A stretch of DNA of 64,000 nucleotides from Geosiphon pyriformis uo1. Taxonomy: Eukaryota > Fungi > Glomeromycota. Location: NCBI GenBank assembly GCA_016748015.1, contig JAAOMT010000200.1:742984-806983 (forward strand). Direction: 5' to 3'. The translations under genes were made by a program, and so were the position numbers. Shown one piece after another: positions 1-64,000 of the stretch. Numbering within the stretch: position 1 is the stretch's first letter; the number at the start of each line of letters is the position of its first letter. The notes beneath the pieces were generated by a model. That model ran no database searches. It worked only from the letters and a program-made list of their open reading frames with translations, and was not told the DNA's origin.

Positions 1-620
1 TCAATGTTTAACTTTAATCCTGCTTTTTATAATCATTGAAAAACTTCTCACAAGTGGATAAGATAAACTTTAAAGCTTGGTAAGTATACATCAGTGTCAT
101 CAAGATAAACAACTACTGATTGCCATAAGAGTCTTTTATATACAACATCTATGAGTTGTTGGAATGTTGCTGGTACATTGCAAAGTCCAAACGGCATAAC
201 ATTAAACTTATAGTTCCCTCCTTGAGTGGTGAATGCTGTTTTGAGTCAGTTTTTTGGGTTCATTTTGACTTGCTAGTATCCACTTTCCAAGTCTAAGATT
301 GAGAAGAACTTAGCTTTTCCTAGAGCATCTAGCATGTCATTAATTCTTGGAAGAGGATAGACATCTCTAATTGTAATACTATTTAATTGTCTGTAGTCAA
401 CCCAAAATCTGATTTTTCCATTTTTTTTCTTAAATAGAACTACTGGTGAGGCCCATGAACTTCTTGATAGTTCAATTAATCTATTATTGAGCATTTTTTG
501 GATCTTCTCTCTAATAAATTAGTGGCTAGCAAGTAAAACACAATAGGCTTGTTGTCATTTTGGTGAAGCATTTCCTGTGTGGATTTGATGTTGAACAATA
601 TCAGTTTTTCCAAGATCATT
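1..620 (-). pseudogene. Gypsy reverse transcriptase (N-terminal part, interrupted)
   Basis: ORF 273-494 SSWASPVVLFKKKNGKIRFWVDYRQLNSITIRDVYPLPRINDML; downstream VMPFGLCNVPATFQ and VVYLDD. Confidence 0.95.
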
Positions 621-1079
621 GTTGTCTTTTGCAAATATATCTGCAAATTCAGCTATCAGTTGTTTTAATTGTCTTTGTTGTTGGGGTTTTAAGGGACCCA
701 TGTTGATTTGAGAGAGTTTTTTTTCTAACAGGTGATAGTTTTCAGTAATAGGGGTGATGTTTGAATTTGAAAGTAGAGTATGTCTTATAATTTCGATGAA
801 ATTAGAGACAATTTGAGAGTTTTCATCTTAGAAGATATTACTGTGTATGATTCCAATTTCTAATTTATTTAATAGAACAATAGGATAATTATTGGGGTTG
901 TAGAATATAACTCAAAATTTTTTTATTTCTTTGAGAATATAAACGTTTGGAATTGAGATTTCATGCTTTAAACAGATTTGTTCATTGGATTCAAAGATTT
1001 GTTGGGTAGTGGTGGGTTTTGAGCAAGTGTAAATTTTGTGATGTTTACCAAAAGATGAAATAGTAATTGGTTGGGGAAG

Positions 1080-1580
1080 TTAAAGAATCTGGTGGGATTC
1101 ATTCTGTGCATTGAGAGCTATGTTTACTGGCACTGTAAATCGTTCAGTTGAACCAAAATCTTGAGTTTCTCTTTCACTTTTTTCCAATTGTTCTCTGTTC
1201 TTTACTGATTGTAAATCCAAAATGTTGATTAAGAGTAGGTAAATTGCTTGGCCAATTTTCTCAACATGTTTAATCCTAAATGGTTTGTCTGTTTCATTCT
1301 GTAACATGATAGTAATGTTTCCAGTATATCCTGCATCTATAATTTTTTCTCTAATGTTGATTCTTTTGCTTGTCAATAATAATCTGAATGCAATTTAAAC
1401 CATTGCTCCAGGTGGAATTTCAAGAACAATTTTAAGATTAATTTTTGTTAAGGACTTTGGTTGGAGAACCAAAGTGTCTTTGCCAGAATATCTGAGGTTA
1501 TATCCTGCATTAATTTCGTGAGCTTTTTCTGGTTTTATTCTTTTTCCATTGTTGTCAAAGTATTTGAGTTGTATAGTAGA
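1080..1580 (-). pseudogene. Trimeric dUTPase domain within Gypsy pol
   Basis: AGYNLRY (motif I, DAGxDL), IIDAGYTGNITIML (motif III), KIGQAI (motif IV), ERETQDFGST (motif V, RGxxGFGST) in ORFs 1395-1643 and 1080-1376. Confidence 0.88.
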
Positions 1581-2599
1581 CTGGTTTTTAATAAAATAGA
1601 TTGGTATAATTGCAATTTCTTCTTTTGTTTCTAGTTTTCTCAATTCAATTTCTTCCTGGTTATTTTTGCTGAGTAAGGAGATGCTAAGAGCATAGCATTC
1701 TGGACATTATTTGTTATCACAAGGCATGATGCATTCTTTATACAATTGAATGTTCATTTGCTCTAATCATTAAATTTGAGCTTCTTGGGTTGGATATATG
1801 TGGCTTGCAATTTGGTGGTATATCTCTACCTTATCTTTATAGTTGAATTCAGCTAATTCTATTGTATATTCAATGTACTCATCTTTTTTTATTTGGCAGA
1901 CATCTTCCTGTGTGGCTCTATTAATTAAAGCCATTGCTAAATTAAAGATTATTTTAGCATCATGAGAGTAGTGGTAAAGTTTGTTGAGAGCACTGTTATA
2001 TGCTGCATTAAATAGTGTTCCTTTTTTCACTTTTTTCGAAATTGATAGGACATATTAACAGATTTGGTCACATACTCCTTCTCTCATTGCAACATCAATC
2101 CAGTTGCATTCTTTTGGTAGTATATCTCTACATGTGAAACAAGGTGTATTATCTCATTTTCTATTTCTTTTTGGGGATCTAAATCGTTCTTTATGACATG
2201 CTTTACAGAAGTAGCAAGTGCGAGTTTCATATTCCTCTTCTGGAAAAATACAAGCTCTCATAGATGAAAGCTTTTTCTTGCAATCTTTGCATTTTAGTAG
2301 GATGTATAGTGGTTCTTTTTATGGTTCTGGTGTGAAATATTTAACTTTTTTCCATCCTCTTGATTCTTCAAAAATCTCTTGTTCTGTTTCTTCAGCTCAA
2401 TTGGATGTTGATCCAAGAGCCATGTAGGTTTTAGTGAGTGGTATTTCTTTTTTTTCTTTAAATTCAAATACTGGGGCTTTTCCTGAACGTTTGTTGAAAG
2501 TACTACAGGTTGCAGATATTATAGTGTATTGTCCTTAATATGATATTTTGAGTTCCTGAGTTTTTCAATCTAAGTTTGCATTGGCTTTGAAAAGCCAAT

Positions 2600-2900
2600 T
2601 ATTTTCAATCAAAGCTTGGTATTGGGGTGCATTCATAACTAGAACTTTGACTGGAATGGTAATTCCATCAATGGTAAATGAAAAATTGTCAATTTCTTCT
2701 ACTAGTGTCTTTTTCATACCATCTGTTGTAACAATTGCAGTTTGGGCTGGTCTGTCAACAGTTTTTTGAAGCTGTTACATTAACTGGTAGGTAATAATAC
2801 TTCCAGCTAATCCATTGTCTAGAATTAATCAAATGGGTTTTCCTTTTATTGTAGCTTCAGTATACATGGCAGTGATAGCTTTTTGTTCATTAGCTGTTGC
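2600..2900 (-). pseudogene. Retropepsin (aspartic protease) domain
   Basis: AMYTEATIKGKPI*LILDNGLAGSIIT, the degenerate D-S-G flap context, just downstream of gag. Confidence 0.8.
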
Positions 2901-3099
2901 ATTACTAAGCAAAAATAGTAATTTATTTGCTTTAAATTCGAGTGGAAATATATCTAAGAGGTTGGCATTTTGGGCAATTTGAGTTGATAGAATAGTATTG
3001 TTGGAAGAGTTTGATTTTGGTGCTGTAGCTTCATCTTTAAAAAGTGCAGTTTGTTGAAAATCTGATCTTTCAAGCATTGTAAGATAGCTGGGTTGAGTG

Positions 3100-4940
3100 T
3101 GATAGTGATTTGGTCTTTGTTAACCAGAATTTTGGAGAACCAACTAGTTATTTAAGTTGATTCTATTATTATTATTACTGAATTGATTTTGAGGTGTAAA
3201 TTGGTTATGTTGAACCAATCTTCTGGCTGGTACTTGATATTGTTGAGTGGATGGTATCTGATATTGCTGAATTGGTAAAGATTGCTGGTATTGTTGCTGA
3301 ATTAGTTGTGGGGCTAATTGATAATAACTGTTTTGATTTTGTGGTCTTGGTGGATAATAAGTTGATAATGGAGATTAGTAATAAGATTGTTGTGGTGAAT
3401 AGTAATGCTGATTACTCCTGTTTTGTTGGTCTCTTTGTAATTTCTTACAATCTCGTTTTCAGTGTCCTAAAATTCCACAATAATGACAATTTTGAGGTTG
3501 GTTGTTGGATGGTGATTCAAAATTGTTTTGGTTGTATTATTGTGGGAGTTAATATCTTTGTTGTTGTTGGTTTGTAAAGTAGCTTTCAATCTTCTTTGTG
3601 AGTTGGTCTATCTTCTTTTCAGCTGCTGAACTGGTTTCTCCAATAATTAGGTTAACAAGTTTGGTGTGGTTTGCTTCTTTTATAGCCATTTCATAGTTCT
3701 TTGCATGTCTAATGGCAGTTGCTAAGTCTGCTGGTGTATATGAATAGACTTTCTTAATCAATTTGTCTTTTAATCCTGCTATAAACTGATCCAGAATCTG
3801 AACATTAGAATAGTAGTCATTGGTTTCCAATTGTCAAATTCATTGAAAAAGTTTGTTGAATCTTTCAAGATAGATTATAACAGTTTCAGATGTTTCTTGT
3901 TTGATGTTGTGAAAGCAATTGTGGAGAGTAATAGAGGTGTTATTGTCAGTGAATTGTTGTAAGAAAGCATCTTTGAATGCTTGCCAGTTGTCAAATAGTT
4001 CTTCTAAGTTTTCAAACCATTCTCCTGCAGTTCCTTGGAGAAAGTATGGAATTGCTTTGAGCATTTTTGCTGCAGTCCAACCATTTGCATCTCCTGCTTT
4101 TTGAACTTTGTCAAGCCATTTTTGAGGGCTGGTATTATTGTCTTTACCAGTGAATTCTGGAATCTTTGCAATATAAGCAGTTGCCATTTCTTCTTTGTTT
4201 TCTGTGGTTTCTTCTTGTTCTGATTCAGTTTCTTTACTTTCTAAGTTTTCTAAATGATTACTTTTATTTTCCTGTAAGTAATCAATGATATTAGTGCTTG
4301 TTGATATTGGTTTCTGTTGTTGAGTAGGATTCTTAGGTGACTGAAAGTCTTCTAGTCTGGAGAAACAGTTGAGTGGTAAATTTGGTGTTTGTGGTTGAGC
4401 AAGTAAAATTGGAAATGGTGTAATAGAAAGTGGTAATTTAGCACTGGTTCCTTGTTCAGATGTTTGCAAGTGTTTGACAGTTGTTTTTGGTAGTATTGGA
4501 GTGTTTGGAGTGGTTCTTGAGTATTGTTTCACTTTTTGTTTGTCTTTATTGCTTGTTTCTGTTTTTGATTCAAAGTCAAGAGAGTATTTGGACTGTACTG
4601 GGTATTTTTCTTCACAGTACTTAATAATGTTAAAATTAAGTTCTTGGAAGTAGGTTGCAAGAGTTTCACTGTTCAAGTCTTCTGTTTCCAATTGTGAATA
4701 GTGCACTAAATTATTATAGAGGTTGCTTCTAACTTCTGAGATGTTGTAATTTCCAAAAAGATAATTGTTAATATGGTTTTCAATGTATTGGTATACTAAT
4801 TTCTTGAAAATTTCAATTCCGTTTTGGATGTTGAATCTTTGCTTGCAGTGAGTGTAGATTGACTGATAATACTCTAGAGTTATTGTGTTTGGTGTGTTTA
4901 CTACTTTGAAGTTGTTATTGCTGTGTTATTTTTATGGAAG
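3100..4940 (-). pseudogene. Gypsy gag (retrotrans_gag core plus CCHC knuckle, Q/P-rich tail)
   Basis: IPEFTG..WL..AIPYFLQGTAGEWF..WQAFKDAFLQQF..IKQETSETV..YLERF; ILDQFIAGL; CCHC knuckle. Confidence 0.9.
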
Positions 4941-4947
4941 AGCACCA
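4940..4947 (-). promoter_or_regulatory. Primer-binding site (TGGTGCTC)
   Basis: On the minus strand, TT-TGGTGCTC follows the LTR end CA. Complementary to a tRNA ending GAGCACCA-3'; tRNA identity not determinable here. Confidence 0.7.
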
Positions 4948-4949
4948 AA

Positions 4950-5920
4950 TGTTACCAGAGGTTTTTGGTCTCTTTTCTTGAATATTGTTAATGTTGATTT
5001 GCTGTGAATTCACGTTTTTAGAAAGTAGTTGGACCTCCAGTAACTGAATTTATCTTCAAATTATCTTCTATAATTTGAACCACTGGGCTTATAAGTGGAA
5101 TGGCCAATTCCTTGCCAGTTACTTTATGTAGTTACGTTGTAGTAAATGTTAAATTTTTCCCAGGAATTGCTCGTCTGGAAGCTCACTAAAAATGTGTAGT
5201 TACTTTGCTGTAAAAGTCAACTCTTCTACAGGAATCTCGTCTGTAGGCTACCCTAATGATTATGATAAGAAAAGAAAAGAAAAAGAAAAGAAATGTAAAA
5301 GAAATAGAATTTTATCAAAGGAAACGTTTTCTATCCAGGCCTGGAGTCACTACAGTTTATTGAAATTGGTAGCTAATCAATTTCAAAACGTTAGTTGTGT
5401 TGAAGGAATTCAAGTATAATAATTTAAGAATTTGGTTTTCGAATATTTTAATTTTTATTTGATTTTGTAAAAAGTGATTTGTTTCAATTAAGATATCTAA
5501 AATAGGATGCTATGATATGATACTATGAGAAGATACATTTTCTTGAAGAGAGAAGCTCTTCTTTTATACAACTTGTTGTAGTACTAGTCTTTGAATTTGC
5601 ACTTTTCTCTTTGCTACAATTTGGGTGAACTAAAGATACATTTTGGCGAATTTACAAGTTATTTCACTGAACTATTGATTATTTCGGCCAATTTTCATTA
5701 ATTTCGGCGAATTTTGACTATGTTAAATGGTTCAAAGTATTGTGTAATTTGATCATCTTAATTTCTAGAGTACAAATCGGATTATTGATTGAGTAATGAT
5801 ATTTGATAATTTGATTAAATAATAAGTGATAATCGAAATAATAATGATATATGCTAATTAATAATAGGAATTATAAGGGTAATTTCATGCTAATTAATAG
5901 CTAAAATTCTACTGGTAACA
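4950..5920 (-). repeat. 5' LTR (971 bp)
   Basis: Ends TGTTACCAG...CTGGTAACA (9-bp inverted termini); colinear homology and identical length to 9684-10654. Confidence 0.95.
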
Positions 5921-5957
5921 ACGTGCAAGAGAATTGTTCATAATGATTGCCACTCCA

Positions 5958-6079
5958 GATATTCAATAATTTAATAAAATAATAAGTAATAAATTAAAAT
6001 AATAATATATATTAATTAATAATAAGAATTATAAAAATAATTTTATGTTAATTAATAATTCAAATTTTTATTAGTAATA
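5958..6079 (-). repeat. Heavily AT-shifted relic of the same LTR end
   Basis: Aligns to 5798-5920 (e.g. AAATTCTACTGGTAACA vs AATTTTTATTAGTAATA); differences are almost all C>T/G>A. Confidence 0.85.
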
Positions 6080-6699
6080 TTATATTAATAATTTAAACTT
6101 TTATAATACTATTAATAATATTTTTGCTTATTTCTAGATTTTAATCTTAATATAAAAATAAATATTCATAATTTATTTTGACTAAATTACAAATAATTGG
6201 TTTAGCTTTATATTAAGTTTTAATATTTAGTATAATTTTAATTAATTTAAATAATTAAGTTTTTTTTTAATTTTATTAGTTTTATTAACTAAAAATTTAA
6301 ATATATTAAAAAATTTGTAAATGAATTTTTAATTTGTAATTTTAACTTATAAATTATAATAATATTTAAATATATATATATATGCTAACTTAACTAATTT
6401 GGTTTTTGTAATTTTTTATTTTTATTTTATAAAAATTTTATATAATTTTTTATATTTGAATATTGTTTATTTATATTATAGTTTATTAGATTTTGATCAT
6501 ATTTTTTTATGTAAATCTAATTTTGCTATTAAAAAAAATATAAAACTTTTAAAAACTTTTTTTTCTCTTACATCCACAAACCCTCAAAAAGTGCTTTTCT
6601 AAAAAAGAAGTTTTTTTTATTTTTTCTTGTTAGTATTTCACAATTTCTCTTTCTAATAACTCATTTTTCGTAAACCTGAAGGCTGCTTTTAGTGACAAC

Positions 6700-8556
6700 A
6701 TGTCTAGTAAAAAGAGAACACCAAAAGGTGCTTTTCATGGTCCTACAGGTGGCTTTTTCTCACAAAAAAAGAAAGCTGTGCTTGGAAATGTTAAACATTC
6801 CAGTGACGAAAAAAATATCTCTCTGAACAAGTCCAAGTCTGGTGATAATGTGTTTTCTAATGTGAATAGTTTGTCTGGTAATAAAGAAGTTTCTAATATA
6901 ACTGGCATCAATGTTGGATCTCTCTTGAGTTCAGCTGTCAACACTTCTAAAGCAAAACATGTTAATACTGGTACTGCTTTTGGTTCCTCACTTAGTTCTC
7001 CCAACTTTGACATGAATGATGATAAAGAGATGTCTCTTCCTTCTCACCTCTTAATCTCTCTGGATAAAAAGTGGGTTGACCCCAAAATTGTCAAGACTCA
7101 GGTGGAGGTTTTAGTTAGGCAATCATCTGCTTTGGACATTAATTTTTTGGTTGTAGAAGAGAAATTGGTAATGGCAAAGACTTAATTTGTTAGAAAAATT
7201 TTTTTATCAATTAATGGTTTTAAGGAGGCCACTACCCCCTCAAAATTTGAAAAGATCATCAGATTTACTTTCACATCAAAGAGCAGCATGAAAAAAACTG
7301 TGTTATTGGCCAAGGAAAAAGAGATCATCATAAACACTAATTTCAAGAAACAAAGAATTCATTCAGATCAGGCTGTGGTCATCAAGAAAATTCTCATGAA
7401 CATGCCAAAGAATATGATCGTCACTGCACTGGCTGAATTTGGTAAAATTAAGTCAATCAAAATTCAACTTATTGGATTATGGCAAAAAGCTGTGGTAGAA
7501 TTTGCTAAATTAGATCAGGCTAAACAATTGGCTGCTAAATAGTTCTTCTTAATTGGTAAAGATTCAGTGCATGTGATCATAGCTGTGGGTGATTGTGAGA
7601 CTTGGACATTAAGAAATAGGTTTAGAGTATTGCTGTTTACTTTGCCAATAAGAACAACTGCTCATGATTTGGGCACTCTTTTGGATGGGACTAGTGAGAA
7701 AACCTGTGTTATTAATTGCTCAATAGATTCTGACAACTGGGTATACTGTATTGTAGTTGGTTTTGAATCTAAGGAGGATTTGGAGTCTGCTTATTGCACT
7801 GAGCTAATATTTGGTGGTGTTAAATTATCTTGGACTAGATTGAACTTGGTTTACTGTGAAAAGTGTGAACATTTTGGCCATTCTGCTCTGGAGTGTAATG
7901 TATCATCTCTGCTCATCTCTAAGCCCTTAAGACCTGTTAAAAGAGTTCCTTTAGAAGACTATTGTCTCTGGCTGGCGAAATTGTATACTAGGAAGGGTGT
8001 TCCTATTTCTAAACCTGTTGTTTTTGGTGGCAAATCTTGGATGCAAATGGTCTCACTTGCTTCTTCTAGTGGCCCTTATTTCGACTCTGGTTTTGAGTTT
8101 GGTCCTCCTTCTTCTGATTTTTCAAGTATTAAGGGAAGTGCACCAATTGTTCAAAATAAATTCTTAATCAATGATTGTCTAGCTTTATTGGAACATTCCT
8201 TAGAATTACTAGCTAATCAGGTGTCAGATATTGTGCATAGATTAAATGGTGTGGAGCTGGTGCTCCTGGTGCCTATTACTCAAGTTGTACTTTCAATTGC
8301 CTCTGTTTCTACATTGGCATTACCAGATACTGATATGGTTTTGGATATTCCTCGACTGTCCCTTCCTTCTTTTTCTTCAGTATTTGAAGACAAAATAGTG
8401 GATTTGGGTCTGAGCAGTTCAAAGATTCTTACCTCCAAAGTTGGTGGTTTGGAATCTAAGATGATGGCTCTCAAAGTTTCTATTGGCTCAATCTTGAGGA
8501 AGTTAAATTTGCTGTGCATAAATTTGGGTTTTTTGTTGCATTCTTTGCATCAATAA
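6700..8556 (+). pseudogene. LINE ORF1 (RRM-like regions plus CCHC knuckle)
   Basis: ORFs 6700-7185, 7288-7542 and 7567-8556 are one frame broken by stops; knuckle CEKCEHFGHSALEC. Confidence 0.85.
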
Positions 8557-11500
8557 GTGAGCTTATTTGGAGAGTAGCTACATGCAATATTAAGAGTATG
8601 TTGAATTTGGCTAAACAGAAAGACATTGTTCATTGGCATAAGAATTCAGAAAATATGATTTTGATTGTTATTGAAACAAAATTGAAGTCTGACATTAAGT
8701 CTTGGATTATGAATAAATTTGATGAACTTCGGATTTTTACTTCTGGTTTGGATGTTGGGTTTTGTGGTACTGAAGTTGCCATAATTATGAACAATTTTTT
8801 GCCTCTGCATGTTTTAAAAGTGGATGAAATTTCTGGTCATTTGATTTCTGTGCACCTTCTGTTCAAGAACAAGCTTTCAGTTATGATCTTGAATCTGTAT
8901 GCTGGTGTGTCCATTAGCACATGATTTAGTCAAGCTGTTAATATCAATTTTATGGTTTTCAAGACAGTCAATTCCAGCTCTTTTGTGGTTTTGAGTGGTA
9001 ACTTTAATGAAAATGGGTCTAGCAAAAATGTAAGTTTCAAGTTCTGTTTGGGTTTGGGTCTGGTTAATACTTTTGATAGACACTTTTTGACCAAGGCTTC
9101 TATCTGAAGCAATTCTAAAGGTGTTAAAAAAGTGATTGATTTTATTTTAGTAAGTAAGAATTTGGTATCTGCTATGATATCACATTTTGTCAATGATGTG
9201 TCTGAGTTTTTTGATACAGATTATAAGTCAGTTTCTATTTTAATTGGTTTGGATGGACTGCTAGATACACATCTTATTAGCATTCACAGACAAGTCAACC
9301 AAGACCAATGGAAGTTTAAATTAAAAGATGCAGATAATGTTCAATGGTTAAGCTTTAAAGACTGCTCTTCTGCCAAGTTGTTGGCTAGGTCAGACATGTT
9401 TAAGGAGGCAAAAGTCAATGGTAACTTGAATACAATATGGAAAATGTTGGAAAAGGCCATAGTACAGGCTGCTGACACAGTTTTTTCTAGGATTTGGTAT
9501 AGTGAATACAACTGTTCAAAGAATAAACAATCTTCCAAATTTTTTAAATTAAAGCTGCTTGTTGTAAAGGTTGTAAAATGTTGAACCTTTGGTAATCTTC
9601 TGAATTTCAACCATCTTATTAAGGTCTGGTTGGCTATTGATGTAGTTGAAGCTTTCAAGGTTGATGGCATGGTTTTAAACAGTTGTTACTGGAGGTTTTT
9701 GGTCTCTTTTTTTAAATGTTGGTAATATTGATTTGCTGTGAATTCACGTTTTCAGGAAGTAGTTGAACCTCCAATAACTGAATTTATCTTCAGATTATCT
9801 CCTATAATTTGAACTGCTGGGCTTATAAGTGGAATGGCCAATTCCTTGCCAGTTACTTTATGTAGTTACATTGTAGTAAACGTCAACTCTTTCCCAGGAA
9901 TTGCTTGTCTGAAAGCTCACTAAAAATGTGTAGTTACTTTGCTGTGAAAGTCAACTCTTCTACAGGAATCTCGTCTGTAGGCTACCCTAATAATTGTAAT
10001 AAGAAAAGAAAAGAAAAATAAAAGAAATGTAAAAGAAATAGAATTTTGTTAAGAGAAACGTTTTCTATCCAGGCCTGGAGTCACTAACAGTTTACTGAAA
10101 TTGATAGCTAATCAATTTCGAAATGTTAGTTGGGTTTTGGGGATTTTCCAAGTACAATAATTAAAAAATTTGGTTTTTTGAATTATTTAATATTTATTTC
10201 TTTTTGTGTATATAGGAACAGTTTTAAGAGATAAATCTAAAGTAAGATATATTTTTTAGAAGAGAAAAGCTCTTCTTTTATACAACTTGTTGTAGTACTA
10301 GTCTATGAACTTGCACTTTTTCTCTTTGCTCAAATTTTGGCAAACTAAAGATATATTTTGATGAACTACAAGTTATTTCGCTGAACTATTAATTAATTTG
10401 GGTGAACTATTCATAATTTCGACGAATTTCTGTAAATTTCGGGGAATTTTTGAATGTTACAAAGTTCAGAGTATTGTGTAATTTGATCATCTTACTTTCT
10501 GTTATACTAATTAGATTATTTTAATTGAATCGTAATATGTGATAATTGATTAAATAATAAATAATAATTTGAAATGATATTAATATACTGATTAATTATA
10601 GGAATTATAAGAGTAATTTCATGCTAATTAATAGCTAAAATTCTACTGGTAACACAGTGTAAGCTTAATGAAGTTGGTTAAACATTTGTCAATAATAAGG
10701 AAAGAGTATCATAAATCCAAGTATTATGAGTCTAAGATTGCTGAGAATACTGCTATAAGGAAGACAATTGACTATTATATAGAAAACTTCTGTTCTGACA
10801 AAGGAAAGATAATAAAGAGCATTCTGGAATATTCATTTTACAAGATGGTTTTGGATCACTTGGTAGTAGATGATGAGCTGGTAATTGAGCTTAATAAAAT
10901 AAAGCTTAAGGTTGATAAAATTATGGAAGGGTGGACAAAAAAGTAATTAGTTCTTTCAAAAATACTTGATTTTTGGATTCAACAATATATGCATCTGAAT
11001 TATGTAAATGATAATGCTTTTTCTGATATAATAAATGAAATTGGTATGGAAGAATTGTTTTTGATTGTTAATAATCTGCCAAACAATAAAGCAGCTGGGT
11101 TATTAGAGATATCTAATGAACTTTGGAAGCATTGTGGTGGAGAGGTTTTGGCCTGTCTTTTGAATTTGTTGAATTTGTGTTTGAGTATAAGTGTAGTTTC
11201 TAATTTGTGGAAAGAAGTGTGGGTTTCAATAATTCCAAAATTTATGAGTGGAATGGTGTTTTAACAAATACTAGACCTATTGCATTAGTCAAAACAACAC
11301 ATAAGATACTATCTAAGATCCTATTTGATTGGATATCTTTGACTTGTAGCAAGTTTAATGTTCTTCATGTGACAATTTTTCAGTGTTGAAGGGTACTTTG
11401 ACCCAGTCTCCTATTTTTGCTATTGGCTCAGTCATTAAGAATGCTCTGAAGAAAAACAGAGAGCTTTGGTTAGTGCTGCAGGATATGCACAAAGCTTATG

Positions 11501-14215
11501 ATTCAGTAGACTGGCATCATTTGCAAATGGACTTGCATTGCATCAAAATATGTGAACGTTTCATCCAATTTTTCAGCAACATTCATGAGAACTGGGTCAA
11601 CAAGGTGATGACTGACTTTGGGCTTTCAGATGGTTATAGAATACATGATGAGTTGGATTAAGTGGAGGTCTTTTCTTTACTGCTTTGGAAGATATTTTAT
11701 GATCTATTTTTGTGTGAAGTGAAAAGGCATAAACACTTATGTGGGTATAGAATTGATTCTAAGTTTGTAGCAAAGTCTGGCAGAATTGAGGCAAGTGAAG
11801 GAAAAACTTCCTTTTTGGCTGCAGATGCTTTTGTTGATGATATGATTTGGGTCAAAAGTAGTTAGGCATCTATGCAGTATATTTTAAACATTGCAAATGA
11901 ATTTTTTGTGATCAATAACATCTCAATTAATAATAATAAAACAGTAGTAATTTCTATCAATCAGAGAGTTAAGAATGCTTTGCTATTAATCAATGGATTG
12001 CCGATTTTAATTGCTAAAAAGAGTGAGTTACACCAATATTTGGGTATTTTTCTGTTAACTGAGAGTTTTTCTAAGCCCAGTTTGGCTCAAGCCCATAAGG
12101 ATATTAGGTTTTTTTCTAATATAGTGTTAAGAAAAACTATTATGAACAAACAATTCTGTTATTTGGTTTTGGCAGTTTTGCAACCCATTGTTAGCTATCA
12201 TATACAGTTCAGTTTTGTTACTTTAGATGTGTATCATAAGTGGGATATCATGATTAGAAAAGGTTTTAGAGCCAAAGCTGGTTTACTGTGTGACTTTCCC
12301 AGTAAGATTTTGCACCACCCTTCTTTATATGGTTTGAAGCCCTTTGAGCAAGTTCAGTTTGAAGGAAAGCTGGCATTACTGATTTCATTTTCTAATGGCC
12401 ATAGCATTCTTGAACATTTATTTAATCATAAATTTTTGAATTTGCAAGTTCTGGGATGGTCTCCTTTAAATCCTTTGCAATTTCTTATTAAGTTGCATGT
12501 TAGTTTTGTAAACAATTTTTTGGCAGAGGTAGTGAAGATTTTTTTGGAGAATGAATTATCTTTAACAAACAATTTACCTTGTGCCTTTCATGGGTCTGGT
12601 GATTTTCCAATGTCTGGTATTCTAGATTAGTCTTTGTATTATAAATCCGTTTTTCATTGAAGCATTTTGGTATTGCTTTTGGTGACAGAATTCTTGACAA
12701 GAAAGGAAAGGTAATAAACTGGAAAACATTTCGGCATTGGAAGTAATTGGACCTAAAAGACCTTGTGCCTTACAGGTTTTTTTTGACATCTGATTTTATG
12801 AACAATTCTGTTTTTTTGGGGGTTAAAGCTGCTACTACTACTAAGGAGGATGTGTTAAGTGTTTTGGATTCTAATAAGTTCTCTGAAGTTCATAATAGTC
12901 TACTGGAGGTGTGGTCTGATTGTATTGAAATTTATACAGATAGATCCTTAAGATATGTTGGTTCTGTTGAGGTGGCAGGTGGAGCAGCTGCATACTTTCT
13001 GGCTGCAAACACAGGCATTAGAGTTAAGATTACTGGACTTTTGTCCTCTACTTTAACTAAACTGCAAACTATGGTGTTGGCTTTGAAGTGTGTTCCATTT
13101 TCATGCTCAATAGTTTTGTATTTAAATAGCCAATCTGTAATTGATGCCTGTATTTCCGAGGCTTTTTTGATTACACCTGACTTCCATAATCAATGTTGGA
13201 TCAAAAGATTGCAGATAGTTAATCTTCTTAAAGACAAGAATATTTCAATTAAGTGGGTAAAAGTTAAAAGACATTCAAATGTATTGGGCAATGTAAGGAC
13301 TAATGCACTGGCTAATGAGACTATTTTCTTGTCTCTTTTTTTGTCAGTTAAAATCTGGAAGAGGTTTCTGGTCACTGAAAAGACTGCCATATCTAGCAAT
13401 ATTTGTCATTTTGCTCAGAACTTATACCAGTCAATATGCTGTGCTTATTGGAAGACTGGTCTAGGTTTTGATATAGTTCCAAATATTATGATTAAGAAAA
13501 TAGATTGGAATGCTACTATGACAATTTGGCATCCTGATTTACACATGTTTTTTGAATTCACCAGTAGAAAGTCAGCCAATTTATGCACGTATTTGATGAA
13601 GATTGTATATAGACAGCTGCTGGTTACAGTTAGAAAAAGGTTGTATAATAGAAGTTATCTTGGTGTTTTGTGTTTGCTGTGTGACGAGATGGAGTTCTCT
13701 AATCATGTTTTTGCTTGTTCTGGTGACTTTGGTCTTCGTGGAGACATTTTGGTTAAAGCTACTGAAAAATAGATGTCAATGTCTGGTCTTTCGAGTTTGT
13801 CTCTATCTGCTGTTTTGCTTTTGCTCTCATTATGTTCTTCGGATGTAAGTCTTTATACAGCAGTATGTAAGGGTTTTGTAATAAAAGATTGGTATGCTAA
13901 AACTGTTTCAGTTTTTGAAAAAAAAAGAAAGCTATTCAAATTCTTGTGAAATATATCAGATTTGTGATGGAGTTGTAGCACACTTGAATATGGACTATTA
14001 AGACCAAGCATAGAGCAAAAATGGAAAAGACTGGCTTGATTGGGGATAATGGTGTGGTTTCTGACTTGTCTAGCAGTATAGTTTTTATGTTGTCAGCTGG
14101 TGTTGTCCATATGTTTGGTGTTATAGAATCTTTTGCTATTAGGTTTGATAGACACAAATTGTGTCATTTTTTCTTTGGTTTGGATGGTGATGCTTTTGTT
14201 ACCATAGGTGTGTAG
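8553..14215 (+). pseudogene. LINE ORF2 (endonuclease, RT, RNase H, C-terminal Zn knuckle)
   Basis: ORF fragments 8514-14215 with domain motifs in order; removing the solo LTR plus one TSD restores ...GMVLNS|VSLMKLVKHL. Confidence 0.92.
9684..10654 (-). mobile_element. Solo LTR of the Gypsy family, 4-bp TSD CAGT
   Basis: TGTTAC...GTAACA, 971 bp, homologous to 4950-5920; CAGT at 9680-9683 and 10655-10658; no internal domains. Confidence 0.95.
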
Positions 14216-14729
14216 TGTTGCCTTGTCTGGCCCAAATGGCTGGCCACATGTAGTCTGTGTATAAGCTATGTTTAGTTGGTTCCACTTAGTTTGGTTCTAT
14301 GTACTAGATAGTGGTTGGACTTCATTCATAAAACTTGTAATAAAAAAAAATCAAATTTTTAAACTTTATATGGTGCAAACCATTTATAATCATCAAAAAT
14401 GTAAATCAGTCCGAAATTTTAAATGACAATCTTCACGTGTTTTTATTTATATAATTAAATTTTATTGGTTAATATATATGTGTTTTTAATATATTATTTA
14501 TAAGTAAAAAGTTTATTAGACTTTTACAAAAAAATCTGGGTTTTATTTACTTGAACTAATATGTTTTATACATTTTTTGCATCAAAATGAACTCATTAGA
14601 AAATGTACAACACTGACAAAAAAGAGCTATTCAAGATTATGAGCTTTAAGACAACTTCAGTTTTCTCAATCAAGGTAAAGCCAAAGATCTTTCAATTCCA
14701 ATCTGATTCCCCTAAATTAACACCAACTG

Positions 14730-15286
14730 ATGTAAGTTTCTTGATTATTGTGATAAGCTATTATATATCACATTCTAATAAGTTGTTGAAATATTCAACA
14801 ATCAAAATTTTTTTTACAACCTAGGAAACCAATTTTAAAACTAGATCATGATTTGGTCAAATACACAATAGGTATTTTAGTCATTATATTTCTCTTTGAT
14901 ATAATTCATCATTCAAATATTAAATTTAACCAGAAATTTTTATTACAGGGGATTTTGTATATCTCTTAGATCCAAGCAATTCTTTAAAATGCAACATTAT
15001 AGTCATTGAAAGATTATTTGTGAATTTAAAGTAAGTATTCACATTATAATAATACAAGGTTACAAATAGAGTGCAAATAACATTCCCAAATTCTCTGACA
15101 ATCGCTTATAGTACTTTTACGATTTCTTTGATGCCTGGTGTAAACAATATTGATATCTGGATTTCTGTTCCAATAATGATAACCAAATATGGTAGTGGTG
15201 TGAATGGAATATTCATGGTTAATGGTGCCATGTCACCAGCAGAAGACACGCAGGCTGAGAGATATTATATCTTTATAAAAAAGTGA
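14730..15286 (+). pseudogene. Spliced BAH-domain-like gene or fragment inside the TIR element
   Basis: GT-AG introns 14732-14824 and 14872-14948 join MKPILKLDHDLVKYTI|GDFVYLLDPSNSLKCNIIVIERLFVNL, matching the BAH N-terminal signature. The frame continues into ORF 15071-15286. Confidence 0.55.
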
Positions 15287-15333
15287 CCATCTAAAGATTA
15301 GATTAATATTAATTAAAAGCCTTTCTGAAAATA

Positions 15334-15918
15334 ATAATACTTCAATGATTTATCACGTGGTGATGTGACTTTAGTGATTGCTGATTGGCTAAAATCTGAT
15401 TGATCAACATCCAAAAATTAAAGATTAATAATAAAAGTGGCTAATTTTAAACTTTAATAACTTTATAAATTATAATATAATTCAAAAAATTAAACTGTAA
15501 ATGTAAAAAAAAAGAACTTAATCTATCATATTTACAGTTTAGTTTTTTAATATTATTAAAATTAGAAGACTAGATACAATTTAAAATTATATAAATTGTT
15601 TGATAACTATAAATGATTTGTACCATAATACTTTGATGATTTATCACATAGTAACGTAACTTTAATGATTGCTGATTGGCTAAAATCTGATTGATTGGCA
15701 TCTGAAAATTAAAGATTAATAATAAAAGTGGCTAATTTTAAACTTTAATAACTTTATAAAATATATTATAATTCAAAAAATTAAACTGTAAATGTAAAAG
15801 AGAAGAACTTAATCTATCATATTTACAGTTTAGTTTTTTAATATTATTAAAATTAGAAGACTAGATACAATTTAAAATTATATAAATTGTTTGATAACTA
15901 TAAATGATCTGCACCATA
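15334..15918. repeat. Tandem duplication, 2 x 291 bp, of the TIR element's right end; each unit has a ~19-bp hairpin
   Basis: Units start at 15334 and 15625; internal IR AAAAATTAAACTGTAAAT...ATTTACAGTTTAGTTTTT in both. Confidence 0.9.
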
Positions 15919-15949
15919 TATAGAGCAAAAGAAATATTTAAAAAAATAA

Positions 15950-17450
15950 TAACTAAAATAATTAAAAAGTTAATAAACTTAACAATAAATTTAATTAAAA
16001 CAACCAAACTTAAGATTTGAAATTCCAAAGAGTTCAATCTAATTTAATAACAAAATTAGCAGCAAATATTACTAAAAAAACAGCAAAAAAAAAACAAAAA
16101 GATAAAAATTTTAATATAAGACTTTTACTAATAAAAAAAATACAAAAGATCTGAAGCTAATAACAAATTTAATAGACAACTTAAAAGATAAAAATAATAA
16201 GATTTTGTAAATTTTAGACAAGTAGTTCAAGTTTTAATATTTATAACAGTAATAATAATTAAAAGTTTTTCATTAAATATAATATTTATACAAAGTACCA
16301 GTTTTAATAACAGTCAAATTTAAAGATTTATAAGAATTAAATATTATAACAACAAAATATTAATCATAATAAGAATTAAAAAAATAAAAATAAAACAAGT
16401 AATATTATTAATTTGAAAATTTATATTACTAATTTTAAAAGCAATATAACTAAAAAAAAATTGATTAATTTAGTTTTAAATATGTTTCTTAAGATAATAA
16501 CTTTTTTTTAATTAAGAAAAAAAAACCAAATATTATCTTTTTTTATTAGTATAAACTAGTAATTAAAAATAACAACAGCAGAAAAAAAGTTTTTAAAAAT
16601 AACAACAGTATATTATTATAAACCAGCAGATTTTAATTTAACAAAAATAACAATACTAAAAACACTTAAAAGCATTATTAATATCATTAAAAAATATGTC
16701 AAAAAAAATATTATAAAATATGTCAAAAAAAAAGAGCCAAAAGCTATTACAAAAAATTTTGCAATCTTAAATATGATTAAACAAAAAAAATTATTGATAA
16801 TAACATTAATAACAGTAATTAAAAAGACTTTAAAAGCAAAATTTATATAAAATAACTTAATATTGTTTTTGAAAACCAACTTAAGCTCAATAAAATAAAA
16901 CAATAAATAAAACAAAAAATTAACTAAAACCAATTTGATTTTAAAAGTAGTATTAGAGATTATAGTAAAAATTATCTATTTAAAAAATTTTTAATAATTA
17001 AAATTTATTTTTTAAACATTATTAAAAGTAATATTAAAAACCAAAAAAAAGTAATTAATTTAATTTCTATTTAATCAGTCTAATTTCTAAGATTAAGTAA
17101 TTTAATAAGTTGTTTTGTTACTAAAATTGACAATAATCTGTTAAAAAACACCATATTTGATAATACAGTCAATAGTTAATTTTTTAATTACTTGCAAAAA
17201 AATAATAGTAATATTAATAGTAAAAACAGTTTATTAACTGACCTATTGTTAAAAACTTTAAGGTTTTTAAAAAAGATAAAAACAATATTAGGATTAATTT
17301 GAGTGTGTTTTTTTAAAAAAACCTTAACTAAAAAAAAATTACTAGCTAAAAATAAAAAAAAATGCTTCAAAAGCTGTTAAAAACAGCTTTTTATTATTAA
17401 TATTTAAGAAAAATATTGCCAAAATATTTTGCTTAATTGCTTTAACAATA
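15950..17450 (-). pseudogene. Very degenerate retroelement relic, probably LINE ORF1 of a second subfamily
   Basis: Residual coding texture; knuckle relic CYKY*NLNYLSKIYK (~16200-16255) is explicable as C-x2-C-x4-H-x4-C after G>A/C>T; residual KVFNNRSVNKL. Confidence 0.45.
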
Positions 17451-18838
17451 AAAAATTTTTTTTTGTTAAAACTTTATTGGTTACTATAAAAAAAATAATA
17501 TTTAAAACTTTTTATTATTTGTTCTGTTTGTAATTATAAAAATAAAAAACAAAAAAGTTTTTTTATTGTTAAATAATATTAAAATTAATAATTATATATA
17601 TCTAATTATTGTAAAAAATTTTGTACTTAAAAATTAGTCTTTAAAAATAACAAAAATATTTAAAAGCAAATTAGATATTATTAAAAATATTATTAATTTT
17701 ATATATAATATATTTATTTGTTATAAATTAAATATTTAGTTGTCAAATATTAAATTTAAAGTTTTTTATAAAAAACAAAATTTAATTATTAATAATAAAT
17801 TCGTATTATTAGATATTAATAATTTATTATTATGTAATTTTAATACAAATATTTACAAATTGAATTTTAATTATAATATCTTAATTAATTTTGCTTTTAA
17901 TGTTTTTCTATTATTAATGTCTTTTAAATTTTGTTGTAATAATTGTGTTTTTAATAATATAATTTTGTAATATTGTTTTAATTAATTTAAATAACTGATT
18001 ATAAAATAAATAAATAAATTATACTTATTTTATAATTATATATAATTGTATTATAATAAGTAATAATTAAATTGTATTTGTTAAAAAACAAAATTAAATT
18101 AATTTTTAAAAAATTGCAAAAATAAATAAATATAAAATTTTTTTATAAGTTTATAATTATTTGTAAAAAAAATTAGCATTAATATAAATATTATAATAAT
18201 AAGTATAAAAAAATTAATATTTAAAATTCTAAATTAAATAATTAATATATTACAAAATTTTAATTAATTTATAATATAATAAAAATAATTATAAAATAAA
18301 AAACTTTTATTATAAAGTTGTTTTAATATGACAAAATAAATTATAATTATTATAAATTATAATATATTAAAAATTATATATAAACAGTAAAAAGATTTTA
18401 CTTTGTTAAAACAAATAAAAAAAAATGCCTTTTTATTTTCATAATTGTATAATATTTATTCATTAATAAATTATATAATTAAAATAATTTTATATAATTT
18501 TAAGAAAATCTGTTTTTAAATATTAAAATCGAATAGAAATTCACATGTGACTTCATAACAAATTTTATTAGCGAATTTAAACATCAGCTGCTGTTCACAT
18601 TTGCATGACCTTGATCTAAATCTGGTAGTCATCATCTGACAGTTGCATCATAATTAACATAGATAAATACACCATAAATACAACAGCTTAGTCAGCAAGA
18701 CGGCCGATTGAAGAAAAACACACGACTAATGATACTAAGGTCGTGTGAATATCTCTATCAACGACTAAAACGCTCGCCGTTTTTGTATTCATCTTTATTC
18801 GCCGCCAACGCTGCGCGAATATAAAATTTTCGGACGCG

Positions 18839-21800
18839 ATGTCGAATTTCGTATACTTTAATAATCAACAAAAAAGCAACAGGCAAGGCACAGTAACTCG
18901 TTCTTCTTTTATTCGAAATACAAATAACGAAGGTGGTTTAGCTGAGGAAGTAAGCAATGATGATACAGAGCCACCTCAATCTGATGCAACAAAAGTAGTC
19001 GAGCCAAAAGCTACACCGGTGCCAGCATCCGTATCTGTATCTTCGATTGCTGTTCGTCCAGACGAACCCACACTAGTTAATGGTCCTTTGTCTGATCGAA
19101 CACTCCCTGGAGATATAACTTCTCCGACTGCAGCAAAACTTCTAGAAACTGATAGTCTAGTTTTGGAACCCACTAATAACAGCGACAATCTTCAAATAGG
19201 AATCCCCCAAGACCCTAAATACCTGGCCACGCCTACAAATGGCAATAAACAAAGATATGGTAATAAGAAAGGAGTTACGACAAGTTGGGTATGGTCTCAC
19301 TTGAAAAAAGATGAAGTACAAAAAGTTGTATTATGCGAAGTATCCGTGTTGAATAAAGAAGGTGAAAAAGTCCCGTGCGCACATCAATTTCAAATGTCTA
19401 CTAGCACTAGTAATTTAGCTACTCATTTGCGTAGTCAGCATCAGATTTATGACCCATCGAAATCATCTGCACAATCGCCCTCAACCTCGGTTGTTGGCAC
19501 TATTGGAAGTTCTCTGGCGGCGCCAAAACCAATAAGATCGCCCGCAGCAAAAATGACCCCAGCCCCAGTGACCGTGACTCCCCAGCCACAACCACAAGTT
19601 CAGCATTCTCCTCAATTACCGGTTAGCATAAAATTTGAAAGTTCACAACCATTGATACAACCGCCTCCCCCACCACCGCGCCCTCTATTTGTACAAACAG
19701 TGCCCGAGCGAATAAAGATGCATAATAAGGACAAGCATAATCGATTAGTAGCAAAATTGGTAGCTTGGCTAGTTGAAGATTTGCAGCCTTTTAGTTTAAT
19801 CGATAATCTAAAATTTAGAGATTTTTGTCAAGAAATGGATCCTCGTTTCAACTTTCCCTCTGTGAATTCACTTAATACTTTTACTGAATTGGAGCTGGGC
19901 GATTTTATACAATCCACACCCACTCCAGTATCCATTCCCGAGAAAAGATCTGCCCCCAGCACTACATCGATTAATTCATCTGGTGAATCTGTATCACCAG
20001 CCAAACGTCTTAAATCGACGAGCAGTTGGGTTTGGAATCATTTGAAAAAGGATGAAACTACCCGAATTGTAACGTGTGAAGTCCTTGTTTTGAATGAGAA
20101 AAATGAAGAGGTTAAATGTGGACATCTTTTTCAATATTCTACAAGTACCAGCAACCTGGCTTCTCATTTGCGTGGTACACATCGGATTCTTGATGCTAAC
20201 ACGCCTTATACCCCATCACGTGCAACTACTTTACGTTCAAATTCAACTAATTCTTCAACCGGCTTTCGCACACGTTCTACTCCCACGCGAAATAATAGCA
20301 AAATGACTACTGAATGGGCACCATCACCAGGTGTGAGTTATTTGCCGCCCTTATCATCCCCTACCCCCAGACAACATCCAAAAGAAAAACAAGATCGATT
20401 AATTTTCAAAATGGTTGCTTGGATGGTTGACGATTTACAATCATTCGAATTACTGAACAGTTTCAAATTCCGAGAGTTTTGTCAAGAAATGGATGCAAAA
20501 TTTGTAATTCCCTCGGTTGAATCAATTCAACAATTAATAGTTGATTCAGCGAATGGGATTCAAGACAAACTTGTCCATCTTATTCAAAATACAATGACAT
20601 CTTTTAGTTTTACCACTGAGTTATGGGCCCAAAAACAAAACTCATTCATCGCTGTATTTGTACATTGGATATCTGACAAGTTTATACAGCTAAGAGCATT
20701 ACTAGGTGTTGGAATCATGCCTGTTTCTCCGACCGAGGATCAAATCTCAGAAGCCTTGAAGGCTCTTTTCGATAGATGGCAAATTTCCAATAAGTTATTA
20801 GCCACTGTAACAGACAATGCCCAAAGGCCAAAAACCAATCAGCATATTCAAGTTGAAAAAGTGCTTTGTAGTGCACATATTATTCAGCTCTCAATAGAAG
20901 CTGGGCTCAAAAAATGCACAAGTCTTTTGATGAAAACTACTGCTTTAAATGATTTTTTAGTGGATCGTGCGGACAGACATCGTGAAAGATTTTACGGAAT
21001 TCAAGCTATGATTCAGCCGGATGCGCAATTGTATAACGCCGTTAAACAAGAATCCCGAAATTGGAATTCAATTTTCTTAGTTCTTGAACGTCTGCTGATG
21101 CTTCGATCCGCAGCTGAAGTCTTGCAAACTGTTCTTGTGCGCGATAATGATACACTTGTCAAAGCCGATGGTAATGACTTGGCAAAGTTGTTACTCTCTG
21201 ATGAAGAATGGGAGGCTGTTCAAGAATTAATTTATCTATTAAAACCATTCATCCAAGTTACACAGTTTATGGATCTCAACGAAGGATATTCTTCCCTTGC
21301 GATAATGTATCCAACCATATTAAAATTGGTCAAGCACCTGAAGCCTGAACAACAACTATTCAAACAGACGGCAATTCTTGAGGTACAAAAAGAAATTTTA
21401 TCATCAATCATGCATCTCTGGCAAGATCCTCAAACCGTTGGGTTACTGGCTACTCTTTTGGATCCAAGATTCAAATCATTGAACTCAATATCAGAGAAAA
21501 AACGTGAAAAAGCCCACCAGGTTTTGAGAGAAAAGGTGGAGGCGCGTGGTGAAATTGATTCCCCAATTATGATAATCAACAAGCTCCCTATTGATTATTA
21601 TAACCCACTGGCTGCATTTTTTGAGGATGAATTTACTCAGTCCAAAAACCAGTCAGAGGTCGATTTATACCTTCGACTACCTGAACTTCCCAAAACTGAG
21701 ATCAAAGACGCTCTAGAATGGTGGCGAGAAAATGCCTCAAAATTTCCAAAGCTTGCTCTACAAGCACGCACATATTTGGCAACTCCAGGGACGTGTGTTC

Positions 21801-21946
21801 ATTCTGGGCGAGTATTCTCTCTAGATACCGAACACACTGTACTTATCCAAGGAAAAAGGCAACAACTTGATCCAAATTTTGTGCATTATATTATGATGCT
21901 AAAAGAAAACTCCATTTTATTTGAAAACTTAACATATCATTCGTGA
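18839..21946 (+). CDS. hAT-transposase-derived BED zinc-finger protein (ZBED-like, likely domesticated), 1035 aa
   Basis: Uninterrupted ORF, CpG retained. Two BED fingers (WVW.H..C..C..TSNLA.HL..H); two W.V.DLQ.F...KFR.F...D modules; core FTTELW, TDNA, CSAH, RNWNS; LLDPRFK; C-terminal WW..FPKLA..AR.YLA.P.T..SGRVFS. Confidence 0.93.
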   Translation: MSNFVYFNNQQKSNRQGTVTRSSFIRNTNNEGGLAEEVSNDDTEPPQSDATKVVEPKATPVPASVSVSSIAVRPDEPTLVNGPLSDRTLPGDITSPTAAKLLETDSLVLEPTNNSDNLQIGIPQDPKYLATPTNGNKQRYGNKKGVTTSWVWSHLKKDEVQKVVLCEVSVLNKEGEKVPCAHQFQMSTSTSNLATHLRSQHQIYDPSKSSAQSPSTSVVGTIGSSLAAPKPIRSPAAKMTPAPVTVTPQPQPQVQHSPQLPVSIKFESSQPLIQPPPPPPRPLFVQTVPERIKMHNKDKHNRLVAKLVAWLVEDLQPFSLIDNLKFRDFCQEMDPRFNFPSVNSLNTFTELELGDFIQSTPTPVSIPEKRSAPSTTSINSSGESVSPAKRLKSTSSWVWNHLKKDETTRIVTCEVLVLNEKNEEVKCGHLFQYSTSTSNLASHLRGTHRILDANTPYTPSRATTLRSNSTNSSTGFRTRSTPTRNNSKMTTEWAPSPGVSYLPPLSSPTPRQHPKEKQDRLIFKMVAWMVDDLQSFELLNSFKFREFCQEMDAKFVIPSVESIQQLIVDSANGIQDKLVHLIQNTMTSFSFTTELWAQKQNSFIAVFVHWISDKFIQLRALLGVGIMPVSPTEDQISEALKALFDRWQISNKLLATVTDNAQRPKTNQHIQVEKVLCSAHIIQLSIEAGLKKCTSLLMKTTALNDFLVDRADRHRERFYGIQAMIQPDAQLYNAVKQESRNWNSIFLVLERLLMLRSAAEVLQTVLVRDNDTLVKADGNDLAKLLLSDEEWEAVQELIYLLKPFIQVTQFMDLNEGYSSLAIMYPTILKLVKHLKPEQQLFKQTAILEVQKEILSSIMHLWQDPQTVGLLATLLDPRFKSLNSISEKKREKAHQVLREKVEARGEIDSPIMIINKLPIDYYNPLAAFFEDEFTQSKNQSEVDLYLRLPELPKTEIKDALEWWRENASKFPKLALQARTYLATPGTCVHSGRVFSLDTEHTVLIQGKRQQLDPNFVHYIMMLKENSILFENLTYHS

Positions 21947-23468
21947 GTATTTTTTCCCTATCAATTGGCCCTTTCATGACACGTATTATATTAAGAAAAG
22001 TCGAAACGAAAATTGGTATAGAAATTGGTTTTGAGTCCTAGTCCGCTCTCAACACCAAGTAAAAAAAAGAGATATGGGCCTTAGATTTTGGCTAATCGCG
22101 ATATCTCGGTGCCGAAATATTAACGCTGATAAGCTCGCCGGATTTTTAGTTAGCCGATCCCTGTTGCCAACCTTTCCACAAAAGCTAAATTTCGACATTT
22201 GGCGGCATTTTGAGTCATTTTACATTGATGGCATTCCTTAAAATCCAATAGGAAATTTTATCCTACATCTCCCGTTATTTTTGCTCAATTACTTAATGAA
22301 AAATACAAGGGACAAATGTAGCAGCCATCCAAATGTTTTTTAAAGCAGTCGACAATAAAAGTCAAGGATGTAGTTGCCCGCGATGATGAAACCAATCCCA
22401 AATCAATGACCAGCATTTCCTTCATTTAATTCAAGACCTTGCGATAAACAATAGCTGCGGATTCTATCTTTGAGGTAAGTCAACCTTTTTGCAATCCACC
22501 AGAACACCATAAAATTGTATAATAGCATAGAAACATTTTAAGGTAGCCTTGGATACCCTTGAGAATTAGAAAAATCTAATAAGGGGTAGTAGGTTTTTAA
22601 TATGACAAAACCATCAAAGGCTAAATTGATTGAACTGTAAATTTAAAAATTTGAATATTATAATGACAGTAAAATCAGCTATAATTTTGATTTCAGATAA
22701 TTTTTGATGCAAAAGTGTAAAACGTGCTATAATTAAGAATGCAAATTTGCTATATTTAATTCATATTAAAAAACATTAAACTTATCTTAATATTAAAAAT
22801 TTAAAAAAAAAACTCAGAATTTTTAAAATCAAATTGTATTGCTTTATAGAATATTTACAATAATATCAAAAATTTTTTATAAATATTTAAATTCTTTATT
22901 AATAACAAATAATTTGAAATTCTTAATAAATTTTATAAATAATAAAGAAATAACATTAATTGTAATTTAATGTTTTATTTAATAAGTAATATTATATTAA
23001 TTATTTAAATAGATTAGAAAATCGTTATATTATAACCAAAATAAAAAAAAGTAAGAATTTAAAAAAAATTTAGTTAAATACAAAAAAATATAAATTATAA
23101 TTAACAAATTTATATATTGACAAATAAAATTATTTAATAAGCATAAAATAATAATAATAAATTAATTAAAATTAATAAATCTACAAATTTTCAAATTGTT
23201 AATAATAGTAAAATTATTGTTAATGTTATTTTTTAATAATAATAAGCACATATTTTAATTAATGTACATAATTATATATAAATAAATTAGTTTAAACAAT
23301 GTTTTTTTATTTGTTTTAAAATTAAGTTTGCTATTTTATATTAAGTTGGTTATAAAACAAAATATGTATTTAATTTTTAACATAATATATAATTTTTATT
23401 TAAATATATTTAATATATATGTAATAAATTATTTAAACTAATTAAAATTACATTATTTTATTTTTTAA

Positions 23469-23499
<31 letters not shown>

Positions 23500-23716
23500 G
23501 AGCATAAAAACTTTTTATTTATTAAATTAAATATTTTTAATACTAATTTTAAAAGTCTTAAAATTTTTATGTTTATTAATACTATATTTTAGTATTTTAT
23601 TTTATTATTATATTTTAATTAATACAACATATTTATTAAATATAAAATTTATTTTTTTATATTTATTTCAACTTTTATAAATAATTTTTATGTAAATTTA
23701 AAAATATTTTAATTGA

Positions 23717-26700
23717 TTTTTTTTTATTAACTTTTATAAGTACAGTCCAATCACTACTTAAAAACATACAATTAAAAAAAATTCTAAATTAAGTATGGTT
23801 TATACTTTTTCTATATATGACCAGTCATTTGGACTAATTAAAACAGCACTATATATTTAAACTATTCACTACAAAAAAATCTTACATAAAACCAAAATAC
23901 ATATCAGTTAAAAGAAGATGTAATCTAAAACAAACATATATATCTAACTTAATACTAAAATTATAAATTATTTTAAGAGTTTACAAAAATGATAAATCTA
24001 AAACAGATAGAAAAACTGATTCATTACAAAACAGAAGATTATGTTTTTTATAATGTGCTCTTAGTCATATACTTAATAACCAAATAGCAAATCTATAATT
24101 CTTGACAAAACTCTACACCAAATTAACATTCAGTATATTATCATCAGATTTAATACTCAATAAATATATTGTCTTAGCCTATTTCTCTAATACAAAGTTT
24201 TTAGCAATAATATATATAAGCAACCAAAAAATTTTGTCTTATACAAAGATCAGATTACTTTACAATTAGCAATATAAGCATCTAACAAATCAATCTACTT
24301 TTAAATAGTGTTTAAAATCAGATTTTTTCTAGTGCAATTATTATGAATACATAAAAATATATAATTAAAGTTTTTAATTAGCCTATACTAGATACAAAAT
24401 ACACTAAAATAATTTGAATTATACAGTTTTTTCTTTTTGGTCACAAACAAACAGCAGTATAAAATCTTTATAAAATAAGATTAAAATGCTGCAAAAACAT
24501 AGTTGGTAAAACCAGACCTAATATAACTATTAAAATATTACATGGCAAAAATTTTATACATATTAAAAAGATTATAAATTATTATATTTACAGTATTATA
24601 AGTGCATTTAGATTCTCAGCTAACAAAATTAATAACTTCAAACAACTGTTTAACAAAGTAACAAACATTTTTAAAAACAGATTTTCCTTTAATAGCAAAA
24701 AAACAATATGGTATCTGAATAAGTATTGTAAAACCAGACATAGTAACAACATTAGTAAAAAAGTCTATATGTTTATTATCAATAATTTCAAAATGATCTT
24801 TAATCTTATTTTAACTAACTGACAAATTTTTTAATATAATAGCTTAACAAATGTGTTTTCTTTTAATCTAGCATTTATTATAAAAATTAAGATTAATACA
24901 CTCCTTATTTAAAACACAAATATTTAATAATGCTTAACTATCTGTAAACAACACAACTAAGCTAAACATAAGAACATATTTCAGTACAACCACAATAGTT
25001 TGTAGTTCTACCAAACTTAAAAAGAACAAACCATATACTTTTATACTTACATTTATTTTAACATTCGAAAAATATATAGTCATATTATTACAAATATTCA
25101 CAAAACTAAGATTTTTGACTAGATTATTTATATAAACAACTATTTTATCTGCTTTATTTCTTAGTAAATGCTTCTTAACAAAATTAAAGTTTTATAGTTG
25201 GTCAACAAATGCAGAATAAGAAGCCAAAACATCACAACTGACTAAGCTATTTTTTTTAATAAACATAACAAGTAAACTAAACCAATTAAGAACAAAACTC
25301 TTAGAATCAAGTCTCTTCTATTTGTGAAATATGTTTCATGTAAAACACACTTTATAATAGTTTAGAAATTGATTAATAAAAGCAATACCAAATTTCTTCA
25401 AAAACTTTACTATGTCTATATAACAATTTAGATCCAGAATATTAACAATAGCAATACTATTATCAGCCTAAAAAACATTTAAAAAATTGGTTCTTAAAAA
25501 CAAACTATATAATACTAAAGTATTTATTTTATCTGTTAAAAAACAGGATATTAGACTAATTAACAACATAACTGGAAAACTAAAAAGATGCTAAGACATC
25601 TAGCTAATAATCTGTAAATCTATAGTTCTATATTTGAATAATTTGCTAAAAATTTTTTTTTTCTCTTTTCTCTTCTTGAATTAGCAAAAGTAACCAAATT
25701 AGCCATCAAATTTTCAGCCTGTATTTGTCTAAAAAACTTGAAACTATATAACTTAGAATAAGAAATAGCTTTATTAAAAAAGTTTTTGGGTAAATTAATC
25801 TTAAGTTTTAACTCTTTTCTTTGTATTTTGTTTTATTTCTCATATATATTTATTAATACATAACTAAATTGTAACTTATAATTAACAATAAGCTAAAAAA
25901 TTGCAGATACTAAATACAAAAATTGCTTATCTAAAACAGTTTTTCTTAAAACCAGATTTGTAAAAAATCTGACATCTAAATAAATCTTGGTGAAACTTGG
26001 TTTGAAAAAACTATTTGTGAACAAAAAATGCTTAAGTATCTATAAAACTCATTCTTTTTAGCTATTGAAATATTAAATTTATTTATTAACAAATAGACAA
26101 CTTTTATTTTTTAATTAATAAATATGACAATTATCTTTTTAGTGTTGATTGAAATGTCATTAATTTGAAAAAATTTACTAATAATATCCAAAATATATTA
26201 AGTAATAAACATGTCATTTTCAATCCAAATTATATTATTTACAAAAACTTTTGCTGTCAAAAAAGATGTTTTGTTATTTTAAAAATTCTGCTTGCCAGTT
26301 TTTATGATAAATTTTAAATCTAATTTGTAGCCAAATAAACTGTTATATTTTTTAACTTTACAAAACAAAAGATTGTAAAATTTTTTTTATAGTAATAGTA
26401 AAAAAATCTCTTTCTGATCCAAATTATTATAAATGATATACCTATCTGTAAGTTCAAAATCTGTTATTACTTAATTGATTCTATTATTGTAAATACTTCC
26501 AAAAAACCTAATAAAATATAAACAGTATCTTGATTTTAGTTAGATTGTTTTGTAAATAATACTACTTAACAAAATTATATGTCTTATATATGTTTTGAAA
26601 AACTAGCTATAATTTTCTGTTCTTTTTTAATGCATTTTTAATCATAGAACCAACAGCAAAAATTGGAGTCTAAGTGAAAATTTTTTTTAAAACTGAAAAA

Positions 26701-29700
26701 TTATTACCATATAAAACATTAAACTTATTACAAACCAAGAAAATTTTATTTAAAAAAATTTTAAATAAAATCTTATAGAGTGTTTTAATTAAAGCTATTG
26801 GTTTAATATTAGTAAAAGTATCTTCCCAATCATATAGTTTTGGTATTATAAAGACTCAAGTCTCTTTTTACTGTATAAAAATTGTGCCAAACACCAAACA
26901 AATATTGAAAATATTTAACAGATTTTCCAAAATCTGATTATTATCATGTTTTCAGAGCTTGTTTGAAATATCAGAAAGATCAGTGACTTTTCTATTAGAT
27001 AAGTTTTTGACCATCTGCAGAAACATATTAAACTTGATATTATATATAATTCCTAACAATATACTATTATTGATATAGTACAGAAAAACATATTAATTAG
27101 ATTATTAATTAGACCAAATACTGAATATTATATACTTTCTTGTTTACTTTTCTATAATTACATTAACTATTGACTTGATTTCATAAGACTTCAAAACCAA
27201 ATTGTTATTTACTACTAAGTAATTAAGCACTATCTTTTAAAATGGTCATTCCAAAACACTTTTAATTATCTGTTTTTTATTAAAGTAGAAATTTTCTATA
27301 TGCTTATTTATTGTTTTTTTGATGAGATTATTTCTGACAATTTTAAACTCATAATACTTGGATTTGCAATATTTTGACTTCTGACAAATAATACAAGATT
27401 TTATTCAACTTTTTACTACTATTAATCATAATGTCTATTTTGGAGGCTTTTTTTATCAATAACAGTTCAAGTGATAATAAGATAATCAGTTTTTAAACTT
27501 TGTTTTAAATTCAAATTTTTTACAATTCTGATTATTAACAGCTTCAACTTAAAAAACTTAAATAATTGCTTATTCTTTAAATACTCAAATTATTAAACCA
27601 AAGTTTAAAAAACACTTTATTAGCAGAACTTACTACTATCTTTTTTAAAATCTTTTATATTATATCCAAATCACTGTAATTTTTTATATTATTAAACCCA
27701 GCTGTTTTATTCAAAAACTTATTTAAAAAACACTTTTTGAATATTAAGTACTTAACAACCTTAACATTCTTGATTCTGAACTTTTATCTATTTTTATTAG
27801 TCTATTTATGATTATTGTTAAAATGAATATTTAAAAAGCCATCCAAATTAATTGCAACTGTAACAGTCTTGTAGTTAATATCAAAAAAATCAGCAATATT
27901 GTCAACTTTATGACTAACAACTGCAGATGCCAGATTTTAATTTACAAAAATAAAATTTATAACTTTTACTGTCTTTAAAATTGCTCTAAATATGAATCTT
28001 GGCTATTAAATGCTTACTAAATAAGTTAACCAAATCCAAATTCAGACAAAACTTAAAACTTGCACTCTTCTTTAAACTATTTTTATTAAAATCTCTGTTC
28101 AATATCACAAAAGTATTAAAGTTAATTATCTTAGTAATAAAAAAATTAACTTTAAATGTTTGGCCAAATCTCACTTTTATAAAAGCACAAACATATAAGC
28201 CCAGAATTATAACTGAAATCTTGTCTTTAAAGAAGAGTTTTACTGAAATAACATGATCAGAAATTTTTTTTATTTTAGAAATATATTAAGCTAAAAAATT
28301 GTTTATAATAATGATTATTTCAGTGCCAAAAAAACTCTTATCTAAACCAGATGTAAAAATTTGTACTCCATCAAACTTATTTATAATTTATAGCCTAATA
28401 CTAGATTTTAATTTTGTTTTCTAATAATAAAAACCATATTACTTAAACTAGTATGTTAATAAACAACATTTTTTTGCTTTGTAGAGATATTGATATTTTA
28501 AACATTACATATAACAAATTTCCAAATTAAATCAGTTATTGAGATAAAACAAATACAAACAAATCTGAATAAACAAATAAAAAATTTTAATTTTACCAAA
28601 ACAGAACCAACAAAAGTCTCAAAAGCCACCAATTTTAATTTCAGACTGCCTACTTTGGTAATTAAAATTTTTGAACTACTTGAATCCAATATTAAAATCT
28701 TAGCCAAAATCAAAAAAAAAGAGAAATAGAGTCTGCAAATTATTTAATACTATGTCTAAATCTGAATTCAAACTAAAGATTAGTAGATCCATAAAAACTT
28801 GCAAAAAAAAGTGTAACCAAAAATACCAACTTCATACTATTAAGTTTATATATAATACCTAATACTTAGTTAGTTAATAGCTCTAAAAACCATTTCAAAA
28901 AGGCCAAATGAGCAGTTAAAGAAGAATTATCTAGTAAATTAGAAGAAATTTTTTTATTAAAACTTAAAACATTAAGAAAAAAAGAGCCAGAACCAAAACC
29001 AAAAAACAAATTATTAAAAACAGAAACTATTAACACTATTTAAGCTCATAACTTGTTACTAAAAACAACAGAACAAAAGATAGAAACATTTTTTTTGGTA
29101 TACAACTTGGCTAACTAAAGAAAATTTTTATTTAAAACAGACTTCTTAAATATTTTTAAAAATAGAAAAGTAAAAAAACCAGTTGTATTATATTTTAAAA
29201 TAGAATAACCAAACTGTTTATATTTTTTACATTAAACCAAATTCATCCTAGCCCAAAAGAGTTTTATATTACCAAAAATCAGCTCTATGTAAAAGGCAGA
29301 TTTCAGCTTTTTATTTGATTCAAAACCAATCACAGTACAGTAAACTCTATTGTCAGTTTTAAATGATTTATTTATGATACAAGTTTTTTTATCAGCTTTT
29401 TCTAATAGAGTATTAAGATCATAAACAGTTGTTTTCATCAACAAATAAACAAAAGTGTTTTAACCTGATCTTTTAATATTTAAATATTACAATCTTTTAT
29501 GGTTTTAACTATGTATATTAAATCTTTCTTGATTAAAAATAACCACTTTGCTGCCAATTGATCTGTCTAAGCCAATTTAGCAAACTTTACTATAGATTTT
29601 TGTTATAGTCCAATTAATTATAAATAGATTAATACTACTTGACCAAACTTAAAAAAAACTGTAATAATTATTTCTTTTGGCATGTCTATAAGAATTTCTT

Positions 29701-30538
29701 TAATAACTACAGCCTAATCTAAATAAATTTTTTGTCTCTTGACATTATTGTTTACAATAATTTTTTTTTCTGGTCAATGATGTAGTCTTTTTTATGTTCT
29801 CTTTTAATGTAAATATAGATTAAATGATTTTTTCAAATTTTGAGAGAATAGTGATCTTCTTAAAACTATTAATTGCTGAAAATATTTTTTTAATGAATTG
29901 AGTTTTTATTGTTACTAATTTGCTCTTAACTGCTAAAAGATTAATGTTCAAGACAAAAAACTTTTTGACAAATACTTTTATTTAAGTTTTAATTATTTTA
30001 GAATTAATTTATTTTTTGTTTAGAGAGATAAGTAAGTGGAAAAAAAAATCTTATTATTATTAATGTCAAAGTTGGGTGAACCAATTAAAAAACTAAAAGC
30101 AGTACCAGTATTAATTTATTTAGCCTTAAAAGTATTTGTTTTAGAATTAAACCATTTTTTCTCTTTATTATTTGCTTCATAACTAGCATTATTATCTAAA
30201 AAAACCACTTTAAGAGTATTTTTATCTGTGTTCATTCCAATAAACTGACTAATAATATGCTTTAAATCAGCAAAACTTAAATTTGTTTTATTACTTAAAT
30301 GTTTTATTTTGCCAAAGAAAGCTTTTTACTTTTGTATCAAGCTTTTATTAACTAAACCAAAAGCCAAAATTCTGGCTGGTTTTCTCTTAGCTGCAAAACC
30401 ACTTATGATGGCAGCCAATTCAACAATAAATTAATTTATTTTTTGAGAAATTGTAAAGTATAAAAACAGAAAAAACAAAAAACTTTTTTTATAAAAATTA
30501 TTTTTTGGAGAATTTTGAACATAGAAGAGAAAAAAGTT
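23717..30538 (-). mobile_element. LINE copy 2, near full length, heavily C>T/G>A mutated
   Basis: Poly(T) at 23717-23725 next to the family 3' end; colinear ORF2/ORF1 relics (e.g. 29232-29444 matches ORF1 7567-8556); 5' UTR at ~30410-30538. Confidence 0.88.
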
Positions 30539-31013
30539 AAATTTTGCTTATGTAATTAATTTTACTATTTAAATTTAGTCAAATTTATATTATTAAAAAT
30601 TTTAATTAAATTAATTATTTAACTTTTAAAAATAAATTTTAAAGATTTTTTAAAGTTATTTATTAATATTTTAATTTTATTATACAATACAAAATTTATT
30701 ATAACTTTTAATATTCTTTACAACAAAATTTAAAATTATAATAACAAAGCTTTAAAAAAACTTAAACTAAATAATAAAGTATTATATTAAAAAAAATTGT
30801 TTTAAAAATACATTTTTTTTTATTTTTTTATAGTTGTTTAATTTATTAAGTTAATATTTTATGTAATTAACATAAAATTCATATTTTTAAAAACTTTATA
30901 AATTTAAATATAAATGTTTTTTTAAGATTTTTTGCAAAAAAAATTAATAAATAAATATATTTTTATTAAATATTATTTATAAATTTAATTAATAACAAAA
31001 TTTTATATTTTAA

Positions 31014-34000
31014 TTTTTATTATTATTAAATTTTACAAGTGCAGCCCAATTATTATCTAAAACATATAATTATACAAGATCTTATATTAAGTATAACTTA
31101 TGTTTTTTCTATATATAACCAATTATTTAGGCCAATTAAGATAACACTATATACCTAAATTATTTATTATTAAGTATTTATACAAAAACTCAAACTACAC
31201 ACATGTTAAATGAGAATATAAGCCAAAACAAATATAAATATCCAACTTGATACCAAAATTGTGAATTATCTTACAAGACTACATAAAAAATAGGCCAACT
31301 ATGGCCAAAATCACAGATTTATCACATGATAATAGACTATATTTCTTATAATGTATTCTTAATTTGGTATTTGATAGCCATATGACAAATCTGTGACTTT
31401 TAGCAAAATGTTTAATCAAATTAATAACTAATAATCTATTATCTAAATTGCCTCTTAATAAATTTGCTGTATTAAATATTTAATTAATGATATATATAAA
31501 TAATTAAAAAGTTTAGCTTCATAAAAAGAATAAATTATTATATAGTTAACAGTATAAGCACTTAGTAAAATAATTTACTTTCTAATTGTATCTGAAATTA
31601 ATTTCTTCTTAACATAATTATTGTATGCACATAAAAATGTATGGTCTGAGTTTTTTATTAATTTCTATCAAATACACAATACACTAGAATAACTCGGATT
31701 GTATAATTTTTTTTGATTACAGACAGTTAACAGTATAAAATCTTCATAAAATAGAATCAAAGTAATACAGAAGTAGAGCTTATAAAACCAAACCAAACTT
31801 GACTATTAAGATCTTATATACTAAAAGTTTAATACATGTTAAAAAAATTACAAAGAGATTTATCCACAATATTATTTGTATATTTGAATTTCTAACCAAC
31901 ATAACTAACAGTCTCAAACAAATTTCTAACAAAGTAATGAGCATTTCTAAAAACAGATTTGCTTTTTATGACCAAAAAATAGTATGATATTCTAATAGGC
32001 AGTGTAAAATTAAACATAGTAGTAGCATTGGCAAAAAAATTTGTATGCTTATTGCCAACAATTCCAAAATAACTTTTGATCTTATTTTAGCTAATTAACA
32101 GATTTTTAAATTCAATAATTTGACAAATATACTCTTTTTTTATTCAATATTTATCACAAAAGTCTGGTTTAATATCTTTTGTAATTAAAACACAAATATC
32201 CAATAATGTTTAACTATCTGTAAACAATTCCACTAAACTAGATACAAAAACATAGTATAAAACAAAAAGCAATAGCTTGTATTTCCACAAAAGTTGAAAA
32301 AAGCAAGCCACAAATTCTAACATCTATACTTATGCTAGTGTTCAAAAAATAAGCAACAATATTATTGCAAACATTTATAAATCCTAAATTTTTAATTGAT
32401 CTATCCATATAAATAATTACTTTATTAGCTTTTTTTTCTATAAAATGCTTCTTAATAAAGCCAATATCATATAAACAGCTGTTAAAAATAGGATGATATA
32501 TTAAAGTGCAACTGCTATTTAAATTATTATTCTTAATAAAATCAGCCAATAAACTAAACCACCCAAAAATTAGATATCTAGAATCTAGTTTTTTTTATTT
32601 GTAAAACATATTCCATATAAAGCATGTGTTATAATAATCTAAAAGCTAGTTTACAAAAACAATACCAAATTTTTTAAGTGAACTTATCATCTTTATATAA
32701 TATTTTAACTTTAAGACATCTGTAATAACAACATTATTATTAGCTTAAAATACATTAGATATATTATTACTCAATAATAAATCATATGATGCCAAAGTGT
32801 TTATTATGTCTGCCAAAAAGCAATTCATAAAAGTAATTAATAACATAATTGGAAAACTAAAAAGTTGTTAAGATATCTAACTAATAGCTTGTAGATTCAT
32901 AATTTTGTGTTTGAACAAATTGCTAAGAATGTTCTTTAAATTAATATAAATTACTAAATTAGCCAGTAAGTTTTCTGTTTGTATCTGCTTAAATGTTTAA
33001 GATTGTATAATTTAAGATAAAAAATGGCTTTATTAAAGAAATCTTTGGATAAATTGGTCTTGAGTTTTAATTTTTTTCTCAGTATTTTGTTTTATTTTTC
33101 ATACATATTTACTAATATATAACTGAATTGTAGTTTATAATTAATTATAAGCTGCAAAATAGCAAACATCAGATATAGGAATTGTTTATTAGAAACAGTT
33201 TTTTTCAGAACCAAATTAGTAAAAAATTTTATGTTTGAGTGTACCTTAACAAAACTTGAATAGAAAAAATCTTCTGTAAACAAAAAAATGTTCAGATATC
33301 TATGTATTTTACTCTTTTTTGCTATTAAAATAATCAATTCACTTATTATCAAACAAAGATTTTTCACTTTTTAATTAATAGAAATAACAACTGTTTTATA
33401 TGTGTTGATTGAAATATTATTGATATGAAAAAATTTGCTAGTTATGTTCAAAATATATTAAATAGTAGCTATATTGTTTTCAATTCAGATCATATTATCT
33501 ACAAAAACTCCAGCTGTCATAAAAGATGTTTTGCTATTTTTAAAATTCTGTTTGCTAGTTTATGTAAAAAGTTAGAATCAAATTTGTAACTATATATATA
33601 GTCATGCATTTTAATTTTACAAAATAAAAAGTTATAAAAGATTCTTTACAGCAGTGACAAAAAGACTTTATTCTGATTCAGTTTATTATATATTATATAC
33701 CTTGCCATGAGTTTAAAATTTGTTATTACTTAATTAATTTGATTATTGTATATATTTTTGAAAAACTTGATAAAACAGGAACATATTTTAATTTTAGCCA
33801 GACTGTTTTTTAAGTGATACCACCCAACCAAATTATATGTTTTGTACATATTTTGAAAAACCAATTACAATTTTTGGCTTTTTTTTAATATATTCTCAAT
33901 CATAAAAAACCAACAATAAAAATTAGAATTTGAATAAATATGTCTTTCAAAACCAAAAAATTATTACTGTACAAAATGTTAAATCTATTACATATTAAAA

Positions 34001-37000
34001 AAATTTTATTTAAAAAAAGCTTTAATAAAATTTTTTAAGCAGTTTTAATCAAAACTATCAGTCTGATATTAATAAAAAATTTTTTTAATCATATAATTTT
34101 AGTATTATAAAAACCTAAGCTCTTTTTTACTGTATAAAAATTACAACTGACCTTAGATATACATTAAAAATATTTAATAAACTACACAAAACCTGTTTAT
34201 TATTATGCTTTCAAAACTTATTGAGAATACCAGAAAGACCAACAACTTTTTTATTAAGTAGATTTTTAACTATCTGTAGAAACTTATTAATGTTATATAT
34301 TATCTTTAAGAAAGCATTATTGTTAACATAATTTAAAGAGACATATTGATTAAATTATTAATCTGTTAAAGCACTAGACACTACATATTTTCTTGTCCAT
34401 TCTTCTATAATTATGTTAATATTAAACTTAACTTTATTAGGTTTTAGAACTAGATTATTATTTACAACCAGATAGTTAAGTACTATTTTCCAAACAAAAT
34501 ACTCTAAAACACTTTTGATCATATGCTTTTTGTTAAAGCAAAAGTTTTCCATATATTTTTCTATTGTTTTTCTAATGAAATTATCTTTGGCTATCTTGAA
34601 TTAATAATATTTGGATTTGCAGTACTTTTTTTTAATGTTTGACAAGTAACATAGAATCTTATCTGTCTTTTTACTACTGCTAATTAGGGTTTCTACTTTA
34701 AAAGCTTTTTTTTATCAATAATAGTCTAAATATTAAAAAAACAGTCAGTCTTCAAAGAGCAGTTTGTGTTTAGACTCTTTATAATCTTAGCTATTAGTAA
34801 TTCTAGCTTAAAAAATTTAGATAATTGGTTGTTTTTTGAGCATTCATATTTACTAAACCAATATTTAGAGAAAATCTTATTAGTAGAATTTACTACCATT
34901 TTTTTCAAAATTTTCTATATTGTATCTAAATTTTTATGGTTTTTTGTATTATTAAATCTGCCATATTTAACAAAAACTTTTCCAAAGAACACTTCTTAAA
35001 CTGTAACTATTTAGTAGTATTAGCATTTTTAATTTTAAATTTCTATTTATTTTTGTTGACTTGTTTGTGTATATTATTTAATTAAATATTTAAAAGATTA
35101 TTTAAACCAATTGAAACCAAAACTGTCTTGTAATTAGTATTAAAGAAGTTAAAAACAAAGTTGACTTTATGATCAGCAATAGCAAACAATAAACTTCTAC
35201 TAACAAAAATATAATCTATGGCTCTTTTAATCTCTTTTGAATTGTTTTAAGTAAAAGTTTTAAGCAACAAATGCTTACTGAATAAATTGACCAAATTTAG
35301 ATTTAAACAAAACTTGAAACTTGTATGTTCTTGGACTTATTTTCATTGAAATTTCCACCCAAAACCATAAAAGTACTAGAATTAACTGCTTTAGTGATAA
35401 GAAAATTAACTTTTACAGCTTGATTAAACCTAGTTTTAAGAAAAGCACCAATATATAAACCTAAAATTGTGACTGAAAGTTTGTTTTTAAAGAGAAACTG
35501 TACTGAAATAACCTGACCTAAAATTTTCTTTATTTTAAAAACATATCAAGCCAGAGAATTATTCATAATAATAGCTATTTTAATACTAAAAAAACTTTTA
35601 TCTAAACTAGACATGAAAATTTACACTTCATTAAACTTATTCATAATCTATAACTTAACACTAAATTTTAACTTTGTTTTTGTAATAATAAAAACCATAT
35701 TATTCATATTTATGTATTAATAAACAATATCTTTCTGCTTTGTAGAGACATTAATACTTTGAATGTTGTATATAGCAAACTTCTATATTAAGCTGGTCAT
35801 TAAGATAAAAAAAGAACTAAAAAACTTAAATTAAAGCACAACCAATCTAATTTTGCTAAAACTGAATTAACTAACATTTCAAGAGCCACTATTTTAGATT
35901 CTAAGTCACTCATTTTAATGGTTAAAATCTTTAAACTATTCAAACCAAAATTCAAAGTCTTATTCTTTGCAATTAAAAGAAGAAGAATAGATAATACTAA
36001 CAAGTTTTTTAAAACCATATTTAAATTCAATTTGAACTTAAAGATGCAGAAATAATTAAAAAAAAGTATAAGAAGTAAATATTAAAGGCACCAGTTTTAC
36101 AAAACTCAATTTTTACACAATAATAGGCATTTAATCTGCCAAAAGCTTTAAAGAGCATTTTAAAGAGACCAAACAAGCATTCAAAAAGGAGTTATCTAAT
36201 AAAGTAAAAGAAAATTTTTTAATAGAATTCAAAATACCAAGAAAAAAAAAACCAGAACCAAAACCAGCAAACAAATCATTAAAAACAAAAGCTGTTAAGA
36301 CTATTTAAGCCCATAATTTATTACCAAAAACAATAAAATAAGAGATAAAAATATTCTTTTTAACATACAACTTGGCCAATTAAAGGCAGTTTTTATCTAA
36401 AACAAACTTTTTAAATACTCTTAAAAATAAAAAAGTAAGAGAACCAAAAGCACCATATTTCAAAACAAAATAACCAAAACATTTACATTTTTCACATCAA
36501 ACCAAATTTATTTTAGCCCAAGGAAGTTTTACATTACTGAAAATTAGCTTTGTGCAAAAAGCAGATTCTAATATCTTTTTTGATTTAAAACCAACCACAG
36601 TACAGCAAACTCTGTTGCCAGTTTCAAATAATCAATTTATAATACAAGTTTTTTTCACCAGTTTCTTTTAATAAAGTACCAAAATTATAAGCAGTTGTTT
36701 TTATCAACAAAGTAAATAAAAGTTCCTTAAACTAATCTTTTAACATTCAAATATTACAATCTTTTACAGCTTTAATTATGTGCATTGAATTTTTTTCAAT
36801 TAAAAATGACTATTTTGCTGCCAATTAATTTGTCTAAAGCAATTTAGCAAACTTCACTACAGTTTTCTGCTACAATCTAATTAATTGTAAATAGATTAAT
36901 ACCACTTAATCAAATTTAGAGAAAACTGCAATAAATATTTTTTTTGGCATATTTATGTGAATTTTTTTAATAATTACAGTCTAATTTAAACAAATTTTTT

Positions 37001-37790
37001 GTTTTTTAATATCATTATTTACTATGATCTTTTTTTCTTTGGCCAATAACACAGCTTTTTTCATGTTTTCTTTAGAAGTAAATATTAATTTGATAATCTT
37101 TTCAAATTTTAAAAAAGTAGTAATCCTCTCAAAACTATTAATTGATAAAAATTTTTTTCTAATGAACTAAGTTTTTGCTGTTACTGATTTTTTTTCTACA
37201 GCTAAAAAATTAATGTTCAATACAAAAGATTTTTTAACAGCCACTTTAACCTAAGTCTTTATTATTTTAGGGTCAATCTATTTTTTGTTAAAAAAAATAT
37301 TAAGAGAAAGGTAGAAAAGATCTGTATTTTTATTTATTCTAAAGTTAATTATATCAATAAAAAAGCCATTATTCAAATTAGCATTAAATTTTTTAGCTTT
37401 GAAAGTTATAGCTAAGCCAAAAAAAAACCACTATTAGATTTTATTATAGTACTATCAATCTTATTATTATTAAACTTACTGTTTATATTCGAATACATAT
37501 CACTATTAACACCAAATTTGACCAAGGAAATTTTTTTCATTACCAAAGTATTTAATATTGTTCATTAAAATTCTCTTTTTTGAAAAAAAGTACCACCAAC
37601 AGAACCATAAAAGATCTCTTTGAATATCTTCTTCTTAAACATATTGCTACTTGAAACAGTTTTTAGGTTTATTACAAAAAAATTATTAGCTTGAGAAATA
37701 TTGAAAAAAATATAACTAAGAAAAATAAAAACTTCTTTTTCGAATAAATTACTTTTTAGAAAATTTTAGATGTAAGAGAGAAAGAAGTTT
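31014..37790 (-). mobile_element. LINE copy 3, near full length, heavily C>T/G>A mutated
   Basis: ORF fragments 32238-32549 (RNase H), 33092-33367, 34358-34552, 34726-34908 and 35800-36030 align to copy 1; the 5' UTR at ~37640-37790 matches 6551-6700. Confidence 0.9.
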
Positions 37791-37799
37791 TTATTTTTT

Positions 37800-40700
37800 A
37801 TTTTAATTTTAATATAATTAATTTATATATAATAAGTAATTAATAAAATAATATTTATTTTATTTTATTTTACAAATAAGATTTAATTAATAATATTTTT
37901 AATATTAAATAATACAATTATTTATTAAAAACTACTTTTTTATATAAAAAACTATTAGCATTAATTTTTCAAATATTAAATTTTTTATTAATAATATAAT
38001 AAAATTTATTAAATTTAAACAATTTTTATATGTTTATTACATATTTTAAATTGGTTTTTAAAATTTGTAATTAATTATTATTATTATTATTTTTGAAAAT
38101 AAATAAAATTTATTAATTAAAAAAATTTATTAAGTTTATTAAAATATTTTAGATAATTAAACATTTGTATATTACTTATATTATATTATTTACCAATATT
38201 TTAATTATAAAAAATATAGTTTTATCTGTTTTATTTCCAATTTTATATAATAAAAAATATTATAGTATTTTATGTTTTTATTGTAAAAAAATTGAGTTTT
38301 TCAATTATTTTTTTTATGTAAAATAAATTTTAATATTGATAAAAATTATTAGAATCATATATTATTCTGTAAAAATTTATATTAGATCTGTATTTATTAT
38401 TATTTTGTATTTTATAGCTGTTTTATTTATATATATTTGATAATATATTATATATTGTTTTATATAAAAGTTTTGTTTTTAAAAAATAGTATCTAAAAGT
38501 TCTGTCTGTTTTTGGTAATAATAAGATTATTGTTGATAAAATCATAAATTTTTTATATAATTTAAGAATAATTTATCATAATAAAATATAATTGGTTTGA
38601 TTTAAGTTTAAGATAATTTTGAAAAAAAATAATTTAATATCTTGTAATAATTTAATATTTTTTGTTGTTTATAATTTATTATTACTGTTTTTTTAATAAT
38701 ATTATAAAATTACTAAGGTATTTGATATTTGTTTTTGTTTAGCTTAAATAATTAATTATATATAGAAAATATGTAATTGTGTCTAGTTTAGATTATTTAG
38801 TTTGATGTATTATGTTAGATAATATTTATATTTTATTGAAAAATTAATAAAAATAAATAAATAATTAAAAAACTAAATAAATTTTTTGTTTAATTTAATA
38901 TAATTTTTGCTTTATAAAATTATATATTTTTAACATATTTTAAAAAATTAATTATAATTTTTTATTTTTTTCAAAATTTTTTGGTTAATAAATTTATTAT
39001 ATAAATCAAAGTTTTTATTAATATATTTTTTAATATTAAAAGTATTTTATTTTTATTATAAACAATTAAAATATAATTAATAAAATCTTAAATAAAAGTT
39101 TTTTAACTGCTTAAATTAAAGTTATTAATTTAATATTAACAATAAATAAATATATATTTTTGTTGTCTTATTATTTAAAAAATATTTAATTGTTTTTAAT
39201 AATTTATTAAATTTTACTTTGTTTATTAATTTATTAAATGTATTTTTATGAATATATTAAAATAGTTTTTATTAATAAGTCTAATTTAATAACAAAATTT
39301 CAAATTTGCTTTTTTGTTTAATTTAACTTATTATAATTTTGTTAATTTTATTTATAATTTTTTTAAAACTTATTATTAATTTTTTATTATAAATTAATAA
39401 CTTAGAATAATTTTTTAAAATTTTTTTTTTATTTGTAATAAATAGTTTTATTTTTTTGTTAAATACTGTATTTTGTATTAAATTAGTTTTTCTAAATTTT
39501 TTTATTTTAAATTTTTTAATTTAAATATTAAAACATAAAAACTTATAGTTTTTAATTTTATATTTAATTCTTAATATTATAATTTTTTAAAATTTTTTTA
39601 ACTAATAATATTATTTAATTTATTAAAATTATTTATTTATTATTTAAATTATTGAGTTTTCTAATTTAATTAAATACTAAATTATGTAATTTAGTTTATA
39701 TATATTTCTATTTTATTTTAATAAATAAAAGTTAATCACTATTTATTATAATTTAATAATAAATATTTTAAAATAAATATATTTTTGCAATAATTAAAAA
39801 TTATCAGTTATTTAAGCCAATTAAAGTTATATTAAATATTTATAATTATAAAAACATTAATATTAATATTTTGGACTTCACTCGTAAAATATTAATAAAA
39901 AAAAAATAAATATATAAAAAAATAAATAACAAATCTTTTTAGATTTATGCAAAAATTTTTAAATTATTAAATAAATTAATATTATTAAATAACAAATTGT
40001 GTAATTTTAATTTTAATTTAAGCTTAATATATAATAATTATATACTTTTATAATTAGCAACAACCAAATTTTTAACAAATTTAATATTTTTAATATAAAT
40101 ATATTTAATATTACCAAAAAATTTCAAAGTCTTTTTATATCAATCTTTAAACACAAATTTTTTGTAAAAATTATATAAGCCAATTATTATTAACATAACT
40201 ATATAAAAACTTAAATATTATAAATAAGCCAATTAAAATAATTAAATAGAACAGATTAGAAATTTTTATACAAAAAAAACATAATTAAAGAATTTACTTT
40301 GTTATAATACATATATTTAATATTCAAATATAAGAAATTATATGGTTTTTTTGAATAATAATAAATTGTCTTTTATAAATTTGTAATTTTTTTTTATAAA
40401 AATCTTATTTTTATATTATAATTTATTAAACTATTTTTTTAATTTAATATTAAAAATATTTTATAATTAATATTAAAAAATTTTATTATAAAAAAATTTT
40501 TAATATTTTTTAATTTATAATTTTATTAAACTTTTAATAATCTAAAAATTTTTAAATTATAAATTTTAGTTGTATACTTGTAGGTATAAATTTTATTTTG
40601 TAAAGTTTTGATTAAAATTTTTTTTTGAAGATTATTTAATAATTTAATTATTTTATGTTTAATATATATATTTTTTTAAGATTATTATAAATATTGAATT

Positions 40701-41580
40701 TAATATTTTATCTTAATAAAAAATAAAATAAAATATTTTATTAATAAATAGATTAAAAATTATTAGTTTAAAGTATTAATAAATAAATATTAATTGTATT
40801 AAAAATTTGGCAAATTATTTATTTATAAAAAATAATTTTATTTATTAATTAATAAAAAAAAATTACAAAATTTTAAAAATAAATAATTTTTAATTAAGTT
40901 TTGTTTGTTTTTTTGTTAGTTATAACTACTTATATATATTTTTAATAATATAAATGTTTTTGTAAAAATATTTTTTTAACAATTATATTAATCATTTTGT
41001 GTTATTTTATGTTATTTTAAGTTATATTATATTATAATTAATTGTTTTATAATATTTTTAATTATTGTATGCTATTTTGTATTATTTATATTATAATTAA
41101 TTATTTTAATGTTTTGATTATTTTATTGTATTAATATATAAGTAATTAATTAATGCTGTTTAATTATAATTTTTAATTTTAATAATAATAATAATATTAA
41201 TTTTAAACAAATTTTCTGTTTTATTATTAATATTAATAGTTAAAAGTTTTTTTGGTTTTAAGTTTTTAATATTACTGTTTTTTTATTACTAATTTATTTT
41301 TAAAGTATATTTTTTATATTATATATAAATTTGTTTATAAAATAAATTTTTTTAATGTATTTTTATTACAATAAAAATCATTCTATTGCAAATATTTGTT
41401 TTAAAAATGTTGATATTATGCAATTAATTGAAATAGTTTTTAAAATTAAACCTGTAAAATTTATTGAAATGTTCAAAAATATTTCCTTATACTAATATGC
41501 TGTATCAAACTTTTTGCATCAAACCATATTATAATTAAAGATACTAAATATATATATATATATTATACCAAAATTTATAT
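37800..41580. other. Extreme AT-rich region containing LINE relics
   Basis: Almost no G/C. LINE 3' end GGACTTCACTCGTAAAATATTAAT-A10 (+, 39871-39906); ORF2 C-terminal relic KFVFKD*YKKTLKFFGN (-, ~40111-40180) vs copy 1 KGFVIKDWYAKTVSVFE. Confidence 0.65.
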
Positions 41581-41634
41581 TAACATAAAAAAAGAGCAAT
41601 ATATGCAATATCCTCCTCATGCGGTTGATATTGA

Positions 41635-42172
41635 TCAGGATCCCGAATCCATCACGCGTATAATCCAATTAGATATGCAGCGAGCTCGGATGTTTTTCCT
41701 TAAATTCAAGTTTTCCTCGTGAGTTTTGTTTAAAACCATGAACAACATCTTTTTCAAACTCGAGTAGTCATTTTGTATACCGACCTTCTTGTCTTTATGG
41801 TATTTGATAATTGTCTTATAGAGGTATGAGCGGGAAAGGAAAGTCAGAACTAGGTCTGGTTTAGTCTCATTAAGAAAGATAGTATTTACAAGATGAACGG
41901 TGGCAGAAGTAACTTTAACAAAGGGAAAAGTAAATGTATCATCCTCCCGTATTTCGAGACCTATGCTCTGCGACTAAAGAGATGCCCAGTTGACCGATCT
42001 TTCTATCATAAATTTGGAGAAGTGCTTCTGCCTTATTCTTATTCCTAAAGTTCTGTTTCTGATTTTTCTGTTTGAACAGCTTTTCCTTGCTCACAAATAT
42101 CCTCTCATAATTATTGATAGCAAAATTACGAAGAAGGAATCTTGGTATGTAGTGATGATATTGATCTTCCAT
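41635..42172 (-). pseudogene. DUF4238-family pseudogene with large internal deletion and frameshift
   Basis: N-terminus QYHHYIPRFLLRNF (DUF4238 signature) joins out of frame at ~41965 to EDDTFTFPFVKVTSATVHLVNTIFLNETKPDLVLTF...GS*. Confidence 0.7.
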
Positions 42173-42836
42173 TATAGTTTAAGACTTAGAAGAGCACCAT
42201 AATTAGGGTTTATATAAGCGTAAATGAGGCACAGGTATGCAAGGTCATCTTCACATGTGCTTTCATATTTCTCATAAATATATCACTTTTTTGAGAAATT
42301 TCTCTACCTTAAAAGGTACTTTGCAAGATATAGATGTTATTCTGGTCACTCCTGATAATCGTTGCCGTTATTGCCGTTGTTGCTGTTATAGTCATTATAG
42401 CTATAAAATGCATCGTTATTTTATAAAAATCAGGTATGAAACTCTCACCTTTGATTTTATTTACAAAAAAATCTTATATAAAAGAATGTAATAAAAAATC
42501 ATTAAAAAATATATACTAATATTAATTAAACAATATTTCAGATCCAGAAAAAAATTATACATCTGCAAACTAAAATTTATTACTTTCAATAATTTTTGAT
42601 TATCAAGATCAAAGAATTCAAAAAAACATGAATTCACTCTAGAATAGGAATTTAGGGTATTCAAGTAGAAAATCTTGTTTAATTAATCAAAAAGTTTACC
42701 AAGCCAGACAGCTTTTTATTATTGAGTAGAAAATAAAAAATATTGATTTATACTTTGATTAGATTTCTTTTATTTTTAAAATATGGAGTATGGTCACCTC
42801 CAGAATAAATATTTATATAACAATTTATCAGCAGAA

Positions 42837-43599
42837 TTATGCCTGACCAAAGAGGAACTCATGCAATTTGCTAAACTTTTCTGCTATCTTCTTGATAAAA
42901 CTTTGAATGCTAGTAGTGAAATAAAAGAAAGTTAAATCCATTTGTAAGATTAAAGAAAAGTACAATTCAGACATGATCATTTACTTTGCAGAAATATCGT
43001 GAATTTTGTTTTGAATCCAAGTCCACAGGCTTTTAAAAAAATTAATAATATCATCGAATAGTTCGCTCAACCAGTTCATAAGTCGGCCGATCAAAGCTGT
43101 ACTCCAGGAAATAAAATCTTTGTACATTTTGATATTCTCACCATAGGCTTATGAATGTGGGAGTGGTCAGATGACAGGATTTAATAACTTATATAATTTC
43201 AGTGAAAATGGAAGTTACCTTCACGCTTTCTTTCATATTCCTCCTCTGTTTCATTGGGGGTTTTCACTGGCTTTGTGGGCTTTTTGCTAATGACATATTC
43301 CTCTATTTTTTTAGATTTTTCAAGGAACAAAGTGTTAAGAGCTTCGAAACGCTTATGTACAAATTCCTCCATCTCATCCGCATTCATATTTTCCACTTCT
43401 TCCTGAACTTTTTTCGCCTGAAATGTAACATCCATAAAGAGAAGAATAACCTAGATTAAATGGACAAGTTTAATGCAAAAAAAGATATTCCTACTATAAG
43501 TACCTTCTCGTCGAACTCACTCTTGGCATCATTTTGCAAAACGAGCACCAGTTTTTGAACACCTTGGCGAGCACCTATGAGTGTCATGGTATTAGACAT
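42837..43599 (-). CDS. Hypothetical helical protein, 4 exons, ~186 aa
   Basis: ATG 43599; GT-AG introns 43503-43451, 43218-43148, ~42983-42910; open spliced frame MSNTMTLIG...EEYERKRE|AYGENIK...WTWIQNKIHDISA|NIQSFIKK...FGQA*. Confidence 0.8.
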
Positions 43600-43819
43600 T
43601 TTAAATTTTGGGAGTTTGGAATGAGCGATTAATGAAAATATTCTAATAAAATCTTTATCATTTTATGAAGTTCCCATCCTGCATTACCTAATTAACGACA
43701 TTTTTTTTGACAACACGACGTATCGGAGTTCAGATTTCTTCATAAAAACAGAAACTTGCGCAACAAATTTTTTTACGGATTAATCAATTAACTGAGCATG
43801 TGAAATTCCAAGAAAAATC

Positions 43820-44578
43820 TCATCCGAAATTCACATTGGTAGTATGTATATTCAAGTAATCCAGAATCGGAAGGACTTTTACCTTTAACTGAATGATATC
43901 CAGGCCCGTCATTCATTATGCTGTAGTACTCTGCAAATAAATGCGGATCTGTTTTGCTTCTATGTATGATACACAGCCATTCTTTGCTTAATAGCAGAAA
44001 TGTATTAAACTATTTAAAAATTAAGATTCCGGGATTGCATAAATGATCATTGATTATTGTTCTTCGGGTCCAGGTGAGCAACTCCTGAGCACGTTCCGGA
44101 TTTTTTTTCCATCGAAAACAATTGTCGAGGGATGTCCGTTTATCTGAGGCCTTTAGCATAATCGGGCGCAAACCGGATGCATATATTTGTGGATCATAAG
44201 AAATTCCAAGAGTTGTAACTTCAGCTGGCCTTATGCAGCGCATTACCATTACGTCTGCAAGAGCTTGTATGCTAGGGAGCTCGATGGTATCATAATTTTG
44301 GAGCCTTACACTAACAGCTTCTAAACTAAAATGATCAGGAAAGGGGACGCCATTTCCCGCAAGAAGCTTACAATCCGCATTTTGCTTCTTATTTTAAGCC
44401 AGAGTGATTGAAGAATCCATGTAGCATTGAATACTTCTTCAGAAGCTCCTTTTATATACAGTTCATGCCGAAGTCGTTTAAGACTTGAATCAATTGCAAC
44501 AAGGTCCTCTAGCGTCACAGACATACCCTCAAGCAAACTCGTATGACATGCTTCACAAGCTGGGTCGGCAGATTCCAT
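43820..44578 (-). pseudogene. Frameshifted tyrosine-recombinase/protelomerase-fold-like pseudogene
   Basis: Frame-corrected reading: LKRLRHEL..GASEEV..FPDHFSLEAVSVRLQNYD..QALADVMVMRCIRPAEVTTL..DYAK..DIPRQLFSMEKNPERAQELLTW..NPG..*FNTFL..VLQH. R-x2-E and YAK motifs; family assignment from recollection. Confidence 0.5.
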
Positions 44579-46842
44579 AATTTCTCAAGCTTTGGCCCTC
44601 AAAGTAGTCAGCTTGGCCTGTTTTCTCTGATCTGACAGGAGCGCAGGTATTTGTTTTGGGCTGAATTTGAGTTTCCAAAGACAGGCTCTTGCGTTTTTAT
44701 CAATGTTCCAGCCAGAAATATTAAGTAGCTAGTTAGAAGTAATTATGATTATGTATCTATTAGATTATTTCAAAATTATAAAAGTTATTTTGGAAAAACT
44801 GAAATTTTCAGCCAAATTTATTTGACAGTTTTTCAATTTTACCTTAATACTATTAAAGTTAGGCAAATTTTAATAAAATAAACAATTACAATAATTAATT
44901 CAATGATAATTAATTATAACCAGTTATATTTTTAGTTTAATAGTTATAATTGTTAGTTAAATATCTGTTGAGAAGGTTCTTATTACTTTTTAGTTTTTTC
45001 AAGATTATTTTCAAAAAGATATGAAATATCAAATATTGAAGACATTATAAAAAAATAATAAATTTTAAAAAATATATTTTTTTTATTTAATAATAAAATA
45101 TAACATTATTTAATAAAAATCATTTAAATAATAATAATAATAATAATAATAATACGAATAATAAGAATAATAATTATAATCAATGATATAAAAATTTTTG
45201 TATTATATGATTATCACCCAATGTTGGAAACGAAATCATTTCGTCATATATTTGCTTGAATTGACTTCAAAATCTCATATTCTTTTGCTGAAAATTTTTT
45301 TAGCAAAAAATATAAACTCACAACCATTTTCTTACATTCAAAAAATATCCCAGTATTATCAGAATTTAAAATTTTTGCCGCTGTAACGCCAAATAAGTGA
45401 TTGAGAAATGAGCAAAAGATTTGAGCTATAATAAAGTTTAATAAACAATAATACTTTGTAACACCATTGCGCTTTGAATTTCAATACCAACCTTATTAAG
45501 TGGTGCCACTATTCCTTCTATCATGGATAACAAAAGGATCACTTGATTACGAAAATAATCGTTGGGGTAAATGAGATTGGGGGTGATTGAATTTAAAATC
45601 TATTTCATCGGATTTTTCAATTATAAATTGTGATCAAAACTATTCGATTAACAACGTGTGAGCTTCGTAAATGGAAATATTAATTTCTGATCATAATTTT
45701 TTAACGAAAGAAACAAGTAATCATTTCTTGATTTAAGATTTGGTTTCACTTCAAAATTCTATGAATAAAAGATAATTTTATGACCGTGCGCTGTCACGAA
45801 AGTAAAATTTTCAATGAAAATTAGCCGTGCATAAGATTTAAGGTTGTGTTGGATGAAAAGGTGAATAAAGCCAGTTTATTGCATTTCAGGAGTTATCAAA
45901 CAAGGGGTGTATTCTTTGGAGGTATACCGAAAAGAGAGTTTCCAAAGCGGTTATGGCTAATGATAGTAATTGACTCCCGACCAATTTTACGATTACCTAT
46001 GTCAAGCATCACCAAAGTTACTAACTATTCATGTCCCATTTAAGTGGTAATCTACCAAAACCTTTGTTACCTCTTTTAAGAAAAGAACATCCATAATTTT
46101 AAAATTAGAAACGAGTTTCAATTAAATGGTTAAAAATTTCCTCGAGATTAAGTTTTCATAAATGTGAAATGACGCACTCAAAAACTAAATGAATTTTTGA
46201 TAATCCTACTCATTGATTTTAGGAATAGTGTCTTACTATTATCGCAGGCAGTAAAAAAAACGAAACAAAAGAAATTAGTTAAACAATGTGATTCAGTGTG
46301 CAATAGTTGTAACCGACACCTGTTTAAACAATTATACCAATTTGGCCCATGTAACAGGTTGTTTTGAAACGATTTTATCTAAATGTTACTAGCAACAAAG
46401 AAAAAAAAAAGGTAAACAGTGAATGTTCTAATATTATAAAAAATCTATTGGTCAGTCTTCCCTAATTTATTGTTACACATAAATCTAAACCCGATTAAAA
46501 CAAGTTGAATAGCGAAAGACAATAATTGGCGTAAAAATGTTTATGTATGTATGTATGTTGCTTAGTTTAATTCCTTACGACCGAGCTTTTCGCACCAATT
46601 GTCGATGTTCCGCCCATCCATCAAAAAAACGCGTGTATCAAAATAGATTATCAGTGACACTTTATTGCTGATATCAATTAATGATTTAAAAACGGTATCA
46701 TCCCCTCCAAACCCTTTTTAATTGTGTGCAAAAAAAAAAAAAGATATTACATCTTCCACCTTGCCCTCTTGAAAACCGAAACGTTTTTGTACAAAATAGC
46801 CTTTGTAGATAATTTTTAACGACTATACATTAAAATTTCAAA

Positions 46843-47835
46843 ATGGCAATTGTTCCTACTATCATCAAAATTTCTAACGTTTTAGCGTACGTTTTCCTGC
46901 TCTCTGCTAACATCTACTCGGTTGCTGGTCCTGTAAAGGTAAAAATTTAAAACCTTTGAAAGGCTCCATTAAAAAAAAATGATTTCTTGCTAAATAATGA
47001 TACTGTAAATGTTTTGTTGGTCATTTTTCTAAAGCCTTTATATTGTTTAAAATGGTTTAACAACTGAAATATATTTTCTTCCTTTGATTAAAATTAAAAG
47101 TCACTTTCTTTTCAACCTATTCTTTCCCTTTGAATTTAACAGGAAGATTCTCCATGGACAGATAATCATAAAACATTCATTACCCCGGCGCCATTTGCCT
47201 TCTGGATTTGGGGATTAATTCACACCCTCTTCTTTGGTTTCATTATCTATCAATGGTTTAGCAGTGCTAGTGAAACAGTTGTCGATGGTGTTGGCTGGCA
47301 CTTTGTTGGGATCTCGGTGTTGAACACAATCTGGGTCCTTTTATGGCAGAATGACCATCTCATTTGGTCATGGATTGTAATACTCATCACTGCCTCCCAA
47401 GTCTCGTTTGTTTATTACAGCATTAAGAACAAATATCCTTCAACAGGGTTCGCTGATGCCCTCTGGATTCACGCTCCAATATCTTTATACCACGCCTGGA
47501 TCTTGGTTATCGTTGTCATTAACACTTTCGCTGCCTTCACTGCCGAAGCCGGTGAAAATGAAAAACCAACCCTCATCACGAATATCTTGGTCTTCTTGGG
47601 CTTGTTATTCTTGGAATCCACCGCAGTTGGATACATTGAATTGGGTAAAGGAGACGCTGCTGGTGCTCTCGTCATCGCCTGGACCTTGTTCGCAATCTTT
47701 GCGGAACAAAAGTCTAAATTCATCCACTGGTCTGCCCTCGTCTTCGCCGTCCTCACCCTTTTCCATTCAGTCAAACCACTTGTCAAGAAATACTTCTTTA
47801 ACTCACACGCTGAAAATGCACCATTGTTGGGATAA
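46843..47835 (+). CDS. Multi-pass membrane protein, TspO/MBR-related / DUF1774-like, 2 exons, ~262 aa
   Basis: Exons 46843-46938 and 47143-47835 (GT-AG intron); FITPAPFAFWIWGLI, LNTIW..LW, APISLYHAW, VIAWTLFAI; about 7-8 hydrophobic helices. Confidence 0.8.
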
Positions 47836-48232
47836 ATCTTTATAATTAAGGGCGAATTACTTCTTTTCTTTCAGATATCATTTTTTATTTTATTTTACTT
47901 CAACTCTTTCTTGAGTCATATATAACAATAGTTCAGTTATTGTTTAAAAATGTTTATTTGGACACAAACGCAATATATCAAAAATGATTATGTTAATAGT
48001 ATCGGTTTCTAATTTAGAATATTTTATATTTTAAAATAGGAAAACGTTTTTACTGTTGTAATAAACCAAAGTATCTGTACTCTTTCCCGCTCAAACAATT
48101 TCTTACTAGTATCAGTTGAATTCGACGGTGAATATCTTGATATAATTTAAGTCAAAAAACCTTAATCAATCTCTAACCCACTTGAATTAAAGGATTGGGC
48201 GCGACATGAGCTTAAATTCCTATTTGTAATCG

Positions 48233-48252
48233 TGTGTGTGTGTGTGTGTGTG
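48233..48252. repeat. (GT)n microsatellite
   Basis: About 10 GT units. Confidence 0.9.
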
Positions 48253-50899
48253 AATTCTATTCGATTAGTTTGGGGAAAAATAAGTAAAAGTTAAGAATAT
48301 GGTCGAGTACCAAGTTGCTAAGGCTCGTATCCAACAAGGTACTCATTCCGAAGCACATGTACGATGGCGTTCCAAACATGTATGCAATGAAAACCCGATC
48401 ACCAAATCTAGATGGAATGTTTATAAAGAAGCTGTGAATTTAATATCCTTCATGAGAATGAAAGTCCTATGATGGTTTGCTTTAATAAATTTACAAAACA
48501 AAAAACTCGAATTAAGGAAATAATTTTAACCTTTCAAGCATTTCGAGTTTGGGAAAAATACATATTGACACCAACCATATAAGAAGAGACAAAAATTTTT
48601 TGAAGAATATTTTTTAGTTCCCACTGGTTGAATCAATAAGGGTGTGTAAAAAAATCGAGAAAATTTTATTTTATTTGTTTTGAACTTTATTTTTAATAAA
48701 GTACAGTGACAATAACAAAAAAAAAAAGAAAAAAGATAGGAGATAATTGACGACGACGAATTTAATGTTATTCAACAAAAAACGTCATTTAGAAAAAGAA
48801 ACTTTACCATTCTGATCTTTTAATCAGTTTATTTTGATGTCATTCGTTGAAAGCCTCAAAATATTAAAAAGGTTGAATGGAAAATTATTTTATGGGTAAA
48901 ATATTTGATCAGAAATTTAATGTAAAAAAAAAATCAAGTTTTTCTGATTTGGGTTAAATCTTTTATGATAACTTATTGATTTAATCAAAAATAAAAAAAA
49001 TTGTACAAAAAATTTATGACAATAATAATAATAATAATGTTTTATTTGTCAAAAAAAAAAAAAAAAATTTATAAAAATGATGATGATGATGATGATTCAT
49101 TTTTTAAATTATATATGTATATATGTTTTTTAATTTTTTATAATTTTTATAAATTATATATTATTTTAATAAAATGTTAAAAAAAAAAATTTTTATTATT
49201 TTTAAATTTTAGTAATTGATCAAGTGTGGAAAAATAAAAAGCATAAGATGCGTTTTTAATATATTAAACATCATGTTAAATGTTGAATATTATTTAAATA
49301 GCAATAGGATCATAAACTGTATGTTTTAAAAAATAAATTGGCTTAAAAAAAAATAATAATAATAATAATTGGGGTCCTTTTAATAATAAAATTTAAGCTA
49401 TGCTCAATGCAATAAAAAAGTATCAGCGCAGCAGCAGCAAAATAACAATGAATTTGACTTTTACAGGAATTAATTATCTCTAATCTATAATTTTCATTTC
49501 TGTTTTTGTAACCAATTAAGAATAATGAAAAAAATTATTCAATTAATGAAACTTAAATACTTTTAAATGAAATTTGAAAATCGATTATCTCTTCTTTTCA
49601 TCAACTTATATTGCTTTTTCATCAACTTATATTGTTAAAACCAATAAAATCTTGATTACAACTTTGTTATAAATCTAATTTGGCAAAAAAGTCTGAATTC
49701 AACTTTTTTGAAAAATGATATACCCCCTTAACTGTACAAGATTAAAAAAAGGTTCAAATAAGTAAAGTCTGAGAAAAAAATATTCGCGCTTTGACCCCTT
49801 ATTAAAATCTTTGGGTAAATAAAGATCATTGTAACTCACTATTCTTTAGCTGTGTGTGAATTACTTAAATATTGAAACCGGAAAAGCTGGGAAGTGAAAA
49901 CTAGCATAGATGATGCAGGAATTGACAGTTTGTCAAAATTGCATTCTTACGCATTAATTCGCTCCTCTTCTTATTTCCTACGTAGGGACCAATAAAGACC
50001 AAATCTTTTAAGAATTCAAATGTATAGTCTTTAAACCGGAAAAAAACCGGATTTTAATATTTTACATAAGCAGCTGTTTCGAAAGATGATTAAGTTGACG
50101 TGATAAATGTTTATTTTTGAATTTGTATTACTTAAAGTAACCAATGTATTTCTAATTTAAAAGAGATTCTGAAAACTTTTAAAAACTAATGAAAGATATC
50201 TCATAGAACAACTTCGTAAATTTGGAAAAGCTTTTGCACATTCTTTTTTCTCTACCACTTTAAAATCAATTTTTGTTCAATTAATATTTTACCATGAAAA
50301 TTTATTCGTTAATTCAACAAAAAATTGTACTTTTTTTTTTTTTTTTTCTTCTATCAACTTATCCTTTTAAAAATTAAATCTTGGAGAAAAAAGTTTTTCA
50401 TTTTCTAATATTTTTAAACAAAAAAAAGCCAATAAGAATGTATTGACTTGTACCTTTCTTTCTTTTAAAACTTTCTTTTATATCTATATTCATACTCTTT
50501 CTGGCTTTAAGGATTACCGAAGCTTTATCGTTTTTCAAAAGGGTTTCTTTTAAAATAAACGTATTAATGACTCTATAGAAAGCGATGGATACGAACGTCA
50601 CTTGGATTGATAACAATAAAAACTCAATATCAATGACATTAAGAGTACCATTTTATTTGGCTACAAATGGTATATAAAAAAAATTCTTTAAAAGCTTTTT
50701 AATATATATATATATTTTGTAAAATGATCAAAAAAACTTTTTTGAATAAATTATTGCAGATTTATTGATATATATATATTGTGATATTAATAAATGATAC
50801 GGTGTGGTTATGAATTTTCTTAGATTTTACTATCATTTCTAGAAATCTTTTTCTTTTTCTTTTTTTCTTTTTTATTTTTAAATTCATGTTTCTATCATA

Positions 50900-52094
50900 A
50901 ATATATAATAACTATACCCTCTGATCAATTTGCATTCACTTCCTGAATCAACATGTAACTTGATGAGTGGACTCTCGTTTTGGATTGTTGGGATGGACAT
51001 GTCACTAGCGGCTGGAATAGCATTGATAACTTATTTAAGAGGTAATTTAATAATAAATTTTCAAATGAATATAGAAAGTTTTATAAATAATATTTATTAC
51101 CATCATTATCAACAACCGACCTTAATAAATCCTTTATTTTATTTTATTTTATTTTTATACCGCAAGTTTGTCACCAGATGAACATTAAAACTCGGCAAAT
51201 ACGACTACAAATTAATCGTTACCCAAACTTTGATTTCTTTGGTTTTTACACTGATCGCGATACCAGGTTATGGGCCCATGATTTATTGGTATTCATTTTT
51301 TCGAAAGAAATTATTAAAAAATCAATAATAAAAATATAATAATCAAATATATATATATATATTTTATTACTACAGGTGTTTTACTTCCCTTAACAATAAT
51401 TTGATCCCTTACTTATAGCTTTGTTTACAATTCTTTTCAATTGGCGTCTAGTCATATTGTTAGGTTCAAACTGTCATAAAAATTTATCAAGTTCTTACTA
51501 GTCAACCAACTGCTCACACCGTATCACGTATTGAAGCTGCATCGCAATTTTCGAAAATTGATAACCTTGTGACAAGAAAGATTACGAGCTATATTTTAAT
51601 TTACTTGATCCAGTGGGTGAGTTCATTTTCTTCAATTTACTTGATAAAGTTTTAAGAGAATGTTTTTTTTTTTTTTTTTTAAAAAAAAAGGTCAATATTG
51701 TGATGGTGGTGTTTTCTTGATTAAAATTGAGTTTGTGATCACATAGACACTAGCAATGATTTGTCTTTTTTCAATAATTATTCATGTAAGTATTACAGAT
51801 TCATTAATTTCTAAAGGAAATTTGATTTTCATAATCTTTTAAACTAAACTCTAATAATTTTTAAAATTGTAATTTTCAAGTATTATTCAACTTGGACATA
51901 TTTAACTCTGGAGGGTAGGTCTTTTATTTACTCTTTTGAATTTTTTTCATTTTTTTAAATTTCTTAGAATTGAAAATGCCTTAAAATACATATTAAATGA
52001 AGGATGGGAACGTTCTAATCATTTAAAACAGAAAGAGATGTCACATGCAGCTAAATCAATTTCTACCATGCTATTTGAAACTCAATATGAATAA
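50900..52094 (+). pseudogene. cAMP-receptor/Git3-like GPCR pseudogene (multi-exon)
   Basis: Exons read TCNLMSGLSFWIVGMDMSLAAGIALITYLR|VC..LGKYDYKL (1-nt frameshift ~51190)..GYGPMIYW|CF..(TAG stops)..RKITSYILIYLIQW..NALKYILNEGW...YE*. Confidence 0.7.
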
Positions 52095-52661
52095 AAGTTT
52101 AATTATTTTATGTAATTTTAAAATCAAAAGTGTTCTTTAAAAGATTAAGAAAACTTGATTATAAGCTTTTTTGATCATTTAAGTTAAATGTTGTGAATTG
52201 AAAAACCATTTGCATTTGAAAAAAAAACCCCCAAAAATGATTTTAATATGATAAAGATTTTTAGAATATTATCAAAATAATTATTAAGCAAAATGTTTGA
52301 TGTTTTGATCAAAAATTCTTTTCAAAAATTCTTTTTTTTTTGTTTCAGTCTTAAATTAGAACAATTCATTCAAGTTTACATGATTTGATGATATATTTCA
52401 ATAAATTTAATTATTTGTAAAAAGATATTCTCTCTATTTCTACTAATTATTTTGGTCATAGTGTTATTTATCTCGAAAATTCTTTTAACTAAACTTTAGG
52501 GAATTTAAAGAATATACGAACCCAATATTTTGATATTTTGTGATTTATTTATTTATTTAATTTTTTGGACTGTTTACAAAAAGGAAATTAATAGAAATAT
52601 GACTAAAAGATTGGAACTTTTTTAAAGAGAAGTTATAAATTTTTTTTTAAAATTATTAATC

Positions 52662-53032
52662 GAAAAAGATATTTAAGGATATTTAAAAACTTGAAAAGGA
52701 TATTTTAAATTTGTAAAGAATATTTTAAAACTTGAAAAGGATATTTAAAGATGTTTTAAAAACTTGAAAAGGATATTTAAAGATGGTTTAAAAACTTGAA
52801 AAGAATATTTTAAAACTTGAAAAGGATATTTAAAGATGTTTTAAAAACTTGAAAAGAATATTTAAAACTTGAAAAGGATATTTAAAGATGTTTTAAAAAC
52901 TTGAAAAGAATATTTAAAACTTGAAAAGGATATTTAAGGATATTTTAAATTTGAAAAGAATATTTTAAAACTTGAAAAGGATATTTAAGGGTATTTTAAA
53001 TTTGAAAAGGACTATTTAAAAACTTGAAAAAG
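52662..53032. repeat. Composite minisatellite (20-22-bp AAAACTTGAAAAG(G/A)ATATTT units plus 10-bp sub-units)
   Basis: About 14 near-identical units with no unique spacers. Confidence 0.9.
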
Positions 53033-53306
53033 ACTACCAAAAATTATTTTTACCCATCTATAAAAAAATGGGAAAATTTTATTGGAGACCAATTAATTGA
53101 GTAGGAAATCGATCAATGGTTTAAAGGTAAAGGTTATTTAATTTTTTTATTCAAGATCCGTTAAAAAGATGATAAGTGTTCCAGGATAACAATATTCAAA
53201 AGGCTGCTAAATTCAAACATGTGAGTATAGTTCTCTAAATGGTTCGATATAGACCGATTTGCATGTTTGTTATGTTGTTTTTGTTTTACATTCCAAAGAT
53301 TGGAAC

Positions 53307-53402
53307 ACCAAACCAAACCAAACCAAACCAAACCAAACCAAACCAAACCAAACCACACAACACCACACACCGCACCTCACCTCACCTCACCTCACCTCAC
53401 CT
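53307..53402. repeat. Compound pentanucleotide microsatellite (ACCAA)n grading into (CACCT)n
   Basis: Seen directly; it explains the spurious ORFs at 53161-53504. Confidence 0.95.
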
Positions 53403-54533
53403 TTATTGTTTTGGTGTCGCCCAAAATATTTTTTAACACCTGAACAAAAGGAGAATGGATTAGTCGAATGTACCTTTTCTTTTTTCTTTTTTTTTTTCAT
53501 TTAAAAAGAATAAGAATGATCATGAAATTAATAATTTGTTGATTTTCAGGTGAAATGAGCAAACCATTTTTCCGAAAAAAGTTTTTTTTTTTATAGTTTT
53601 TCATCACTCAGCCCTCCAGATAGCTAATATTTGATCGTTAAAGATCTTTCCACGAAAAAAAAATAAAAAAATAAAAATAAAAAAGTATTTTTGGATTCTT
53701 TTGTTAGGATAAGTCTTCTGATAATAGTTATAATTAATCATGATATTTTGTGATATGAAATATAATATCACGAGACTTGGAAGGGATATAAATAATTAAA
53801 TAATTAAATAAATACATAAATTAAATAATGAGAAATTTCAAAATTTGTTTACAATTAAATTTAAAAAAGAGTAAAATTGATTTGTTAGCATGTAATAGAT
53901 ATTGAAACTACAGGGATAAAAACTATTTTTTTTTTTTTTCAAAATTAATGTATTGAAAGTTTCAAATTTTTATTTTGCTGCAAAGTTTAAAACGTCTTTT
54001 TGTAATTTGCAAGTTTTTAACCCGTTATTTTGTTTATAAAATTAATAAAATTTTTTTTAAAGCCATATTTTTATCACAATTGTCAAATTAGTAGACTAGC
54101 TATTAATAGATGATGTATCATCGTTCACAACAGGTTATATATCGATCGCGACACTAAAATTATTTAACCCCTCACCCAATATAAATATCTCTTGTCACGT
54201 TATTTTTATTACCATTTTTAGGTATGGTTGTTTTATTTTTATGCATGTGTACAGTTGATGCAAAAAGGAGAATGCTTGATATAGGTTTTTCGTCAGTATA
54301 TGTGTGTTTGTGTGTGTCTACTTGTCTACCTAGTATGTAGTGTTTTTGAAAATTTGATTTATCATAGTGAATTAATGTTCAATTTTATATGATTATCATT
54401 CGAAGGTCCCAAAAAAAATTTCTTTCTTTCTTTCTTTCTTTCTTTCTTTTGAGGAAAATAAACGGATTTTGTTTATTTTTAAAATTTGATCCGTTTTTTT
54501 TTTAATTTTTTTAATCGTCTCATCGTCCTAACA

Positions 54534-54565
<32 letters not shown>

Positions 54566-54849
54566 CAAACCTTTAGATAAAAATTTTTTTTTCCTAAAAG
54601 TATATATATATATCAACAACTCGGCCATGTATGAAGGTAGAAATCTTGGCCAATAAATATTTTTTCTTTCAAAGTAATAAACACGATTTATTTTTAAATT
54701 CCAGTTAAAATAATTTTTTTTTATTTAAATAACAATTCTGTTAACCAAATTTTTACAATTATTTTAAAAATTAAAAATTTTCTTTTAAAAGCTTTTAAAA
54801 AAATAATCAGTTATTAGAAAAATCCTTAATAATTTTTTAAAAAAATATC

Positions 54850-55425
54850 ATGTATTTCATACCTTCAAAATCTTTGAACCATTCTCTCGTACGTCGAGAA
54901 ACTCTAAGGAATACAACTGACGGCACTACTTTCATAATTTTGACTGTCGTTATCGGAATGTTTTTATTATTAGCCTTACTAATAATAGTTGTCGTCATTG
55001 TACGAGCACGTAAATTACCCATTCGACCATCTAATTCTCATGCTTCATCAACAACAACCACAAAAACAACAACAACAACAACAACCACACTACAAGCTAA
55101 AGATTCGAACCTACAAAAAATGACTAAAATTGATGATACCATCATGCCACAACAGGAAACAACATTTTCAATTTCTCCTAATCTCGCATCAAATACAATT
55201 AGTTCTGGTGAGACAGATTACAAGGATAATGAGGATCGAAAATTTAGTCAGTATTCCTTGAATTTATCTTTTAAGCCTACAGATGATTCATCAACTATCA
55301 TAAAGAAGGATATTGACGAAAATCAGACCGTTCATGAAACAAAAAATTTCCCCGTAAATGTGAATAATCCTAAAATTTCAGAGACTGAAGTTAATCTGCA
55401 TAATAACGATGAAAGAATCGTTTAA
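54850..55425 (+). CDS. Hypothetical single-pass membrane protein, 191 aa
   Basis: Intact ORF; TM helix FIILTVVIGMFLLLALLIIVVVIV, then RARK, a poly-Thr tract and an acidic low-complexity tail. Confidence 0.7.
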   Translation: MYFIPSKSLNHSLVRRETLRNTTDGTTFIILTVVIGMFLLLALLIIVVVIVRARKLPIRPSNSHASSTTTTKTTTTTTTTLQAKDSNLQKMTKIDDTIMPQQETTFSISPNLASNTISSGETDYKDNEDRKFSQYSLNLSFKPTDDSSTIIKKDIDENQTVHETKNFPVNVNNPKISETEVNLHNNDERIV

Positions 55426-55624
55426 ACACTTGAATCTCTTAGAAAGTTAAAAAAAGAAAAAACATTGGTTAAATGACATCAAGACATTTTGTAAATAGAC
55501 TTTTTTTATTCAAGTTTCATTTGTGATTTTTACTTCTTCTTTTTTAAAAGAAAACTGAACAGTATATGGTTAGCTTAACTTTTTGAAATTGCCAATATCC
55601 TAAAAAGTATTTGATTTAACCTCA

Positions 55625-55662
55625 TTTAAAAGTACCTGATACATGTATCAGGTACTTTTAAA
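55625..55662. repeat. Perfect 38-bp spacerless palindrome
   Basis: TTTAAAAGTACCTGATACA|TGTATCAGGTACTTTTAAA. Confidence 0.95.
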
Positions 55663-55725
55663 ATTTGTGACTCGTAAACAACTTTTTGGGAATATAATAA
55701 TCAGATTTATAATCTCATTTTTAAA

Positions 55726-55760
<35 letters not shown>

Positions 55761-56567
55761 CAAAACTGGTAAAGATTCTAGTTTTTTTAGAAATTTCTAT
55801 TTAGTTTCACATCCAAGGTTCTTCCAAATTAATCTATGAGAAAAATTAACTAACCGAATAAAAATATTTTTGTCAAATTGAAAAAATACTTGTCATTTAT
55901 AAGATGAAAATACATTATAATCAAAAGATAAATTTCAACCAATTGAAAAAGAAATCTTAAATTTAATCATTTTAACAAAATCTTGGCGTTTTTTTTTTTG
56001 AATGAAATAACAATTCTTGAAAATTTTTGAAAGAACAAGTTCTTGTAATTTAGTCAAATGGGAAATGGGAAATGATTATTGATTATTGATTATTGATTGT
56101 TAATTTATTTATTTTTTTACCATATTCGTCAAAAGTTTTTCTCTCTTGAGAAAATTTGTTTCATCTTTAGCTTTTGAGGTAAAAAAAAAATATATATTTT
56201 TTATTTTTTGTATATGTATGTATGTATGTGGAACGATTACTATTTGTTGGAAAAAAGCAATTTTAGAATTTTCTAAAAAAGAGAAAATAATATATATATA
56301 TATATATATTTATAAAAAAAAAGAAAAAGTGTACTGATAAACTTTATTTTTGTAAAAAGTTTTTTTTTTATATCTTTTTAACCCAAGAATATTTGAAGTA
56401 ACTTCAATTATATATAAATAAATAAATAAATAAATAAAATAGAAATTTAAAATGTACATGTACATGTGAATTAAATTATAAAAATAATAATATATAAGAG
56501 GAAATTTTTATTTTTAAAAATTGGAAGTTTAATCCACCCTTAAAAACGGTAAAATCCTTTCCTTGAA

Positions 56568-56637
<70 letters not shown>
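56568..56637. repeat. (AAT)n microsatellite
   Basis: About 23 uninterrupted units. Confidence 0.95.
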
Positions 56638-56958
56638 TAATTTTCAGAATCTCAGTTATCAAAGGAAAACAAATTTTTCATCGTTGGCTTATGTCTTTCA
56701 ACTAATCATCAAGTATTTGGCCGGGTATTTATTTTATCCTTATGCGACACTATCTTATTCTCATTCCAGAAACCAACTTATATAGGTAGAATGTTTTTAT
56801 TGTTTATATGTAATTTTCACAGAAATGTTTCAAAGAAAAATCATCAAAGAAAAATCATCAAAAAACCGCATTAATTTAAAATAAAAAAATTAAATTATCA
56901 TTCTCATATACATATAAAAAGTTAGGATAATAATTACATGCTAATACTAATTCTATTT

Positions 56959-58842
56959 CTAATTTTGTGATAAAGATTTTCCGTTTTTCTGCCGTGCCAG
57001 TTGATAAAGTCTCGCTAATTTACTCGGTCGTGAAAAGGAATTTAACAAGACCCCAGGTTTGGGATTTAAGATAATTTTCATTTCTTTACACTGATTAACA
57101 ATATCAAAAGTCGTATCTAAAGAGGCATGTTCATCCACCAGGGAGACTTCGAATTTGCTTAATAGCAATACCATAAATGTTTTCATTTGTATCATAGCCA
57201 TATATCTGCCAGGACACATATGAATTCCCCGACTAAAAATATAACTTCTCTTCTTGTTGACCTTAACCTCTGTTGATCCTTTAGATTGCACTTGTATTAA
57301 ATGACGCTCTGGTTTAAAAACTTTCGGATTGGGATTGATGGAACTACTCATGTTGACACCTTGATGGTGCAAGTAAAATACTGTACCGGCTTTCCAATTG
57401 TACCCTCCAATTTCATCAGTATCAGCCGCTTGTTTCCAATTGATTGGGAAAACTGATGCGAGTCGAGAAGCTTCCAGAATTATTGCCTCACAATATACAA
57501 GTTGGTCGAGTTTCTCTAATGGAATTGAACTATTTAGCTCTGAACCGATTACATTTGTGATTTCGATGAGAAGTTTTTCAAGAACTTGAGGATTCCTGCA
57601 AACATAATATATTATGAAACAAATAGAATGTGCAGTCTAAATAAAAAAAATAAAAAAATTTAGCCACCAAATTTTGGAAAAATCAAATGTTTATGCATTT
57701 TATAAAAATTATTTACTTTCTGAACACCACCAAGAAGAATTTCAATGATAATTGCTTGAATTTCGTCTTCTGTGAGGGGTCTAGCCAAGCCCTCTTTTGT
57801 AATGGAAACATGACTCCGTTCGGTGTTTATTGTCAATAATGTCGAAAGGAAGTCAGGTCTAATATTTCGATCTTTGGGAATTTTCTCAATTTCTACTTTT
57901 CTTTCATGTAAAACTTCACCGATCATTGCTCTCAGGCGTTTTTGGTGTTCTATGCAATAGTCATTATGTTTTTTGAAGCCGGGAACGTAATGCCGAAGCC
58001 ATTGGGGGAACATTGTTAAGTACTGAAAAACTCTTAAGGTTGTACACAAATGATAAAGAAATTCTTCTGATCGTTTTTCAGATTTTGTCAGTTTTAATTT
58101 AACTTTTTCGTCCTTTCGAAGGAGTTGATTAAAATAAGTATCCAATAAGTTAGTTTTTTGATTCGATGAAGTGATCATTATTAATTCGGTGGTGAATCGT
58201 GGTAGCCACTGAGCGAGATCAATTTGCGTATTTCGACCAAGTTTTAACCAATGACACGTCATATCACCAAAAAGGTTTTGTGTTGTATCATGATATTTTT
58301 CGAGAAACGATTGTGACATAATTGAATTAGTCATGCATTTTCTATAAAAGCGCCAGCTTTCAACGTCACGATTCATTGAAATACCGCTACAATGTTGTTG
58401 AATTTCGTCTAACCCCTCTTTGTACGATCCCTGAAATGAGCATAACGAAATTATAGCAGATTCTTAATGCAAGATGAAAGCTTCGAGTTATCGATACCTT
58501 GTTGAAATAATTTGTTTTTGTAGATGATGCCAGAATCTTTTCAATTATCTCGTTTCGTGCTACCCATATTTGACGTTCTGAACCCATATAAAGTTCCCAC
58601 ATGTCACCATACTTTGCCTCCATTTTTTTCGCAAGTTTCGCTAAATTACCCATTTGATGTAGATTCCCAATTAACGGTAATGGAAGGGGTCCTGGAAGTG
58701 GGTTTTCTCTGGTAAAATAGCAAATATAAAAATAGCTGACATAAGATATGATCGATGTGATCAATATGCATGATATACTAAGCCAATAATTGTTGCTTAT
58801 TATGTTTAATAAAGCCATTAGGCTAGAGAGTGATGAAGACAT
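56959..58842 (-). CDS. Cytochrome P450, 3 exons, ~578 aa, non-canonical I-helix
   Basis: Exons 58842-58498, 58430-57717, 57636-56959; TM anchor, PGPLPLPLIGNL, WxxxR (WRFYR), I-helix LLGGVQK|TAHS, EASR, PERH, FSRGIHMCPG. Confidence 0.93.
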
Positions 58843-59934
58843 TTTCTCGCTTCTTTCAAAAAATAAAAAAAAAAATAAAAAAAAAAATAATAATAATTAT
58901 AATAATTATAATTGCAGAGGATAGTTGTTCCCCTACAGGTGTTTTATACTTCTTATAACCCATGAATTAATGAAGGAATTTAAGCTTAAAAAAGTTAAAT
59001 AGCAATCTTTAATGTCTCTTAATCGTCATCATTCATTCATTGTTGTGTCGGGAATTGATTGACTAAATTATAGTACATGAAGGCTAAGATCATCCTTGTT
59101 GGCCACCCGAGTCGATGAAAAAATTAACTTTCTCACAGTAATGTCGGTAAGTTGCGCTTACAAACATCATCATGCCATGGGATGTTTGCTAACTGTTTGG
59201 GACAGATAAGATTTTCAAACTCTCATTTATAAAGAGGTTAGTGCAATCGTGTTTTCCGTCTTTAAAAAAAGCAAATGAAAGATTTGAAATTATCCCAAGA
59301 ATATAATTTTTTTTTTTTTGAGTTCTAAATATCTTATCATTAATAATCAAAGAACAATAAAGTTGCCAGGGTGAACATATACTTGATTTCTCAAGCTTGG
59401 GCATTCTTAAATGACAGAAAATCTTGGCGTCAGAAACCAGTCATAATTTTAATTGGGAGGATGACTAATGATTAAAATTTTCTTTTAAATGTTATTAAAA
59501 TTTACTCTGAGGATTACCCCAAGTCTGCCAAGAGAAAATTTTAATTTGGCGTATAGAATGGTTTTTTTGCGGAACCAATATTTCCGGCTTCCCATACTAG
59601 ATTTTAAAATGAGGCTTCAAATTTAAACGATTTAATTTGTTATTTATATTTTATAATTAAATGAAAATAGTCTTTGGGTTAAAAAAAGAATATATTAAAT
59701 CTAAGTTGTTGTCTTTAATAAATAATTAATCTTTGAATACAAAGAAGATGAGAAGCAAAAGGGGCCAACATTTAAAAAAAAAACAATTTCCTAATCTTTG
59801 ATAAACTAATTGTACTTAAATCCACACTAAACTCGATTTTCAGCACCCGGAAAAGTGTGTGCCTTAAAGGCTACCTTCATTTTGAAGCCTCTCCAAGTTT
59901 TTTAACAAATCAACTGTAACCTCTCTATTTTCTT

Positions 59935-60288
59935 TCAAAGCAGAAAAACTCGAAAATTTAAGCTTGCCCGGAGATTAGATTTCTCACTTGGTCCAGGTGC
60001 AAAAACGATGATGGAAGCCGTCGATATCCGTGAAGCTTTATTTATATCATTTAATTCAGAAAGTCTCGATGTAAATGTCTCATTGACGTTCCTGATTGCC
60101 TTTTTTCGTTCACAGTGATATCGACACATTCTGTAGGCACGTATTATTCCCACGAATACAATGACAAAGATAATGATAAGGGAGACACTCGGTATTAAGA
60201 CTAGAATTTCATATGTTGTGCTGTGGGTCTCATCTGCTAGCCTACTATGAGAGGTTGGAGACTGAAGTTTGGGTGTCCATTTTTTCAA
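59935..60288 (-). CDS. Hypothetical small single-pass membrane protein, 117 aa
   Basis: Intact ORF with TM ILVLIPSVSLIIIFVIVFVGII followed by basic residues. Confidence 0.5.
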   Translation of the reverse strand: MKKWTPKLQSPTSHSRLADETHSTTYEILVLIPSVSLIIIFVIVFVGIIRAYRMCRYHCERKKAIRNVNETFTSRLSELNDINKASRISTASIIVFAPGPSEKSNLRASLNFRVFLL

Positions 60289-61899
60289 TTTTGGCCAAAA
60301 TCACTTTTTTCCATTTACAATAGGCTATCTTATTTATATCGAAAGATCGCATATAACAAATAGCTTTTGCTCAAACTCTGAAAACACCTACCACGATAAT
60401 CTCAGGCTCTCGCCAAGAAGAGAATACAACAGCCCAAAACTAAATGTTGCTAGACTGAAAGCTTAATTGAAAATCTAAAATCCAAGGAAGGGTAAATCTA
60501 AAATGTTGTTTGAAAGCCAATAGGATTATAAAGTTCTACCATGATTGCACCTTCAGGGAAGAAATTAACTGTTAACGTCAATTATCATGACCAATGGAGC
60601 CAAATTTATTATTAATTTGTAGAAACCTTTTGTTGAATGAAACATCCCAGGAGATGGTTTTCCATCCAATGTGCTCTCCAAAGCTCAATAAAACATCTCA
60701 AAATGAATTCTCATGGAACCGGGGAAATATTGATGTGCCAAAAAATCCTATCAGGTTGGTTTGAGACATGTGGTTAAAAATGAAATTCACATGTTCCCGA
60801 TAATGTTAGTGTGTGTGCATTAGTTAGAAATTGAAAACGACATTTTGAAAATAATCCTTCACTTAAGAGACATGAAGAATATTCAAAATAACCTTGGCCT
60901 CTTGTAACATGTATTGCTTGACTGATATACACATAAAATATGTTACCCAAAGTTAATATCAGATTTATACCACCTAAAGAGTGACCAAATCGTAATTATG
61001 ACAAAAAACTCAAAAACGCTACAATGTAATCCCAGCATGATAAATAATCAAAAGATGAAATTTTCTGATATGCTCCAATTCACAACATTCATTGAAAACT
61101 CTCTTATCAAAATCCAGTTGGAACATTCGGTTTAATACCTCCAGAAATGAGAATAGGAACTGAGAGGTTAATTATTTTATTGAGTTTTATCACATTCCAC
61201 TTTTAAACCTACCAAAAGATTAGGAATCAGAAATATTAATCAAAAATAATTTTATTAAATTGATTAAACTTGTACCAAATCTTATATAAAATTTTCATTA
61301 AATTGTAATAGAATTATATTAATAAAAATATTTACTACCTTGATTGAAAAGTCACTGTAAGACAAATATTAATAAATAATTCTAAAAACCTGGGAGAGTG
61401 ATTGGGATGGATTGTAACATCAATAGTACTAGGAATTGCTACGCAAGACTACTATTTCCTGAATGACCCTCAAGAGAGGATCCGCTGGCGCCATTTTCAT
61501 CTCTATTAATTACGACTCCTTAATTCCGGCAGCTTTACACGTCGGACCCTCCAATGCTATTTATTTTACCACATGATACAAGTCTTGGGGGAATATAAAG
61601 TGAAGTTTGTGGGAATGCCAGTATCAATCGAGGAAGCTGTCCGCTTGGGTTTCGCGGAATTGCCTTTGCATTTGATAGACCCAGGAAAACGTCCATTTAT
61701 TAGTTTGTCGAGAATATGGGGATCCATCGATTCAAGAGCTGTTTCTAAGTGTGATTGTGATACATTTTGACCAATAAAATGTGGTTGATACTTTCTACTT
61801 AGGTTCATTGTTTGTTACGTGCTGCCGTTTTCTTAGTTTTCTTCTTGGGCTTTTTGCTTGTTCTGACGCTTTCTTCCGTATTCAGCTGCTCGCCGTTCT

Positions 61900-62277
61900 T
61901 GCATTATGCAGATGACGATGGTGTTTATTGCAAAAACATCCTGGGAAAGTTTACTTTTCGAAAAGAACTACGAATTTTTCAGAATGGATTGAGAAGATAT
62001 GAGGCGATATAACTGAGAGGTTCGTAGGTTGGAAATCGAGAAAGGAGTCGCTTTCGTCGCTCGAGATCCTCTTTTTGGTTGGGCGCTATATACTGTCCCC
62101 TCAGAAAATTTATGCGTGATGGCTGTAATTTAGGTAGTTTTGGTAAAAAGGGAAGAATTTATATGGGATGTACAGGTTATGTTGCCTCAATTGTATCGAA
62201 AAATTCAGGATTATGAAAATTATGAAAAGTTTATATTTACGGGACATGGTGTTGGAAGAGCATTTATTGTCACCTGA
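61900..62277 (+). pseudogene. Lipase class 3-like relic (N-terminal half)
   Basis: HYA....VYC near 61902 and KFIFTGHGVGRAF at ~62227-62268 (nucleophile elbow GxSxG with S>G); stops and frameshifts between. Confidence 0.55.
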
Positions 62278-62566
62278 TAAGCATTACTAAGTAGATTGAT
62301 TGATAAGCATTACTAAGCAACTAGTTAGTAGTTTTATTCATAGGCGTAATCAAGGACACAATCCTATAGTAGAGTCAAAATTCCCAATCTTAGTAGTGAA
62401 AAATACCTCAATCACTGAAATCGAAATGGTTAAGATTAACGGGGGTACACTGATTTGTAATGATTGCTATCAATCTCAGTTTGATTTTCATGAAAGTATA
62501 AAAGTAACTTAGTTTTCACCATCTGTTTTTGATCAAAGAAATACTTTATTTGCTCCACCTGAATAG

Positions 62567-63561
62567 ATGCTAGTTAATGGTTTTTTGAACAGATTTCAAA
62601 GAATCAAATTTGGATCCCTTTTTACATCTTTGAGCGTTTCCAATATTTCTAATTCTAAAATTAATTCAAATAAAATGGCTATTGAGAAAGCTGCTTTTGC
62701 TGCCGGTTGTTTCTGGTATGTGTTTTTTATTGGGAAAAATCAGAATCTTTTTATTACCGTATTTAGAATTTATTCGATATCGCGGTTGATATTTTATATC
62801 AAAAAGGGGGGTAGAGAAAGTTTTCAGAAGGAACTTTGGAAAGAATAAAGATTTTGACACTCGTGTTGGATATATTGGTGGGAACAAAAGTGACCCATCA
62901 TATCGCGAGGTAAGTCAACACAGATTTAATGTTCTCCGATAAATTGTAACTAAAAAAAATGAAAATGAAGACCAATTTCGAATCTCATCGCAAATAAAAC
63001 AGGTCTGCAATGGCACAACAAACCACGCCGAAGCTGTAGAAATCAACTTCAACCCTGAAAATATATCGTACGCAACACTCGTCGAATTTTTTTACAAAAT
63101 TCATGATCCTACCACTTTAAACAGACAAGGTAATGATAGCGGAACCCAATATCGTTCAGCTATTTTCTATCATTCGCCAGAACAAAAAGAAATTGCCGAA
63201 CGGGTAACAAAGGAGGTTCAAGAGAGGGCAAATAATAATAAGAAATTATATAGTGGTGACAAAATTGTCACCGAGATAACTGAGGCTGGAACTTTTTATA
63301 ATGCTGAGGAATATCATCAGGACTATTTGGTGAGTAATGAAAAAGAATATAATTTTTAAAGACTATTATGCGAACTTTGTGACTGATTCATGACATCTTG
63401 CCTCAATTTTTTATAGACTAAAAATCCACATGGATACGAGGTAATTTTTTTTAGAAAAAATCATTTTTATTGCTAATTTAATTTCATAAATTTAAACATA
63501 ATGATTAATATATCTTTCTCTTTTGTTTTTTTAGTGTCCAACCCATTTTGTTAGATGGTAA
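62567..63561 (+). CDS. msrA: Peptide methionine sulfoxide reductase A, 5 exons
   Basis: Exons 62567-62715, 62807-62909, 63003-63329, 63417-63440, 63535-63561; GCFW|GVE, VGYIGG, YRE|VC.G.T.HAE, HDPTTLNRQGND.GTQYRS, AEEYHQDY, GYE|CPTH. Confidence 0.97.
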
Positions 63562-64000
63562 TTACTTTTCAATAAATAGATTAAGATTTGGAACCATTAG
63601 CTATTCAAAAGAGTCATACGTATTTAGTTGCTGAAATATCATCATACGACATAAGCCTAACGTTGAATAGATTAGAAATAAGTTTTTATTTGAAGTTACT
63701 AAAGTAAGAAATTAGAAGAGATGGGAAAAGTTTCAAGACCTCAAATTCTAAATACTTAAACGGAAGGAAGAGCTGGAAAACAAATAATATTTACCTCTAG
63801 ATGTTTTCATAACTTAAAATGTCGTTTTAAATGTACCATCATTGTTTTTTGTGTATAACCCAATATCAATAAATTATGAATATGCGACGTGTTGATTAAC
63901 ATTGGAGAAGGAATTTTTAAGAAGCGATTCCATATTTTATGTTTCTTGAAAAATTGAACACTTGGAAATAATTATTTGTATAAAAAAAAAAAAAATTCTT

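Follow-up and report, generated by a model that had tools for sequence, protein, structure and literature searches.

A probable domesticated hAT transposase with a duplicated DNA-binding head in Geosiphon pyriformis

The window analysed here, a stretch of 64,000 nucleotides from the glomeromycotan fungus Geosiphon pyriformis, contains an uninterrupted open reading frame of 1035 residues with no internal stops and a complete hAT transposase architecture. The locus raises the question of whether such a frame still belongs to a mobile element, is the remnant of one or has become a gene of the host. A first-pass annotation made from the sequence alone had described an intact 3.1 kb frame amid decayed transposable elements (TEs) and read it as a domesticated transposase. 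The frame is indeed intact, and the description of its surroundings holds in part, in that fragments of retroelement gag and RNase H lie upstream and the flanks are AT-rich (14–21% GC), leaving the frame (40% GC) as an island in AT-rich DNA. The start of the protein (MSNF) aligns with that of its counterpart in Ambispora leptoticha (MSSF), and of all the hATC matches in the genome, 13 including this one, no other is a long open frame.

Domain architecture and the duplicated head

The transposase fold is retained whole, comprising the BED finger, the helical DNA-binding domain, the RNase-H-like core with its α-helical insertion and the hATC domain (Table 1). The hATC domain (PF05699, residues 940–1024) scores 37.6 bits, above the Pfam cut-off of 21.4, whereas zf-BED (residues 180–202, 19.2 bits) falls just under its cut-off of 20.6, DBD_Tnp_Hermes (residues 292–328, 19.8 bits) is narrowly under threshold and hAT-like_RNase-H gives a weak match to residues 816–880. 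The N-terminal finger is nevertheless of the CCHH type, with ligand columns that align with those of its relatives and a confidently modelled structure. A phmmer search aligned residues 551–1019 to the Hermes transposase, and a search of the PDB with Foldseek using the AF2 model (pLDDT 83.9, pTM 0.75) returned Hermes for all of the top ten hits (best E value 9e-17, target TM score 0.64–0.69); both approaches place an all-α insertion domain within a split RNase-H-like core, as in Hermes. Hermes (PDB codes 2bw3, 4d1q and 8edg) is, among solved structures, the best match in both fold and sequence across the BED finger, helical domain, core, insertion and C-terminal domain. It differs in having an intact D180/D248/E572 triad, terminal inverted repeats (TIRs) and one head, whereas the Geosiphon protein has E/D/G at the triad positions, no TIRs and two heads.

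Table 1. Features of the hAT-derived gene, with positions in the window
Feature	Residues	Position	Strand	Basis or remarks
Whole gene (probable domesticated hAT)		18839..21946	+	Single exon, 1035 aa plus stop
N-terminal low-complexity region	1-140	18839..19258	+	Poor conservation in alignment; dN/dS 0.25-0.68
BED zinc finger 1	147-205	19277..19453	+	Ligands C166, C180, H196, H201
Linker 1, Pro/Ser/Thr-rich		19454..19714	+	Alignment; dN/dS 0.37-0.51
Helical DNA-binding module 1, Hermes-DBD-like	293-345	19715..19873	+	Sub-threshold DBD_Tnp_Hermes
BED zinc finger 2	394-452	20018..20194	+	Ligands C413, C427, H443, H448
Linker 3, Ser/Thr/Arg-rich, predicted disordered		20195..20374	+	pLDDT <50 at model residues 68-114
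Helical DNA-binding module 2	513-563	20375..20527	+	Helices at model residues 127-163
RNase-H-like core, first half	586-700	20594..20938	+	Hermes alignment, column counts, modelled β-strands
D1 position, TTELW motif	E594	20618-20620	+	Hermes alignment, column counts
D2 position, TVTDNA motif	D659	20813-20815	+	Hermes alignment, column counts
CxxH motif	C677/H680	Within 20594..20938	+	Alignment columns
All-α insertion domain, with conserved W742 of the (R)WNS motif	701-935	20939..21643	+	Alignment, AF2 model, weak Pfam match
hAT C-terminal dimerisation domain	940-1024	21656..21910	+	PF05699, Hermes alignment
E3 position, SGRVFS motif	G990	21806-21808	+	Hermes alignment, column counts

The BED finger and the helical module that follows it had been described as occurring twice, with Pro/Ser/Thr-rich linkers between them, and self-alignment bears this out: modules ~147–345 and ~394–563 align to each other with a BLASTP E value of 4e-49 and 40% identity overall, identity being about 64% between the fingers and about 57% between the helical parts. 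Finger 1 carries a 13-residue insert between its cysteines and is 88–93% identical to the first finger of the Ambispora proteins (dN/dS 0.016–0.15); finger 2 is modelled with a pLDDT of about 86–95 and an extra β-hairpin (dN/dS about 0.025). Helical module 1 shares 86–88% identity with its orthologs and 57% with module 2, which joins the core directly, and the disordered linker 3 evolves faster (dN/dS 0.35–0.61). Each module is 86–93% identical to its cross-species ortholog and 55–64% identical to its sister copy, a pattern that marks the tandem duplication of the head as old. A conserved NTFTEL stretch after module 1 was considered as a remnant of the first core strand (TTELW) and dropped, as it is simply colinear with the start of the helix downstream of module 2.

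The catalytic triad

The phmmer alignment pairs E594, D659 and G990 with Hermes D180, D248 and E572, respectively, and the codon coordinates given in the first-pass annotation for the D-to-E change (20618), the retained aspartate (20813) and the E-to-G change (21806) were exact. Among 45 aligned relatives, with the number of filled positions differing per column, the first column holds aspartate in 42 of 42, glutamate being confined to the Geosiphon protein and its two Ambispora orthologs; the third holds glutamate in 38 of 39, and G, G and R are found only in the three orthologs. The intact DDE triad of an active hAT transposon is therefore absent. Of its three metal-binding carboxylates only the second is unchanged, position 1 having gone from D to E and position 3 from E to G or R, and the aligned columns indicate that the broken triad is a derived state common to the three orthologs. 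The second aspartate, the CxxH motif and W742 are kept. The protein would be expected no longer to cut DNA, with the residue at position 1 still a carboxylate.

That carboxylate is one of several features compatible with a different reading, in which the protein is a nuclease or recombinase with a noncanonical site (E594, D659 and another carboxylate), co-opted for programmed cleavage like Kat1 of Kluyveromyces. The second aspartate, CxxH and the hairpin-associated tryptophan are all retained, the core is under constraint (dN/dS about 0.2), and an aspartate six residues past the lost glutamate, D996, is present in all three orthologs and rare in relatives (three of 42 filled columns). We regard this reading as very unlikely. 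The third position is G, G and R across the orthologs, so that no carboxylate is conserved there; D996 would, judging from the alignment, lie about two helical turns away; positions 1 and 3 hardly vary elsewhere in the sampled superfamily; and the retained aspartate, CxxH and tryptophan can be structural. Kat1 is described as an endonuclease of transposase origin that is still used catalytically (PMC4316626), whereas two triad positions are replaced in the Geosiphon protein.

Copy number, orthologs and selection

Absence of TIRs, single copy, orthologs and purifying selection have served as criteria for domestication of hAT genes in fungi (PMC4316626), and the same ones were applied here; the criteria quoted there also take in conserved genomic position and expression as a host transcript. 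The gene is immobile and single-copy. The 128 Mb Geosiphon genome yielded one full copy and one relic at 30% identity with eight stops, in a search whose copy counts are lower bounds; the hAT family is otherwise represented there by short, stop-ridden relics. No TIRs were found around the frame, where the only inverted matches are AT-rich and about 71% complementary, and a scan for perfect 8 bp target-site duplications (TSDs; 8/8) adjoining TIRs of at least 12/14 gave no candidates, against 0.47 expected from shuffled sequence. The combination of TIRs, 8 bp TSDs and multiple copies that characterizes an active hAT transposon is thus missing. The first-pass annotation had noted the lack of TIRs, and had held that multiple near-identical copies with TIRs and TSDs would speak against domestication; neither was encountered.

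Uninterrupted orthologous frames with the same domain order are present in A. gerdemannii (1207 residues, 65% identity in a three-way alignment) and A. leptoticha (1317 residues, 63%), and both share the architecture and the E/D/G(R) substitutions of the Geosiphon protein, as the domestication reading had anticipated. They have precomputed Pfam hits to ZBED1_RNase-like and ZBED1_RNase-like_helical, and the FastTree phylogeny agrees with the expected species relationships. In an exhaustive profile search the score fell from 1923 to 274 bits beyond this cluster, and orthologs are known from one other genus only, in these two Ambispora species; a metagenome search with the three-ortholog alignment as query gave 151 pattern matches, none of which was confirmed. 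The two Ambispora loci are colinear past the frame and through the next gene. None of the reading-frame fragments of at least 40 residues elsewhere in the window gave a tblastn match in the two Ambispora contigs, and a conserved 1281-residue frame that follows the gene downstream in Ambispora had no match in the Geosiphon genome; with such short contigs and TE-rich flanks, these negative results are uninformative about synteny.

Between A. gerdemannii and A. leptoticha, dS is 0.31 and dN/dS (ω) is 0.22 (95% CI 0.17–0.28), a Nei–Gojobori estimate between two close species that lies well under 1 and indicates purifying selection. By region, ω rises from 0.03–0.15 for the BED fingers, through 0.18 for the domains and about 0.2 for the core, to 0.34 for the linkers. 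Vertically inherited active transposases may likewise have ω below 1. Between Geosiphon and Ambispora synonymous sites are saturated (pS 0.73), yet dN is just 0.17 in the domains. The saturation also contradicts a recent horizontal transfer between the two lineages. Conservation along the protein is highest in the DNA-binding heads and in the hATC dimerisation domain.

The TE-rich, extremely AT-rich setting might suggest an immobilised transposon relic that has so far escaped decay, a neutral pseudogene in waiting. Frames of 3.1–3.9 kb have, however, been kept open in three species despite saturated synonymous sites, the confidence interval of ω excludes 1, the frame stands out in GC content from its flanks and genuine relics found elsewhere in this genome are interrupted by numerous stops. 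This neutral reading is effectively refuted by dN/dS and by the preservation of the frames. With a single copy, no TIRs or TSDs, orthologs in Ambispora and ω well under 1, each of the refuting conditions named in the first-pass annotation has turned out in favour of domestication, which is thereby supported.

Origin and probable function

In a FastTree phylogeny of 53 rows, the gene is sister to hATs of Ambispora, Cetraspora and Gigaspora in a nine-row clade with a support of 100, while animal ZBED1/4-like sequences form a separate clade of 32 rows; monophyly with animal ZBED1/4/6 was not recovered. The gene and its Glomeromycota clade also have in common an unusual C-x12–14-C BED knuckle. Its placement within a clade of Glomeromycota hATs, away from the animal ZBEDs, makes this domestication an independent event. 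The parallel drawn in the first-pass annotation with ZBED, DAYSLEEPER and DREF consequently stands as a likeness and not as orthology, the tree giving a separate origin from a Glomeromycota hAT lineage. The sister-clade loci examined are broken into short frames, and a search for TIRs at the closest Ambispora paralog found only short palindromic AT-rich matches beside a fragmented gene.

Sister-clade hATs with an intact triad are present in Ambispora, Cetraspora and Gigaspora, and the conservation of the heads and of the hATC domain would suit a dominant-negative regulator, a dead transposase that binds element ends, dimerises and poisons or competes with active transposases of its parental family. 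We consider this unlikely. The alternative is weakened because the Geosiphon genome holds only decayed, stop-ridden hAT relics, leaving little to repress, yet the gene is intact and conserved; moreover, the locus of the closest A. gerdemannii relative is itself fragmented, and conservation through saturated synonymous divergence outlasts typical element lifetimes.

The reading that we favour, with a probability of roughly 85%, is that of a host gene of the Archaeosporales, domesticated from a hAT transposon and encoding a sequence-specific DNA-binding transcription or chromatin regulator rather than a mobile element. Conservation across two families of arbuscular-mycorrhiza-type fungi makes a host DNA-binding regulator the most likely role. 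A Glomeromycota-specific hAT DNA transposon would have been domesticated prior to the Geosiphon/Ambispora split. Each chain would present two heads on flexible linkers, and the protein, probably dimeric or oligomeric, may bind DNA sequence-specifically, at target sites that may descend from end-binding motifs which the ancestral transposon carried. On the strength of its sequence the protein is predicted to bind DNA, to form oligomers and to have lost its nuclease activity, and a role in transcription or chromatin, in the manner of ZBED, DREF and DAYSLEEPER, would fit the anatomy of the protein. More speculatively, the bivalent chain and hATC-mediated oligomerisation might together form an Archaeosporales-specific DNA-bridging factor, an insulator or loop anchor that organises gene islands in extremely AT-rich, TE-eroded genomes from sites left by the ends of an extinct transposon; we think this fairly unlikely.

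Regulators have arisen repeatedly from domesticated hAT transposases, as with the ZBEDs of animals, SLEEPER of plants and Kat1 of yeasts. A literature search found no domesticated hAT regulator reported for Glomeromycota. The present gene offers a clean independent case in which the source transposon clade is recognisable, the active-site changes are shared and derived and the duplication, which takes in the whole head, is ancient. Research on arbuscular mycorrhiza and Geosiphon gains a candidate for a lineage-specific factor acting in transcription or on chromatin, and transposon biology gains another data point on what a hAT transposase retains after domestication, here most of its fold together with the parts for DNA binding and oligomerisation, with two of the three catalytic carboxylates lost.

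The animal ZBEDs are domesticated Ac-like hAT transposases, of which ZBED4 and ZBED6 have more than one BED finger each. ZBED1/DREF, ZBED4 and ZBED6 resemble the Geosiphon gene in being immobile host genes in which one or more BED fingers precede an RNase-H-like core and hATC. Animal ZBED-like proteins match the Geosiphon protein at 21–26% identity; in the Geosiphon protein the repeated unit is the BED finger together with the Hermes-type helical domain and not just the finger, and the BED knuckle is C-x2-C in the animal proteins and C-x13-C in the Geosiphon gene. DAYSLEEPER/SLEEPER of angiosperms are likewise hAT-derived, single-exon-like host genes with BED and hATC domains, and SLEEPER shares with the present gene the loss of catalytic residues and TIRs, lineage restriction and purifying selection (PMC3499209). 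SLEEPER has one BED finger and has expanded into a gene family, in contrast to the single copy and doubled head seen here, and stems from a separate event in another kingdom. Within the fungi, precedents for hAT domestication are Kat1 of K. lactis, derived from Roamer, and the TIR-free Rover/Roamer copies of Saccharomycetaceae (PMC4316626), which belong to the Ascomycota, whereas the gene described here belongs to the Glomeromycota.

Architecture and active site

Between 17 and 24 kb of the window there is a sole ORF of at least 80 residues; the first-pass annotation had described it as an intact 3.1 kb frame, and it is indeed unbroken (see the table), so the gene calls for no spliced model. 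A phmmer search of PDB sequences aligned the Hermes transposase with residues 551–1019, placing Hermes Asp180, Asp248 and Glu572 opposite Glu594, Asp659 and Gly990, respectively, with the CxxH motif conserved. The two N-terminal modules, each a BED finger followed by a helical Hermes-type DNA-binding part, align with one another (BLASTP E value 4e-49). Given the Hermes alignment, this mutual match and the fact that the triad positions given as 20618, 20813 and 21806 each fall on an exact codon start, the original observation, including the duplicated module, holds in all its details.

Coordinates of the hAT-derived gene, its domains and associated features
Feature	Location	Strand	Remark
hAT-derived ORF	window 18839–21946	+	single open frame, 1035 codons
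BED finger	residues 180–202		Pfam, sub-threshold
Hermes DNA-binding domain	residues 292–328		Pfam, sub-threshold
hAT-like RNase-H region	residues 816–880		Pfam, sub-threshold
hAT C-terminal dimerisation domain	residues 940–1024		Pfam 37.6 bits, over cut-off
Retrotransposon gag/RNase H fragments	window 3843–4706; 12747–13769	-; +	upstream of gene
AT-rich blocks	window 16001–18000; 38001–40000		13.8%; 8.8% GC
Cytochrome P450 exon-like ORF	window 58390–58842	-	
Ortholog, A. gerdemannii	L004:272–3895		1207 residues
Ortholog, A. leptoticha	L005 (CAJVPS010000800.1):5137–9090		1317 residues
Downstream ORF, A. gerdemannii	L004:4772–8617	+	single exon
Downstream ORF, A. leptoticha	L005:9843–13730	+	single exon
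Upstream ORF, A. leptoticha	L005:3771–4706	-	311 residues
Decayed relative (L002/L007)	Geosiphon contig C609:54029–55357	-	30–38% identity, 4–8 stop codons
Different hAT transposase	L003:1471–2935 (Geosiphon contig C788, about 259.3–260.8 kb)	-	top hATC match of genome, 82 bits

An AlphaFold2 model of residues 389–1035, calculated with a 48-row alignment, has a mean pLDDT of 83.9 and a pTM of 0.75; pLDDT is mostly above 90 in BED2 and the core, and the linker is disordered. A Foldseek search of the PDB returned Hermes structures on top (E values of 9e-17 to 6e-14, target TM 0.57–0.69), the next fold, the P element transposase, reaching only 1.5e-3. The hAT fold has been kept.

Triad columns were compared in 48 sequences, comprising three orthologs (the window gene and two from Ambispora) and 45 relatives. 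D1 is Asp in 42 of 42 filled columns of the relatives and Glu in the orthologs, E3 is Glu in 38 of 39 relatives and Gly, Gly and Arg in the orthologs, and D2 is Asp throughout (48/48). The CxxH motif is likewise kept in the orthologs, as is the Trp of (R)WNS. The alignment indicates that the substitutions are derived and common to the three orthologs. Two of the three catalytic carboxylates have been replaced, with the DNA-binding and dimerisation parts conserved, and cleavage activity has probably been lost. A still-active nuclease might draw on Asp996, which is locally conserved in the orthologs, though distant along the chain from the missing Glu; this alternative is weakened because E3 holds no conserved carboxylate.

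Orthologs and origin

The closest proteins are from Ambispora (Archaeosporales): a word-based protein search gave two matches, in A. gerdemannii and A. leptoticha (E values of about 0 to 1e-297). When 1.84 billion cluster representatives were searched exhaustively with a profile, the ortholog cluster scored 1923 bits and the next protein 274 bits; no further ortholog was found among the predicted proteins of this library, and a metagenome scan added none. The deposited Ambispora models (998 and 997 residues) cut in-frame Asn-rich low-complexity stretches as 'introns', and that of A. leptoticha also drops ∼100 conserved insertion-domain residues. On the contigs both ORFs are uninterrupted, and the window protein aligns with them end to end. 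Both share its architecture, with two BED–helical modules and a triad reading E/D/G or R. Colinearity between the two Ambispora loci extends past the ORF and through a downstream gene of ∼1290 residues (73–84% nucleotide identity), so the gene has kept its place since those species split. No flanking genes common to the window and the short Ambispora contigs were found.

BED1 shows 88–93% identity across species compared with 61–64% to BED2, and helical module 1 shows 86–88% compared with 55–57% to helical module 2. Since each copy is nearer to its cross-species counterpart, the duplication is older than the Geosiphon–Ambispora split and both copies have been retained; if anything, the extra head is the better conserved of the two.

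A FastTree phylogeny built on 53 core sequences unites the orthologs in one clade (support 100) on a long stem (0.99). Their sisters are hATs of A. gerdemannii, Cetraspora pellucida and Gigaspora rosea, within a joint nine-row clade (support 100), and animal ZBED1/4-like sequences lie in a separate 32-row clade. The BED cysteine spacing is 12–14 residues throughout the Glomeromycota clade where the finger is present, compared with 2–4 elsewhere; in the AlphaFold2 model this insert forms extra β-strands. The tree position and the shared spacing show that the gene was domesticated independently, out of a hAT lineage of fungi, and is not an ortholog of the domesticated cases in animals and plants. 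Both sister-clade loci inspected (n = 2) are split into several short ORFs. Domesticated hAT/ZBED-like genes are already well known, with fungal precedents in Kat1 and the Saccharomycetaceae Rover/Roamer copies without TIRs (PMC4316626); a literature search found no prior description from Glomeromycota. The lineage is new, and the doubled head is a notable feature.

Copy number, selection and predicted role

When the source genome (128.3 Mb, 792 contigs) was searched in all six frames, one full-length copy, one relic (30% identity, eight stop codons) and one short match came up. A PF05699 search gave 13 hATC matches, nearly all short-framed or stop-bearing; only the window ORF, at 1065 codons stop to stop, is both long and open. 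P0015, the closest triad-intact relative, picked up only this ORF and decayed relics in the genome. The reported lack of TIRs is borne out: inverted repeats around the ORF were limited to AT-rich pairings (∼71% complementarity), and a search for 8/8 TSDs beside TIRs of at least 12/14, reaching ∼3.3–3.6 kb to either side, returned no candidates (shuffle expectation 0.47).

For the Ambispora pair (dS 0.31), Nei–Gojobori ω is 0.22 over the whole aligned length (bootstrap 95% CI 0.17–0.28, below 1), 0.18 in the folded domains (0.13–0.25) and 0.34 in the linkers and N-terminus (0.22–0.49), with values of 0.15 for BED1, 0.03 for BED2 and 0.06 for helical module 1. A neutral relic is excluded, because domain dN between the window and Ambispora is just 0.17 despite saturated synonymous sites (pS ∼0.73), and genuine relics in this genome are riddled with stops. 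The gene is immobile, single-copy and selectively maintained; this ω, the E/D/G(R) triad, the single copy and the orthologs support the proposal of a domesticated hAT transposase with a broken triad.

Judging from sequence, the protein would bind DNA sequence-specifically, probably as an oligomer, with two heads per chain on flexible linkers, and may act as a transcription or chromatin regulator. A role as a repressor of hAT transposons is less probable because the genome has almost lost that family.

Genomic surroundings

The GC content of the ORF is 40%, compared with 14–21% in its flanks and mostly ∼20% across 22–42 kb of the window. No segment received a flag for resembling human sequence. 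What comes closest in the genome to a remnant of the parental family is the decayed relative on C609, of the same hAT clade. The transposase on C788 has canonical-looking motifs (SE.. with Glu kept, TRWNST and a D2 motif) and is spread over several frames, being either intron-containing or decaying. In both Ambispora species the hAT-derived gene is followed, after ∼0.8 kb, by a conserved ORF of ∼1280–1295 residues without a Pfam match; used as a query, this ORF found no counterpart in the Geosiphon genome. The ORF directly upstream of the A. leptoticha ortholog matches an N-terminal Resolvase domain and HTH_OrfB_IS605, an IS607-like serine-recombinase architecture that is unusual for a eukaryotic contig.
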